A stretch of DNA of 64,000 nt from Candidatus Multivorans sp. (GCA_965224025.1 OZ245033.1:384001-448000), one strand, 5' to 3'. Shown: positions 1 through 64,000, counted from the stretch's first letter. A program made the numbers and translations. The notes: generated by a model not told the origin, from the sequence alone.

Positions 1-917
1 CCCGCGGCAACAACGGTGAGAACATCTACGAGCAGTTCCTCTTCAACCGTGCGACGGGGTTTTACGACCGCTTTCAGCGCCGTGTCGAGCCGTCCCCCAG
101 TGACGCTATCGCGGGCATCGAGCCCCACTACAAAGACGAGGCCTCGTTGGGCTTCGACTGGCAGTTCGCCGATAACTGGATCTTCACCTCGCGCTTCACC
201 GTAAGCGAGATTGACAACATCTTCAGCGCCAGCCTTCAGTACGACGAGGCCGGCGCCGTCGTCCGCGATCTGCGCAACTGGCCCAACAACACACGTGAGC
301 ATCAGGGTCTCACGATGGCGGTCAACCGAGCGTTTCGTAACAACTGGTCGGTGAACGCCAACGTGAGTTTTCTCCCCACCAACGGCACCATCGATTCCAT
401 CACAGACAATTCCGATCACAATGAAGCCATGGGTGGCTGCACGCTGCCGGGAGGAGGTGGCCTTTGCAACATCACCAGCACATCCTCTTGGGACGGAGCG
501 CTCGCGGTGGACAGGGACTACTTGGTCAACCTAGTCGGCATGAAGCGTTGGGTGTTGGGCAAGGGTGACGTCATGACCAGTGCCTTCTTCCACTATTCCG
601 CCGGTGAAGCCTGGGGATTGGGGCCCAGCGCGAATGTCTTTCACCCGGTCTCCGGACAGAGAATCCGTACTACGGGTCGCACCGAACCGAGGGACGCCAA
701 TACCCTCGAGGACTACTACACCCTCAGCTTGAATGCGACCTACCAGTTCCCGATCGGCGGCGGTAGGTTTCAGGGCATTATCGGCGCTGAGGCCTCCAAC
801 GTCACCGACGAGTCGCACCAGGTCCGCGTCAACACACGGAACGGCAACCTGACCACTGGGGTCGATGCTTTCACTCTTCCGCGGGAGTTCCGCCTCAAGC
901 TCGGTTTCAGATTCTAA
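1..917 (+). CDS. TonB-dependent receptor, C-terminal part (5' end outside window)
   Basis: Alternating beta-strand pattern, C-terminal PREFRLKLGFRF ending in an aromatic residue; frame open from the window start. Confidence 0.75.
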   Translation, partial: RGNNGENIYEQFLFNRATGFYDRFQRRVEPSPSDAIAGIEPHYKDEASLGFDWQFADNWIFTSRFTVSEIDNIFSASLQYDEAGAVVRDLRNWPNNTREHQGLTMAVNRAFRNNWSVNANVSFLPTNGTIDSITDNSDHNEAMGGCTLPGGGGLCNITSTSSWDGALAVDRDYLVNLVGMKRWVLGKGDVMTSAFFHYSAGEAWGLGPSANVFHPVSGQRIRTTGRTEPRDANTLEDYYTLSLNATYQFPIGGGRFQGIIGAEASNVTDESHQVRVNTRNGNLTTGVDAFTLPREFRLKLGFRF

Positions 918-954
918 CCACGCCCGGCGCGACGCTCGTGCGATCAGAATCGCC

Positions 955-2559
955 ATGAAAGAGAACTCGACCCGCTCGGGTATCAACCTGTCACCCGTCT
1001 ACGGGCCCTCCGATTCCAACGGGGACTACAGCAAGCGCTTCGGCAATCCGGGCGAGTACCCGTTTACCCGCGGAACCCGAGCCTATTCCGGGCGGGGCTG
1101 GATTCAGCGCGAGTTGTCAGGCGAGGGCGATCCCAAACGCTCGAACGAGCAGTTCAAGTACCTGATGACTCTCGGCCAGACCGGTCTCGATGTGATCGGT
1201 GACAGTCCCACCATGTCGCTGATGGATCCCGATCATCCACTCGCGCGATATACCGTTGGCACGCAGGGCGTCTCGCTCTGTCGTCATGATGATTACCGCG
1301 AATTGCTCGACGATATCCCGCTCGACCAGATGTCGATGTCGAGTTCCGGTCCGTCGATGTTCACGGTGGCGAGCCTCTATCTGCTCGCGAAGGAACGCGG
1401 TGTCTCGCCAGGCGTGCTCCGCGGCTCCGTGATCGAGTGGCCGTTCTATTCCGAACATTGCTCCTATGCGTACAAGATGCCCTTCGATCTCCACCTGCGG
1501 ATGTCCTGCGACGTCATCGAGTTCTGCAGCAACGAGATGCCGAGATTTCACGGCTATCTCGAAGACACTTATTTCTTCAGTGAAGCGGGCCTGAACGCAG
1601 TCGAGGAGGCGGCCCTCGGCTTTGTCGAAATCCGCCACATCGTGCGCACGCTTCTCGCACGCGGTCTCGACGTCGACAGCTTCGCCCCGCGCATCGCCAT
1701 CCTCACGAATTGCTCGATGGACTTCTACGAGGAGATCGCGAAAATCCGCGCCATGCGTCGCATCTTCGCGCGCATGATGAAAGACGAATTCGGCGCCAGG
1801 GACCCGCGCTCGCAGGCGGTCAACATCGCAGTGCACACCTCGGGACTTTCGCTGACGACCGAGCAGCCGGCCAATAACATCGTGCGTGGCGCGGTGCAGA
1901 CGGTCGCACTCGGATTGGCCGGGGTCAGCGCGCTCGAGATCTCGACCTTTGATGAGGGCTACCGAACCCCCAGCAAGGAGGCGCATCTAGTCGGGCTGCG
2001 CACGCAGCAGGTGATTGACCTCGAGACGAATATCAACAGCGTGCAGGATCCCTTCGGGGGATCGTGGTTCATGGAGTCGCTCACCGATGAGGTCGAGGCC
2101 AGGATTCTGGATATGGTCAACGACATCGAGTCGCGCGGAGATCCGGCCGAGCTGGTCAGCAGTGGTTACTTCAAACAGTTCTTCCACGGCACGATGGGCC
2201 GCTACCACCACCAGGTGCGCGACGGGGAAGTGTTGAAGGTCGGAATGAACGTGCACCAGATGCCCGCGGAGCAGGACACGCTGCTGCGCGATATCAGCGA
2301 AGAGAAGATCGAACCGCTGTTCGATCGAGTCAAGGAGATAGCGGCTTACCGCGACAAGCGCGATCAGAAACCGTTGCTGGACTCCTTTCAGCGATTGCAC
2401 GACGTCGTGCAGACCGACGAGAACATGCTTGAAGCGGTGCTCGAATGCACGCTGGCCGGGGCAACCATGGGTGAGATTGCCGGCATTCTCCGTCAGGCCT
2501 GGGGCACCCCCTACGACCCCTACGGTCATCTCGAGTCGCCCATCGGAAGTGCGCAATGA
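955..2559 (+). CDS. Methylmalonyl-CoA mutase family large (substrate-binding) subunit, divergent active site
   Basis: PGEYPFTRG, FAPRI, EEIAKIRAMRR, HTSGLSLT, NNIVR, DPFGGSWFMESLT and ATMGEI motifs; ATG at 955. Confidence 0.9.
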   Translation: MKENSTRSGINLSPVYGPSDSNGDYSKRFGNPGEYPFTRGTRAYSGRGWIQRELSGEGDPKRSNEQFKYLMTLGQTGLDVIGDSPTMSLMDPDHPLARYTVGTQGVSLCRHDDYRELLDDIPLDQMSMSSSGPSMFTVASLYLLAKERGVSPGVLRGSVIEWPFYSEHCSYAYKMPFDLHLRMSCDVIEFCSNEMPRFHGYLEDTYFFSEAGLNAVEEAALGFVEIRHIVRTLLARGLDVDSFAPRIAILTNCSMDFYEEIAKIRAMRRIFARMMKDEFGARDPRSQAVNIAVHTSGLSLTTEQPANNIVRGAVQTVALGLAGVSALEISTFDEGYRTPSKEAHLVGLRTQQVIDLETNINSVQDPFGGSWFMESLTDEVEARILDMVNDIESRGDPAELVSSGYFKQFFHGTMGRYHHQVRDGEVLKVGMNVHQMPAEQDTLLRDISEEKIEPLFDRVKEIAAYRDKRDQKPLLDSFQRLHDVVQTDENMLEAVLECTLAGATMGEIAGILRQAWGTPYDPYGHLESPIGSAQ

Positions 2560-2960
2560 GTCCGATTCGCGTGCTGGTCGGCGTGCTGGGCATGGACCAG
2601 CACGAACTGGGCGCAGTCGGCATCGCCAGGATGCTTCGCGACCAGGGTATGGAGGTGATCTATACCGGTTGTTTCAATACCCCGGAGACCATCGTGCAGA
2701 CTGCCATTGAAGAGGACGCGGATGTCATCGGCATCAGCTCTCATTCCTGGGAGTATCTGTACTACACACCCGAACTACTCGAGCTGCTGAAACAGAACGA
2801 CCTCGATGTGCCCGTGGTCCTCGGTGGTTCGGTCATTACCGAGGAGGACGCCGAGAAGATGCTTGACAAGGGTGTCGCGGCGGTATTCGGATCCGGTAGC
2901 GTAGTGACCGACATGATCGATACCGTCAGAAATCTGGCGGCCAGTGCCGCGACATCCTGA
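2556..2960 (+). CDS. Cobalamin-binding small subunit of acyl-CoA mutase
   Basis: DQHELG (DxHxxG), EVIYTG, EEDADVIGIS, LGG motifs; ATGA overlap with the upstream gene. Confidence 0.92.
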   Translation: MSPIRVLVGVLGMDQHELGAVGIARMLRDQGMEVIYTGCFNTPETIVQTAIEEDADVIGISSHSWEYLYYTPELLELLKQNDLDVPVVLGGSVITEEDAEKMLDKGVAAVFGSGSVVTDMIDTVRNLAASAATS

Positions 2961-3915
2961 GCCCACAGTCGACGAGTTGGTTGCCGGCACGATTCGCGGC
3001 GACCTTCGGTCGGCGTCGCGGCTCATCCGGATTATTGACGACGGCGGCGCGCTCGCGTGGGACGCGCTGAAGCGACTGTTCCCGCACTCCGGGTCGGCGC
3101 TCGTCCTTGGTATCACCGGTCCTCCCGGCGCAGGGAAAAGCACTCTTGCTGATTGCCTGATCCAAAGTGCGCGGCAGTCCGGGAAGACCGTCGGCGTGCT
3201 CGCTGTCGATCCCAGCAGCCCCATTTCTGGCGGCGCGATTCTGGGCGATCGCATTCGCATGAATCGCTTCGCGCTCGATCAGGAAGTATTCATCCGTTCG
3301 CTCGCCAGCCGGGGTCATTTTGGCGGGATCACACCGGCTACTCGCGGTGCCATACGCGTCATGGATGCGATGGGGAAAGATTTAGTTCTGGTCGAGACAG
3401 TCGGCGTCGGGCAAGACGAGGTCGACATCGCCCGCCTTGCGCACACGACGCTCGTCGTCACAGTTCCGGGGCTCGGCGACGAGATCCAGGCAATGAAGGC
3501 CGGCATCCTCGAAGTCGGCGACGTCTTTATCGTGAACAAGGCGGACCGTCCAGACGCGGACAAGACGGTCGCCTATCTCGAGAACGTCTTCCGTCGGATC
3601 CCGGCAGGTCATTGGCGCCCCCCGGTGATCGAGGCCCAGGCGTTGCACAACAAGGGCATCGAGGACATCTGGCAGGCGATCGTTCAACATCAGAACCACC
3701 GCGAGGAAGCCGGCCCGGAACAGCGCGCGCGCGAGCGCGCCAACTGCGAGGTTGAGTTAAGGGCCTTTCTTCAACAAGGGCTTCAGCGCGAACTGGCAAG
3801 ACAACTCGACAACGAGCCCGAGATCCAGAAGTCGGTGCAGAGCATCCTCGATGGACAGGCCGACATCTATGCGGCCACGGACGACATCCTCGGCAAACTC
3901 GGGTTGTTACCTTGA
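2944..3915 (+). CDS. meaB: MeaB/ArgK GTPase metallochaperone of B12 mutases
   Basis: GPPGAGKST, AVDPSSPISGGAILGDRIRM, ETVGVGQDE, NKAD. Confidence 0.92.
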   Translation: MPRHPEPTVDELVAGTIRGDLRSASRLIRIIDDGGALAWDALKRLFPHSGSALVLGITGPPGAGKSTLADCLIQSARQSGKTVGVLAVDPSSPISGGAILGDRIRMNRFALDQEVFIRSLASRGHFGGITPATRGAIRVMDAMGKDLVLVETVGVGQDEVDIARLAHTTLVVTVPGLGDEIQAMKAGILEVGDVFIVNKADRPDADKTVAYLENVFRRIPAGHWRPPVIEAQALHNKGIEDIWQAIVQHQNHREEAGPEQRARERANCEVELRAFLQQGLQRELARQLDNEPEIQKSVQSILDGQADIYAATDDILGKLGLLP

Positions 3916-4941
3916 TGCCGCCAACGCCGCCTCTTCTGCGCGCGCCCCGGCGAGGATCCCCTCCAGGCCGTAGTTGCCCTCGTGACAGGCGAACTCGAAG
4001 AGATCGTCGGGCGACTTCTTGAGCGGGATCATCACGGTCCACGGCTCCGTCCAGGTCTTTGGATCGTCGAGCGTGACCACGTACTCCAGGGTCTCGGGCC
4101 CCACCCGAGTCAGCCGTTCCACAAGCTGCAAGTTGCCGGTCGCTCCCCGGTAGCCACCGGCGTCCGAGAAGTTGCGGGTCTCGATGACCAGAGTCTCACC
4201 TTCCCAGTGACCCCTCGAGTCGCCGTGCCAAAGCCGGACGTCCTCCGGCAGGTGGGGCCTGCCGTCGATCGGGACGACGCGCGCGTCGTGAATCATCTCC
4301 ATGAGCAGGACGACATGGTCCTCGCCCTGAAAAATCTGGGTGTAGCTGTTGTAGGCGGCGCGGAGCCGAGGTACGCCGAAGGAGATGCAGCGCTCGGTGA
4401 GGCTGCGATCCTCCGGACCCGCTGCCGGTTGATTCCTGGCCGCACGGAACCCGGCGGCACGCTTCTCGCCTTCGTCCGTCAGGGCGGGCAGGCGGCCGTT
4501 TGGAGGGTCGACGATCAGCGACGTACGCTTGTCCCAGTCGCGCTCGGCGACCCAGAACTGGTTGTAGTTGCCGGTGGCGGCGTCCGTCGACGTGAACGAC
4601 TCTGTTCCGTTCAGAGCGGCGTTGAAGACGCTGTCGCCAAACGCGGCATCGTCACTATCGAGAGCGAAGAGCGACTCCGCCCTCTGCTGGATCGCGGCCA
4701 GTTCGGCGTCGGTGAGGGTCTCCCGACCAGCCAGGGCCTCGGGCCGCTCGAGCGGAGTAGCGTTGTTGTTGGCCCAGACCCCCTGGAGATCAGGCTGACC
4801 GAAGACGTTGCGCGGCGCCTTCCAGCCGCTGTCGGCGGCCGCCCCGGCTGCGGCGACGGCCGGCACGACCCCTACGATTCCTACGAGAGCCAGGGCGAAC
4901 GGCAGCCGGGTCAGCGGCGTTGCTGCGCAGCGGCAAGTCAT
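3907..4941 (-). CDS. Secreted hypothetical protein (PDLQGVW family)
   Basis: Signal peptide, GQPDLQGVW, GDSRGHWEGETLVIET, FEFACHEGN. Confidence 0.75.
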   Translation of the reverse strand: MTCRCAATPLTRLPFALALVGIVGVVPAVAAAGAAADSGWKAPRNVFGQPDLQGVWANNNATPLERPEALAGRETLTDAELAAIQQRAESLFALDSDDAAFGDSVFNAALNGTESFTSTDAATGNYNQFWVAERDWDKRTSLIVDPPNGRLPALTDEGEKRAAGFRAARNQPAAGPEDRSLTERCISFGVPRLRAAYNSYTQIFQGEDHVVLLMEMIHDARVVPIDGRPHLPEDVRLWHGDSRGHWEGETLVIETRNFSDAGGYRGATGNLQLVERLTRVGPETLEYVVTLDDPKTWTEPWTVMIPLKKSPDDLFEFACHEGNYGLEGILAGARAEEAALAASR

Positions 4942-4966
4942 CGCGATCTCCTTTCACGGAAGTATT

Positions 4967-5890
4967 CTAGTCGGCGATAACGCGCGCCAGAAAGCCGCGG
5001 ATTACCTCGTAGGCCGCCCGCGTCTGCTCGGCGCTGAAACGGCCGTGGCCGCCTCCGGGGATGGTGTGCAGCTTGTTCGCGACTCCGGCTTCCTCGAGCT
5101 TTGCGTGCAGCCGGACGGCGTGGTCGTAAGGCACGTTCGGGTCGGCGTCGCCGTGAATGGTGAGGATCGGCGGCAGGTCGTCGCGCACCATGTTGAGCGG
5201 CGAGAGCTGTTTGCCGAGCTCGCTTCTGTTCGGCAGGCTTCCCATCCACGCCACTGCGTAGGTCCTGGCGTTCTCCCCCTCGACAAGGTCCGGCACGTCG
5301 GTGATGCCGTACCAATTGACGATCGCCGCGACAGGCATCTCCTCCACCACCGCGTCGGCGGAGGTGGGGGAGCGCTGCGGACACCGATTGTCGAAGCCGT
5401 CGCCGGCAGTCAGCATGCCGGTGGTCAGCGATAGATGGCCTCCTGCCGAGTGACCGGTAACGACGAGCCGATCGACGTCGAGGTCGTACTGCTCGGCGTT
5501 ATTGCGGATCCATCGCAGCGCGCAGCGGCAGTCCTCTACCGCACCGGGGGCGAGAGCGACGCGGCCAAGCCGGTACTCGACGTTGACCACGGCCCACCCC
5601 ATGCTGAGATAGGGCATTAGACGCATGAGGTTGCTCTCCTTCGTGCCGCTGACCCAGCCACCGCCGTGGATGTATACCAACGTCGGGGTGAGCGCCGGGT
5701 CTTCTCCCTGAAGCGGCAGGATCAGATCGAGCTTCAACTCGTAGCCGTCGGCAACCAGGTAGGTCTGGTTCGGGATCACTCGGAAGTAACTCTCGGCCTC
5801 CGCCGCCCAGTTGGCGGGAACGCTCGGCTGCGCCGCTGTACCTCCGGCCGCAAGAGCCAAGGCAAGTAGTGGCAAAGAAACGCTTCGCAT
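4967..5890 (-). CDS. Secreted alpha/beta hydrolase (esterase)
   Basis: HGGGW, GHSAGG nucleophile elbow, HGDAD, GGGH; ATG at 5890 followed by a signal peptide. Confidence 0.88.
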   Translation of the reverse strand: MRSVSLPLLALALAAGGTAAQPSVPANWAAEAESYFRVIPNQTYLVADGYELKLDLILPLQGEDPALTPTLVYIHGGGWVSGTKESNLMRLMPYLSMGWAVVNVEYRLGRVALAPGAVEDCRCALRWIRNNAEQYDLDVDRLVVTGHSAGGHLSLTTGMLTAGDGFDNRCPQRSPTSADAVVEEMPVAAIVNWYGITDVPDLVEGENARTYAVAWMGSLPNRSELGKQLSPLNMVRDDLPPILTIHGDADPNVPYDHAVRLHAKLEEAGVANKLHTIPGGGHGRFSAEQTRAAYEVIRGFLARVIAD

Positions 5891-6089
5891 GGGTCCTCCC
5901 TTCGCTGCTGCGGCAGCGGTTCTCGATCGTGCTTTCGACGAGAATGCGTAGCCTATACGTCTCAGGGTCAGCCTACGGCCGACGTAAGGCCGTAGCCAGC
6001 CAATATCGTGCGCGGAGTTCCAGCCCGACTTCGCCAAGCTAGCCGAGGAGTCACCATGGCGAGTGTAGAGTTCATCGCTGGAGGTTGAC

Positions 6090-7793
6090 ATGAAGTGTCG
6101 CGCATTAGTCACAGCCTACATATGCGCCGCCTTCGCCATGGCGACGGCGAATCTCGCCCAGGCCCAGGGCCGGGACTTCACCCCGGTCACCGATGCGATG
6201 CTCCAGAATCCCGACCCGGCGGACTGGTTGAGCTGGAGGCGCACCCTGAACGCATGGGGGTACAGCCCGCTTGAACAGATCGACCGGAGCAATGTCGATG
6301 AGCTCCGGCTCGCTTGGTCCTGGGGCCTCGAACCCGGAGTGTCGCAGACGACGCCGATCGTGCACGACGACGTCATGTATGTCGCGAACCCAGGCAATGT
6401 GGTCCAGGCGCTCGACGCGCGCACCGGCGACTTCATCTGGGAGTACCGCCGTGAGCTGGACGTGCGACGCCGAAGCGCGGCGCAGACACGCAGCATGGCC
6501 GTCTACCAGGATCTGGTGATCCTGAACACGGTCGATGCGCACATCGTCGGGCTGGATGCCCGGACGGGCGAGGCGCGTTGGGATACGCCGGTCGGGGGCG
6601 ATCAGGAGGGCTTTACCTTTTCGAACGGACCGATCGTCGCCGATGGGACGATCGTCGCCGGGCTGACGGGCTGCGGGCGTTACCGTGACGACACCTGCTA
6701 CGTCGTCGGCGTCGACGGCCGCACCGGCCGGTTGCTCTGGCGAACCTCGACCATCGCCCGGCCCGGCGAGAGCGGCGGCGACACCTGGGGCGATCTGCCG
6801 CTCATGTTTCGCGCGGGGAGCGACGCGTGGATGACCGGGAGCTATGACCCGGTCACCGGGCTCGTCTACTGGGGTACGTCGCAGCCCAAGCCGCACAACC
6901 GGGACGCACGCGGCACCGACGGTGACGCCCTGTACAGCAACTCGACGCTCGCGCTCGACCCTGGGACCGGTGAGATGAGGTGGTACTACCAGCACATCCC
7001 GGGCGATGCGCACGATATGGACGAGTCGTTCGAGCGCATCCTGATCGACTACGACGGCAAGCGTTCGCTGTTCACGATGGGCAAGCTCGGGATTCTCTGG
7101 GAAATCGACCGCGTCACGGGCGAATTCGGGCGCGCGATCGACCTCGGCTATCAGAACATCCTGGATGTCGACTCGCAGACCGGTGAGGTGACTTACCGGG
7201 ACGGGATGCTAACGGATGTCGGCGAGGAGCTCTCCTTCTGCCCCAGTACTGCCGGCTTCAAGAGCCTGCGGGCGATGGCGTATCACCCCGGGACCGAGGC
7301 GTTGTACGTGCCGCTCAATCTCAGCTGTCAGACCGTCACCTTCGGCCCGGTCGAGAAACGCGCCGGGGGCGGCGGTGGCGGCAGCAGGCCCGGAAGGACG
7401 AATCACTTTCATCCGCAGGCGCCGAACCAACTGGGCGAGTTTCGAGCGCTGGACTTGCGGACCGGCGAGACCCTCTGGCGCCATCGCCTCCGGGTGCCCT
7501 ACAACACGGCGGCGCTGACGACCGGCGGGGACCTGGTGTTCATCGGCGACTGGGGCCGGCACGTCTTCGCCTACGACGTGCGGAACGGCGAGCCGCTCTG
7601 GCAGAGCCGTCTCCCGACGATGGCGAACGGATTCCCGATCACTTATGCCGTCGACGGCAAGCAGTTCGTCGCGTTCGTGGCCGGCCCGTCGATCAGCCGC
7701 TCGAGCTGGGCGACAGTTCTCCCGGCCGACCTCATACCTGAAGAGCACAACCCGCGGGGCGGTAGCGGCGTCTTCGTGTTCGCGTTGCCCTAG
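6090..7793 (+). CDS. PQQ-dependent dehydrogenase
   Basis: DWLSWRRT..YSPLEQI, ALDARTG repeats, WYYQH, PITYAVDGKQFV. Confidence 0.88.
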   Translation: MKCRALVTAYICAAFAMATANLAQAQGRDFTPVTDAMLQNPDPADWLSWRRTLNAWGYSPLEQIDRSNVDELRLAWSWGLEPGVSQTTPIVHDDVMYVANPGNVVQALDARTGDFIWEYRRELDVRRRSAAQTRSMAVYQDLVILNTVDAHIVGLDARTGEARWDTPVGGDQEGFTFSNGPIVADGTIVAGLTGCGRYRDDTCYVVGVDGRTGRLLWRTSTIARPGESGGDTWGDLPLMFRAGSDAWMTGSYDPVTGLVYWGTSQPKPHNRDARGTDGDALYSNSTLALDPGTGEMRWYYQHIPGDAHDMDESFERILIDYDGKRSLFTMGKLGILWEIDRVTGEFGRAIDLGYQNILDVDSQTGEVTYRDGMLTDVGEELSFCPSTAGFKSLRAMAYHPGTEALYVPLNLSCQTVTFGPVEKRAGGGGGGSRPGRTNHFHPQAPNQLGEFRALDLRTGETLWRHRLRVPYNTAALTTGGDLVFIGDWGRHVFAYDVRNGEPLWQSRLPTMANGFPITYAVDGKQFVAFVAGPSISRSSWATVLPADLIPEEHNPRGGSGVFVFALP

Positions 7794-7814
7794 GTCTGAG
7801 GCGAGGAGAGCGCC

Positions 7815-9724
7815 ATGCCGAGACTCCTGCGTCCTTCGTTGATGATGGCTGTGATCCTGACGCCCGCGGCTGGATGGGCCCAGCCAGGCGGTTCATTGTT
7901 CGAGCAGCACTGCGCGCCCTGTCATGGAAACCCGGAGCCCGGCTCCCGAGCCCCGGATCGGGAGGCGCTGCGGCAGTTCACGCCGGAGCGGGTGCTCGAG
8001 TCGCTGACGACCGGCGCGATGTCGGTGGAGGTGCCAGGGCTGACCGACGACGAGAGGCGGGAGGTGGCTCAGTGGGCCGCGGGCCGTGCGCTTGGGACGA
8101 CTGGTGGGGATGCCTCCTCGATGCCCAATCAGTGTCCGAGCAAACCGTTCGGCGACCCGTTCGCTGGCGCGGGGTGGAACGGCTGGAGCCCGGACGTTGG
8201 CAACTCGCGCTTCCAGCCGGCCGCGGCCGCCGGGTTGACCCCGGACCAGGTCCCGCGCCTGACGTTGAAGTGGGCGTTCGGATACCCGGGCGGGGTCAGA
8301 GCCGCCGCTGGTTCGCCGACGGTCGTGGGGGGAAGGCTCTACGCGGGATCCGACACGGGCTATGTCTACTCGCTGGATGCGGCGAGCGGCTGTGTCTACT
8401 GGTCCTTCGAGTCGCAATGGGTCGTCCGCTCCTCCGTCACCATCGGACCCGTCACGGGCGCGGGGACGGCGCGCTATGCCGCGTACTTCGGGGACGCCAG
8501 GGCGAACGTGTACGCCGTCAATGCCGAAACCGGTGAGTTGCTGTGGAAGCAACGTGCCGACACCCATCCGATCGCGCGCATCACCGCCGCCCCCATGCTG
8601 CACGCCGGCCGGCTCTACGTGCCCGTTTCCTCACTGGAAGAACTGGCAGGCCGCCACCTCTGGTACGAGTGCTGCACGTTCCGGGGCAGCGTGGTGGCGT
8701 ATGACGCGAACACGGGCGAGCAGATCTGGAAGAGCTACGCGATTGCCGAAGAACCCAGGCCCACGACGAAGAACGCGCAGGGCACTCAACAGTGGGCCCC
8801 GGCCGGGGGGGCGGTCTGGGGCGCGCCGGTCATCGATGCTGCTCGAGGGGCCTTGTACATCGGTAGTGGAACGGCTACACCGCGCCCGCGGCCAGTGACA
8901 CCGACGCCGTCATCGCCTTCGATCTCGAGACCGGGAAGCGGCTGTGGCTGAACCAGTTGACGGCCCTGGATGCCTACCTCAGCAGGTGTCCCGGCCGGAT
9001 CGATGTGCAAGGCCGCCCGAGGGATCCCAAGCGAGCGGATCCCCAGCGCATCGCATCCCTCAACTGCCCCGACCCCGAGAAAGTTGCCGAAAACGTCGAT
9101 GTCGATGTTGTGGCGGTCATGCTTCACATGCTGCCGGACGGGCGGACGATTCTCGTCGTCGGGCAGCAGAACGGCCGGGTCTATGCGCTCGACCCTGACC
9201 GCGAGGGGGCGGTGCTGTGGGAACTCTACGCGGGCGCGGACACGGAGAAGCGCGCGAACATCACGTTTGGCGGCGCCACCGACGGGCGGCTGGCCTACTT
9301 CCCCCTCCTATACCAGCCGTCGGAGCACCGCGGAATCGCTGCGCCGTCGCGGTCGAAGGGCGGCCTGGCCGCGATTCGCGTGGAGACGGGCGAGCAGGTG
9401 TGGTACACGCCGACGCCGGCGGCCAACTGTCCCGACCCCTCCCCGCAACGGTGCAGCTCCGGGCAGGACGCGGCGGCGACGGCGATCCCGGGCGTGGTCT
9501 TCGCCGGCGCGATGGACGGCATGCTTCGCGCGTACTCGACCACCGACGGCCGCATCCTCTGGGAGTACGACACGGCCCAGGAGTTCGAGACCGTCAATGA
9601 TGTGCCGGCCAAGGGTGGCATGCTGAACGGCCCGGGGCCAACCGTCGTCGATGGCATGCTGTTCATGGGGTCGGGCTACGCGTCAGGGCCGGGCAACGTG
9701 CTGCTGGCGTTCGGACTCGAATAG
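7815..9724 (+). CDS. Cytochrome c-PQQ dehydrogenase (PVA dehydrogenase-like), frameshifted near 8870
   Basis: CAPCH heme motif, PQQ repeats, YECCTFRGS; adding one base near 8870 restores GSGNGYTAPAASDTDAVIAFDLETG and joins ORF 8957..9724. Confidence 0.82.
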
Positions 9725-9806
9725 GGTGATGCGAGCGAGGCGCCATGCGTTGTGCAACTGATAGTGCACGCCGGAGGCGTAGCGGTGATGGCGTTCAACT
9801 CGTAGG

Positions 9807-11663
9807 CTAAGGGACGTACCAGATGGGCGACGACCAGGCACGCTCCTGGAGGGTGGGAGGCAGGCCGGGGTTCGGTGGCGTTCCCGCCCGGATAGCATCC
9901 CAGGTCGACCAGCGACAGGTGGGATTCTGCAACACGCGAACGTAGTAGAACGCGCGTTGGCCAGGATCGAAGTCCGGGTCCTGCCAGAGCGCTTCGAGCT
10001 CCGCAGCCCCCTGACCTTCAGTCGTCGCGCAGGTGCTCAGATCGACCGTGGCTCCGTTGTCGGGGCAGCGGTGGGTGTCGTCCGGGGTCGAGCCATCGGA
10101 GCAGGCTGCGTCGTAGACCCGCTCGTGCTTCGCACCGTCTTCGGTCCATCCCTTGATCACTTGCAGTCGAGCAAGGGGAGCCGCGGCCGGATCCCTGGTA
10201 GCCCACAACAGAAAGCGCGGAGCTCGTTGCTCGCCATCGGCCATCAGGTCTCCTCCCATGGAGACGCCGTCGGCGTAGGCCCTGGTGAGCCCGTCTGATC
10301 CAGCCAGCGTCGTCTGGTCGAGGTCGTAGCCGGCGAAGAAGCGGACCCGCATGCGAGGGCCGGTGGTGGCAAAGGTCTCCTTCCGTTGGAGGGCGCGAAA
10401 GATGTCCTCCCTGGTGTTCGATTCGGCCCACACTGCGGCCAGGCCCGAGGCACCCCAGTACTGACTGGACCCGTCGTCGTACTCGCCGGTTTCGGCCCGA
10501 GGAACCGACCCTCGCTGCTCCGGCGTTATGTCCAACAGGCCGGCCTTGCTCCAGTAATCCTCTTCCCGAAACGATCCGGCCGCATTGTGGGTATCCGAGG
10601 AGCCGATGAGGCCGAAGCGAAAGGGATTGAAGCCCTGCTCCTCTTCCATGGCCAGGCCGTTCAGGTAGGCATCGCGTACGTAGCTGCCCTGCGGCTTGCT
10701 CGGAGAGTCATTGCCGATGGTCCCTTCGATGATCCCGAAGTCAGCCCACTCGTCGTTCGGAGACAAGAGCGGATGCGTGTCAGAGGTGCCCTTGACCTGG
10801 GTTACCTCGACCAGCGGCTCGTTTCGCATCCGCTGCTCGGCGTAGGCCTGGTCGATTGCATTGCCTTCTCTGTCGGTCAACTGGAACATCCATCCGTCTG
10901 AGCCGTTGGAGTTGTGGGGGATCGCCAGAGAGTCGATGCCCTGCTCGCGCTGCCGGTCCATCCAGTCCCACAGCTTCTCCGGGTTGTTCCTGGCGTCCAG
11001 TCGACTGAAAGGAATGCTCGGCACATTCGAGCCAGGGAAGATCACGTTTCGATGCAGGTTCTCCCCACCGGGGCCGCTGCCAGTGAACTCGTAGGCGATG
11101 AGGGTGGTGAAAGTGCCTGGATCGTTGTGGCGCTCAGCGGCCGCGATGATCTCCCGCCATGCGCTCCCTACGATGCCGAGATCGAGCAGGTCGTCCTGAT
11201 CGACATATCCTCTCTGACGCGGCAGCACTTCTCGAAAAACGGCCGCGCGATCGCCGGGTGTTTCGGCGCTTCGGAGTGCGATCGACAGCGGATGTCGGCC
11301 AACCTCGGAATCGGGATTGTCCATCTGCTCGAACATGCCCAGGTAGGTGGCATGGTCGGCGACCGCGAGGAAGTCGAGCGGGGCCTCGAGGCGCATCTCG
11401 ATTCCGGCTGCGTGGGTCAGCGCTTCTCCCTTGGCGAACCTGTAGGCGTCGTCCGGATCGTTGCGGGTGCCGTAGATGTAGGCGTCGAAGGAGTACTTGG
11501 TGTGGACGTGAAGGTCGCCGAAGTAGGCGTCTCGAGTCGATGATCTCTGCTCCATCGGAGCGGCCTCTTCGCTGGCTCGAGCCGGGACCTCGGCAGGTTC
11601 ATCCGCACAACCGAGAGACAGGAGAAGAAAAGCTGTCAGCCAGACACCGCTACGCGCACACAT
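9807..11663 (-). CDS. DUF3604 domain lipoprotein (PHP-like metallohydrolase)
   Basis: YFGDLHVHTKYSFDA, NLHRNV, IPHNSNGS, SSDTH, QERAWSSPIW; lipobox LGC. Confidence 0.85.
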   Translation of the reverse strand: MCARSGVWLTAFLLLSLGCADEPAEVPARASEEAAPMEQRSSTRDAYFGDLHVHTKYSFDAYIYGTRNDPDDAYRFAKGEALTHAAGIEMRLEAPLDFLAVADHATYLGMFEQMDNPDSEVGRHPLSIALRSAETPGDRAAVFREVLPRQRGYVDQDDLLDLGIVGSAWREIIAAAERHNDPGTFTTLIAYEFTGSGPGGENLHRNVIFPGSNVPSIPFSRLDARNNPEKLWDWMDRQREQGIDSLAIPHNSNGSDGWMFQLTDREGNAIDQAYAEQRMRNEPLVEVTQVKGTSDTHPLLSPNDEWADFGIIEGTIGNDSPSKPQGSYVRDAYLNGLAMEEEQGFNPFRFGLIGSSDTHNAAGSFREEDYWSKAGLLDITPEQRGSVPRAETGEYDDGSSQYWGASGLAAVWAESNTREDIFRALQRKETFATTGPRMRVRFFAGYDLDQTTLAGSDGLTRAYADGVSMGGDLMADGEQRAPRFLLWATRDPAAAPLARLQVIKGWTEDGAKHERVYDAACSDGSTPDDTHRCPDNGATVDLSTCATTEGQGAAELEALWQDPDFDPGQRAFYYVRVLQNPTCRWSTWDAIRAGTPPNPGLPPTLQERAWSSPIWYVP

Positions 11664-11824
11664 GGTCTTCTCGTTTCTCTTCGGTTCCATGACCGGAGTG
11701 GATGCGATCCGTTCTCGGAGCCCCCATCCTAACGCGGTCTGCACGCTACAGTAGGCACCGAACGACTACCGGCGTTTCGAGCCTGTCGAACCGAGGCGTC
11801 GCTGAAGGCAACAAAGGAGATACG

Positions 11825-13183
11825 ATGACGCGCACCTTCAAGAGATTCCCGTTGGTTCTAGCGCTGGCGATGGGCGCGATCGGAGTCGGGGCCGGCAGCT
11901 TGCGCGCCGGTACGCTCCCGGACTGCGAGGCGCTGCCGACGATGGACTTCACGAGCATTCAGGATGCGCCGACGCAGGTGACGGCGACCCGAATGGTGGA
12001 GGCCGCCGGCGAGGTGCCCGCCCATTGCCGGGTGGAGGGGTATGTCGCGCCCAATGTCCGGATCGTGCTACGCCTGCCGAACAGCGCCGCGTGGAGCGGC
12101 AGGTTCCTGGAGGCGAGCCCTGGTGGCTATGGCGGCTCGACGGAATCGATGGCCGCCTGGTGCGATGAGGCCTTGCGGAGAGGCTATGCCTGTCTCTCAC
12201 ACGATACGGGGCATTTCGGAAGAACAAGAAGGGCCTCGTGGGCCTACAACAATCTCCAGGCGGAGTTCGACTACGGCATCCGCGGTCACCATGTCGCCGC
12301 CCTGGCGGGCAAGGCAATCACCGAACACTTCTACGGCCGGGTGCCGGCGTTCTCCTATCACGTGGGCTGTTCCGCCGGCGGGAAGCAGGGGATGGTCCAA
12401 GCGAATCGCTTTCCCTGGAACTTCGACGGCATTCTCGTCCAGGAGCCCGCGAATGTAACGGCCACGGGTGTGGTGATCCTGTGGAACGCCTTGGCAACGC
12501 ATGACGCGGACGGCCAGCCGCTGTTCACACCCGCCGATCTGGACGTGCTGCACGCGGGGGCCATTGCCGCCTGCGATGCGGACGATGGCCTCGAGGATGG
12601 GATCATCGGTGGCGATCCCCGGACCTGCCAATTCGATCCGGCCGACCTGACCTGCGCGTCGGGGCAGACATCGGGCTGTCTATCGCCGATCCAGGTGGAG
12701 GCGGCCAGGAAAGTGGACAGCGGGCCGGTGACATCGACCGGGGAGAAGCTCAGAAAGTACTTCCCGTGGTACCCCGCCATGCGCGGCTCGGAGAAGGGCA
12801 ACTACTTCTCCATGGATCTCGAGTCCAGGACCTCGTGGGGGCGGTTCATGGGGTTCAACCCGGATCCGGGACCGAGCTGGACGGCGACCGACTTCGATTT
12901 CGACCACGATTACAAGCGCACCGGGATGATGGATGCGCTGGTGAATGGTTACAGCAATCCCGATCTGCGCAATTTCAAGGCTGCGGGTGGCAAGCTGCTG
13001 ATCATCCAGGGTTGGGAGGACTCTGGTCTGCCCTCACCGCAAGTCACTGTCGACTACTATGAGATGGCGGAACGCATCATGGGCGGGCGGGCCAGCACCC
13101 AAGAGGCGGTTCGGCTGTTCATGATTCCGGGACGTACGCATTGCTATGGCGGCGTTGGCGCGGACCGGGCAGCGTTTGAGTAG
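11825..13183 (+). CDS. Tannase/feruloyl esterase family hydrolase, C-terminus apparently truncated
   Basis: DTGH, GCSAGG, CDADDGLEDG, PDLRNFKAAGGKLL, PGRTHC; AAGGAG RBS; stops soon after the catalytic His. Confidence 0.82.
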   Translation: MTRTFKRFPLVLALAMGAIGVGAGSLRAGTLPDCEALPTMDFTSIQDAPTQVTATRMVEAAGEVPAHCRVEGYVAPNVRIVLRLPNSAAWSGRFLEASPGGYGGSTESMAAWCDEALRRGYACLSHDTGHFGRTRRASWAYNNLQAEFDYGIRGHHVAALAGKAITEHFYGRVPAFSYHVGCSAGGKQGMVQANRFPWNFDGILVQEPANVTATGVVILWNALATHDADGQPLFTPADLDVLHAGAIAACDADDGLEDGIIGGDPRTCQFDPADLTCASGQTSGCLSPIQVEAARKVDSGPVTSTGEKLRKYFPWYPAMRGSEKGNYFSMDLESRTSWGRFMGFNPDPGPSWTATDFDFDHDYKRTGMMDALVNGYSNPDLRNFKAAGGKLLIIQGWEDSGLPSPQVTVDYYEMAERIMGGRASTQEAVRLFMIPGRTHCYGGVGADRAAFE

Positions 13184-13280
13184 AATCCCCATGTTCGCCC
13201 ATCTGGTCGGATGAGTGGTCGTTCAGCTTAGGGTGATGGGGAGCAGGGACGCAATGGGCAGAGCGGCAGCGAACGGTGCA

Positions 13281-13613
13281 TCAAGGGAGGGCCTTCTCCT
13301 CGACCGCCTGCTTGATCCAACTGTTCAGGCTGACGCCGAGCGCGCTTGCCGAGAGCGCGGCTTGTTGGTGCAGGTCTGGGCCCAGCCGCAGGTTGAGGAC
13401 GCCGGAGAACGGCATGCGCGGCTCGACATCGTCCTCCTCGCACGATGCAAGATACTCGTCGATGGAGACTTCAAATTCACGCCGAATCCCATCAACGTCC
13501 GTCGCTTCGAACGTCGCAATGGGATACGGGCCGCTGTTGACGACCCAGCCTTGAAGGCGACCCACCGAGTCGTCAAACTCGACGGCGGCGACGTAGCCCT
13601 TGTACTTCATCAT
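13281..13613 (-). CDS. hicB: HicB antitoxin
   Basis: MMKYKGYVAAVEFD...PFSGVLNLRLGPDLH...SLNSWI. Confidence 0.88.
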   Translation of the reverse strand: MMKYKGYVAAVEFDDSVGRLQGWVVNSGPYPIATFEATDVDGIRREFEVSIDEYLASCEEDDVEPRMPFSGVLNLRLGPDLHQQAALSASALGVSLNSWIKQAVEEKALP

Positions 13614-13864
13614 GGCTTCACTCCTGCAGCTTCGAGAAAGGCAACGATGGCTCGCAACGTCCCACGTCCCAGAACCGGTGCCGGGTGCGGCCGATGCACG
13701 ACCATCCTTTCCGCGTCCTTCTTGAGGAGCAGTCTCGACCCGGAACGTTCCGAAACCTCCACGCCGGCTGCTTGAAGCATGGCGACGGCGTCCGCCCAAC
13801 GGATGCCCGCTGGTGTAGGCCGCGCGCGCATGCTCTCCAAAGTTCGCCGGTGCTTGCTCCTCAT
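13610..13864 (-). CDS. hicA: HicA toxin
   Basis: KHRRTLE, IRWAD, SGSR, HRPHP; ATGA overlap with hicB. Confidence 0.88.
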   Translation of the reverse strand: MRSKHRRTLESMRARPTPAGIRWADAVAMLQAAGVEVSERSGSRLLLKKDAERMVVHRPHPAPVLGRGTLRAIVAFLEAAGVKP

Positions 13865-14099
13865 GGTACCGTCCGTAGTATCTTACAGGCCAAACGATGA
13901 CCAGGCGAGATCGAGGCCGGTCAGGTCCAGCCGGCGGCCGATGTGTTTGCACGGCTCCGGAAGCGACACCAGACTGAGCGCGGTGCTACGACACCGAGCT
14001 GTGACATGCCCGCATCGCGCCGGACGATGGGACCGCTGCGGAACGTCCTAGCCGCCCGCCGCGTCAACCGGCGAGAACCCGAGTGGCGCGATCCGCGTC

Positions 14100-14200
14100 T
14101 GATCCCCAACAATCTCCGCCAGCACCGGCTCGATGTACCCGTAGAACCGCTCCGGGTCCTCGGACATCGGGAAGTGGCCCAACCCCTTCATTGTCCGGTC
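14100..14200 (-). pseudogene. Alpha/beta hydrolase C-terminal fragment
   Basis: MKGLGHFPMSEDPERFYGYIEPVL with no upstream domain; boundaries approximate. Confidence 0.55.
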
Positions 14201-14280
14201 ATCCGGGAATCGTAGCGCGGCGCCGAGACGGTGTAAGCCGGCGCCCTCGCCAGCTTCCGGAAAAGCGCGCTGCGGTTTCG

Positions 14281-14360
14281 GCTGCGGTAGAGAGTTGGCC
14301 GAGATGACGCCGGTGCTCTGGGTGCGCGGGTCTTCTGACCCGCTGCCGCCGTAGGCGGCC
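14281..14360. repeat. REP-like hairpin element (single copy)
   Basis: GCTGCGGTAGAGAG box then CTCTGGGTGC-GCGGGTC-TTCT-GACCCGC at 14316. Confidence 0.8.
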
Positions 14361-14477
14361 AACAAACCGCGCCGCGAAGCGGCGACCGCTCTCCGCCGGG
14401 CGCGACGGCGACACCAAGTGGAATCAAGAACGTCGGTCAAACGTTTGGCCTACACACAGAGCGAAAGGAGTCCCTCG

Positions 14478-15495
14478 ATGATCTGGAGAGCCTTGCTACT
14501 CGCGGCCTCAGCGGCAGTGCCGGCAGCGACCGCCCAGCAGAACGACGAATCCAAGCCGACCCCTGTGGATCTCGTCGAGGAAGAGATGCAGGTCGTGGGA
14601 GAGCTACTCGGGCCGCCCCTCTGGAAGGTCACCAAGGACGACCATGTCCTGTGGATCCTGGGTACTCCGGAACTGGTACCGGACGATCTCTGGCGATCGG
14701 ACTTCGTCGAACACGTCCTGGCCCACTCCAGCGAGTACCTGACGTCCCCGGACGTGCGCATCACGGCGTCGAACCCCGTAAGAGTGATGCAAGGGCTCAG
14801 GAAGTACAGGCGCACACGACGAATCCCGGACCGCGGAACCCTGGAGAACCTGCTGCCAGAGGACCTGTACCAGCTCTTCTCCGAGACCAGACTCAGCTAC
14901 GCGCCGAAGCGAGACGACCTCGAGAGATTGCGGCCTAGCGTCGCGGCCAAGGAACTCGTCGACTCTGCGGCGGAATCCGCAGGCCTCCAATCGGGCCTTG
15001 TGATTTGTCGGGCAATCGAGCAAAGAGCCAAGAAGCACAACGTCAAGAAGGTGCCAACGGTTCTCTCCGAGCGCTTCAAGGACTCCTCTCTCCTCGATTC
15101 GATGGAAGGAAATGTCCGCAGTTGCGGAGCAAGCCTGTCTGCAGGCACGTCTTCAAGGGCTCGATGCCCAGCTAGAGGCGCACACGCGTCTGGCGGCTGC
15201 CTGGGCCGAAGGCGATCTGGCCTCGCTTAGAGCCCATCCGGCCGGTTCGGCCACAGAGGTCTGCGATCCCTGGCGACTCGCCCCCTACCCAGAGGAGCTG
15301 AACCTGGCGGAATCGCGTCGCTGGGCACTCTGGCTCGAGAACGCCGATCGCGCATTGCGCGACAACGACTCCACTTTCGCCACCCTGCCTCTCAGCGACC
15401 TGCTGCGGCCCGACGGACCCCTGGCGTGGCTCCGACAGAGAGGCTACGAAGTCCTGGAGCCAGACGAAGCTCCTCCGGAGGGGCAGCAAGGCTAA
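14478..15495 (+). CDS. TraB/GumN family protein, frameshifted near 15110
   Basis: PPLWKVTKDDHVLWILGT N-terminus and LLRPDGPLAWLRQRGYEV C-terminus in different frames; AAGGAG RBS. Confidence 0.75.
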
Positions 15496-15505
15496 GGCCA
15501 GTCCG

Positions 15506-15813
15506 GTTGCAGTAGAGAATCTCGCTGCCCGGCGCCCGTTCTCTGGGTGCGCGGACCTTCTGGTCCGCATCGAGCGCGATGCTGCGAAGCAGCGAGCACG
15601 AGCTTGTTCCATGCAAGTAGGAACAGCGCCCCGCTGCGCTTGCACGCAGGGAACTGGGCCGCGGACTGGCGCGCAGGCGCAGAACTGTCGCCGGCCTTCG
15701 GCCAGCGGCAGTTTTCTCCGGACTTCGCCGCTTCGCGGCTTCGCCCGGAAGCGGACCAGAAGGTCCGCGCACCCAGAGAACCGCCGTCGACGCGTTGTGG
15801 TTCCCTGCTGCAG
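15506..15813. repeat. Inverted REP-like doublet (REPIN/MITE-like)
   Basis: GTTGCAGTAGAGAA plus hairpin at 15541, inverted hairpin at 15751 plus TTCCCTGCTGCAG. Confidence 0.85.
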
Positions 15814-15918
15814 TTGACATCGCCGTGGGCGCCTTTGGCGGCCAGTTCCATGCAAGCATGCGCCTCCGACTCGCTCCCGCTACCTTCGGCGGCGCAAGCT
15901 CCTAGAATCCTCCCTGCA

Positions 15919-16413
15919 ATGCCCGACCCCGACTTCTCCACCTTCCCCCTCAAGAAGAAGGGCAACCGCTACCAGGACTTTGAGGAAGGCCGGACCTTCG
16001 ACCACCACTGGGGCCGCACCCTCAGCGAAGCGGACAACGCGCTCTTCGCCACCGCCACGATGCGGTTCACCCCGCTCTACTTCAACGCCGAGTACGCGCG
16101 CGCCCACGGCCACGACTCGGTGGTCATCGACCCGCTGCTCGTGCTCTGCACCGTGGTCGGCATGTCCGTCGAGGACCTCTCCGAAGGCGGCGGACCGTTC
16201 CTCGGCGTGAACGACGTGAAGTTCCACCAGCCCGTCTACCCAGGCGACACGATCACCGGCAAGAGCCGCGTCGTGAAACGCCGCGAGTCCGGCTCCAGAC
16301 CCCACTTCGGCATCGTCACCTGGGAGACGGAGGCCCGCAACCAGCACGGCAACGTCGTGCTGACCTACCAGCGCACCAACCTCGTCGCCAAGCGCCGGGA
16401 GCCCGCGCCATGA
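15919..16413 (+). CDS. MaoC family dehydratase
   Basis: GNRYQDFEEG..HHWGRTLSEADN, PVYPGDTI. Confidence 0.88.
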   Translation: MPDPDFSTFPLKKKGNRYQDFEEGRTFDHHWGRTLSEADNALFATATMRFTPLYFNAEYARAHGHDSVVIDPLLVLCTVVGMSVEDLSEGGGPFLGVNDVKFHQPVYPGDTITGKSRVVKRRESGSRPHFGIVTWETEARNQHGNVVLTYQRTNLVAKRREPAP

Positions 16414-16883
16414 CCACAGCCCTCACCTCCCCCTCCACCTACTTCGAAGACTTCGCCGCCGGCCAGAAGATGCGCCACGCCCGCGGCACCACGATCGACG
16501 AAGTCGAAAGCCAGCTCCTCACCAAGCTCGTCCTGAACACCGCCGACGGCCACTTCGACGAGCACAAGATGAAGGCGTCCCCCTTCGGCCAGCGCCTCGT
16601 GTTCGGCCTCGTCACCGGCTCGACGGTCATCGGCCTGGCGACCCAGGACACGGCCGAGAACGCGCTCGCCGAGCTCGGCCTCGACAGGATGCGCTTCCGC
16701 GCGCCCGTCTTCCTCGGCGACTCGCTAACCGCCTACACCGAGGTGCTCGAGACCCGCGACGCCGACCGCGACGACGCCGGCGTCGTCCGCTTCAAGCACT
16801 GGGGCACGAAGCAGGACGGCACGATCGTCTTCGAGGGCGAGCGCGAGGTCCTCATCAAGCGCCGCTCGCACTGGGGGTCGTAG
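16410..16883 (+). CDS. MaoC family dehydratase
   Basis: YFEDF, HARGTTI, HFD, PFGQRLVFG, PVFLGD. Confidence 0.88.
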   Translation: MTTALTSPSTYFEDFAAGQKMRHARGTTIDEVESQLLTKLVLNTADGHFDEHKMKASPFGQRLVFGLVTGSTVIGLATQDTAENALAELGLDRMRFRAPVFLGDSLTAYTEVLETRDADRDDAGVVRFKHWGTKQDGTIVFEGEREVLIKRRSHWGS

Positions 16884-18145
16884 TGGGCGGCGGGTCAGGC
16901 CCCCTCTCCGACCTCGTCATCATCGACTGCACGATGGCGCTCGCCGGGCCGTTCGGCTCGGCGATCCTCGCCGACCTCGGCGCCGACGTGATCAAGGTGG
17001 AGCCGCCGACGGGCGACATGTCGCGCCCCTCGCCGCCGACGCCGCCGGATTTCATCCACCCCGCCCAGGGCAAGGCCGGGGTCGACGGCGGCTGCGACTT
17101 CGGCGGCTACTTCGGCAGCATCAACCGAAACAAGCGCAGCATCTCGCTCAACCTGAAGGACGAGGCCGACCGCGAGACCTTCCTCCGCCTGTGCGAGCAG
17201 GCCGACGCCGTGCTCGAGAACATGCGCGCCGGCGTGATGGACCGGCTCGGGCTGAGCTACGAGACGATCCGCGAGCGCAACCCGCGGATCGTCTACGCGG
17301 CGCTGCGCGGCTTCGGCGACCCGCGGACCGGCGAGAGCCCCCACGCCGACTGGCCCGCCTTCGACATCGTGGCCCAGGCGATGGGCGGCTTCGCCCACAT
17401 CAACGGCCCCGCGGGCGACGGCGGGTCTGGAGGCGGCTACCCCGGGGGCGCCTCCGTCGGCGACCTGTTTCCCGGGACGCTGATGGCGCTCGGCGTCGTC
17501 GCCGGGGTCCACCACGCGCGGCGCACCGGCAAGGGCCAGTTCATGGACGTCGCGATGGTCGACGGCGTCAACCTGCTGTGCGAGTCCCTCTTCGCGAACT
17601 ACGGCGCCGCGAAGTCCAATCAGCTCGGGCCGCGCGGCAGGCACCACCACAGCCTGTGCCCGTTCGGCATCTTCGACGCGAAGGACGGCGGCGTGGCGAT
17701 CGCAGCGCCCATGCCGGCCCAGTGGGAGATCCTCTGCCACGAGATGGGGCGGCCCGAACTCGTCGACGACGAACGCACGAAGGACTTCGCGGCCCGCCGC
17801 AAGCACCGGGAGTTCGTGGAAGGCGCCGTCTCCGAGTGGACCGGCGGGCGTACCCGCGACCAGGTCACAGACGCGCTCGCCGGCCGGGTCCCCTGCGGCC
17901 CGGTGCAGACCGCGGCCGACATCTTCGAGAGCCCCCACACCGCGGTCCGCGAGATGGTCGCCGAAGTCGAGCTGCCGGGCGACAACGAACCGGTCAGGAT
18001 CGTCGGCAGCCCGATCAAGTACACCGAAACGAAGACCGGCGTGCGCAGCAGGGCGCCACTGCTCGACGAGCACCGCGAAGAGATCCTCGCCCAATTCGGG
18101 ATCAACGCCGGGATCGACCGGGAAGACCCGCCCAAGGAGAGTTAG
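16883..18145 (+). CDS. CaiB/BaiF family III CoA-transferase
   Basis: LAGPF..LADLGADVIKVEPP, NRNKRSISLNLK, AFDIVAQA. Confidence 0.92.
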   Translation: MGGGSGPLSDLVIIDCTMALAGPFGSAILADLGADVIKVEPPTGDMSRPSPPTPPDFIHPAQGKAGVDGGCDFGGYFGSINRNKRSISLNLKDEADRETFLRLCEQADAVLENMRAGVMDRLGLSYETIRERNPRIVYAALRGFGDPRTGESPHADWPAFDIVAQAMGGFAHINGPAGDGGSGGGYPGGASVGDLFPGTLMALGVVAGVHHARRTGKGQFMDVAMVDGVNLLCESLFANYGAAKSNQLGPRGRHHHSLCPFGIFDAKDGGVAIAAPMPAQWEILCHEMGRPELVDDERTKDFAARRKHREFVEGAVSEWTGGRTRDQVTDALAGRVPCGPVQTAADIFESPHTAVREMVAEVELPGDNEPVRIVGSPIKYTETKTGVRSRAPLLDEHREEILAQFGINAGIDREDPPKES

Positions 18146-18147
18146 CC

Positions 18148-19050
18148 ATGCGACTGAGACGTTCCGAGCTGGCGGTGCCGGCCAGCAACCCCAGGATGGT
18201 CGAGAAGTCGGCCGGAAGCTCTGCCGACCTCGTCTTCCTCGACCTGGAGGACGCCGTCTCTCCCGACAAGAAGGAGGGCGCGCGCCAGATCGCCATCGAC
18301 GGCCTGAACGATCTCGACTGGGGCAGCAAGGTGCGCTCCGTGCGCGTGAACGACCACACCACCCGCTGGGCCGTCGACGACGTGATCAGCGTCGTCGAAG
18401 GCACCGGCCAGAACCTCGACATCATCATCCTGCCCAAGGTCAAGCAGCCCCGCGACATCTGGTTCTTCGAAACGATGCTCGACGGCCTCGAGCTCAAGCT
18501 CGGCCTTGACCGCAAGATCGGCCTGGAGGCCCTGATCGAGGAGGCCGAGGGCCTCGCCAACGTCGAGGCCATCGCCACCTCCTCGCCCCGCCTCGAAGCG
18601 CTCATCCTCGGCTTCGGCGACCTCTCCGGCAGCATGGGCATGCGCTTCGGCCACGAACTCGACAAGGACTACCGCTATCCCGGCGACATGTGGTCCGCCC
18701 ACCGCGTCCGCATGATCGCCGCCTGCCGCGCCGCCGGCATCGACGCCATCGACGGCCCCTTCGGCGACTTCAAGAACGACAGGGCCTACATGAAGCAGGC
18801 CACCTACGCCGCCACCCTCGGCGCCGTCGGCAAGTGGTGCATCCACCCCAACCAGATTCCCCTCGCCAACGACGTCTTCGCCCCGTCGCCCAGGGAGATC
18901 AAGCAGGCGCAGAAGATGGTCGACCTGTACAACGAGTCGGTGGCGAAGGGAGCCGGGGCCGGCGGCAAGGGCGGGCAGTTGGTGGATGCGGCGACCTTGC
19001 GGATCTATGAGCCGGTGTTGGAGCGGGCGAGGGCTACGGGGCGGTTGTAG
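18148..19050 (+). CDS. CitE/malyl-CoA lyase-like CoA ester lyase
   Basis: RRSELAVP, LDLEDAV, GFGDL, GKWCIHPNQI; AAGGAG RBS. Confidence 0.9.
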   Translation: MRLRRSELAVPASNPRMVEKSAGSSADLVFLDLEDAVSPDKKEGARQIAIDGLNDLDWGSKVRSVRVNDHTTRWAVDDVISVVEGTGQNLDIIILPKVKQPRDIWFFETMLDGLELKLGLDRKIGLEALIEEAEGLANVEAIATSSPRLEALILGFGDLSGSMGMRFGHELDKDYRYPGDMWSAHRVRMIAACRAAGIDAIDGPFGDFKNDRAYMKQATYAATLGAVGKWCIHPNQIPLANDVFAPSPREIKQAQKMVDLYNESVAKGAGAGGKGGQLVDAATLRIYEPVLERARATGRL

Positions 19051-19162
19051 GGGCAAGCTGGCGGAAGACACGCGGCTGGTCCCTACCCTGACCCAAACTC
19101 AACGATCGCCTGAGAACCGCAACCGATACGCTAACGACCTCGACCTGCTTAGGAGAACATCA

Positions 19163-19624
19163 ATGAGAAGGTTCTTCGTTGCTCTTGCCATATCGTCGAT
19201 CGGGGTGAACGTCGCATTCGCCCAAGACCGACCCGTTCTTGGCCTGGACGATCTGGTTCCCAAGACGCTCCAGGCACAGATGGGACTTCAGAAACTGACG
19301 TCCCGCGAACGGGAGAAGATCCGCACTTTGTTGGTCGATACGTACTTGAGAGGCGTGGAGGAAGGTAAGCGGCTGTCAGCCGCGCTAACTCCCGGCAGCA
19401 ATTCGAGGTGTGACGTCGAAAGCAGCGTCGATGGTGAGTTCGAGGGGTGGGAAGGCGATACGGTTATCAGGCTGATGAATGGCCAGATATGGGAGCAATC
19501 AGAGTACTACTATGAGTACTCGTACAGCTACATGCCACGTGTGACGATCTTCCAGTCAAGAGGGCAATGCAAGATGCTTGTCGACGGGACCGATGAGCCA
19601 GTAGGTGTCAGACAGATTAGGTGA
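19163..19624 (+). CDS. Secreted hypothetical protein
   Basis: AGGAG RBS, signal peptide, GEFEGWEGDTVIRLMNGQIWEQ. Confidence 0.7.
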   Translation: MRRFFVALAISSIGVNVAFAQDRPVLGLDDLVPKTLQAQMGLQKLTSREREKIRTLLVDTYLRGVEEGKRLSAALTPGSNSRCDVESSVDGEFEGWEGDTVIRLMNGQIWEQSEYYYEYSYSYMPRVTIFQSRGQCKMLVDGTDEPVGVRQIR

Positions 19625-19693
19625 CGAAGTAAGACTCGACGTCCTCTCTGCTCGCTAGACCGGCCCTTCACAGTGCTCCCGATACGCACACTT

Positions 19694-20956
19694 CTAGTTC
19701 CGTTTAGTGACGCTGAATGAGCCACTGTCCGACACGGTGCAGTTGACTGTGGACCAAGTGCCCCGCAACGACGAACCACGGAGCGTCGCCGCCACTGCCT
19801 GCAGACAGCTGGTCGGATCTGCTGGGTACAACGTCACTGAAACCGCGGAGCCGGTGACCGTACCACTGAGCGTACCCGAGTTGGTGCCCACCGATGGGTA
19901 GTTGACGGACCACGTACCCGAAAGGGACGAGCCAACCTGAGTGATGGTCGCCCTTACCGATCCGACGACGGAAGTCTGCGTGCTTGTCGCCGAGCCGGTC
20001 CATGTACCAGTGAGCGGCGGAGCCAAGATGACCACGCGTACACCGGTGGAGCAGTTGTTGTTCGTATCGGACTCGCCCGACACGGAATCGACACAGGCAC
20101 CGAGGTACGACGTACCGGGGCGTGACGACACGAGTTGAATCGTCTTTCGGCTCGTACCCGAGGCGGGGAGGGCCGCCACGACATCGCTGCTGATGAACTC
20201 ATCCGAATCGCTGATCGTAGAGTTACTCGAGGAGTAGTAGCGTATCGTGGTGGATGAAGCAGCCCCGTCACCCGCGTTTCGCACCGTGGCACGAAAGGAG
20301 AAGGACTGGTCGGTGACGGGACTCGGGTCGCTGACCGACGGGGACTGAACTACCAGGTCCGGAGCACCGCCCGCGCCGCCGTTGTCGTCGTCGCCGTTGC
20401 CGCCCCCGGTCTCGTCGGAGCAACTGAACGCTCTGAGGTCGCTCTTAGTCGCAGCCGTCCGGCCCTGCTCATTGCTGTGCGTCCAGCGTCGGCCGCCGGG
20501 GCCTATGATCCAGAGATTGAACTCGAGGGTCGTGACCGGCGCGACAAAGGCCCAACGATGGCCGTTGTTGGAACAGCCGTTCAGCACCTTGACCAGCACC
20601 TCAGCGTTGCCCCGATCGAAGAACCAGAGGATGCCGGACTGACCTGAGGCCCAGACGCCGGACTTAGCCTGGCCCACCTGCCCTTCCGGCGTGCGGTAGC
20701 ACATGCTGACCCGGTAGCCGCCGTCAAACTCCAGCGCTGTCGTCGTCGGCGTGCAGTTGGAAACGGTGGCCTGCGGAATGGAGGTTCTTGCCTCCTCCGT
20801 ATCGGTACGGAGGCCAGCGTCGCGGATGGGTGACTGGTGCTCGTGAACGGTCTCTCGCGAGCCGTTCGCTGCATCGGTTTATGCAGAGGCGACGGCCACA
20901 AAAGTGGCGAGAGAAGCGGGCAGTATGGTGAAGACGGCGATGGCAATCGGGCGCAC
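19694..20956 (-). pseudogene. Secreted CARDB-domain protein with an in-frame stop after the signal peptide
   Basis: GTG at 20956, signal peptide ending ASA, TAA at 20879-20881, then the same frame gives SGILWFFDRGNAEVLVKVLNGC and CARDB-like PDLVV...GACVDSVSGESDTNNNCS. Confidence 0.7.
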
Positions 20957-21159
20957 GAGGAACACTCCTCCGAATCGGAAAGCACCGACTCCGGGATTGG
21001 AGTCGAGCTGTTGTGATCCCCGCGCGGTCTGACGAGAGCACGAAGTTCTCTCCTATTGGTCCTAGGTTCGGGGAGCTACGCCAACCCGCAAGGTGAGGTG
21101 GTCCCGGAAAACTGGACAGGTGGCTAAGGTGTACTCCTCGACCTAGAGGAGGAGCCAGG

Positions 21160-21441
21160 ATGAAGAGGAAGCGTCGGAAGTTCACTGCGGCTTTCAAGTC
21201 GAAGGTGGCGCTTGAGGCGCTGCGTGAGGAGAAGCCGCTCGCGGCGATCGCATCGCGGCACCGGATTCACCCGAATCAGGTGAGCAGTTGGAAGCGGAAG
21301 GCGATCGAGGGGATGAGTGAGACCTTCTCGGCCGGGCCGGAGCGGCGCCGGGACCACGAGGAGGAGATCAGGGACCTGCACGCGAAGATCGGGGAGCTGA
21401 CGATCGAGCGGGATTTCTTGTCCAGGGGGCTCGGGCACTGA
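21160..21441 (+). CDS. IS3 transposase OrfA
   Basis: RRKFTAAFKSKVALEAL HTH, ELTIERDFL. Confidence 0.9.
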   Translation: MKRKRRKFTAAFKSKVALEALREEKPLAAIASRHRIHPNQVSSWKRKAIEGMSETFSAGPERRRDHEEEIRDLHAKIGELTIERDFLSRGLGH

Positions 21442-21461
21442 GCCGGACCGAGCGCCTGCGG

Positions 21462-22328
21462 ATGATCGAGCGGGAGACGGGTGACGTGAGCTTGAGTCGG
21501 CAGTGCCGTCTGCTCGAGATCAGCCGTTCCTCGCTGTACTACCGGCCCAAGGGCGAGAGCGCCGAGACGCTGGCCCTGATGCGCAGGATCGACGAGCTGT
21601 TCCTGCTGTACCCGTTCTACGGTTCGCGTCAGATGGTCCGCCACCTTCGCCGAGAGGGCGTTCGGGTCGGTCGTCACCGGGTGCGGCGTCTGATGCGGTT
21701 GATGGGTATCGCGGCGATCTACCGGGCGCCGCGGACCAGCAAGCCTCACCCGGAGCACAAGGTCTATCCCTATCTGCTCAGGGGGCTTTCCATCGAGCGT
21801 CCGGATCAAGTCTGGTGCTCGGACATAACGTACATTCCGGTGCGCGGCGGGTTCCTGTACCTGGTGGCGGTCATGGACTGGGCGAGCCGTCGGGTGTTGT
21901 CCTGGCGGCTGTCGAACAGCCTGGACGCATCGTTCTGCGTCGAGGCCTTCGCCGAAGCCCTCGACCGGTACGGCAAGCCGGACATCTTCAACACGGATCA
22001 GGGGAGCCAGTTCACGAGCGGCGACTTCACCGGTCTTCTCGAGAACGCGACGGTGAAGATCTCGATGGACGGCCGGGGTCGCTTCCTCGACAACATCTTC
22101 ATCGAGCGCCTGTGGCGCTCGCTGAAGTACGAGGCGGTCTACCTGAACGAACTCGTCGACGGCATCGAGGCGCGGCGGGTGATCGATGGGTGGCTCGCCT
22201 TCTACAATGAGGAGCGGCCACACACGGCGCTCGGCGGCAGGACACCTGCCGAAGCCCACCGCGGACTAATGGGCATTCCGCAGAATCGAGAGTTTTCCAC
22301 AGCCCCGGCGACGGCGGCTGCGGCGTAA
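21462..22328 (+). CDS. IS3 transposase OrfB (DDE)
   Basis: WCSDITY, NTDQGSQF, DNIFIERLWRSLKYE. Confidence 0.92.
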   Translation: MIERETGDVSLSRQCRLLEISRSSLYYRPKGESAETLALMRRIDELFLLYPFYGSRQMVRHLRREGVRVGRHRVRRLMRLMGIAAIYRAPRTSKPHPEHKVYPYLLRGLSIERPDQVWCSDITYIPVRGGFLYLVAVMDWASRRVLSWRLSNSLDASFCVEAFAEALDRYGKPDIFNTDQGSQFTSGDFTGLLENATVKISMDGRGRFLDNIFIERLWRSLKYEAVYLNELVDGIEARRVIDGWLAFYNEERPHTALGGRTPAEAHRGLMGIPQNREFSTAPATAAAA

Positions 22329-22390
22329 TCAACACATGGAGTACACCTTAGCCCGGCCTCGAAACTGTCCAAAGGACCGGGACCACCTCA

Positions 22391-22821
22391 CTCACCCGGC
22401 TGTACCCGCCCTCGTAGCCCGCCGCCCGCACCTCGTCGAACAGGCGCTTCGCCGACAGCTTGGGGAACTCCTCCAGCCGAACCACGATCAACTCCTTGTA
22501 CGGGTCCAGCTTGTGCGGAGCCCGAGGCCGCGGCGAGTACCGCGCCACGCCCGACGACAGGTCCAGGTCCAACTGGCCCGACTCGATCCATCTGTGCATC
22601 GTCCGTCGGCTGACGCCGAAGCGCCTCGACAACTCCACCTTCGAGATCCCCTGCTCCAGGTAGTGCCTCAGCAGCATCCTCGTCTCCCATCCGTGCATCT
22701 GCGCGTCGCTCCATGGCTGTTGGCGAAGCCAGCAGTATCGAACGACGAACGACCTCCGACAAACCGCAGAGTGTGCCGTTTTCGGTTGCCACGAACAGGA
22801 CATTTACAGTTGCCCCCAACA
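22391..22821 (-). mobile_element. istA: Truncated IS21 family element (left end plus istA 5' fragment 22391..22698)
   Basis: MHGWETRMLLRHYLEQG..KLDPYK..GYEGGYSRV cut at the IS3 end; terminus TGTTGGGGGCAAC with an internal GGCAAC repeat. Confidence 0.8.
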
Positions 22822-22829
22822 ACTCTCTC

Positions 22830-23115
22830 ACAGTCCCCACCGGACCCTCCGTTCGGCCCGTCGCAATCATCACGCCGCGGTCGATCTGCTGCTCGATGTG
22901 CTCGGTTAGCACGCTATCCGGGCGGAATGCCCCTCACTCCTTCGTCAACTACAGCACCATGTCGCCGGCAGCGACGACCACGGGCGGAAGCGGCGGGCCG
23001 GCGCGGTAGCCATAGGACGGGCCGAGGTAGCGGAGGCCGTGCTCGGTGAAGGCGAGCCCGGCGGACGGAGAGGGTTCGCCAACCGCCGAGGCGTTCGCCC
23101 ACGACGTCGATTGCC
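22830..23115 (-). pseudogene. Degenerate copy of the aldolase-like C-terminus of the 30709..33762 gene
   Basis: GLAFTEHGLRYLG..PPLPPVVVAAGDMVL matches GLAFAEHGPRDLG..PPLPPEVVAAGDMAL. Confidence 0.75.
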
Positions 23116-23120
23116 TGCTA

Positions 23121-24653
23121 CTACGGCTCCCCCGCAAACCGCCCAACAATCGCCCGCCCCGGCGCAACCCCCTCCACCGTCTCACCATCCCGCACCACGA
23201 ACACACCGTTCACCATCGTGTGGAGGATCCCCTCCGAGAACGACAGCCCGCCCTCGAACGTGGCGGTGTCGATCACCGTGTCCGGGTCGAAGACGACGAT
23301 GTCCGCGTCGGCGCCGACCTGGATCCGGCCCTTGCGCCTCATCTGCTCGGACATCGAGGCCACGCGGTCGGCCGGCAGGAGGGTCATCTTCAACAGGGCG
23401 GTCATCAGGTCGAGCGTGCCCCTTTCGCGGACGTAGCGGCCCAGGACCCGTGAGTAGGTGCCGGCCGTTCGGGGGTGCGCCTTCGGGGCGTAGGGCATGC
23501 CGTCGGAGGCGACGATCACCCAGTCGTTCCCGAGCGCCGTCTCGATCCACTCTTCCTTCATGAAGTGCAGGATGACCGTGCCCCGCTCGCGGCGGTAGCG
23601 CTCGAAGGTCTCCCTGGTCAGCCTCTCCCCCGTCGCCTCCCACTGGAGGCCGCCGTAGTCGATGCCCAGGCAGCCTTGCCAGCCCTCGTCGAAGATCGAG
23701 CTGTGGAGGCTGGTCGAGCCGGCCGTGTAGGGGTAGGCCTCCGTCGTCACGTCGAGCCCCAGGCGGCGCGCGCCGCCGATCAGGTCGAGCACCGTGTCGA
23801 TCTCGCCGAGGGCCATGCTGTTCACGTGCACGATGTGCAGGGGCGCCCCGGTAGCGACCGCGTTGGCCAGGACTTCCTGCATCGCCTCGATCGTCATCGA
23901 ACGGACGTGGGTGTGGATGGTGGCCCGCTTCTCGCCGGCGAACCGGAACACCTCGACGATCTCCCGGCGGCTCGCGCCGGGGTAGTACTGGACGGCGAGG
24001 CCGATCCCCAGGGCGCCTTCCTCGAGTCCCTGGTCCAGACGCTCCAGCATGGCGGGGAAGCGGTCGGGCGGCAGCTCGGAGTAGTACGTCCTGTCCGCGG
24101 CGTCGCGCTCGGCGCTGAGCGGCTCGTCGGCGGAGCTGGCCGCCGTGAAGGCCGCCTCGAGGTCCGCCCGTTCGTCCTGCGGGACGATCTCCAGGCCCCT
24201 CAACGCGCCGTGGTTGACCGTGGCGCCGTAGTTGACGAGCGACTTCCCCCGCCTGGCGTCCAGGAACGCCCCCACGTCGGCGACGCCCCACTCCAGCTCG
24301 AGCGCGGTGGTCACGCCGTCCCTTGCCTGGTACTCGCGCGACGCCGGGCCCTGGCCGTGGGCGTGGAGGTCCACGAAGCCCGGCGCCAGGACCAGCCCGG
24401 CAGCGTCGATGAGGACGCCTCCGTCGGCGAGGGACCCGGCGAGGGGTTCCTCCGTCAGGGCGGTGATGACGCCGCCGCGGATGCCCACGTTTCTGATCTC
24501 GTCGAGTCTTCGCTCGGGGTCGATGACGCGGGCGCCCTGGAAGACGATGTCGAACTGCTGGGTCGCGGCTTCGTCCGTCCCGTCGGTCGCTCCGTTGCAA
24601 CCCGCGACGAGGACCGCCGCGACGAGCCCCGACACGATGAAACCGCTCCTCAT
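23121..24653 (-). CDS. Amidohydrolase (D-aminoacylase/D-glutamate deacylase-like) lipoprotein
   Basis: APGFVDLHAH, SDG, HPRTAGT, KGRIQVGADADIVVFD; lipobox VAGC. Confidence 0.88.
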   Translation of the reverse strand: MRSGFIVSGLVAAVLVAGCNGATDGTDEAATQQFDIVFQGARVIDPERRLDEIRNVGIRGGVITALTEEPLAGSLADGGVLIDAAGLVLAPGFVDLHAHGQGPASREYQARDGVTTALELEWGVADVGAFLDARRGKSLVNYGATVNHGALRGLEIVPQDERADLEAAFTAASSADEPLSAERDAADRTYYSELPPDRFPAMLERLDQGLEEGALGIGLAVQYYPGASRREIVEVFRFAGEKRATIHTHVRSMTIEAMQEVLANAVATGAPLHIVHVNSMALGEIDTVLDLIGGARRLGLDVTTEAYPYTAGSTSLHSSIFDEGWQGCLGIDYGGLQWEATGERLTRETFERYRRERGTVILHFMKEEWIETALGNDWVIVASDGMPYAPKAHPRTAGTYSRVLGRYVRERGTLDLMTALLKMTLLPADRVASMSEQMRRKGRIQVGADADIVVFDPDTVIDTATFEGGLSFSEGILHTMVNGVFVVRDGETVEGVAPGRAIVGRFAGEP

Positions 24654-25090
24654 CCCGACGTCTCTCGCAGGGGGTTCTTCCATCGAAGGCCCTCGAAGCG
24701 CGCGAAGTCGCCGTCACAGGACACCAGCGTCGCGTCGTGGGTGATGGCGCACGCCGCGAGGTGCGCATCGGTTGTCAGATTCCCGGCCGTTCCCGTGTAG
24801 TCGAGCAGACCCCGTAGCGCGGGCCAGTGGTCGGCTTTCTCCGTGACGACCGTGACGACATGCGCGTCCAACCACTGTTCCACTCTGTCGAGCGCCTCGT
24901 CGACCGGCAACGGCGCCGGGAACACCCGCGGGTTTGTCGCTATCCGGACAAAGCCCAGCAAGACGATCCACGGCAGACCCACCGTCTCGTCCCCGTCCAG
25001 CGCATCCTCCAACCAGGAGCGGACCGGCTCGTGGTTCTCGGCGTCCTCGTTGACGGAGTACAGAAGGACGTTGACGTCGACGATCATCAT
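24650..25090 (-). CDS. vapC: VapC PIN-domain toxin
   Basis: IVDVNVLLY, GNLTTDAHLAA, DGDFARF. Confidence 0.9.
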   Translation of the reverse strand: MMIVDVNVLLYSVNEDAENHEPVRSWLEDALDGDETVGLPWIVLLGFVRIATNPRVFPAPLPVDEALDRVEQWLDAHVVTVVTEKADHWPALRGLLDYTGTAGNLTTDAHLAACAITHDATLVSCDGDFARFEGLRWKNPLRETSG

Positions 25091-25097
25091 GGGGCTG

Positions 25098-25361
25098 TCA
25101 TTTCCTCACGGAGAGCTTGCGGACGATCTCTTCATCCTCGAGCGCAGCGGCGAGCGAGAGCGCCTTGTCCAGATCGACCCGGGCCCGGCCCATGCGCGCG
25201 GTTGCCTGTCGAAACCTCGGCCGGCGGGCGGCCGCCGTCTCCGCGGCCAGGCCGGACCGCAACAGCCGGTTCAGCATGCGAGTCATGCTCAGGCCCTCCT
25301 CCTCGGAGCGAGTGCGCAGTGCCTCCATGAGGTTGTCGTCTATCCGCACCGTACTCCGCAT
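25098..25361 (-). CDS. vapB: VapB-type ribbon-helix-helix antitoxin
   Basis: MRSTVRIDD..LDKALSLAAALEDEE directly upstream of vapC. Confidence 0.85.
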   Translation of the reverse strand: MRSTVRIDDNLMEALRTRSEEEGLSMTRMLNRLLRSGLAAETAAARRPRFRQATARMGRARVDLDKALSLAAALEDEEIVRKLSVRK

Positions 25362-25479
25362 GATGTCATCGCCTCCATGCTTGTGATGCCGTGACATCAC
25401 CAGTTGTTCGCCAGATTGTCAAGCGTGGCGCATGGAACTGGCCGTGGGCATGGATGTCCAACCCCCAATCCGCCCGATG

Positions 25480-25589
25480 GTATACACGACCTCACGGAAG
25501 GCCTCATCCGGCGGGGTTACTCCGATGCCGACATCCGAGGCATCCTGGGCGGCAACTTCCGCCGCGTTCTTGAGGAGATCTGGGGATGA
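25480..25589 (+). pseudogene. Membrane dipeptidase (M19) C-terminal fragment
   Basis: DLTEGLIRRGYSDADIRGILGGNFRRVL. Confidence 0.7.
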
Positions 25590-25624
25590 GACAACTGCAC
25601 ATCGCGGCGGGGTTGTAGCTCGAC

Positions 25625-27166
25625 ATGCGCAAGGCAGTCGTTCCCCTTGTCGGCTTCCTGGGCCTGGCGGCTCTGGGCTGCGGCACCGTGCAGTTCGCGC
25701 GAGCGCTCGCGCAGGCAGGCCAGGCGGCCCCCGATGCCGCCGGCGCCGTCCACACCGTCTACTACCGGGCCGGCGAGGGGTTCGTCCCGGCCCGCGTCGA
25801 CTTGGAGACCGGGGACCGGGTCGTCCTGGTCAACGAATCCGGCGAACCGCTGACTCCCCTGTTCGCCGGCCGGCACGACCACGGCCACTCCGGGGGCGCA
25901 ACGGACGCTGACGCCGACCACGGCGCTCACAACGACCACAACGACCACGCCCCGACCACGGATCCCGGCGTGCCTGCCTGGGAAGCCCGCCCCGGTGAAT
26001 CGGGCAGCGGCCGATGGGAGCACTCGTTCGATGTCAGCGGCTACTGGCGCTTCCACAACGAGTTGAATCCCGACCACGCCGGCCTGGTCGTGGCGCTCTC
26101 GGGGTCGGACGCTCAACTCGAACCCCTGGTCATGGAACACCACGAGCACTCCTTTCCCGACCCGCCCCAGCCGACCGTCCAGGAGTACGCGGAGATCCTC
26201 CAGGATCGCGAGGCCCTGCGGAAGTACATGGTGACGTACGGCCCGGAGAACGCGCTGGAGGCGCTGCGGCGAGCGAAGATCCAGACCGGCATGGACTGCC
26301 ACCACAGTGCTCATCACCTGGGGCGGATGGCTTTCGCCGAGTACGGGCCGCCGGCTTCCGCCGCCGTGGCGGATGCCTGCCAGTCCGGGATGCGCCACGG
26401 CCTGATCGAGCAGCTCTTCGTGACTCGCGGCATAGCCAACCTCGCGGAAGACGTCGACTCGATCTGCCCCCCGGAGGGTCAGGCGTTCTCCCGCTACCAA
26501 TGTCTCCACGGGGTCGGCCACGGCGTGATGGCCTGGACCGCCTACGAACTCGAGGACGCGCTCGAACTCTGCGAACTTCTCGACGACGACTGGAGCCAGC
26601 GTTCCTGCTACACCGGCGTGTTCATGGAGAACGTGGCCGGGGGCCTCTCCGCTAGTGGTCGGTCCTCCCCCTACGTGGATCGGGAGGACCCCCACTATCC
26701 CTGCAACAGCCTGCCCGAGCGCCATGTCGATGACTGCTACTGGTACCAGACGTCACAGATGCTCCGCGTCTTCAACCATGATCTGACGCGGGGCGCGCGA
26801 GCCTGTGCGGAGGCCCCTCCGGCCGGCCGCAGGGCATGTTTCGGAAGCTACGGGCGGGACGTGAGCGGCATCTACCGGACCAGCCCGCACCGCATCGTCC
26901 AGTTCTGCGACGAGGCCCCCAGCAGCCTGTTCCGGGGTGACTGCATCGACGGGGCCGCGCGAACGCTGTTCTGGGATGCGACCCAGCAGGGAATCGGCCT
27001 CATGCTGTGCGAAACCGTTGAGGACCGGGTGATCGCCGACACCTGCTACGAGTCCATCCTCCTCCAGGCCCACTCGGTTCTCCCGAGAGCGGAGCTCGAA
27101 CCGTTCTGCCGCCAGGTGCCTGACCATTGGCAGGACCGGTGCCGGCAGCCGCTGGCCAGTCCCTAG
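25625..27166 (+). CDS. Secreted cupredoxin-like plus Cys/His-repeat protein
   Basis: GFVPARVDLETGDRV, His-rich insert, DCHHSAHHLG, CQSGMRHG, CLHGVGHG, CYTGVFME. Confidence 0.7.
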   Translation: MRKAVVPLVGFLGLAALGCGTVQFARALAQAGQAAPDAAGAVHTVYYRAGEGFVPARVDLETGDRVVLVNESGEPLTPLFAGRHDHGHSGGATDADADHGAHNDHNDHAPTTDPGVPAWEARPGESGSGRWEHSFDVSGYWRFHNELNPDHAGLVVALSGSDAQLEPLVMEHHEHSFPDPPQPTVQEYAEILQDREALRKYMVTYGPENALEALRRAKIQTGMDCHHSAHHLGRMAFAEYGPPASAAVADACQSGMRHGLIEQLFVTRGIANLAEDVDSICPPEGQAFSRYQCLHGVGHGVMAWTAYELEDALELCELLDDDWSQRSCYTGVFMENVAGGLSASGRSSPYVDREDPHYPCNSLPERHVDDCYWYQTSQMLRVFNHDLTRGARACAEAPPAGRRACFGSYGRDVSGIYRTSPHRIVQFCDEAPSSLFRGDCIDGAARTLFWDATQQGIGLMLCETVEDRVIADTCYESILLQAHSVLPRAELEPFCRQVPDHWQDRCRQPLASP

Positions 27167-27218
27167 GGACGCATCTCGATGAACCACTCCCCCACAACAC
27201 CGCTCCGGCGCGCGCCGC

Positions 27219-28382
27219 TCGGGCCTGCCCAGGCACGACCTGTACTGGCTGGCCACGGGCAAGAGCCGCGCCGAGCTGATGGCCGGTCTCCACCGCCTGG
27301 AGCCGTCCGCCTCCTTCAGGAGCAAGTACCAGTACCAGAACCTGATGTTCCTCACCGCCGGCGTGGTCGCTGAACGGATCGGCGGCAAGTCCTGGGAGGA
27401 GCTCGTCGAGGAGCGGATCTTCCGCCCCCTCGGCATGGAGCGGGCCAACTTCTCCGTCGACCGGATGCAGCAGGACGACGACTTCTCCTACGGCTACGGC
27501 GCGGAGCAGGAGATCGAGCGGGTGCGCCGCGTACGCCGAGTGCCGTTCCGCAACATCGACGCCATCGGGCCCGCCGGTTCGATCAACACGTCCGCCCGGG
27601 AGCTCGCCCGCTACGTGCTGTTCCACCTCGCCTACGGGAAGGTCGGCGACACGCAGCTCCTGAAGGAGGAGTCGGCGAGGCTCATGCAGCTACCGCAGAT
27701 GGTGATGACCGGGCCGCTCCGGGAGCGGCTGAAGGATGGCCCGGAGATCAGCGATCCCACCTACGGGCTGGGCCTCATGGTGGGCGGCTACCGGGGCCGC
27801 AAGCACATCAGCCACGGGGGCGGCATCGACGGCTTCATCTCCGCGATGGAGTGGCTGCCCGACGAGCAGATCGGCGTCGTCGCGCTCTCCAACACGTCGC
27901 ACACCGGGACGGTGCCCGCGCTCGTCGTGCGCAACGCGTTCGACCGGTTGCTCGGCCTCGAGCCCATCGACTGGGCCGCCAGGGCGCGCAAGCGCGAAGC
28001 CGAAGCGAAGGCGAAAGTCGAGGAGGCGAAGAAGGCCGATCTCGCGGCGGCGGTGGCGGACACCAGTCCGTCGCACGCGCTCGCCGACTACGCCGGCGAC
28101 TACGAGCACCCCGGCTACGGCAAGGCCTCCGTGCGAGTCGCCTCCGTCCGAGGCGATGATGACGGCCTGGTCCTCGACGTCGTCGGCATCGAGATTCCGC
28201 TCCAGCACTACCACTACGACGTGTGGAGCGTCCCCTACGGCCTTCCCGACGACCGGCTCGCCTCGGGATTCGGCGGGCTCAAGGTCCGCTTCGACTACGA
28301 CGACGCCGGGGCGATCAACGCCGTTTCGGCGCCGCTCGAGCCGGCCATCCCGCCCATCCGCTTCGAGCGCGCCGGCGACTGA
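27219..28382 (+). pseudogene. Serine hydrolase (beta-lactamase family, DUF3471), 5'-truncated
   Basis: Begins at SGLPRHD; has YQYQN, HGGGIDGF and YAGDYEHPGYG but lacks SxxK. Confidence 0.8.
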
Positions 28383-28399
28383 CCCCCGAGGCACCCACG

Positions 28400-29683
28400 A
28401 TGCCGGACCGGGCGCCGACTCGCTTCCACACCCTCGTCCTGCCGGCGATCATCGCCCAGTCGATGATCATCGGCGGCGGCTACGCCACGGGCCGGGAGGT
28501 CGTCGAGTACGCCGGCCGCTTCGGCAACCGGGGATGGCTGGCCGTCGCGATCATCACCGTCTGCTTCGCCGTCGTCATGGCGCTGTCCTTCGAGCTGGCG
28601 CGGCTCGCCGGGGCGTACGACTACAAGACGTGGAGCCGGAACCTGGTCGGCCCGTTCTGGTGGCTCGTCGACCTGTTGATTCTGAGCATGATGATGCTCG
28701 TGATCGCGGTGATGACCGCGGCGATCGGTGAGGTGCTGCAGCAGACGGTCGGGCTTCCGAAGCTGCTGAGCCTGGCGATCGCACTTGTGTGCGTCGGGTT
28801 TCTGTCGTGGCGGGGGTCCGGCTTCATCGAGAAGGCGAAGACCTGGGGGAGTGCGGCTCTGTATCTGGGGTATTGCGCGTTCGCGGTGCTGGTGTTGACG
28901 GCGCCGGGTGAGGCGGCGGGTGCGCGGCCGGTGGCGGAGGCGGTCGCGCAGCCGGTGGCGGAGGCGGTCGCGCAGCCGGTGGCGGAGGCGGCGACGGCCG
29001 CGGCCGCCACGGCCGCGACGACCGAAGGAGGCGTACTGGAGGTGATCGTCGCGGCTGTCTTGTACGTCGCCTACAACGTCGCCGTTGTGCCGGCTGTGCT
29101 CTTCTGCCTCCACCGCCAGACCCGGAGGAGCGAGACCTTCTCGTCAGGGGCTCTTGCCGGGGTTGCGATGACGGTGCCGTTCGCGCTGACCCTGGCGTGC
29201 CTTCTCCGGTCTCCGCAGGCCTCCGTGATGGAGGCGGAAGTGCCCTGGCTGCCGCTGATCGGGGCCGCGGCCGATGGCCGCGCCGGCGGGGCTGCGCTGT
29301 GGATCGCGATCTTCGGCTTGGTCGCCGGCTGGACGCTGATCGAGACCGCCGTCGGTTCGATTCATGCGCTCCTGAGGCGGGTCGAGAGCAACCTCGACGA
29401 CCTGCCGCGCCGGTGGATGCCTGCTTCGGGGAGGCTGACGCGGGTGCAGAAGGCGGGGACGGCGGTTGGAGTGCTCGTGGCCGCGGCGGGGCTGTCGACG
29501 TTCGGGATCATCGATCTGGTTGCCAGGGGCTACGGCACGCTGGCTTGGGGGTTCATTGCCCTGGTGGTGGTGCCGCTGTTTGTTGTGGTGCCGTGGCGGG
29601 CGTTCAGGGGTGCCGGCCTTCCGGCCGGCATCAGCCGGAACTCGACGCGGCAGCCGGAGCGGACCGAGACAGGTCGACCTTGA
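28400..29683 (+). CDS. Polytopic membrane protein (YkvI-like permease)
   Basis: IGGGYATGREVVEY and many hydrophobic segments. Confidence 0.8.
   Translation: MPDRAPTRFHTLVLPAIIAQSMIIGGGYATGREVVEYAGRFGNRGWLAVAIITVCFAVVMALSFELARLAGAYDYKTWSRNLVGPFWWLVDLLILSMMMLVIAVMTAAIGEVLQQTVGLPKLLSLAIALVCVGFLSWRGSGFIEKAKTWGSAALYLGYCAFAVLVLTAPGEAAGARPVAEAVAQPVAEAVAQPVAEAATAAAATAATTEGGVLEVIVAAVLYVAYNVAVVPAVLFCLHRQTRRSETFSSGALAGVAMTVPFALTLACLLRSPQASVMEAEVPWLPLIGAAADGRAGGAALWIAIFGLVAGWTLIETAVGSIHALLRRVESNLDDLPRRWMPASGRLTRVQKAGTAVGVLVAAAGLSTFGIIDLVARGYGTLAWGFIALVVVPLFVVVPWRAFRGAGLPAGISRNSTRQPERTETGRP
28927..28991 (+). repeat. 24-bp tandem repeat (PVAEAVAQ, about 2.7 copies) in the membrane protein
   Basis: GCCGGTGGCGGAGGCGGTCGCGCA repeated. 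Confidence 0.9.
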
Positions 29684-29960
29684 CGGTGACCCTGGCGTTG
29701 GCGTCCAAGGCGGCCAACATCTTCATCAGCCGATCCAGCGTGAAGCGCCCGAGATCGGCGTTGCGGATGCGGGAGAAGTCCGCCGCGGCGAACCCTGTGA
29801 GACTCGCCGCCTTGCGCACGACGAGACCACGGTCGTCCAACACCGCGATGATCTGTGCAGCAAGGACAGCCTTGGCCTGCTTGAGATCGGCCTGAGGCTC
29901 GCCGAGGTCTCGGAAGACGTTCCCACTTCCGTGGACAAGCTCGATGTCTTTCTCACTCAA
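29631..29960 (-). CDS. XRE/HigA-like HTH antitoxin
   Basis: GSGNVFRDLG, ADFSRIRNADLGRFTLDRL. Confidence 0.85.
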   Translation of the reverse strand: MSEKDIELVHGSGNVFRDLGEPQADLKQAKAVLAAQIIAVLDDRGLVVRKAASLTGFAAADFSRIRNADLGRFTLDRLMKMLAALDANARVTVKVDLSRSAPAAASSSG

Positions 29961-30080
29961 GGTAGTAGCTCCTCTCTCAGCCGAGCCAAACGCGTCCGGA
30001 CCAGGTCGATCTCACGTTTCGGAGTCTTGATCCCCGTCTTCGACTTCTTCTCGAACGCGCGCAGCACCCACAGCGCGCCG
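29957..30080 (-). pseudogene. RelE/Gp49-like toxin C-terminal fragment
   Basis: LWVLRAFEKKSKTGIKTPKREIDLVRTRL, with its stop overlapping the antitoxin start. Confidence 0.75.
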
Positions 30081-30082
30081 GA

Positions 30083-30679
30083 GTGACGGCAGAGAACGCG
30101 GAGCTACACTACCGGCATGGGGATCCCTGCCGGATACTGGAAGAAGCCGGCTTCGCGCCCGGACAGGCCCGTGCCCTGCCCGACCTCATCGCCGACCGGG
30201 AGAGCAGGCTCGTGACGAGCGAAAGCATGACCACCTACGAAAACGACGTTGCGATCCTCAAGAGCGATCTGGGCGAGCTGAAGGTGAGGATGGCGTCGGT
30301 CGAGGAACGTATCGATGGCCTCGTCATGGTCGTCGAGGGCCTTCGGCAGGAGGTCGAGGGTCTCCGGCAGGAGGTCAGGGAAAGGAACGACGCGCTCCGG
30401 CTCGAGTTGACGGCCAAGTTCGAGGCCCTGGAAGCACGCATCGACCGCCGCATGAGCGCCCTGGCCGGCCGCATCGGCAGCCTGGACGGCCGCATCGGCA
30501 GCCTGGCCGGCCGCATCGGCAACCTGGACGGCCGCATCGGCAGCCTGGAGGGCAAGATGGACGGCCTGCTAAGTGAACTCCGGACGCTGAAGTGGACACT
30601 CGGCATCCTCGTCGGCCTCGCGGTGGCCCTTGGCGCGCCGGTCGCGGCCGCCCTGGTTCGGCTCGCCTTCTTCGCCTAG
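30083..30679 (+). CDS. Membrane-anchored coiled-coil protein (DUF1640-like)
   Basis: LEEAGFAPGQARA head, heptad repeats, C-terminal TM helix; start uncertain. Confidence 0.7.
   Translation: MTAENAELHYRHGDPCRILEEAGFAPGQARALPDLIADRESRLVTSESMTTYENDVAILKSDLGELKVRMASVEERIDGLVMVVEGLRQEVEGLRQEVRERNDALRLELTAKFEALEARIDRRMSALAGRIGSLDGRIGSLAGRIGNLDGRIGSLEGKMDGLLSELRTLKWTLGILVGLAVALGAPVAAALVRLAFFA
30461..30544 (+). repeat. 21-bp tandem repeat x4 (LxGRIGS heptads)
   Basis: CTGG[C/A]CGGCCGCATCGGCA[G/A]C x4. Confidence 0.9.
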
Positions 30680-30708
30680 TTCCCCGCTTCGCGCGCCGGC
30701 CGGCGCCC

Positions 30709-33700
30709 CTACCAGGGCATCGTCCGCCCGGTGTGCTCCCTCCCCACCTCCGCCGAATCCTCCCGCCGGCCCGCGCCGATCATCACCCCCCGGTCGAGCT
30801 GCTGCTCCACATTCCCCGGCAACACGTTGTCGAGGAAGAACATCCCCCGCTCCTTCGTGAGTTCCAGCGCCATGTCGCCGGCGGCGACGACTTCGGGGGG
30901 AAGCGGCGGGTCGGCGCGGCCTTCGAGGTGGCCGTGGGAGAGGCCCAGGTCGCGGGGGCCGTGTTCGGCGAAGGCGAGGCCGGGGACGGAGAGGGTTTCG
31001 GCGGCTCGGTCGAGAGCCTGCTGGTCTTCGAGTTTGACGCCGAGCATGATCTCGCCTTCGGGGTTGAGGGGCCAGACGTCGGCTTTCCGGAGGTACTCCT
31101 GGGCGTTCAGGCCCCAGACCCAGGCGGCGAAGGTGTGGCTGCCCCAGCCGCGGAGGCCCTCGCCTACGACGTCGATGGCCTGCTTGTGGATCGGGTAGCG
31201 GGCGGCCTGGACGAAGCGCTTGACTCCTTCGGGGTCGCGGGCGCGGGCGAGGTGGACGCCGTGGACGCCCTGGGCGAGGGCCTGTTGGACCATCCAGCCG
31301 CCGGCTGTGACGGTCGCTTCGTCTAAGCCGAGCAGAGGCAGGGAGACGATGACGGTCGGCGTCCGGTGGCCGCTCAGGGTGGGACCGGCATCGACGAGGC
31401 CGCGCATGAACTCGCGGAGCGCCGCGAAGTCGAGGGCCATGTGCTCGACGTTGTAGATGATGTAGTCGCCCCAGGTGTTGGCCATGCGCATGCCTTCTTC
31501 GTAGCCGCCGGTGGAGGCGTCGTAGTAGATGGGCTGAGCCCGCTCGAGGAGTTCGATGGACTTGTTGATCCGCTGGGGCTGGTAGTCGGACGCGGCGCGG
31601 GCCGCGTCGAAGCCCTTGCCGAAGCCGGGGGACGAGGTGGTCTGGCGGTAGGTCGGCAGCAGGCGGAGTTCGGTGGCGGAACGGAGGTCGCCCCAGAGGG
31701 TCAGGTGGCGTCCGGTGGCGGAGTGGACGACGCCCCAAGCGTCGCCGCCTACGACGACCCGGCCGGCGAGATCGACGGCGGGGAGGAGTGCCGAGACGTC
31801 GACCTGGGTCTGGTGGCTGGACGCCGAGTAGGAGGTTCCGAGCACCTGGAGTTCCCTGCCGTCTTCCAGGAACTCGGGCAGTCCGGCGGTGTTCCCTTCG
31901 CCCGCGGCGCCATCGCGGAACATGGACGCGCTGACGATCGCGGTGCCGTCGCTCTCAAGCGAGCCCGAGACGATGTTGTTGCTGAAGCGCGTCGGCTCTA
32001 GGCCCTCCTTGGTCTCGATGAGCAGGGTGTCTTCGAGGATCGTGTTGTCGGTGACTTCGAGTTCGCTGCGTTGCAGGTAGAAGCCGTTGTTGAGCGCGGC
32101 GATGTTGCCGGTGACCCGGCCGCGGCTCTCCATCGTGATGCGGGTGGCGCCGGAGTTGCCGGACGGGTTCGAGTTGCCGAAGAAGCGATTGCCGGTGACT
32201 TCGACGAAGAAGTCCGCAGGCGTAGGCATCGGGTCGAACGGCCGGTCGTAGCGGTGCTCCTGGCCGCCCACGAAGAGGCCGCCGCCGTCGTCTCCGCCGT
32301 GGTTGGCGACGATGACGTTGCCCAGGACCTTCGCCGAGGACCAGTACGCGACGAAGATGCCGCCGGCGTCGTTGTTGTGGAGGGCCTGGTTGCCGAGGAC
32401 GACGTTGCCGGTGATCTTGGGGGATGAGTGATTGAAGACGGAGATGCCGCCGCCGTCGCTGCTGCGCATGGGATCGGCGGTGCCGGCGATGTTGCCGATG
32501 AGGACGTTGTCCGCGATCACGCCGTTGCAGTTGTGGTCGAAGGCGATGCCGGCGCCGCGGCCGGTTTCGGTGGTGTTGGCGAGGATCAGGTTGTTGCGGA
32601 TCTCGGGGGCGCCGCCGTTGCGGCAGTAGATGGCGCCGCCGTCGTGGGCGGTTTCGTGGAGGTACTTGGGGGCCCAGTCTTGGGGCGTCAGCGTGGCGTT
32701 CTGGGTGAAGACGTTGTTGGTGAGGAGGGGGGATGTGCCGTCGATGAGGATGCCGGCCCCGGGGGCGCGGGTGCGGCCGTTTTGGATTTGGAGGCCGTCG
32801 ATGCGGGTGGCCGGGGTGTTGGTGGCGGTGGCGGTGGTGGTGGCGGCGGTGGTAGTGGCGGTGGTGGCGGTGATGAGGACGCGGCCTTCGTGACGGGCGT
32901 CGAGGATGGTGGGGTGGGCTTGGAGGTCGCGGGTCCAGGTGGTGGGGTTGAAGCCGCCGTAGAGGTCGGTGTTGGGTTCGAGCGTGAGGTTGTGGACGTT
33001 GTAGGTGCCGGCGGCTATGAGGATGGCGGCGCGCGCTGTGTCGGCCGTGGTGGTGGCGGAGGCGGCGGTGAAGGCGTGGGGGATGGAGGCGTAGGGGGCG
33101 GAGGCGGTGCCGGTGCCTGTGGAGTCGGAGCCGGTGGTGGTGGAGACGTGGAGGATTTGGGTGTACGCGTCGAGGTCGACGGGGGTGGTTTGAGGGCCGG
33201 TGGTGGCGGCGGCGGTGGGTGTGGTTGTGATGGTGGTAAGGAGGAGAGTCGCAGCGAGGGTGAGGAGGGTGTTCCAGAGGTGGCGGCGGCGCTGCGCGCC
33301 GGTTGTAGGGCCGCTGCTGGTGTTCGTGAGGGGCAGATGCGGACCAGAAGATCCGCGCACCCAGAGATACGCCGCCGGCTTGGCGAAACGCTCTACGCAA
33401 CTGGTGGGTCGGCGTGCAGGCGCCGGATGCGGGCCAGAAGGCCCGCGCACCCAGAGATACGGCGTCGTGGGGGCGTCAATCTCTACTGCAATCGGCAAGG
33501 TGTCGCTGCGAGCGGATGCGGGCAGAATGCCCGCGTTCCCAGGGTTCGGCCGACGAGTCGCGGAGCGGCGAGCTCGAGGGGGACGCGAGAGGCCGAAGGC
33601 GGAGCTCCTTCGTGGGGCTGTCGCTGCGGCGGATGCGGGCAGGATGCCCGCGTTCCCAGGGCTTGGCCGACGGGCCGCGGAGCGGTGAGTTCGGGGGTGG

Positions 33701-33762
33701 CCTGCGAGGCAGGAGGCCGAGCTCCTTTGTGGCGGGCGCGGCGCTGTCGTTCTACGGTTCAC
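30709..33762 (-). CDS. Secreted right-handed beta-helix protein fused to an HpcH/HpaI aldolase-like domain
   Basis: GGAGG RBS plus GTG at 33762; HVSTTTGSD..APYASI, GGAI/GGGI repeats, C-terminal EH..GVKLED..GPRDL. Confidence 0.78.
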   Translation of the reverse strand: MNRRTTAPRPPQRSSASCLAGHPRTHRSAARRPSPGNAGILPASAAATAPRRSSAFGLSRPPRARRSATRRPNPGNAGILPASARSDTLPIAVEIDAPTTPYLWVRGPSGPHPAPARRPTSCVERFAKPAAYLWVRGSSGPHLPLTNTSSGPTTGAQRRRHLWNTLLTLAATLLLTTITTTPTAAATTGPQTTPVDLDAYTQILHVSTTTGSDSTGTGTASAPYASIPHAFTAASATTTADTARAAILIAAGTYNVHNLTLEPNTDLYGGFNPTTWTRDLQAHPTILDARHEGRVLITATTATTTAATTTATATNTPATRIDGLQIQNGRTRAPGAGILIDGTSPLLTNNVFTQNATLTPQDWAPKYLHETAHDGGAIYCRNGGAPEIRNNLILANTTETGRGAGIAFDHNCNGVIADNVLIGNIAGTADPMRSSDGGGISVFNHSSPKITGNVVLGNQALHNNDAGGIFVAYWSSAKVLGNVIVANHGGDDGGGLFVGGQEHRYDRPFDPMPTPADFFVEVTGNRFFGNSNPSGNSGATRITMESRGRVTGNIAALNNGFYLQRSELEVTDNTILEDTLLIETKEGLEPTRFSNNIVSGSLESDGTAIVSASMFRDGAAGEGNTAGLPEFLEDGRELQVLGTSYSASSHQTQVDVSALLPAVDLAGRVVVGGDAWGVVHSATGRHLTLWGDLRSATELRLLPTYRQTTSSPGFGKGFDAARAASDYQPQRINKSIELLERAQPIYYDASTGGYEEGMRMANTWGDYIIYNVEHMALDFAALREFMRGLVDAGPTLSGHRTPTVIVSLPLLGLDEATVTAGGWMVQQALAQGVHGVHLARARDPEGVKRFVQAARYPIHKQAIDVVGEGLRGWGSHTFAAWVWGLNAQEYLRKADVWPLNPEGEIMLGVKLEDQQALDRAAETLSVPGLAFAEHGPRDLGLSHGHLEGRADPPLPPEVVAAGDMALELTKERGMFFLDNVLPGNVEQQLDRGVMIGAGRREDSAEVGREHTGRTMPW
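33339..33737. repeat. Four REP-like hairpins (two tandem pairs) inside the 5' coding region
   Basis: Hairpins at 33339, 33429, 33518 and 33635; direct duplication 33501-33618/33619-33737. Confidence 0.85.
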
Positions 33763-33767
33763 GGTCT

Positions 33768-36392
<2,625 letters not shown>

Positions 36393-36395
36393 CGG

Positions 36396-38252
36396 CTAGC
36401 TCCCCTCTCGGCCGGTCACGGCGAGGTCGCCGTGCGGAATCACCAGAGTCTCGATCAGCTCATCATCAATCGAGTAGATCTGGTACGTCACCCGCGGGTC
36501 CTCGCGCGCGGTGTCGAACGTCAGCAAACCGAAGGAGTCCTTCAGGTTGTAGCTGAACAGCGCGCCCGGCTCTACGGGGTGCGTGTGGATGTTGGTCAAC
36601 TGGCCGCTCAGGAGGTCGTGGAAGGCGTAGCCGCTGTCGCGTTCGATCGCCCAGGCTTCGGAGCGGTGGCGGTCGGACGAGAGCAGGATCACGCCGGAGA
36701 TGTCGCTCGCCTCGATGAAACCGAGGATCTCCTCGCGTTCTTCGGGGAAGCCCGACCAGGTGTCGCGGCTGCCGGGCTTGGCGCCGTCGGCCCAGGCTAC
36801 GGGGCTTGCGATCACCTTGAAGGTGGCCTGGGAGTCGGCCAGCGAGTCGAGCAGCCAGGCCTTCTGCACCGGACCCAGCATGGTGGGCTCTTCGGCGAAG
36901 GGGTTGGTCCGGTAGGTGCGGCCGTCGAGCAGGAAGAAATCGACGTCCCCCAAGGGGAACCGAAACCAGACGCCGGGGTGGGACTCCGAAACGTAGGCCG
37001 GGTTGTTCCAGTTGCGGCGGAACAGGTCGACCATCGGTTGCTTCCACGCGGGACGGTCGACGTAGGGGCCCAGCCAGATGTCGTCGACGGCCGCGTCGTG
37101 GTCGTCCCAGATGGCGTAGACGGGGGTCGAGCTCACGAGGCGCCGGAACTCGGGGCGCGACTGGCGCTGGTAGTAGGTGTAGTCGTGGAACGGGCCGGGC
37201 GGCTCCGGCAGGTCGATGTAGACGTTGTCGCCGAGGAGGAGCAGCGCCAGCGGGGCATGGGCGGCGATCGTGTCCCACATGCGCTCATTGTCCGGCGTGT
37301 AGCCGGCGCAGCCGCCGAAGGCGACGACAAAGGTTCCGGGGGTGCCGGCGGGGGGAGAGGTGCGGAGTGTGTAAGTGGGCGACCGGGATTGCGGCGGCGG
37401 CCGGGACTGTGGCCTGTTCCGGTCGACGACGACCTGGTAGGTGTAGGTCGTGTCGGGCGAGAGGCCCTTGAGCGTTGCCGTGCCGGTGTAGTCGCGGTCG
37501 GCGGCGGTGGCGGCGGTGGCGGTGTGGCGTTCGCCGGCGGCTGTCGCGACGACTTGGAAGGGGGTCGGGACGGCGGTGCGGATCCAGATGCGAGCGCTGG
37601 TGTCGGTGACGGCGCCGAGCATGGGGCCGTGGATGATCGCGTTGTTCGGGCTCGCCGCCTGGAGCGCGAAGCCCTCGGTCGCGGCCAGGGGCGCGAGCAG
37701 CTCGCGCGGGCCGGCGAGGAAGCGGCCGAAGGGCATGCCGGCGTCGAGGGCGACGTGCATCGCCTCCTCGGCAGCGTCTATGCGATCGAGTTGGGAGAGC
37801 GCCACCGCCTTGATGAACCACGATTCGGCGTCGTCTCGGTCTTCGGCGAGCCGGGCGTCGGCAAGTTCGATAGCCCGCTCGGCGTTGCCGTCGAGGATCT
37901 CGAGGAGTTGCCGCTGCCCGCGGCGCTTGTAGTAGAGGTTCGCGGCCCGCTCCGCGAACATGCGGCGGCTCCACTCGTTCTCGGCACCGTAGTAAGGGTG
38001 CGGGGAGTCGCCTTCGTAGGCGTCGGGCGGGCCGAACTCGCCGAAGTTCTCGCCGCCGGGGTTGCCGACTTCGCGGGCGGCGAGCTCGGCGGCACGGTCC
38101 TCGGTGGGGGTGCAGGCGAGGGCTGCGGTTAGCAATGCGGCCGCCGGCCAAAGGCCGGCGACGTTGTTTCCGCCGCCTGCGGCGGCAGCGGGCCGGAAGG
38201 CCCGCGCACCCAGAGATACGGCGTCGACCTGGCGGTGTTCTCTACTGGGCAT
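36396..38252 (-). CDS. PhoD-like alkaline phosphatase D lipoprotein
   Basis: GDNVYID, IWDDHD, LDGRTYR, SDRH; lipobox ALAC. Confidence 0.85.
   Translation of the reverse strand: MPSREHRQVDAVSLGARAFRPAAAAGGGNNVAGLWPAAALLTAALACTPTEDRAAELAAREVGNPGGENFGEFGPPDAYEGDSPHPYYGAENEWSRRMFAERAANLYYKRRGQRQLLEILDGNAERAIELADARLAEDRDDAESWFIKAVALSQLDRIDAAEEAMHVALDAGMPFGRFLAGPRELLAPLAATEGFALQAASPNNAIIHGPMLGAVTDTSARIWIRTAVPTPFQVVATAAGERHTATAATAADRDYTGTATLKGLSPDTTYTYQVVVDRNRPQSRPPPQSRSPTYTLRTSPPAGTPGTFVVAFGGCAGYTPDNERMWDTIAAHAPLALLLLGDNVYIDLPEPPGPFHDYTYYQRQSRPEFRRLVSSTPVYAIWDDHDAAVDDIWLGPYVDRPAWKQPMVDLFRRNWNNPAYVSESHPGVWFRFPLGDVDFFLLDGRTYRTNPFAEEPTMLGPVQKAWLLDSLADSQATFKVIASPVAWADGAKPGSRDTWSGFPEEREEILGFIEASDISGVILLSSDRHRSEAWAIERDSGYAFHDLLSGQLTNIHTHPVEPGALFSYNLKDSFGLLTFDTAREDPRVTYQIYSIDDELIETLVIPHGDLAVTGREGS
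38188..38248. repeat. REP-like element in coding N-terminus
   Basis: GCGGGCCGGAAGGCCCGCGCACCCAGAG...TTCTCTACTGG. Confidence 0.85.
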
Positions 38253-38280
38253 GCAGGGCTATCGCTGCGGCACCCGAAGA

Positions 38281-39594
38281 TCACCGGTCGACGAAGGCGC
38301 CATCTTCGGTGGTCAGGGTGCTCCAGTCCTTCTCCTGGAAGGGGTACTTCGCGGCCACTTCCTCGTCGAGGTCGATGCCGAGACCGGGGCGGCTGGGGAG
38401 CGGGGCAAAACCGCGGTCGTAGGAGAAGTGGCCGCCGTAGAAGAGGTCCTGCCAGAACGGGTCCTGGCCGCTGCCGATCTCGAGGATGGTGCAGTTCGGG
38501 GTGCAGGCGCAGACGTGCATCGACGCCAGCGTGCTGACCTCGCTCTGCGGGTTGTGCGGCGAGACGTCGACGCGGAAGCCCTCGGCCATGATCGCGATCT
38601 TGCGCAGTTCGGAGATGCCGCCGACGTGGACGACGTCCGGCATGATCACGTCGACGAGCCGTTCGGAGCACAGCGGCGCGAAGTGGTAGCGCGAGGTGAG
38701 GCGCTCGCCGGTCGCCAAGGGCACGCGGGTCTGGGCGCGGATCTGCCGCACCTCCTCGATCACCTCGTTCTCGAGCTGGGTGACTTCCTCCACCCAGAAC
38801 GGCCGAAACTCCTCCACCCGGTTGCAGAACTCGACCGCGGAGAGCGGGGTCGGCTTGCCGTGCGCCTCGACGATGATGTCGAAGTCCGGGCCCACGATGT
38901 CGCGCACCTTGGCGAGGTGTTCGACGCCGCGGCGGATCGACACGCGGTGGTTGATGGGCCGGCCGCCCGGGTAGAAGCCGCCTTTGACGCAGGTCCAGCC
39001 GGCTTCCTTCTTCTGCCGCCAGAGGTCGAGGGCCTCCTCTTCGTCCGCGGCGCGGCGTTTCTCGCGGTGGCTGATGCGCTCGAGGTAGCCCTCGTGGCAG
39101 TAGAGCCGCACCCGGTCACGCGCCTTGCCGCCGAGGAGTTGCCAGATCGGCTGGCCGAGGGCCTGGCCGAGGATGTCCCACATGGCGACCTCGACCGCGG
39201 AGAGCGCCGACATGAGCACCGGGCCGCCGCGGTAGCGGGGGCCGATGAACATGCCGCGCCAGTGGCGCTCGATCTCGGTCGGGTCCTTGCCGACCAGGTA
39301 GCGCTTGTGGTTCTCAATGGCGGCCGCGACGACTTCGCCCTTGTTGGAGAGGGTGCCTTCGCCGAGGCCGGTGATTCCCTGGTTGGTGTAAAGCTTGACG
39401 AAGACGAAGTTCTCGTCGTTGCCGGCGTCGACGAGGAAGGTGCGGAGGTCGGTTATGCGGAGGTTGAGGGGCTTGGCGTCTTCGAACGTCTTCTCGAGGG
39501 GGCCGGGTTCTTGGGCCGGCAGGACGCGGGCGGTGGCGGCCGTGGCCAGGCCGAGCGCGGCCGTGAGGAGGGTCCTGCGATCGAGGTCAGTCAT
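38281..39594 (-). CDS. Mandelate racemase/galactonate dehydratase-like enzyme with Tat signal
   Basis: DRRTLL, GITGLGE, WDILGQALGQP, EAHG/WVEE/TGER, PHNP, RPGLGI. Confidence 0.88.
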   Translation of the reverse strand: MTDLDRRTLLTAALGLATAATARVLPAQEPGPLEKTFEDAKPLNLRITDLRTFLVDAGNDENFVFVKLYTNQGITGLGEGTLSNKGEVVAAAIENHKRYLVGKDPTEIERHWRGMFIGPRYRGGPVLMSALSAVEVAMWDILGQALGQPIWQLLGGKARDRVRLYCHEGYLERISHREKRRAADEEEALDLWRQKKEAGWTCVKGGFYPGGRPINHRVSIRRGVEHLAKVRDIVGPDFDIIVEAHGKPTPLSAVEFCNRVEEFRPFWVEEVTQLENEVIEEVRQIRAQTRVPLATGERLTSRYHFAPLCSERLVDVIMPDVVHVGGISELRKIAIMAEGFRVDVSPHNPQSEVSTLASMHVCACTPNCTILEIGSGQDPFWQDLFYGGHFSYDRGFAPLPSRPGLGIDLDEEVAAKYPFQEKDWSTLTTEDGAFVDR

Positions 39595-39624
39595 GCGGGG
39601 TTGGCTCTCGGCGAAGACGTGACG

Positions 39625-39843
39625 GTTGCAGTAGAGAACCGCATCGACACGACGGCGGTGCTCTGGGTGCGCGGGTCTTCTGACCCGCTCTCGGGCGAAG
39701 CCGCGAAGCGGCCAAGCCCGGAAGAACAGGGCCGCCGGCCGAAGGCCGGCGACGTTGCTTCTGGCCGCCTTCGGCGGCAGCGGGTCAGAAGACCCGCGCA
39801 CCCAGAGATACGGTGCGGCGTGGATGAAACGCCCTGCTGCAAG
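39625..39843. repeat. Inverted REP-like doublet
   Basis: Hairpins at 39661 and 39780 with outer GTTGCAGTAGAGAA and CCCTGCTGCAA boxes. Confidence 0.85.
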
Positions 39844-39850
39844 TGGGGTC

Positions 39851-41482
39851 TCACCTTGCGTCGCCTCCGTGTTCGTCGACGAAGCGCCAATCGTGGCGGG
39901 CCTTCTCGTAGCCGGGGTTGATCGTCATTTCGCCGGCGCCGATCTGCTGGCGCCAGGCGACGAGTTGCTGGAGGAGGCTGTCGGAGAGTTCGGGTTTCTC
40001 CGCCGCGAGGTCGGCCGTTTCGCCTGGGTCGGCGTTGAGGTCGAAGAGGCTGACCGCGGGGCCGACGCCGGCGATGGAGCCTTCGAACCACTCGATCAGC
40101 TTGTGGTCGCCCTGCCGGATGGCGCCCGCCGGCATGTAGCCGAGGTGGTGGTAGTGCGGGTAGTGGAAGAAGAGCGTGTCGCGGTCCAGTGAGCCGCTTC
40201 CGTCGAGCACCGGCAGGAGGCTCAGACCGTCGATGTCGGCGGGCAGGTCGGTGACGCCGAGGATGCCGGCGATCGTCGGGAAGAAGTCGTCCGAGGTGAT
40301 CAGCTCGTCGTTGACGCTGCCGGGCGCCACCACGCCCGGCCACTTGACGGCCATCGGCACGCGGACCCCGCCTTCCCAGATCATCGCCTTGCCGCCGCGG
40401 AACGGGTCCTGCTCCTGGAGCTGCTCGAAGCCGCCGTTGTCGGAGTAGAAGATGACGATCGTGCGCTCGGTCAGGCCGTGCTCCTCGATGCGGTCGAGGA
40501 TCTGCCCGAAACCGGTGTCCATCGTCTCGATCATCGCGCCCATGACCGGGTTGTTCACCGGGTCAGAGGCTTTGGGCTTCCCCTCGTACCTGGCGATCAG
40601 CTTCGGGTCCTCCAGCAGCGGACGATGGACCACGTGGTGCGAGACGTAGAGGAAGAACGGCTGCTCCCGGTTCGCGTCGAGAAACGCGAGCGACCGTTCG
40701 GTGATCTCGCGGGCGTGGTGGGCGTCGGCTAAGGGGTCGTCCTCGTACTCCGGCTTGACGGTGGTCAGGATGTCGTCGAAGCCTTGGGAGCCCGGGTCCA
40801 TCGGTCGACCGGGCACGTACTCCTTGTCGACGTTCAGGTGCCACTTGCCGAAGTGGCCGGTGGCGTAGCCCTGGGACTTGAACAGCTCGGCGATGGTGAC
40901 TTCCTCGAGCGGGAGTCCGGGCACTTCGGCGGGTCGGAGAAGGCGGGCGTAGGGGTAGGGGCTGCCGGGGATGTAGTCGGTGATCTGGAGGCGGGCCGGG
41001 TTCTTGCCTGTCATCAGGCTGGCCCGGGTCGGTGAACAGACGGGGTTCGCGGAGTAGGCGTTCGAGAACTGCATGCCGGCCGCGGCGACGGCGTCGATGT
41101 TCGGGGTCTCGTAGAAGGTCGTGCCGTGGTAGCCGACCTGGTTCCAGGCGAGGTCGTCGGCGAGGAAGAGAACGACGTTCCAGGGGGTTGGCGTGTCGGC
41201 TTCAGGCGCCGGGTCGGGGGCCGGGCCGCAGGCCGCCAGGAGGAGGGTCGCTGCAACTGCAGTAGAGAACCTGGCTACGCCGACGGCCGTTCTCTGGGTA
41301 CGCGGACCCTCTGGTCCGCTTGCCGCCGAAGGCGGCGTCAGAATCGCCGCCGGCGAAGCCGGCGACCGCATTTTCCGGGCTACGCCGCTCCGCGGCTTCG
41401 CCCGGGAGCGGACCAGAAGGTCCGCGCACCCAGAGAACGGGCGGTGCCGTGGGCGCGATTCTCTACGCAACCTAAGGGTCAT
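39851..41482 (-). CDS. Cys-type sulfatase lipoprotein
   Basis: ADDL, CSPTRASLMTG, GKWH, SDNGG, GGVRVP; GGAGG RBS. Confidence 0.92.
   Translation of the reverse strand: MTLRLRRESRPRHRPFSGCADLLVRSRAKPRSGVARKMRSPASPAAILTPPSAASGPEGPRTQRTAVGVARFSTAVAATLLLAACGPAPDPAPEADTPTPWNVVLFLADDLAWNQVGYHGTTFYETPNIDAVAAAGMQFSNAYSANPVCSPTRASLMTGKNPARLQITDYIPGSPYPYARLLRPAEVPGLPLEEVTIAELFKSQGYATGHFGKWHLNVDKEYVPGRPMDPGSQGFDDILTTVKPEYEDDPLADAHHAREITERSLAFLDANREQPFFLYVSHHVVHRPLLEDPKLIARYEGKPKASDPVNNPVMGAMIETMDTGFGQILDRIEEHGLTERTIVIFYSDNGGFEQLQEQDPFRGGKAMIWEGGVRVPMAVKWPGVVAPGSVNDELITSDDFFPTIAGILGVTDLPADIDGLSLLPVLDGSGSLDRDTLFFHYPHYHHLGYMPAGAIRQGDHKLIEWFEGSIAGVGPAVSLFDLNADPGETADLAAEKPELSDSLLQQLVAWRQQIGAGEMTINPGYEKARHDWRFVDEHGGDAR
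41258..41471. repeat. Inverted REP-like doublet inside the sulfatase 5' region
   Basis: Hairpins at 41292 and 41408. Confidence 0.85.
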
Positions 41483-41497
41483 CGTCTATTCGCCTCC

Positions 41498-43057
41498 TCA
41501 CGCCTCGCTTCGCTTTCGGTCTTTCCAGCCAGCATAGGTCAAGTTGCGGTCCACCTCGCGGGCCGGGAAGAAGTAGCTCGCCGCCCAGGCGACGACGAAG
41601 AGCACGATGTGACTGTAGACGCCGAGCATGTAGTTGTGCTGCGTGTAGTTGAGCGGGCCCAAGTCGAGCAGAATGCGCGGCTCGCCGCCGAGGCTGAACT
41701 CGGTGGACGTCAGCAGCGCCGCCGCGGTGAAGAGCACGCAGACGCCGACGCCGACGTAGAGGCCCTGCTTGTTCACGCGCGGCACGAAGATGCCGAGCAG
41801 GAACATGCCGGCGATGCCGCCCGAGAAGATCGCGTAGAGGGCGAACACGGTCGCCAGCACGCCCGCGTCGCCGACGGCGGCATAGATGAGCGCGACCACG
41901 ATGGAGCCGACGCCCGACAGGACGACGACGATCTTCCCCACGCGGACGCGCTGGGCCTCCGTGCTCCGCGGCCGGAGCTTCTTGTAGTAGTCGTCGACGG
42001 CGACCGCGGCGAGGCAGTTGAGGTCCGAGTCGAGCGACGAGATCGCCGCGGCGAGCAGCGCCGCGATGATGAGCCCGATGACGCCCACCGGCATCTCGTT
42101 CAGGATGAAGTGCGGGAACACGGCGTCGGCGCGGAGGCCGTCCGGCAGCGTCGCGGACCCCTGGTAGAAGGCGTAGAGCGCCGTGCCGATGAACATGAAC
42201 ATCACCCACACCGGCACCACCATCAGCACCCCGCCGATCGAGGCTCGGATCGCTTCCTTGTCCGACCTGGCGGTCAGGTAGCGCTGCACCATCGTCTGGT
42301 CGGTGCCGTACTTCTGGACGGCGTAGAAGATGCCGTTGATCGCCATGACCCAGAAGGTCAGTTCGACCAGGTTCCAGTCGAACGAGCCGAGGCTCACCTT
42401 GTTCTCGGCCGCCGCGATGGTGAACACCTGGCCCAGGCCGCCGTCGAGCTTGACGGCGATGACGAGCAGGGTCACGAGGCCGCCCAGGATGAGCAGCACC
42501 CCCTGGATCACGTCGAGCCAGATGACCGCCTCCATCCCGCCGAGGAGCGTCAGGACGGTCACCACCAGGCCAAGGACCACGATCACCGTGACGACGCCGA
42601 TGCCCGTCATGCTGGAGACCGCCAGCGCGAGCAGAAAGAACACGGAACCCATGCCGGCGAACTGCGCCAGCACGAAGGCCAGCGAGGCGTAGAGCCGCGC
42701 GAGGTAACCGAACCGCCGCTCGAAGTACTCGTAGGCGCTGAGCCCGATGACCTTGCGGTACATCGGCACGATGAAGCCGATGCCGGCCAGCACGACGACC
42801 GGCACCATGAGCCCCTGCACCAGGCGCACCCAGTTGCCGGCGAAGCCGTCGCCCGGGTAGGCCAGGAAGGTGATGCTGCTGATCAGCGTCGCGAAGATGG
42901 ACAGGCCGATCGCCCATACCGGGACGTTACGGCCGGCGGCGAAGTACTTCGAAGTCGTCGACTGGGCCTTCGCGAAGCGGAGGCCCACGCCTAACGACAG
43001 GACGAGGCTCGCCCCGATGATCAGGTAGTCGAGGAGGTGGAGGGATGGGGTGTCCAT
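41498..43057 (-). CDS. Sodium:solute symporter
   Basis: YFAAGR, SAYEYFERRFG, GGMEAVIWLDVIQ, DQTMVQRYL, AAAISSLDS. Confidence 0.93.
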   Translation of the reverse strand: MDTPSLHLLDYLIIGASLVLSLGVGLRFAKAQSTTSKYFAAGRNVPVWAIGLSIFATLISSITFLAYPGDGFAGNWVRLVQGLMVPVVVLAGIGFIVPMYRKVIGLSAYEYFERRFGYLARLYASLAFVLAQFAGMGSVFFLLALAVSSMTGIGVVTVIVVLGLVVTVLTLLGGMEAVIWLDVIQGVLLILGGLVTLLVIAVKLDGGLGQVFTIAAAENKVSLGSFDWNLVELTFWVMAINGIFYAVQKYGTDQTMVQRYLTARSDKEAIRASIGGVLMVVPVWVMFMFIGTALYAFYQGSATLPDGLRADAVFPHFILNEMPVGVIGLIIAALLAAAISSLDSDLNCLAAVAVDDYYKKLRPRSTEAQRVRVGKIVVVLSGVGSIVVALIYAAVGDAGVLATVFALYAIFSGGIAGMFLLGIFVPRVNKQGLYVGVGVCVLFTAAALLTSTEFSLGGEPRILLDLGPLNYTQHNYMLGVYSHIVLFVVAWAASYFFPAREVDRNLTYAGWKDRKRSEA

Positions 43058-43145
43058 GGGCTAGTTACCGCCCGACGACCGTTGATGCTCGGGCTCGCCG
43101 CTTCGCGACTGTTCTTCCTCCCGGGCCAGAAGACCCGGGCTACGT

Positions 43146-43209
43146 GCGGACCAGAAGGTCCGCGCACCCAGAGAACGGTCGTCGATGCGGCGTGACTCTC
43201 TACTGCAAC
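43146..43209. repeat. REP-like element (intergenic)
   Basis: GCGGACCAGAAGGTCCGCGCACCCAGAG...CTCTACTGCAAC. Confidence 0.85.
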
Positions 43210-43327
43210 TGCGTCCTCCGAAGACCCGCGGGCGAAGCCGCGAAGCGGCGAAGCCCGAACGAAACGGCCGCCGGCCGAAGGCCGGCGACCTTGTTCCACC
43301 GCGCAGCGAACACGCCGCGGCTACTCC

Positions 43328-46096
43328 CTAGAACGACCAGCGCATGCCGGCGTTGAAGGTCCGGCCCGTGATGTCGTACTGGGAAGCCCGGCTCGCGATG
43401 CCCCGGTAGAGGTAGACCACCTCTTCCGTGATGTTGTTCGCCTGCAGGAACAGCTCGAGACCGCTGTCGAAAAGATAGGTGAACGAGTAGTCGAGGTACA
43501 TCGCCGAGTCGTTCCACTCGTCCGAACCGGCCTCCTCGCCGACCTCGCTCAGCCACCTGCCGCTCGTGTTGAGGGCGAGCCGGGTCAGGATCCGGTTCTT
43601 CTCGTAGATGAGCGCCAGGTTGCCCATGGTCTCCCTCTGTTCCGGCAGCACGTTGATGTCGTCGCGATCGCTCTGCTCACCGAGATCGATGCTCATCACG
43701 TCGGTGTACGTGAAGTTCGCGTAGATGCCGAAGCCCGAGTCCCAATGCTGCTGCCAGGCGACCTCGATGCCCATCAGGTCCGCGTTGCCGCCGTTGACCG
43801 GTTCCTCCACGTCGAAGCCGTCGAACTCCCCGCCGCGCTGGGTCGTCGCGGCGACGAAGTTGAAGTCGTCGATGCTCTTGAAGAACACGCCGCCGGAAAT
43901 GATGCCGACGTTGTCGAAGAACCGCTCGACCAGGAAGTCGAGGTTGTTCGAGAGCGCCGGATCGAGGTGCGGGTTGCCCCGCACGATCTCCTCGTCGTCC
44001 GTGTGGGTGTAGGAGAACGGCATCGAATCCCAGAAGTTGGGCCGGGCCATGCCGCGCGTGAAGGCGGCTCGCAGGAGGGTCTCCTCCGACAGGGCGTAGC
44101 GGAACTGAAGGTTGGGATAGACGAAGTCGTAGGACCGCGACACGCTTTCCTGCGTGTTCCCGAGCACGTCGTCGTCATTGACCACGAGGTTCGCCGCCGA
44201 GTAGTCCAGGTCGTTGAACTCGCCCCGGACGCCCACCAGCATCGTCAGCCGTCCGTACTCCTGGGTGGTCATCGCGTAGACGCTGGTGATGTCCTCCTCG
44301 GCGTTGTACGGCTCGCCCAGGTTCACGTCGTTACGCACCTCCTCAACGAACCCGCCCGGGCCCTGGTTGGCGTAGAAGAAGGAGCGGAAACCCGAACGGT
44401 TGTACTCCTGGCCGAGGTTGTAACCGCCCTCGGTGATGTTCGTGCCCCCGGCCTCGAACTGGTTGAGGAAGAGGTCGTCATCGCCCTTCCACTTCCACTT
44501 CGAGCGCAGGTCGGCGCGCTCCTTCTGCAGCGCGCGGAGCTTCACGCCCAACTTGAACTCGCCGGTATCGCTGCCCCACTGCATCGGCCTGGTCAAGTCC
44601 AGCTTGGCGGTGTCGATCGTGCTGGTCGTGTTCTCGAACTTCTCGTCCACGGCGTCGAACTCGAAGACACCGCTGTCATGGATGTCCCGCCGGGTCGAAT
44701 CCCAACCCGGCGCCTTGCCGCCGATGTCGGTCACGCTCAGGTCGAACCCGCGGGCCTGGAACTCCGGCTTGAGCTGCCCTTCCGGCTTCTTGGTGAAAGC
44801 GGCGCTCGTCGACAGCGAGAAGTCGAGCACGGACAGACCCAGCCGGTGCTCCCCGCTGACGCTGTAGGCCGTGATCTCCTGCTCCTCGAGGCGATCGTGC
44901 AGGGACTTCACCAATCTCAGGCCCTCGACCTCCGTGGGGCTGATGTAGTCGCCCTTGTCCCAGCGGATCCGCGTGATCTGGCGGTCCTGGTCGTCTTCGC
45001 GGTAGTTCTGCACCACGCTGAAATCGAGCTTGTGGTTGTCGTTGAGGCGGACCTCGAGTCGCGCGTTGGCGCCGTACCGGTCACGATCGTTGGCCGAGAA
45101 CTGTGCCTCCGTGTTCCTGAGCGCATAGGGAATCTCCGCGCCGCCGACGGTCTCCCGGTCGCCCCACTTGTGCTCGTTGTTGTGGCGCTCGGCCGCGGTG
45201 CGCGCGAAGTTGACGCCGATCGAGAACCCCAGGTTCTGGTTCGTGCCCACCACGGTCGAGTAGTTGAACGCCGAGCGCGAGTGGGTGCCCTCGGCGATCG
45301 AGTTGTCGCCCATGCCCAACGTGAAGTTCGTCACGCCGTCCGGCTGGTCGAACGCGCTCCGCGTCTTCAGGTTGACCGCGCCGCCGACCGAGTCGGCGTC
45401 CATGTCCGGCGTCAGGACCTTCGTCACCTCGATGCCGGTCAACTGAGCGGCCGAGATGACGTCGAGCTCGACCATGCGATTCGCGCTGTTCGAGTACGCC
45501 ACCTGCTGGCCGTTGATCGTGATGTTCGTCATCGCCGAGGGCGTGCCGCGCATGGAGACGAAACGGCCCTCGCCGTTGTCGCGGGTGATGGCGACGCCGC
45601 TGACGCGCTGCAGCACCTCGGCCGTGTTCAGGTCGGGGAAGCTCTGGATCTGCTCCTCGGAAAGGACGTTCTTGATGTTGATCGCCTGCTTCTGGTCGTT
45701 CAGCGCCTTGCTCTGCCCGAACCGGACGGCCTGCACGACGATCTCGTCGGCGAACTCGTACCGGGCGTCGAGCGCGATCGGCAGGGTCACCGTTTCCGAC
45801 GCGGTCACCGTGACGCTGGCCTCGAAGTCCTCGAAGCCGACGTAGTTCACCACCAGCGTGTAGTCGCCGGCGGGCACGCCGTCGAGGCGGTAGCGGCCGT
45901 CGCTGCCCGAGCGCGTCTTGTACTGCGTGTCCTCGAGCGCGACCTCGGCGCCCGGAAGCAGGGCGCCGGATTCCTTCTCGGTGATCGTGCCCTGTACGGA
46001 CGGGCCGGCCTGTGCCCAGGCCGTGCCCAGGCAGAAGAACACAGCCAGGGCCGTGATGCCGGCAAAATTCAGAAGGTTCGCGAGTCGCTGTTTCAT
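43328..46096 (-). CDS. TonB-dependent receptor
   Basis: ATG at 46096 with GGGAG RBS; [28 protein letters not shown]-terminal WSF. Confidence 0.92.
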
Positions 46097-46266
46097 GGCG
46101 CAGTCTCCCCCAAAGAAGTAGATATGAGTTAGACCACCCCCGCTCACGACAGCAGGGGTGTTGATCGGTTCCCTGGGGGCGCTATCGGGCCGATAGCCGC
46201 CACAAACGCTGTTGGAGCAAGCTAGCACACAGGGCCGCCACCAAGTGGTCCAACGGCTGGGAGATC

Positions 46267-46558
46267 CGGCGTCCCACTCTTCGAACGTCACCTCACGGAC
46301 GCCGATGGCGAAGGGCTGGGCGATCGTTACCTGGTGCGCGGGGGATTCATCGTCGTAGCGGCCGGGTTCGTCCGGGGGCGAGCCCATGAGGAAGGAGCCC
46401 GCGGGGACGACGACCATCTCGGGGCAGACGTCGCAGTCGCGGAAGGTGGTGCCGGGGTCGGGCGGGGCTTGTGCTGCGGCTGCGGCGGCGGTGCTGAAGA
46501 TCGACGCAGTAGCGACGAGCAGCAGGCTGAACCTTGGGTGCGCACCAGGGGACCGCAT
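46267..46558 (-). pseudogene. Formylglycine-generating enzyme (SUMF1) domain N-terminal fragment
   Basis: [29 protein letters not shown], then similarity stops. Confidence 0.8.
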
Positions 46559-46617
46559 CGTTCTCCCGAGTCGGCGGGGTGTGGTCGGAGTTGCCTTGGG
46601 ATCGTAGCGCCTGGAGA

Positions 46618-47004
46618 AAGGAGCGAGGCCTGCGGCCTCGCGCAACTTCGCCCCGGAAGCGGATCAGAAGGTCCGCGCACCCAGAGAACGGCCTTCCCCG
46701 GAGCGGGACTCTCTACTGCAAACCTACCGCTCGAAGTGACACCCCGACGGTTGCAGAACAGAGGCTGCTCCCATCGCGGCGTATCTCTGGGTGCGCGGAC
46801 CCTCTAACCCGCTGCCGCCGAAGGCGGCCAGAAACACGCGCGAGGCGTCAGCCTCGCTCCTTGCCCAACGCTCGAAGTGACGCAACAACGGCTGCAGAAG
46901 AGAGGCGCGCTCCCATCGCGGCGTATCTCTGGGTGCGCGGACCCTCGAGTCCGCTGCCGCCGCAAGGCGGCCAGGAACACGCGCGAGGCGTCAGCCTCGC
47001 TCCT
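46618..47004. repeat. BIME-like array: one inverted and two tandem ~135-bp REP units
   Basis: Direct repeats 46728-46862 and 46869-47004; inverted unit 46618-46721. Confidence 0.88.
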
Positions 47005-47009
47005 TCACC

Positions 47010-49586
47010 TCACCAGCGGTAGTTCAACCGCACGTAGTAATACCCGCCGCTCAGGCCCCACGGCGTGACCGGGCTGTACCTGGAACCCACGACGTCGACC
47101 AGCGGCGCCGGCGCGGACGCCAGCACATCGAACATGTTCTGCGCGCCGATAGCCAGGCTCGTGTCGGCGGCGACCGGGATGCTGGCCTCGAAGTCGAAGA
47201 TGAAGGCCGTGTCCTGGACCGGCGGCGCGGGGTCTACCCACAACCGCGTGTAGTAGTAGTCGATCCAGGAGCCGTAGTAGCTGAGCCGGCCGAGAAGATC
47301 GACCGGCCCCACCTGCTGGCCGACCGCGACGTTCCAGCGCAGACGGGGCACGCCGCGCTCGATCGCCACGATGTCCGCGGCGCTCAACAGATCGGACTCC
47401 TTCGTTACCTCGGTGTCCGTGTAGTTCAGGGTGAAGCTGAACTCGGTGTCGCCGCCGAGGGCGATCGGAATCCAGGTCGAGACGAGGTCGATGCCCCGGG
47501 TGCGGGTCGAGAAGTCGTTGATGAAGAAGCGGAAGAACGACAGGTTCCGCGCCGACGTGATGCCCTGCGACAGGAGCAGCTCGCGCTCGTCGTCGGTCAG
47601 CGTGATGACCTGCGACAGCGACAGCCGGTCGTCGATGTCGACGTTGAAGAAGTCCGCCGTCAGCGTGAACGGTCCGGTGTCGATCACCAGGCCGGCCGTC
47701 GCGTGGACCGACTGCTCGGGTTCGAGCGGCTTGCCGCCGCGCAGCTCCGCCGCAACGAAGGTCGACGGCACGGTGGCGCTATCGACGAGTTCCAGGGTCA
47801 CCGGATCGATCGTCGTCTGCACGTTGAGCGCGTTCTGCTGCCCGGGCGTCGGTGCGCGGAAGCCGGTGCTGACCCCTCCGCGTATCGCGGCGGTGTCGCT
47901 CAGCGCGCGCCGGAACGACAGCTTGCCGTTCGTCGTGTTGCCGAAGACGTCGTAGTCCTCGACCCTGACGGCGGCGCCCAGGCCCCACCGGTCGTCTTCT
48001 CCGTGCAGCTCGACGTCGCCGTAGACGGCGACGTTGTCGCGGCTCCACGTCCCGGCCGTGTAGTCGGGGAAACCGGGGAAACCGTTCGAGGCGGGAATGA
48101 AGCCCTGCTCCGCGTAGGGGCCGACATCCCAGGACGGCCGCCCTCCGGCGCCGATCGTGAAGCTCTCGTCCCGCCACTCGGCGCCGGCCGCCACGCTGAC
48201 CCGGTGGGAGACGGAGTACGAGATGTCGAAGTTCAGGTTGACGTCTTCCTGCTCGTAGAGACCGGGGTCGAAGTCGCGCGGCGTGTCCGGGCCGAGCGAC
48301 GCGTTCACGGTGTTCCGGAAGAAGAAGTCGGACTCGTGCGAGCCGAAGCTCGCGGAGAGGTCCCAGGCGAAGCCGCTGTCGAACTCCTTCCGAAGCCCCG
48401 CGACGATCGAGCTGTCGCTCACGATGCCGCCGAACTGCGGGGTGAAGCCGCCCGGAGCGATCTCCTGGAAGGAGAAGCAGTTCGGGTCGGCGAACACCTG
48501 GGCGAGGGCGTCCGGGTCGGGCACGTTGCCCGTCACCGTGACCACGGGACAGTTCGCCGAGCCGGCGCCCTGGGCCCGGAGGACGTCCCCGATCAGCAGC
48601 GTCTGGCCGCCGTCGAGGCTGTAGATGCTCTGGCGGGAGTTCGGATTCCGGAAGAAGAAGCCCTCGGTCATCGTCTTCTCGGCGTAGTTCGCGAAGCCGT
48701 AGAATTCGAGGCCGCCGTCGGAACGGCTGCCGATGTTGGCGAACAGCTTCACGTCGTCGTCGATCGCCGGGTTGCCCCAGATCTGCGCCGGCTGGGCGAC
48801 GTTGTGGTTGCCGGCGGCGATCAGCGCGGCCGCGTCCCGGCGCTGGACGCTGCGGTTGGTCGGGTCGGCGCCGCCGTACTCGAAGCTCAAGTTGGCGAAG
48901 CCGTTCGCGCCCATCGGCAGGCCGAAGTTGCCGGCGACGCTGTAGCCGGCGCCGTCACCACGGATGTAGCTGCCGCTGTTCAGCTCGATGGCGCCCCCGA
49001 AGGCGTCGTCCTTGAGCAGGAAGTTGATGACGCCCGCGATCGCGTCCGAGCCGTACTGCGCCGACGCACCGTCCCGCAGCACCTCGATCCCGCGCAGGGC
49101 AATCGCCGGGATGGTCGAGATGTCGGGTCCCTGCGCGCCGTCCGTCACGCCGCCGAACCAGGCGACGACCGACGATCGGTGGCGCCGCTTGCCGTTGACC
49201 AGGATGAGCGTGTGGTCGTGCGCCAGGTTGCGCAGGCTGGACGGCCGCACCAGCGTCGCCGCGTCGCTGATCGGGTGGGTCGCGACGTTGAAGGAGGGGA
49301 TCAGGTTCCGCAACTGGTAGTCGAGCGTCGTGGCGCCCTGACGCACGATGTCCTCGACGGGAATCGCGTCGATGGGGACCTGGGATTCGGTCACCGAACG
49401 CGGGTGCGCGCGGCTGCCGAGGACGACGATCCGTTCCTCGAAGTGAGCGTGCTCTTCGGCCTCCTCAGCGGCCTCGGACTCGTGGTCGTGGTCCTCCTCC
49501 TGGGCCGCCGCGGCGGCCGGCGCGAGCAGGATGAAGGCCGCGACGGCAGCCGCGGCCAGCGGGAGAGGTCTCGTCGTCCAGGTCAT
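47010..49586 (-). CDS. TonB-dependent receptor, divergent from the xdh operon
   Basis: LILVNGKRRH, IEVLRDGASAQYGSDAIAGVIN, STGFRAP, C-terminal YRW. Confidence 0.92.
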   Translation of the reverse strand: MTWTTRPLPLAAAAVAAFILLAPAAAAAQEEDHDHESEAAEEAEEHAHFEERIVVLGSRAHPRSVTESQVPIDAIPVEDIVRQGATTLDYQLRNLIPSFNVATHPISDAATLVRPSSLRNLAHDHTLILVNGKRRHRSSVVAWFGGVTDGAQGPDISTIPAIALRGIEVLRDGASAQYGSDAIAGVINFLLKDDAFGGAIELNSGSYIRGDGAGYSVAGNFGLPMGANGFANLSFEYGGADPTNRSVQRRDAAALIAAGNHNVAQPAQIWGNPAIDDDVKLFANIGSRSDGGLEFYGFANYAEKTMTEGFFFRNPNSRQSIYSLDGGQTLLIGDVLRAQGAGSANCPVVTVTGNVPDPDALAQVFADPNCFSFQEIAPGGFTPQFGGIVSDSSIVAGLRKEFDSGFAWDLSASFGSHESDFFFRNTVNASLGPDTPRDFDPGLYEQEDVNLNFDISYSVSHRVSVAAGAEWRDESFTIGAGGRPSWDVGPYAEQGFIPASNGFPGFPDYTAGTWSRDNVAVYGDVELHGEDDRWGLGAAVRVEDYDVFGNTTNGKLSFRRALSDTAAIRGGVSTGFRAPTPGQQNALNVQTTIDPVTLELVDSATVPSTFVAAELRGGKPLEPEQSVHATAGLVIDTGPFTLTADFFNVDIDDRLSLSQVITLTDDERELLLSQGITSARNLSFFRFFINDFSTRTRGIDLVSTWIPIALGGDTEFSFTLNYTDTEVTKESDLLSAADIVAIERGVPRLRWNVAVGQQVGPVDLLGRLSYYGSWIDYYYTRLWVDPAPPVQDTAFIFDFEASIPVAADTSLAIGAQNMFDVLASAPAPLVDVVGSRYSPVTPWGLSGGYYYVRLNYRW

Positions 49587-49737
49587 GGATGCGCTCCTTT
49601 TCGCATTCACGATGGCCGCGTTGCCGCGCAAACCTGCAACTTGCGGGGGCTTGCCAATCGACCGGGCAGGTACGGCTATCCGATCAGGTTCGCGGGATAC
49701 TACAGGGAGAACTGCCGTCCTGCGATAGTTTGCGTAG

Positions 49738-51216
49738 GTGCGCCGAGCTTTGCGCATCGTCCGTCGTGGCCGGGTCACGAGCCTGGAGGGGTTCGCACCC
49801 ACCGAGACGCTGCTGGAGCATCTTCGCCTCCGCGAAGGAGCCATGGGCACCAAGGAGGGCTGCGCCGAAGGGGACTGCGGCGCCTGCACCGTTGCTGTCG
49901 GCCGCCTCCGCGACGGGCGCGTGGTCTACGAGCCGACGAACAGTTGCATCCAACTCCTTGGCTCCCTGGACGGGGCCGAAGTGGTCGCCGTCGACGACCT
50001 CGCGCCTCGCGCTTCGGAGCTTCACCCGGTGCAGCGAGCGCTCGTCGACCACCACGCTTCCCAGTGCGGGTTCTGCACGCCCGGCTTCGTCATGACCCTG
50101 TTCGCTCTCTACCACGCGAACCAGCATCCAGACCGCGCCGCGGTGAACGAGTGGCTCGCCGGCAACCTGTGCCGGTGCACCGGCTACCGTCCGATCGCCG
50201 ACGCGGCTCTCGCCTCCTGCGGCGGCACGCCCCGGGACGAGTTCGCGCGAAACGCGGCTCGCACGGCGGAGCAGCTCGACGCACTCGACGACGGTCAGGA
50301 CCTCTTCGTTGGCAACGACGAGACGTTCTTCGCGGCGCCGGCCTCCGAGGACAGCCTCGCCGACCTCTGCGCCCGACACCCTGATGCCGTGATCACGGGC
50401 GGCGCGACGGATGTCGGTCTATGGATCACGAAGGAACTGCGTCACCTGGCCCGGATCATTCACACCGGGCGCGTCCCCTCCCTCCGCGCCGTCCGCGAAG
50501 AGCGCGACCGGGTGGAGCTTGGCGCAGCGGCGACGTACACCGAAGCGGAAGCGGCGCTCTCCGGCATCGACCCGGATGTCGGCGAAGTTCTCCAGCGCCT
50601 GGGTTCGAAGCAGGTACGGGCGGTCGGCACGGTCGGCGGCAACATTGCGAACGGCTCGCCGATCGGCGACATGCCCCCGGTTCTGATCGCACTCGGGGCT
50701 TCCATCGAGCTCCGCCTTGGTGAACGTCGCCGGACTCTGCCGCTCGAGGAGTTCTTCCTCGACTACGGCGTTCAGGACCGCGAACCCGGTGAAGTCCTGA
50801 CTCGCATACGAGTTCCCCGCCTCGGCCCGGACGAGCGTTTCCGCGGCTACAAGATCTCGAAGCGCTACGACCAGGACATCTCGTCCGTGCTCGGGGCGTT
50901 CCGGTTTCACGCGGTCGGCGGACGCATCGTCTCCGCGAGGATGGCGTGGGGCGGCATGGCCGCGACACCCAGGCGCTCCCCGCGGACCGAAGAGGCCGTC
51001 ATCGCGCTCAACCTGGACGACGCATCACTCCGTGACGCGGAGGAGGCGCTCCGCGCCGCGCTGGCCGCCGACTTCTCGCCGATCGACGATCATCGGGCAA
51101 GCGCCCGCTACCGGCTGCGGGTCGCCGGCGCCCTGGTCCTCAAGGCGCTTCGCGAGATCGCGGGCAGTCCGAGCTGGGAGACCCGAGTCCGCGGCCGCAG
51201 ACAGGACGCGGCCTGA
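49738..51216 (+). CDS. xdhA: Xanthine dehydrogenase small subunit
   Basis: GTKEGCAEGDCGAC, QCGFCTPGF, GNLCRCTGY, KISKRYDQDIS. Confidence 0.93.
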   Translation: MRRALRIVRRGRVTSLEGFAPTETLLEHLRLREGAMGTKEGCAEGDCGACTVAVGRLRDGRVVYEPTNSCIQLLGSLDGAEVVAVDDLAPRASELHPVQRALVDHHASQCGFCTPGFVMTLFALYHANQHPDRAAVNEWLAGNLCRCTGYRPIADAALASCGGTPRDEFARNAARTAEQLDALDDGQDLFVGNDETFFAAPASEDSLADLCARHPDAVITGGATDVGLWITKELRHLARIIHTGRVPSLRAVREERDRVELGAAATYTEAEAALSGIDPDVGEVLQRLGSKQVRAVGTVGGNIANGSPIGDMPPVLIALGASIELRLGERRRTLPLEEFFLDYGVQDREPGEVLTRIRVPRLGPDERFRGYKISKRYDQDISSVLGAFRFHAVGGRIVSARMAWGGMAATPRRSPRTEEAVIALNLDDASLRDAEEALRAALAADFSPIDDHRASARYRLRVAGALVLKALREIAGSPSWETRVRGRRQDAA

Positions 51217-51223
51217 GAAGCCG

Positions 51224-53569
51224 ATGAAGGCAGTCGGGCAACCACTCCCCCACGACAGTGCGGTCCGGCACGTCCGGGGCACGGCGAACTACGTCGACGA
51301 TCTGCCGGAGCCTCACGGCACGGTCCATGTGGCGCCCGGCGCCGCGGGCGCGGCCTGTGGCCTCATCCGCTCGCTGAACCTCTCGGCCGTGCGGTCCTTC
51401 CCGGGAGTCCTGGCGGTTCTCGAAGCGGGCGACATTCCCGGCCGAAACGACTGCAGCCCCGCGGCGGGGGATGATCCGATCCTGGCCGGAGACGCGATCC
51501 GCTTCCCCGGCGAGGTCGTCTTCGCGGTCGTGGCCGAGAGGCGCGACATCGCCCGTCGAGCCGCGAAGCGCGCCCGCATCGACGTCGAGTCCCGCCCGCC
51601 TCGAGTCGACGTCGACGACGGACTCGCCGCGGACAGCGATCTGCTGCCGCCCTACGGCTTCGAGCGCGGCGACGCGGCCGGGGCCGTCGCCGCGGCGCCG
51701 CACCACCTTGAAGGGCGTCTCCGGATCGGCGGCCAGGATCACTTCTACCTGGAGGGCCAGGTCGCGCTCGCGGTGCCCGGCGAGGACGACGAGATCCGGG
51801 TCTTCTCCTCCACCCAGCACCCAGCCGAGGTCCAGGGGCTGGTCGCGGGCATGCTGGACATCCCCGACGCGGCCGTCGTCTGCGAGTGCCGCCGCATGGG
51901 CGGCGCCTTCGGCGGCAAGGAGTCGCAGGCCGCTCAGTGGGCCTGCCTGGCGGCCCTCGCCGCCCGGAAGGTCGGCCGCCCGGCAAAGCTCCGGCTCGAC
52001 CGCGACGACGACATGGCGATGACGGGCAAGCGTCACGACTTCCGGGGGGACTATCGCTGCGGCCTGGACGCTTCCGGCGTCCTGACGGGAATCGAGATCG
52101 ACCTGGCGGCCCGTTGCGGTTGCTCGGCGGACCTGTCGACCGGCGTTTGCGACCGAGCGACGTTCCACGCCGACAACGCGTACTACTACCCCGCCGCGAC
52201 AATCCAAACGCGCCGCCTGCAAACGGACACGGTCTCCAACACCGCGTTCCGGGGATTCGGCGGACCCCAGGGGATGATCGTCGCCGAGCGGGCGATGGAC
52301 GCCGCGGCAATCACTCTGGGGCTCGATCCGCTCCTGGTGCGCAAACGGAACCTCTACCGTCCGGGCCGGGACACGACGCCCTACGGCATGACGGTGGAAG
52401 AGCACGTACTCCCGGACATCGTGGAGACGCTGGAGCAGACCAGCGACTACGCGGCCCGGCGGGAGACCGCGGCGCGCTTCAATCTTCTGGGAGGTCCCCT
52501 GCGCAAGGGGATCGCGCTGACTCCGGTCAAGTTCGGGATCGCGTACACGCTGCTGCCCCTGAATCAGGCCGGCGCCCTCGTCCACGTCTTCGTGGACGGC
52601 TCGGTTCAGGTCAACCACGGAGGCACCGAAATGGGCCAGGGGCTCTACATCAAGGTCGCCCAGGTGGTCGCCGAGGAGCTGGGAGTCGACATCGACAAGG
52701 TGCACATCACCGCGACGCGAACGGACAAGGTGCCGAACGCCCCGGCCACCGCGGCGTCGTCCGGCTCGGACCTGAACGGCATGGCGGCGCGGCTGGCCGC
52801 CGGCAAGATTCGCCGGCGGCTCGCGGAACTCGCCGCCCGGCACTTCAGCGTCGAGCCGGACGCCATCTCCTTCGCGAACGGACGAGTCGGCGTCGCGAGC
52901 GGCGACGGCGAACGCCGCGACACGATTCCTTTCGGGGAACTCGCGGCAACCGCCTTCCAGCAACGCGTGTCGCTGTCGGCTACCGGCTTCTTCCGCACGC
53001 CGAAGATCGGCTGGAACCGGGACCGGCGCAGCGGACGGCCGTTCCTCTACTTCGCCTGCGGCGCCGCCTGCAGCGAAGTCACCGTAGACACGGAAACGGG
53101 TGAGATCCGACTCGACCGGGTGGACATCCTGCACGACACCGGGAACTCGCTGAATCCGGCGATCGACATCGGCCAGATCGAAGGCGGCTTCGTCCAGGGT
53201 CTGGGATGGCTCACCACCGAGGAGCTGGTGTTCGATCCGTCGGGACGGCTGCTGACCCACGCGCCGTCGACCTACAAGATCCCCACCTGTTCGGACGTTC
53301 CAGACTACTTCCGCGTGGATCTCTACGAGTCGGGCGGCAACACGGAGCCCACGATCTACCGGTCGAAGGCGGTCGGCGAACCCCCGCTCATGCTCGCGCT
53401 CTCGGCGTTCTCGGCCATCACCCACGCGGTGGCCAGTCTGGCCCCGGGCAGGGTGCCGACGCTCGACGCGCCGGCCACGCCGGAAGCCATCCTGCGCGCC
53501 GCGGACGCGCTGCGGCGCGAACACCGTCCGGCGCCCGCGCTGGCGGTTGAGGCGCCGGTCGCGAGCTGA
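51224..53569 (+). CDS. xdhB: Xanthine dehydrogenase molybdopterin subunit
   Basis: PHDSA, RMGGAFGGKESQ, AFRGFGGPQG, SKAVGEPP. Confidence 0.94.
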   Translation: MKAVGQPLPHDSAVRHVRGTANYVDDLPEPHGTVHVAPGAAGAACGLIRSLNLSAVRSFPGVLAVLEAGDIPGRNDCSPAAGDDPILAGDAIRFPGEVVFAVVAERRDIARRAAKRARIDVESRPPRVDVDDGLAADSDLLPPYGFERGDAAGAVAAAPHHLEGRLRIGGQDHFYLEGQVALAVPGEDDEIRVFSSTQHPAEVQGLVAGMLDIPDAAVVCECRRMGGAFGGKESQAAQWACLAALAARKVGRPAKLRLDRDDDMAMTGKRHDFRGDYRCGLDASGVLTGIEIDLAARCGCSADLSTGVCDRATFHADNAYYYPAATIQTRRLQTDTVSNTAFRGFGGPQGMIVAERAMDAAAITLGLDPLLVRKRNLYRPGRDTTPYGMTVEEHVLPDIVETLEQTSDYAARRETAARFNLLGGPLRKGIALTPVKFGIAYTLLPLNQAGALVHVFVDGSVQVNHGGTEMGQGLYIKVAQVVAEELGVDIDKVHITATRTDKVPNAPATAASSGSDLNGMAARLAAGKIRRRLAELAARHFSVEPDAISFANGRVGVASGDGERRDTIPFGELAATAFQQRVSLSATGFFRTPKIGWNRDRRSGRPFLYFACGAACSEVTVDTETGEIRLDRVDILHDTGNSLNPAIDIGQIEGGFVQGLGWLTTEELVFDPSGRLLTHAPSTYKIPTCSDVPDYFRVDLYESGGNTEPTIYRSKAVGEPPLMLALSAFSAITHAVASLAPGRVPTLDAPATPEAILRAADALRREHRPAPALAVEAPVAS

Positions 53570-53573
53570 CTCC

Positions 53574-54518
53574 ATGCGCCGCGTCTGGCCCGAAGTCGCC
53601 AGCCTCCTGGAGGCGCATGGCACGTGCGCCCTGGTCACGGTCGTAAACGTGCGCGGCTCCACACCGCGCGAGGCCGGGGCCCGCATGGTCATCGGACCGG
53701 GCGACACCGGCTTCTCCGGCACGATCGGCGGCGGCGAGCTCGAATGGCGGGTGCTCCAGGCGGCGCGGCAGGCGCTGGCCGCGGGTGCGCAGTCTGCCGC
53801 CCTCGACCGCTACTCCCTCGGGCCCGAACTCGCCCAGTGCTGCGGCGGCAGCGTCGAGGTGCTGTCCGAGGTCCTGGTGACGGAGCAGCTCGACGCCGTC
53901 CGCGCGCTCGCGGCGCGGGAGCGGGCCGGTCCGTTCACGGTCCGCGCCCGGATCGGACGACGAGCGGTGGACCGGACCCCTGCCGAGGATGGAGACGAGG
54001 GTGCCGGCGAGGCGGGAACGGACGGAAGAGTCGAAGTCGTGGAGCGCTTCGGCGACCGGCCGCAGGAGGTCTGGCTGTTCGGCGCCGGCCACGTCGGCCG
54101 GGCCCTCATGCTCGCCCTGGCTCCTCTCCCGTTCGCCGTCACCTGGATCGACGAGCGCTCTGACGCGTTCCCACCCGTCCTGCCTCAGCCCATCCGGACC
54201 ATCGAGAGCCCGGACACGGCGGCCGAGCTGGCCGCCGCCCCTTCGGGCGCCGCCATCGTCGTGATGACCCACAGCCACCCACTCGATCTTGCGATCGTCC
54301 ATGCAGCTCTCGCGGCCCGCCGGTTCAGTTACGTCGGGCTCATCGGTTCCACCAGCAAGCGCGCCCGCTTCGTGCAGCGGCTGCGGAGCGCCGGCCTGCC
54401 GGATGACCTGACCGACGCTCTCGTCTGTCCGATCGGGCTGCCCCAAATCCGGTCCAAGACGCCCGCGGCCATCGCCACCGGCGTCGCCGCCCAGCTCCTG
54501 GAACGGTTCTCCACGTGA
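53574..54518 (+). CDS. xdhC: Xanthine dehydrogenase accessory protein
   Basis: GSTPREAGA, GTIGGGELE, QCCGG, FGAGHVG, MTHSHPLD. Confidence 0.92.
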   Translation: MRRVWPEVASLLEAHGTCALVTVVNVRGSTPREAGARMVIGPGDTGFSGTIGGGELEWRVLQAARQALAAGAQSAALDRYSLGPELAQCCGGSVEVLSEVLVTEQLDAVRALAARERAGPFTVRARIGRRAVDRTPAEDGDEGAGEAGTDGRVEVVERFGDRPQEVWLFGAGHVGRALMLALAPLPFAVTWIDERSDAFPPVLPQPIRTIESPDTAAELAAAPSGAAIVVMTHSHPLDLAIVHAALAARRFSYVGLIGSTSKRARFVQRLRSAGLPDDLTDALVCPIGLPQIRSKTPAAIATGVAAQLLERFST

Positions 54519-55842
54519 CGAAGAGCGGGCGGGTGATCCTCGGCGCGGTCCTCACCTACCGCGCCGATCCGGCGGCCGCGGGCCCGGCGGAGGCCGTCGA
54601 CTTCCACCCGCGGGGCGCCGTTGCGGTCGACGGGAAGGGGCGCATCGCTTTCTGCGGGGAAGCCGCGGCATTGCCGGAGCACTACCGGCAACTGCCCAGG
54701 CACGACTATGGCGACGCGCTGGTCCTGCCCGGCTTCATCGACGCCCACGTCCACTTTCCCCAGTACCGGATGCTCGCGGCGCCCGGCCGGGATCTGCTCG
54801 ACTGGCTCGACCGCTTCACCTGGCGCGAGGAACTCCGCTACTGCGACCCGGCCCACGCCGCCGAAGCGGCCGGCGTGTTCCTGGAACGGCTGGTGCAGCA
54901 CGGAACCACAGCCGCGGTCGTGTTCTCGTCGGTCCACCGGCAAGCCGCCGAAGCCCTGTTCAACGCAGCCGAAGCGCGGGGCATGGCCATCGTCACCGGC
55001 AAGACGATGATGGACCGCAACGCGCCGGCCGGCCTCCTGGATGATCCGGAAACGGGGGTCGCCGACAGTGAGACGCTCGCCGATCGGTGGCATCTCCGGG
55101 GCCGGCTTCAGTACGCGATCACGGTTCGATTCGCCATCACCTCCAGCCGCGAGCAGCTTCAGCATGCGGGCGAACTCGCGGCCGCGCGCCCCGAGCTTCT
55201 GGTGCAGTCGCACCTCGGTGAGAGCCGGGCCGAGATCGCGCGCGTTCGGGAGCTCTTTCCGGAGGCGCTCGACTACACGGACGTGTACGAGCGGGCGGGA
55301 CTCCTGAGGCCCCGCACCTTCCTTGCGCACGGTGTCCACCTTGGCGAGCGGGAATGCCATCGGCTCCACGAAACCGGCACGACGGTGGTCCACTGCCCAA
55401 CCGCGAACTTCTTCCTGGGCTCAGGCGTCTTCGACCGGAGCCTGATCAACCGCCCGGAACGCCCGGTTGGAATCGCGGTGGGAAGCGACGTCGGCGCCGG
55501 AACCGGTTACTCGATGCTCCACACGCTCGCCGGGGCCTACCAGGCGGCCTGCTCCGAAACGTCCATCTCGGCGCCCACGACCTCTTCCACTCCGCCACCC
55601 GAGGCAACGCCAGGCTCCTCGGTCTCGAGGAGGAGATCGGGTCTCTGGAACCCGGCCACTGGGCGGACATCGTGGTGCTCGATCCGGCGGCAACACCGGT
55701 GATGCGCGATCGCCACGCCCTTTCCGAGAACCTCGAGGACACTCTGTACGCACTCGCCCTCCTGGGCGACGACCGGGCGGTGGGGGCCGCGTTCGTCGCC
55801 GGGCGCCTCGCCTGGGACCGGGACCGGGGCGCCTGGCCCTGA
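54515..55842 (+). CDS. guaD: Guanine deaminase, frameshifted near 55547
   Basis: PGFIDAHVHFPQ, QSHLGE, HCPTANFFLGSG, SDVGAG; C-terminus ATRGNARLLGL..GDDRAV in a shifted frame. Confidence 0.85.
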
Positions 55843-55858
55843 CGGCCCGTCGACTGGT

Positions 55859-56875
<1,017 letters not shown>

Positions 56876-56899
56876 CTTCACTGCACCGTGCTGGGCAAC

Positions 56900-57156
56900 C
56901 GCAAGGGGCGCGCGTAGGCCAGCCACGGCGCCGGCCAGTTCTCGAACCGCTCCGGCTCCAGCATCTCCAGGTCGCGGTTGCCCGCGATGAGGACGCCATC
57001 GACGCCCCCGAGCAGGGCCATCGTCTCGTTCGGCTGCGGGCCCGAGAGCACTGTGTCGCCGAGAAAGACCGTCGCGTCGGCGTCCCGTTCCTTGTCGAGC
57101 ACCGCCGAGAGAGCCTCGGCGTTCCCGTGTACGTCGGCGATGACCAGGATCTTCAC
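56900..57156 (-). pseudogene. Metallophosphoesterase N-terminal fragment
   Basis: IADVHGN, LGD, GNRD, then truncation. Confidence 0.75.
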
Positions 57157-57202
57157 GTCAAGATCCGAGGAGACTCGCGACCTGCTCCCGACGTAGCCCG
57201 GT

Positions 57203-57414
57203 TCAAACCAGCTTCCTGAACTCTGCCTCGGTCAAACCGGCGTCCTGGACGATGCGTCCCATCGTGAACGCATTGACGGGTTGTTGCGGGGCACGGTAAC
57301 GATGCGCTGACCGTCCGTCAGGACGATGTGCTTGCCTTGCCGCGCGATGCGGAAACCGACCTTCTCCAGTGCACGTACCGCCCGGAGATGATTGACCCCA
57401 GGGATCTTTGGCAT
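57203..57414 (-). CDS. hicA: HicA-like toxin, frameshifted near 57278
   Basis: RALEKVGFRIARQGKH; one added base restores VNAFTMGRIVQDAGLTEAEFRKLV. Confidence 0.8.
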
Positions 57415-57419
57415 CGCCT

Positions 57420-57617
57420 CTATACGGCGACTTCGATTTCCCGGATCTTCATACCGGCCGCGTTTTCAGCAGCCACTTCCAGGTACTCCCGGACCGCCTC
57501 AGCGATGTTGGCCAGCGCTTCCTCTTCGGTCTCACCCTGGGACACGCAGCCGGGCAGGCCCGGCACCCAGACGCTGAAGCCCTCTTCGGACTCCTGAAGC
57601 GCTACCTGGTACTTCAT
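57420..57617 (-). CDS. hicB: Short HicB antitoxin
   Basis: SEEGFSVWVPGLPGCVSQGETEEEALANIAEA. Confidence 0.88.
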   Translation of the reverse strand: MKYQVALQESEEGFSVWVPGLPGCVSQGETEEEALANIAEAVREYLEVAAENAAGMKIREIEVAV

Positions 57618-57929
57618 TCTCGACCTCCACGCGAACTCTCATCCGCACCCGATCCCGCGGGGCATTGCAAACCTGACCGCCAGAGCCTACTACCGCGGGG
57701 GAAGGAGCGCCGTCCGCCAGCTCGACGTACAGCGCGGGAGCGTGCTCCAGACCAGGAGTCCCCTTCGCTAGCCGACGTCGGCGGCCGCTGCACTGTCGGG
57801 CGTGTTGTGGGTACGGGCCGACAGGCGTGCCATAGAGCCGGAAGACACGTGCACCGCTCCCGAGCACCTTGGCCAGCCAGAGGACCGGGGGGCGGGAATC
57901 GCGCCTCCCGCTCCGTGCAACTGCGAACG

Positions 57930-58735
57930 CGTTTGCCGGAGGCCTCGGCCGGGAAGCGGACGCCCGCGACCTCGATCTCGAAACGGCCGGGCAGTCGGGG
58001 AAGTCCGGCAACAGCGACAGGCGGACGCAGCCGAGGCCGACGGCCGCTCCGAGACTGTGGCCGTAGTTCCCGGAGGTGACGTAGCCCGCGATTTCGTCCC
58101 CCAGCCAGATCGGACGTAGCGAGTCCAGGGCATGGTAGCCGGCCTGGACCAGACCGAACGCCTCGCCGGCGGCCAGGACCTCGTCGTAGACGCCGGCCGT
58201 GAACTCCGACGGAACGTAGAGCTCCCAACCGAATTCGCCGACGTAGGTGATGCGCGACCCCCGCCCGCGGACTGGATTCCGATGGAGTTCAGGCCGGCAG
58301 CGACGAAGCAGTTCCCGCACTCGGGCGCTTCGCCGACGTGGTAGCGGACATCCGGCGTGAAGCTCTCCGGGCCGCGGAAGAGCTGCAGGACGTCGGCCGA
58401 CTGGAGGGCCCGCATGCGCTCCCTGGCGCCGCGCAGCAACGGCTCGAAGTGCTCGCGGTTGACGGCGATTTCGTCGAAGCAGAAGTCCTCGGGGATGCCG
58501 TCCATGCCCCAGGGCCGCGCGTTCGGCTCGAAGACGCCGACCATCAGCTTGCCCGCGTCGTACCGGTAGTACGAGATGGCGTCGTAGTCCCGCACGACGG
58601 GCAGGTTCGCGTCGAGCCCCTCGACGGAGTCGAAACGGACGTAGTAGTGCTCGCAGGCACGCAGCGGGACGTTGACGCCGATGGAGGCGGCGAGTAGTCG
58701 TCATCGGCGGTGGCGTGATCGGCTGCTCGGTCGCT
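57930..58735 (-). pseudogene. Decayed GcvT-family FAD oxidoreductase (dimethylglycine/sarcosine dehydrogenase-like)
   Basis: ACEHYY, GPESFTPD, NSIGIQSAGG, RITYVGEFGWELY and GYVTSGNYGH segments with large gaps. Confidence 0.8.
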
Positions 58736-58743
58736 AAGAGGAG

Positions 58744-59097
58744 TCAGGAAGGTTGCCGCGAGACCCGGACTCGCTCACCTCGTATCGTGATCACCGCTCG
58801 CGCCTCCAGCTCGCGCCGATGGCGCGCCAACAGCTCATTCATCAACGCGATTCGCCGCTCCGCGGGGACATCGGGTAGCCGCATCAGACCGGCATGGGCT
58901 GCCGCTTGCCCGAAGATCAGTTCGCCGAAATCCGTGTCTATCGTGACCAGGATTCGGTCGTTCTCGGCCGCTCGATGGAGTAGCGCTCTGTCGCCCGGAT
59001 CGGGGCCGAGTTCGAGCGATTCAACGACATCGCGTCCTTCTTGGCGTAGCCACTCGGCCAGCCGGCGGCCGGTACATCGGTCCACAAGGAACCGCAC
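58744..59097 (-). CDS. DUF5615 PIN-like toxin
   Basis: RFLVD, RILVTIDTDFGELIF. Confidence 0.85.
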   Translation of the reverse strand: MRFLVDRCTGRRLAEWLRQEGRDVVESLELGPDPGDRALLHRAAENDRILVTIDTDFGELIFGQAAAHAGLMRLPDVPAERRIALMNELLARHRRELEARAVITIRGERVRVSRQPS

Positions 59098-59348
59098 TAC
59101 CTGGCGACGGACACCGCGGACAGCGTGTCTCGGGCGATGACTGCGTGGGCGTACGCCGTGCAAGCCCGAATGTCGTCTGCTTCCAGATCCGGATAGTCCT
59201 CCAGAATGGCGTCGGGAGTCGCCCCCTGCGCCAGAAGGCTGAGGATCAACTCCACGGAGATCCGCATGTCACGGATGATCGGCTTACCGCCGAAGACATC
59301 CGGCCGGGCCGTGATGCGACCGAGTAGTTCCGCGTTCGTCGTGGACAT
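59097..59348 (-). CDS. DUF433 antitoxin-like protein
   Basis: RITARPDVFGGKPIIRDMRISV..DYPDLEADDIRA. Confidence 0.9.
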   Translation of the reverse strand: MSTTNAELLGRITARPDVFGGKPIIRDMRISVELILSLLAQGATPDAILEDYPDLEADDIRACTAYAHAVIARDTLSAVSVAR

Positions 59349-59439
59349 CGTCTTCAAGCTCTCAGGTTCTGAGTCTACTCCGCAACCGTCCCCGCAAGAC
59401 GACCTGAGCAATCGCCCTGCCAAGCTCTCCGGCCGCTAA

Positions 59440-59790
59440 GGCGGCCCTTGCCTCGAACTCCGGCCAGTCGTCCGCACGAGCCCGGGTCGCGCCCACCAGG
59501 ATGGATGTGACACAGGCGAGCAACGCCGTGAGCCGCCTGGCTACGCGCTGCCCGTTACCTGTTCGCCAACTCGTCATAGATCGCTTCGATGTTCGCTCTC
59601 GCGTGTTCCATGCCGTAGTCCTTGTAGCGCTCAGGCAACTCCAGGGTCGCCGCCGCCTCCTCGACGCTCAGACCGGCCCGGAAGGCTTTTTCCCTGGCGG
59701 CCAGAAAGTCGCGGTTGAAGTCGGCGTACTCCTCAAGGTCTTCCCACGTCATCAACCCCCTCCAGGGTCGGTTCGCACCTGTTTCCAGGC
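59440..59790 (-). pseudogene. Fragments: MBL-fold hydrolase C-terminus followed by a PQQ-like protein N-terminus
   Basis: MTWEDLEEYADF..ANIEAIYDEL, and a signal peptide plus ADDWPEF. Confidence 0.5.
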
Positions 59791-60054
59791 GACCCCGTCC
59801 AGCGTACGTCACGGGAGGCTGGCCGTGGCCCGTGACGACACGGCTCACGCCCGGGCTTCTGAAGCAGCGCCATGGCAAGCTAGCAAATGATGTCGTCAAC
59901 ACCCTGGCCGGAGCGGTCCACAGGTCCTTCGATGGATCGGCGCCGCTTCCTTGAAGGAGCGATGGTGGCGGTCGGGGCCTGTGCCGCGTCCCGTCAAGGG
60001 CATGCACTACTAGGAGCCGCAGTATGGTCGCCGCTCCGGGGCGCATTTCTTCCC

Positions 60055-60080
60055 GCGGGTCAGAAGACCCGCGGCTACAG
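60055..60080. repeat. Divergent REP-like hairpin
   Basis: GCGGGTC-AGAA-GACCCGC-GGCTACAG. Confidence 0.6.
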
Positions 60081-60137
60081 CCGGCGAGGGTGCCGGCGCA
60101 CCCAGTCTGAAACGTCGTCGGAAGAGGGAGGAAACCA

Positions 60138-61205
60138 ATGAAGGCCACACATCTGACGCTCGGCATTGCATGCACGCTGCTGATTGGCGCTTGCACGACC
60201 GCCCCGGAGGGGGAGACTGAGCCCGCATCCGACACAGAAACGGCATCCTCGCCCGAACCCGCCCGGAGCTACTCACCCGAATCACGCGATCTCGCCCAGG
60301 CGGACATCGAGCGGTTGATGGAGGAGCTCTCCAACTGGGGCCGCTGGGGCGACGACGACCAGTTGGGGGCGGCCAACCTGATCACCCCGGAGAAGCGCCT
60401 CGAGGCTCTGGCCCTGGCGACGGAGGGCATCTCCGTCTCGCTCGCCCATCCTCTGATCACCGAGGAGGCCGTCGATGTGCCGCTGCCGTTCGAGCGCGCG
60501 ATCCTGCGGCTTCCCGACCCCGACGAGGAGCCCGGGTTTCGCGACGGCGTCAGCGATCGCCACGAGATCAGCTACCACGGCTACTCGCACAGCCACATCG
60601 ACGCCCTGTGTCACATCCTCTACAAGGGGAAGATGTACAACGGCTACTCGCGGGACACGGTCACCGAGGAGGGCTGCACGCGGTCTTCGATCTTCAACCT
60701 CCGGGGCGGCATCGTCACCAGGGGCATCGTCTTCGACATACCCCGTCTCAAGGGCGCGCCTTATCTGGAACCGGGGACGCCGATCTACACCGAGGACCTC
60801 GAGGCCTTCGAGGAGATGGCCGGGCTCCGCGTCCGCGCGGGCGACGCCGTCTTCATCCGTACCGGGCGCTGGGCGCGGCGAGCCGAGCTCGGACCCTGGG
60901 CCGTGTCGCAGAACGCGGCCGGCCTCCACGCCTCGACGATGCCGTGGGTTCGCTCCCGCGACATCTCGTTCATCGGCTCCGACGCGGCGCTCGACGTCGT
61001 TCCATCGCAGGTGGAGGGCGTCGATCTTCCGGTGCACATCCTCACGATCGTCGCCATGGGCATCGACATCTTCGACAACCAGGACCTCGAAGCCGTCGCC
61101 GAGACGGCGGCCGAGCTGGGTCGCTGGGAGTTTCTGCTCGTGGCGGGGCCTCTGGCCGTCGAAACCGGAACCGGCTCGCCGATCAACGCACTGGCGATCT
61201 TCTGA
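60138..61205 (+). CDS. Cyclase family (kynurenine formamidase-like) lipoprotein
   Basis: NWGRWGDDDQLG, HSHIDALCH, FIRTG, TGSPINALAIF. Confidence 0.88.
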   Translation: MKATHLTLGIACTLLIGACTTAPEGETEPASDTETASSPEPARSYSPESRDLAQADIERLMEELSNWGRWGDDDQLGAANLITPEKRLEALALATEGISVSLAHPLITEEAVDVPLPFERAILRLPDPDEEPGFRDGVSDRHEISYHGYSHSHIDALCHILYKGKMYNGYSRDTVTEEGCTRSSIFNLRGGIVTRGIVFDIPRLKGAPYLEPGTPIYTEDLEAFEEMAGLRVRAGDAVFIRTGRWARRAELGPWAVSQNAAGLHASTMPWVRSRDISFIGSDAALDVVPSQVEGVDLPVHILTIVAMGIDIFDNQDLEAVAETAAELGRWEFLLVAGPLAVETGTGSPINALAIF

Positions 61206-61513
61206 GGGTTCCCACAAGATCGACTTCGCGGTCGTTCTGCGACCGTTCCGTCGCGCAATCACTGAACGAGAGACGAGGGCCGGACGAAGTCCATCGCTGG
61301 CGCACCGGCAAGAACGTCGTGCAGGCGTTCGAGGCGCACGGTACGTGTGCTTCCGCCTGCGGCGGCGATCTCCTTTGAGTCAGCGCTCGCTCTCCGGCGG
61401 CGGCCGCGGCTGCCGCGGCGCGGCCGTCCTCGTCACGTTGGACGTCGGCGGGATAGTTGTAAACGTTAGGCATCAACCGCCGACAAGCAGGGCGCCGCGA
61501 CGATCGGGTTGTC

Positions 61514-61768
61514 TCATTCTTCCAGCCGGTCTTCGGGATCTGGAGCTTGGCCGCCCGATCTGCGCAACAGCCGCCGCGCCGCTTCGATGTCAGCCCGAGA
61601 CGCGCGCCCGGTGAAGAACTCGGCAGTCCGCATCGCCGAGACTTTCTCGGCCACCGCCGTCGTCACGAACTGGTTGATGCTCGTGCCGTCGGCTTGGCTG
61701 ATCTCGGCGACCGCCGTCTTCAACGACGTAGGTAGCCGCAACGGATAGGTACTAAGCTGTTTCTTCAT
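61514..61768 (-). CDS. Ribbon-helix-helix antitoxin
   Basis: YPLRLPTSLK..GTSINQFVTTAVAEKVSA. Confidence 0.82.
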   Translation of the reverse strand: MKKQLSTYPLRLPTSLKTAVAEISQADGTSINQFVTTAVAEKVSAMRTAEFFTGRASRADIEAARRLLRRSGGQAPDPEDRLEE

Positions 61769-62190
61769 GACGACAGTCTCCTCAGGGCCTCTTGGGGTGA
61801 CAGCAGCGCGATGCCGAAGCGCTCGGGCGCCAAGCCGAAGTCCTTCCGGTTGAACGTCACCAGAGCGTCGGCCCCGCCGTTGATGGCGGTTTCGAGCACC
61901 ATCTCATCGGCCGGATCGTGCAACTGTGGACGCCACAGAAACCAGGTTGCAACGGGCGCCGCAACGGCGCAAAGCGCCGAGACGATGATCTCGACCTCCG
62001 TCTCGCTCAGGCCCGACACGATCCGTTGGGCCGGATCCCGGCAGACCGCCTCGTACTCCAGCGCTAGAGGAACGGACAGCACCAACACGAACGTCGCGTT
62101 CAAGGCGTGGTCGATCAACGCCGCAGACGCGCCGGTCGGACTCCGCAGGCCGGCAACAATGACATTGGTGTCCAGAACAAGCCGTATCAC
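61765..62190 (-). CDS. PIN-domain toxin
   Basis: VLDTNV, DPADEMVLETAING, VTFNRKDF. Confidence 0.88.
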   Translation of the reverse strand: MIRLVLDTNVIVAGLRSPTGASAALIDHALNATFVLVLSVPLALEYEAVCRDPAQRIVSGLSETEVEIIVSALCAVAAPVATWFLWRPQLHDPADEMVLETAINGGADALVTFNRKDFGLAPERFGIALLSPQEALRRLSS

Positions 62191-62249
62191 ATGCGATATG
62201 GTATCAACAATTTGCGAAGCCGGAACTCCGCTCCTTTGAGTCGTCTAGC

Positions 62250-62450
62250 AGTCCCGATCCTGAGCGCCCTTGCCCTCCCGTGGCTCACCTGGGCCGAGAC
62301 CGCCGAGTGGCCGCGCTTCCGGGGACCGAACGGCGGCGGCGCCATCGAGGCGGGCACCCTGCCGGTCGAAGTGGGACTCGACCGCAACCTCCTCTGGCGG
62401 GCCGGGATCCCGGCCGGCGACTCGTCGCCGGTCCTGAGCGCCGACCGCCA
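62250..62450 (+). pseudogene. PQQ-like beta-propeller protein N-terminal fragment
   Basis: AEWPRFRGPNG..NLLWR..SSPVL, then truncation. Confidence 0.65.
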
Positions 62451-62947
62451 TCCGAGCGTGCTGACCGGAAAGGCGCTGCGCGACGCGGAGATCCGGATCT
62501 GGAACCTGGCGGACTACTGGGTGGAACGCTGGAGGCCGTGGGCCTCGATGCAGTCAGCGAGGGCGCGATGGGCAGCCAGGAGTTCCTGCCGGGTACCGCC
62601 GCCCAGAATCGCCTCGCCGCGGATCGCGAGGAGGTCGGCCGTGTAGGCAGCCAGGGGCGCGCAGACTGGAAGTTCCGGGCGTGCGTCACCTTCGTCGGCC
62701 GGGACGGCGGCGCTGAGGCCCACTCCGACCAGGACGGTGAGGACGCCGATCACGAGGAAGCCGATTGAGCGGCGGTAGTCGGGCACTGGTTCGCTCCTTC
62801 CCAGGGGAGGCGCTAGGAACACTTGGTCACAGTGACTTGTACGGTTGCGGATCGCAGACTGTCTAGCCTCCGGGATCTGGATTCATCCTGCGGACTGTCG
62901 TCTGGCCGGCGGCCGGCAGGGCCGGCGCTAGAATCGCCTCCACCGCC

Positions 62948-63265
62948 ATGAACGACACGCAGAGCGCAAGCGACCCGGTGACGGCGCCGACTCGGGCAGA
63001 GCACGCGGCCGGCATGGCGGCGTACCAGGAAGAGGGGCTGCGCCTCGCCGCCGAGATCGGCAACCGGGGGCCGATTCGACTGACGGACCAGGGCAGGCTC
63101 CATCCGGACATCCTGGCGGCGTACTGGAAACACGGGTTCTACGTCTTCGAGGGACTCATCGGCGGCGACGAGCTGGCCGAGCTGTGCCGCGATGCCAACG
63201 AGATGCTGGAGCGCGCGCCGGTGGGTCCGGATGCGGACGTGGACGCGCGAGGGCGGCCGGCGCCG
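62948..63265 (+). pseudogene. Phytanoyl-CoA dioxygenase-like N-terminal fragment
   Basis: NRGPIRL..LHPDILAAYWKHGFYVFEG..DARGRPA, then unrelated sequence. Confidence 0.6.
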
Positions 63266-63324
63266 CCGTACACGAGCAAGCGATCGGACAACGATCGCCA
63301 TCGCGGCCGCGTTCGAAGCGACGC

Positions 63325-63906
63325 TCAGTTTCTGCCCGCGACGCCAAGCCGAGCGGGATCGTCGGATCGGCAGTCGATCCGCCGCCCGAATCCGGGCGGG
63401 AGGTGTTCCTGCATTGCCATCCGCAACTCGTCACTTCGGGCGCGGACAAGATTGAAGGTCTCGACCAGCGTCTCTTCATAGAGGTGCGGCAGCGGCACCG
63501 CCAGATCCCACCTAAAGTCCAGGTGATGGTCCTCCTCGACCCCGACGTACTCGATCCACACGTTGCGCATCGCCGAGGCCGCACGCCCTGCCATCGCAAC
63601 GCCGGCCGACAGGCAGGTCTCGGCGCTGTCCGAACGGTAGTGGGAGCCGCAGTTCTTGAAGTTCCAGCGTTCCGGCAACGGACCGCCATCCAGGAGGGAC
63701 ACGCCCGGGCCACAAGCCTGAGGCGCACGTTCGAGGAGTCCGTCGTTCGTCCAGAGTCGATCCACCGCTTCAAGGTCGGATGCCGAGAACTGAAGACAAC
63801 CTGTGGCCCCGCCGCCCGTCAAGTAGGTCGCCCGTCCGTCGGCGTCGATCAGGATCGCGAAGCTCTGAACTGGACTTCGGTCCAAAGGAGCGATCTTTAG
63901 CGTCAA
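63325..63906 (-). CDS. Hypothetical protein
   Basis: 193-aa ORF with protein-like composition and no recognised motif. Confidence 0.35.
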   Translation of the reverse strand: MTLKIAPLDRSPVQSFAILIDADGRATYLTGGGATGCLQFSASDLEAVDRLWTNDGLLERAPQACGPGVSLLDGGPLPERWNFKNCGSHYRSDSAETCLSAGVAMAGRAASAMRNVWIEYVGVEEDHHLDFRWDLAVPLPHLYEETLVETFNLVRARSDELRMAMQEHLPPGFGRRIDCRSDDPARLGVAGRN

Positions 63907-64000
63907 CCGCGTCCCGCGGTATCGCGACTCGGCCCCGTTCCCGGCCTTCCCACAACCGGCATCTCCGCCCCATCTGAACTTCCAGGGAGTCAGCGCATAG

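What the first reader, a model, noticed from the sequence alone, without database searches (positions are those of the whole stretch)
33240..41482. REP-like palindromes translated in frame in the N-termini of four exported proteins of one operon
Seen: the hairpin element lies between the start codon and the signal-peptide hydrophobic core of the beta-helix/aldolase gene (4 copies; LWVRGPSGP, PGNAGILPAS), the LamG gene (SLGARTFWSA), phoD (SLGARAFRPA) and the sulfatase (SGCADLLVR, GPEGPRTQR). Four different readings of the element are used, all without stops. Starts at 33762, 36392 and 41482 have good RBS sequences within about 15 nt of the upstream stop, and for phoD and the beta-helix gene there is no ATG/GTG/TTG between the repeat and the h-region. 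Known precedent: Rickettsia palindromic elements inserted in frame in genes. Inference: the element persists in tightly coupled operons by hiding in signal-peptide n-regions that are later cleaved, or it tunes translation or export there.
Basis: partly seen in the sequence, partly recalled or inferred. Interest (0 to 1): 0.8.

Follow-up and report, generated by a model that had tools for sequence, protein, structure and literature searches.

The report
Palindromic repeats translated inside signal peptides
A small hairpin-forming repeat that litters this acidobacterial genome sits just behind the start codons of several exported-protein genes and appears to be translated as extra, later discarded, signal-peptide sequence, a new setting for the already known habit of such repeats to live inside genes.

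Summary
A ~70-nt two-hairpin repeat has 8 copies plus 2 variant copies in window 33.3-41.5 kb and 102 nhmmer hits in the genome. It lies between an SD-linked start codon next to the upstream stop and the hydrophobic core of the beta-helix, LamG and sulfatase genes.

Same-genus genomes give the decisive evidence. At these three junctions an in-frame start beside the upstream gene's end stays open into the gene in 33 of 33 cases, through 33-215 aa of repeat-derived sequence with nearly always different lengths. The neighbouring MR/MLE gene has its own ATG behind the repeats, and there the old start is in frame in only 1 of 9 repeat-bearing genomes. Repeat-free orthologues show ordinary ~20-aa signal peptides.

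- 74 of 78 repeat clusters lie outside coding cores.
- Copies also sit in frame inside an S9 peptidase.
- The PhoD start in this genome is doubtful.
- No tuning function is shown.

Best reading: a REP/RPE-like selfish palindrome that settles just behind stop codons. In tightly coupled operons only in-frame copies in cleavable n-regions survive. This is a new variant of a known kind.

The parts
41402..41470 (-). Repeat copy (forward with respect to the genes), read in frame as ..RRESRPRHRPFSGCADLLVRS.. in the sulfatase n-region. It begins 12 nt after ATG 41482.
41258..41323 (+). Inverted repeat copy, read as ..SGPEGPRTQRTAVGVARFSTA. It runs directly into the sulfatase h-region and lipobox (LLLAAC, 41245-41228). 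With copy 41402-41470 it forms a ~200-nt hairpin (REPIN/BIME-like doublet).
41480..41500 (-). SSF-transporter stop TGA (41500-41498), SD GGAGG (41497-41493) and sulfatase ATG (41482-41480).
39773..39841 (-). Repeat copy in the spacer between the sulfatase stop (39851) and the MR/MLE start. Not necessarily translated.
39627..39693 (+). Inverted repeat copy in the same spacer, 33 nt upstream of the MR/MLE gene's own ATG 39594 (MTDLDRRTLL, twin-arginine type).
38181..38247 (-). Repeat copy read as ..SREHRQVDAVSLGARAFRPAAA in the PhoD-like ORF from ATG 38252. The following hairpin module (GTCGCCGGCCTTTGGCCGGCGGC) encodes VAGLWPAA, the first part of the h-region. The lipobox Cys is at 38114-38112.
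38259..38303 (-). Short ORF from the ancestral PhoD start (ATG 38303, inside the MR/MLE 3' end) to TAG 38261-38259, 6 nt before ATG 38252. In 11 of 14 genomes this ATG is in frame with PhoD; here it is not.
36309..36378 (-). Repeat copy read as ..PVENGALGTALSLGARTFWSASG in the LamG lipoprotein n-region. It begins 14 nt after ATG 36392. The lipobox Cys47 is at 36254-36252.
36390..36407 (-). SD GAGGGGAG (36407-36400), PhoD stop TAG (36398-36396) and LamG ATG (36392-36390).
33332..33490 (-). Two tandem forward copies (33422-33490 and 33332-33399), read as ..YLWVRGPSGPH.. and ..YLWVRGSSGPH.. in the beta-helix ORF. The h-region starts at about 33282-33262 (RRRHLWNTLLTLAATLLL).
33512..33732 (-). Two copies of a 104-nt variant module (hairpin GCGGGCATCCTGCCCGC), each read as ..PGNAGILPAS.. 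in the beta-helix ORF.
33760..33778 (-). SD AAGGAGG (33778-33772), LamG stop TAG (33770-33768) and beta-helix GTG (33762-33760).
43144..43207 (-). Further copy between the TonB-dependent-receptor gene stop (43328) and the SSF transporter ATG 43057. An in-frame TAG lies 2 codons before that ATG, so this copy is untranslated and serves as an internal negative control.

Best explanation
WHAT IT IS. The element is a genus-specific REP-like palindromic repeat. One unit is about 58 nt from a GTAG tag to the end of a 7-bp GC hairpin with a TTCT loop. Units often occur as inverted doublets with extra small hairpins between the arms. It behaves like Rickettsia palindromic elements.

WHERE IT SETTLES. 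Like other REPs it accumulates within a few tens of bases behind stop codons. In this polysaccharide-utilisation-type operon (TonB receptor, SSF transporter, sulfatase, MR/MLE, PhoD-like, LamG, beta-helix) the genes are translationally coupled. The SD lies in the end of the upstream gene and the start codon lies 0-15 nt after its stop. 'Just behind the stop' is therefore already inside the next gene.

WHICH COPIES SURVIVE. Copies persist there in one of two ways. Either the start codon was duplicated, as at the MR/MLE gene (ATGA on both sides of the insert). Or the insert is stop-free, keeps the frame, and lies in a part of the protein that tolerates any sequence. That part is the n-region of a Sec or lipoprotein signal peptide, which stays in the cytoplasm and is cut off.

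HOW TRANSLATION RUNS. Ribosomes start at the SD-linked ATG/GTG and melt the hairpins while elongating. They produce an Arg/Ala/Gly/Pro-rich, net positive extension: 32 aa in LamG, about 79 in the sulfatase and about 160 in the beta-helix protein here, and up to ~296 aa in a relative's PhoD. The native h-region and lipobox follow.

SHOWN AND INFERRED. Shown: the anatomy, the family's distribution, and frame conservation across species against a control. Inferred: that translation really starts upstream, that the extension is cleaved, and that the repeats are tolerated passengers rather than selected regulators.
For: 1. FAMILY. 102 nhmmer hits. The core pattern occurs 69 times in this genome and 1-448 times in 19 of 24 other same-genus genomes. 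It is absent from 16 of 16 genomes of other families in the order, and the reversed control gives 0 everywhere. 48 of 69 near-full copies carry GTAG, and the GTAG-to-hairpin-end distance is 57/58/59 nt in 9/28/9 copies.

2. REP-LIKE PLACEMENT. The 78 clusters split into 42 tandem, 21 convergent, 11 divergent and 4 inside coding cores. Background gene pairs are 2862/596/593.

3. FRAME CONSERVATION. An SD-linked start next to the upstream gene's end is in frame and open to the gene body in 12 of 14 sulfatase, 9 of 10 LamG and 9 of 9 beta-helix junctions. The 3 unflagged junctions have in-frame ATG/GTG behind a G-rich SD-like run. Start-to-anchor distances take 12, 9 and 8 different values, all multiples of 3, from 114 to 657 nt.

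4. CONTROL. At the MR/MLE junction the overlapping GTGA/ATGA start is in frame in 4 of 4 repeat-free genomes but only 1 of 9 repeat-bearing ones. Four of the 9 have in-frame stops. Fisher 30/30 against 1/9 gives p=1.5e-7, though the genomes are not phylogenetically independent. The SSF junction in the window has an in-frame TAG.

5. STOPS. There are 0 stops in 3410 used-frame codons, against 105 in 6726 codons of the other two frames, over 47 junction sequences.

6. REPEAT-FREE STATES.
- PhoD: MARSWIGECSAALLAAVVGC (L031, L033).
- Sulfatase: MKQQSHTGCVGMAAFAFVLAAC (L021).
- Distant LamG orthologues carry ~20-aa signal peptides.

7. TWO UNLINKED LOCI BEHAVE THE SAME. At G000:C1:1774032 the same SD-ATG is in frame in 14 of 14 genomes; 5 have no insert and 9 have inserts of different lengths. 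The locus at 636083 is similar.

8. NO START BETWEEN REPEAT AND H-REGION. This holds for 10 of the 15 genes with a repeat near the 5' end and a hydrophobic window.

9. IN-FRAME INSIDE AN ENZYME. In-frame copies at two sites of an S9 peptidase are absent from L119 (site 1) and L124 (site 2).

10. PRECEDENT. Intragenic REPs and RPEs are documented (passages read in PMC3733652 and PMC10969869).
Against: - There is no direct evidence of translation initiation or of the mature N-termini.
- The orthologues are related, so the counts overstate independence.
- In a 67.6% GC genome, frames are often open by chance. The off-frame stop rate is only 1.56 per 100 codons, and the MR/MLE upstream frame is open in 5 of 9 repeat-bearing genomes without being needed.
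- A ~200-nt hairpin of about -198 kcal/mol starting 12 nt after the sulfatase ATG should hinder initiation.
- Signal peptides with n-regions of 80-300 aa are far outside what is usual for bacteria (my own knowledge).
- The PhoD start in this genome has no SD, and the ancestral start is out of frame.
- Nearly every species keeps some repeat material at these junctions, which could also mean selection for it.
- My gene calls and the hydrophobicity test are home-made and crude.
Confidence: 0.72

Rival explanations
1. Translation of the mature proteins starts inside or behind the repeats. Candidate starts are the GTG within CTGGGTGCGC, the ATG at 41371 in the sulfatase, or a non-canonical codon. 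The long in-frame upstream stretch would then be a by-product of high GC content or only a coupling leader.
For: - The repeat-internal GTG is in frame in the beta-helix gene and in several other genes (MRGPSGPH..).
- The sulfatase has an in-frame ATG in an unpaired part of the big hairpin.
- Some orthologues have GTG/TTG near the end of the inverted copy (L002, L003, L004, L010).
Against: - The frame in which the repeat is read differs between genes and between orthologues, so the internal GTG is often out of frame (SLGAR and SGCADLLVR readings).
- Internal starts are not conserved.
- 10 genes have no canonical start before the hydrophobic window.
- If the upstream start were irrelevant, its frame should drift as at the MR/MLE control (1 of 9). 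It is kept in 33 of 33 junctions.
- An in-frame leader without a stop gives the fused protein anyway.
Confidence: 0.1
2. The repeats are kept at these junctions because they work at the RNA level. They might act as hairpins that stabilise or process segments of the polycistronic mRNA. Or a structure just behind the start codon might make the downstream cistron depend on ribosomes arriving from the upstream gene, or set its translation rate. In-frame translation would be the price paid for that position.
For: - Almost all same-genus genomes examined carry repeat material at the LamG (9 of 10), beta-helix (9 of 9, partly other modules) and sulfatase junctions.
- Hairpin arms differ between subfamilies by paired changes: GCGGACC/GGTCCGC, GCGGGTC/GACCCGC, GCCGGCC/GGCCGGC.
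- The doublet is extremely stable, with z = -9.75.
- REPs and Correia elements are known to affect mRNA stability (abstracts and passages in PMC3733652 and PMC2649163).
Against: - Content, copy number, orientation and distance from the ATG differ at every orthologous junction.
- Repeat-free junctions exist for PhoD, MR/MLE and the 1774032 and 636083 loci, with intact genes.
- Five of 24 same-genus genomes have 0 copies of the core motif.
- Single units fold only modestly better than shuffles, z -1.3 to -3.8.
- Paired changes in hairpins are also what transposition or recognition by a nuclease would demand.
Confidence: 0.15
3. The genes behind the repeats are decaying or silent, so the junction sequence is unconstrained.
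For: - The PhoD start in this genome is disrupted.
- No proof of expression is available.
Against: - Gene bodies are 79-93% identical in protein across the genus, without internal stops.
- Pfam domains are complete.
- Frame conservation at the junctions is itself a sign of constraint.
- Contigs from two RNA libraries (relatives, 90-99% alike) cover the gene bodies. This does not prove transcription.
Confidence: 0.03

Closest known systems
Rickettsia palindromic elements (RPE; Ogata et al. 2000, as summarised in the review PMC10969869, passages read)
   Same: Both are short palindromic repeats found in intergenic DNA and inserted in frame in unrelated protein-coding genes. In both the host protein is kept and an extra peptide is added. 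Di Nocera et al. (PMC3733652, passage read) report that N-terminal RPE-1 fusions are expressed in vivo.
   Different: - The phylum is unrelated (Acidobacteriota, free-standing 5-Mb genome, 67.6% GC).
- No sequence relation was tested, because I held no RPE sequence.
- Here several reading frames and both orientations of one unit are used, rather than one conserved peptide.
- The preferred coding site is the signal-peptide n-region at translationally coupled gene junctions.
- The content at a given site turns over between species.
GTAG-tagged REPs and intragenic REPs (Di Nocera, De Gregorio, Rocco 2013, PMC3733652; abstract and passages read)
   Same: Both have a GTAG tag at one end and a GC-rich hairpin. 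Both occur as singles, dimers and clusters, lie mostly close to the 3' ends of ORFs, and are enriched between convergent genes. Some copies lie inside ORFs, including N-termini.
   Different: - The unit here is longer (about 58-70 nt, with about 45 nt between the tag and the main hairpin) than the 20-40 bp REPs.
- No RAYT was found here.
- That paper treats most N-terminal REPs as probably non-coding. Here comparative frame conservation argues that they are coding.
REPINs / BIMEs mobilised by RAYT transposases
   Same: Both show inverted doublets of a REP unit that form a long hairpin (sulfatase and MR/MLE junctions). Both show very different copy numbers between close relatives.
   Different: No Y1 transposase (PF01797) was detected in this genome. 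Mobility was not shown.
MITEs
   Same: Both have long inverted arms (about 65-70 nt) around a short core. A short direct duplication (ATGA, up to ATGACCACC) flanks the insert at the MR/MLE junction in several genomes.
   Different: The duplication is seen at one junction only and includes a functional start/stop overlap that selection would favour anyway. No parent transposon was identified, and single arms are common.
Mycobacterial interspersed repetitive units
   Same: Both are repeats inside polycistronic operons of a high-GC bacterium that are thought to be translated so that coupling between neighbouring genes is kept.
   Different: As I recall, MIRUs carry their own small ORFs that overlap the neighbours' stop and start. 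Here the repeat is fused to the downstream protein.
Rfam RF01721 Pseudomon-groES RNA
   Same: It is the only Rfam family with any match: GUAG plus a similar series of GC hairpins.
   Different: The scores are 38.0 and 23.7 bits against a gathering score of 50, so it is not a member.

Membership tests
REP (GTAG superfamily) | GTAG tetranucleotide at one end of the unit | tested here: met
   48 of 69 near-full-length copies have GTAG within the first 22 nt.
REP (GTAG superfamily) | Short (20-40 bp) imperfect palindrome directly next to the tag | tested here: inconclusive
   The strong 7-bp hairpin (GCGGNCC TTCT GGNCCGC) ends 57-59 nt from the tag. A weaker AGAGA/TCTCT stem adjoins the tag. The unit is longer than classical REPs.
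REP (GTAG superfamily) | High copy number, mostly extragenic, close to 3' ends of ORFs | tested here: met
   102 hits fall in 78 clusters, and 74 clusters lie outside coding cores. Convergent spacers hold 21 of these 74 clusters, against 596 of 4051 background gene pairs.
REPIN/REPtron | Cognate RAYT (Y1/HUH transposase) in the genome | tested here: not met
   PF01797 gives 0 matches in G000. The same search rings in 6 of 14 control genomes.
REPIN/REPtron | Inverted doublets forming a hairpin | tested here: met
   Doublets lie at 41258-41470 and 39627-39841. The 311-nt sulfatase leader folds at -197.8 kcal/mol, z -9.75.
RPE-like in-frame palindromic elements (by behaviour) | Copies inside ORFs that keep the reading frame, with orthologues lacking the insert | tested here: met
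   The S9 peptidase carries inserts at two sites, absent in L119 (site 1) and L124 (site 2). Signal-peptide inserts have repeat-free orthologues.
RPE (Rickettsia families RPE-1 to -10) | Sequence similarity to an RPE family | not tested
   No RPE sequence was available from a tool.
MITE | Terminal inverted repeats plus target-site duplication | tested here: inconclusive
   Inverted arms are present. ATGA(CCACC) is duplicated at the MR/MLE junction in L012, L018 and L024 and partly in others. No duplication was examined or evident at the other junctions.
Rfam RF01721 Pseudomon-groES | Score at or above the gathering threshold (50 bits) | tested here: not met
   38.0 and 23.7 bits.
Sec/lipoprotein signal peptide (host feature) | Positively charged n-region, hydrophobic core, lipobox Cys or A-x-A site | tested here: met
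   Lipoboxes: LLLAAC in the sulfatase, ALTVC in LamG (LAAC/LTAC in orthologues) and AALAC in PhoD. The beta-helix protein has a hydrophobic core followed by a T/A-rich stretch. The repeat-derived part carries a net charge of +11.7 per 100 aa. No dedicated signal-peptide predictor was available.

The most novel reading that the evidence does not exclude
In this genus the n-region of Sec and lipoprotein signal peptides is the general safe harbour that lets a palindromic repeat family colonise translationally coupled operons. The arrangement is also functional. Signal peptides with cytoplasmic tails of 80 to ~300 residues still direct export. The hairpin placed directly behind the start codon makes each downstream cistron depend on ribosomes delivered from the upstream gene, or sets export timing for enzymes such as sulfatases. 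Parts of the repeat have even been recruited as n-region charges (..RRDAAKRRAR) and h-region residues (VAGLWPAA in PhoD).
Probability: 0.2. Interest if true: 0.8.

Novelty: new variant of a known kind. Interest (0 to 1): 0.6.

Why it matters
- ANNOTATION. Gene callers and annotators usually either trim such N-termini or call them artefacts. Here comparative data say that the long start is the real one, which changes start-site annotation for many exported proteins of these sponge-associated Acidobacteriota.
- WHERE SELFISH REPEATS CAN LIVE. The data give a clean natural experiment on where a selfish palindrome can survive in a compact, coupled operon. It survives either after duplicating the start codon or in frame in a cleavable leader.
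- LIMITS OF SIGNAL PEPTIDES. The data suggest that bacterial signal peptides tolerate far longer n-regions than textbook values, and this is directly testable with reporters.
- PHYLOGENETIC REACH. The RPE-type phenomenon is extended to a new phylum and a new protein context.

Tried and rejected
- RFAM. Searches of 33000-42000 and 38100-38300 gave only sub-threshold RF01721 matches.
- RAYT. The search found none.
- RNA EVIDENCE. One search found two RNA runs of one study, labelled sponge metagenome, holding 0.09 and 0.06 of the sampled words, and two runs of unknown kind holding 0.72-0.75. Laying X1-X3 gave only assembled contigs, mostly from relatives 90-99% alike. They cover the gene bodies and break at the repeats. 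One 1309-nt X1 contig runs from the LamG 3' part (33768-35024) into a relative's beta-helix start and on into a repeat. These contigs show no starts, strand or level, and DNA carry-over cannot be excluded, so I draw no conclusion on expression or processing.
- PEPTIDE-LEVEL SELECTION. Net charge in the used frame (+11.7 per 100 aa) is not higher than in the unused frames (+14.5). There is therefore no sign that a particular reading is selected.
- UNIT LENGTH. The unit is not a multiple of 3: the mode is 58 nt.
- S9 ALIGNMENT. My script picked wrong frames for 2 of 12 loci (L114, L123). Those rows were ignored.
- STOP POSITIONS. The tblastn-based position of the upstream stop is approximate in some loci. 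Offsets from the stop are therefore rough, but the frame calls are not affected.
- AUTOMATIC START CHOICE. In one search the automatic choice took upstream codons inside the SSF 3' end for 9 sulfatase loci, which lengthens those segments.
- LITERATURE. Searches for this setting found nothing relevant. 'Candidatus Multivorans' gave 0 papers. Palindromic element + in-frame + signal peptide + repetitive gave 2 unrelated papers. Sponge + Acidobacteria + symbiont + REP gave 1 unrelated paper. MIRU + translational coupling + polycistronic gave 0 papers.
- NOT DONE. No structure prediction, complex prediction or large protein-database search was run, because none bore on the question.

Full report
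1. WHAT IS THERE

All genes in window 30.7-46.6 kb lie on the minus strand. By Pfam they are, in order:
- a TonB-dependent receptor (43328-46531)
- an SSF transporter (41498-43057)
- a sulfatase (39851-41482)
- an MR/MLE enolase-superfamily enzyme (38281-39594)
- a PhoD-like phosphatase (36396-38252)
- a LamG-domain protein (33768-36392)
- a beta-helix protein (30709-33762)

The repeat finder and the sequence itself show a ~70-nt unit. Its form is TGCAGTAGAGA, about 25 nt, then TCTCTGGGTGCGCGGNCCTTCTGGNCCGC. Six copies run in the direction of the genes and two are inverted. A 104-nt variant pair lies at 33512-33732.

Each unit contains a constant 7-bp GC hairpin with a TTCT loop, and usually a weaker AGAGA/TCTCT stem. 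Where a forward and an inverted copy face each other they pair into a very long hairpin. The 311-nt sulfatase leader folds at -197.8 kcal/mol, z = -9.75.

2. THE FAMILY

A profile built from the eight copies finds 102 hits at E<1e-3 in the 5.14-Mb, 67.6% GC genome.
- Of 69 near-full-length copies, 48 carry GTAG near one end and 61 carry the CTGGGT[GA]CGCGG core.
- The 25-nt core pattern occurs 69 times here and 1-448 times in 19 of 24 other genomes of the genus. It occurs 0 times in 16 genomes of 11 other families of the order. The reversed control is 0 everywhere.
- Public relatives of the LamG gene at 72-87% identity are titled Candidatus Multivorans, Thermoanaerobaculia or Acidobacteriota MAGs.
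- No Y1/RAYT transposase was found.
- Rfam offers only sub-threshold matches to RF01721.

With a home-made codon-usage gene caller the 102 hits form 78 clusters. Of these, 42 lie between tandem genes, 21 between convergent genes, 11 between divergent genes and 4 inside coding cores. Background gene pairs number 2862, 596 and 593. This is the placement described for REPs, close behind ORF ends and enriched in convergent spacers (passages in PMC3733652).

3. IS THE REPEAT TRANSLATED?

In a genome this GC-rich an open frame means little. The off-frame stop rate in these leaders is only 1.56 per 100 codons. The test is therefore comparative.

I fetched the orthologous junctions from same-genus genomes. 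For each I asked whether a start codon with an SD next to the end of the upstream gene is in the frame of the downstream gene body.
- Sulfatase: 12 of 14 junctions have such a start, in frame and open.
- LamG: 9 of 10.
- Beta-helix: 9 of 9. L003 ends before that gene.
- The three junctions not flagged by my SD pattern (sulfatase L015 and L019, LamG L007) have in-frame ATG/GTG behind a G-rich run (also visible).
- In 13 of the 33 junctions, additional SD-near GTG/ATG codons in other frames were flagged too.

The material between start and h-region differs in almost every genome. It may be one unit, doublets, tandem short hairpin modules, or other modules. Start-to-anchor distances take 12, 9 and 8 different values, all multiples of 3, from 114 to 657 nt. 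The frame in which a given unit is read also differs between orthologues: SLGAR in some LamG genes and HWVRR in others.

Over 47 junction sequences the used frame has 0 stops in 3410 codons. The two other frames have 105 stops in 6726 codons. In that count the automatic start choice was too far upstream in 9 sulfatase loci.

4. THE CONTROLS

The MR/MLE gene in the same operon has its own ATG and a twin-arginine motif behind the repeats.
- In four repeat-free genomes its GTG overlaps the sulfatase stop (GTGA) and is in frame (4 of 4).
- In the nine genomes with repeats there, the old overlapping start is in frame in only 1 of 9. Four of the nine have stops in the gene's frame. L023 had no anchor.
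- Fisher's test of 30/30 against 1/9 gives p = 1.5e-7. The genomes are relatives, so this overstates independence.
- At that junction the tetranucleotide ATGA, and in L012 ATGACCACC, stands on both sides of the insert. One copy ends the sulfatase and the other starts MR/MLE. This could be a target-site duplication, or simply the only arrangement that survives.

In the window itself, the copy upstream of the SSF transporter (a membrane protein without a cleaved leader) is separated from ATG 43057 by an in-frame TAG.

5. ANCESTRAL STATES

Repeat-free or nearly repeat-free orthologues have ordinary signal peptides.
- PhoD: MARSWIGECSAALLAAVVGC in L031 and L033.
- Sulfatase: MKQQSHTGCVGMAAFAFVLAAC in L021.
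- LamG orthologues outside the genus: for example MKVATLYLFAFFASLGVSLASA (16 loci looked at, several with unclear starts).

The PhoD start deserves a caveat. Its ancestral ATG lies 20 nt inside the MR/MLE 3' end and has no SD. It is in frame with PhoD in 11 of 14 genomes, through up to ~296 aa of repeats in L038. In this genome that frame ends at TAG 38261-38259, 6 nt before ATG 38252. PhoD here either re-initiates at 38252 or is impaired.

6. GENERALITY

Two unlinked genes show the same pattern.
- At G000:C1:1774032 (no Pfam family) the same SD-ATG is in frame in 14 of 14 genomes. Five have a plain ~22-aa signal peptide and nine carry inserts of different lengths.
- The amidohydrolase lipoprotein at 636083 is similar, with one repeat-free genome.

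Genome-wide, 26 genes of at least 150 aa have a copy within -100 to +80 nt of the 5' end of their coding core.
- 15 of the 26 have a hydrophobic window right behind the repeat, against 28-31% of 3337 genes (binomial p 0.001-0.005). Four of the 15 are from this operon.
- 10 of those 15 have no canonical start between the repeat and that window.
- This last class is partly circular. For cytoplasmic proteins I would accept any later start.

The element is not confined to leaders. An S9 peptidase (G000:C1:51889-54324) carries repeat-encoded inserts at two sites, after HEYGGGAF and after WWNLYR. Their length differs between species, and they are missing in L119 and L124 respectively (10 of 12 rows usable). 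Two genes have repeat-encoded C-terminal tails.

7. HOW IT MOST LIKELY WORKS

The repeat settles or survives just behind stop codons, as REPs do. In this operon the next gene's SD lies in the upstream gene and its start follows within 0-15 nt. The same position is therefore inside the next ORF.

Copies there survive in one of two ways. The start codon may be duplicated behind them, as at MR/MLE. Or they may be stop-free, frame-preserving and in a tolerant part of the protein. The unit lends itself to this: 139 of 207 forward frames and 183 of 207 reverse frames of near-full copies are open. Every frame gives an Arg-rich, net positive peptide (+11.7 to +14.5 per 100 aa), which suits a cytoplasmic n-region.

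The h-region, lipobox Cys or signal-peptidase site follow unchanged, so the extension would be removed with the leader.

What is shown: the anatomy, the distribution, and frame conservation with controls. What is inferred: initiation at the upstream codon, cleavage, and neutrality.

A regulatory role for the hairpins cannot be excluded. It could involve mRNA stability, dependence of the downstream cistron on upstream ribosomes, or export timing. Nothing here supports it beyond the persistence of repeat material at these junctions.

8. COMPARISON AND NOVELTY

REPs inside ORFs, including N-termini, and RPEs fused in frame to proteins are documented (PMC3733652, abstract and passages; PMC10969869, passages). 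Di Nocera et al. regarded most N-terminal REPs in three proteobacteria as probably non-coding.

Four things are new here:
- the phylum
- the consistent use of signal-peptide n-regions at coupled junctions
- the comparative evidence, with an internal control, that the repeats are coding there
- the extreme leader lengths

My searches found nothing on this setting in print. Subscription journals are not covered by those searches. I class the finding as a new variant of a known kind, with interest 0.6.

Noticed in passing
window 39592-39851, and L012, L018, L024: At the sulfatase/MR-MLE junction the overlapping stop/start ATGA (in L012 ATGACCACC) stands on both sides of the repeat insert. One copy ends the sulfatase and the other starts MR/MLE. 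This is possibly a target-site duplication of the element.
   Followed up: partly
G000:C1:51889-54324 (outside the window; L109, L113): An S9 peptidase carries repeat-encoded in-frame inserts at two sites of its N-terminal domain. Their length varies between species. They are absent in one relative each.
   Followed up: yes
G000:C1:2917327-2918208 (-) and 4519207-4520931 (-): Two genes end in repeat-encoded C-terminal tails: a carboxyltransferase-like ORF and an SSF-like transporter. The repeats appear to have replaced or extended the C-terminus.
   Followed up: no
G000:C1:42922-45099 (+) and 964832-965824 (+): Repeat copies lie in frame in what look like linkers of long ORFs. The first may be two genes read as one by my crude gene caller.
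   Followed up: no
window 38259-38303 (-): A 14-codon ORF runs from the ancestral PhoD start to a TAG 6 nt before ATG 38252. It may act as a termination-reinitiation relay, or it may mark a damaged PhoD start in this genome.
   Followed up: partly
window 14284-14350, 15508-15571, 15745-15812, 46653-46961: Further copies of the same repeat lie in the window. Three of them lie between the TonB-receptor gene and its upstream neighbour. None was examined for translation.
   Followed up: no
window 38143-38245 (-) and 41262-41363 (+): The repeat plus its two small flanking hairpins resembles the Rfam Pseudomon-groES motif below threshold (38.0 and 23.7 bits against 50). That motif may itself be REP-like.
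   Followed up: partly
window 43328-46531 (-): The TonB-dependent-receptor ORF has a short partial FGE-sulfatase (PF03781) match at residues 36-89 of the translated core. The N-terminal part of this ORF was not resolved.
   Followed up: no
(many loci): One reading of the short hairpin module..TGCAGLLAGIRRDAAKRRAR.., recurs directly before h-regions of different exported proteins. The S9 peptidase loops mostly use the less charged reading ..LGARAFWPAS..PRSGE... This may be frame choice by context. It was not tested statistically.
   Followed up: no
The copy number of the core motif ranges from 0 (5 genomes) to 448 within one genus. This points to recent bursts and losses.
   Followed up: no
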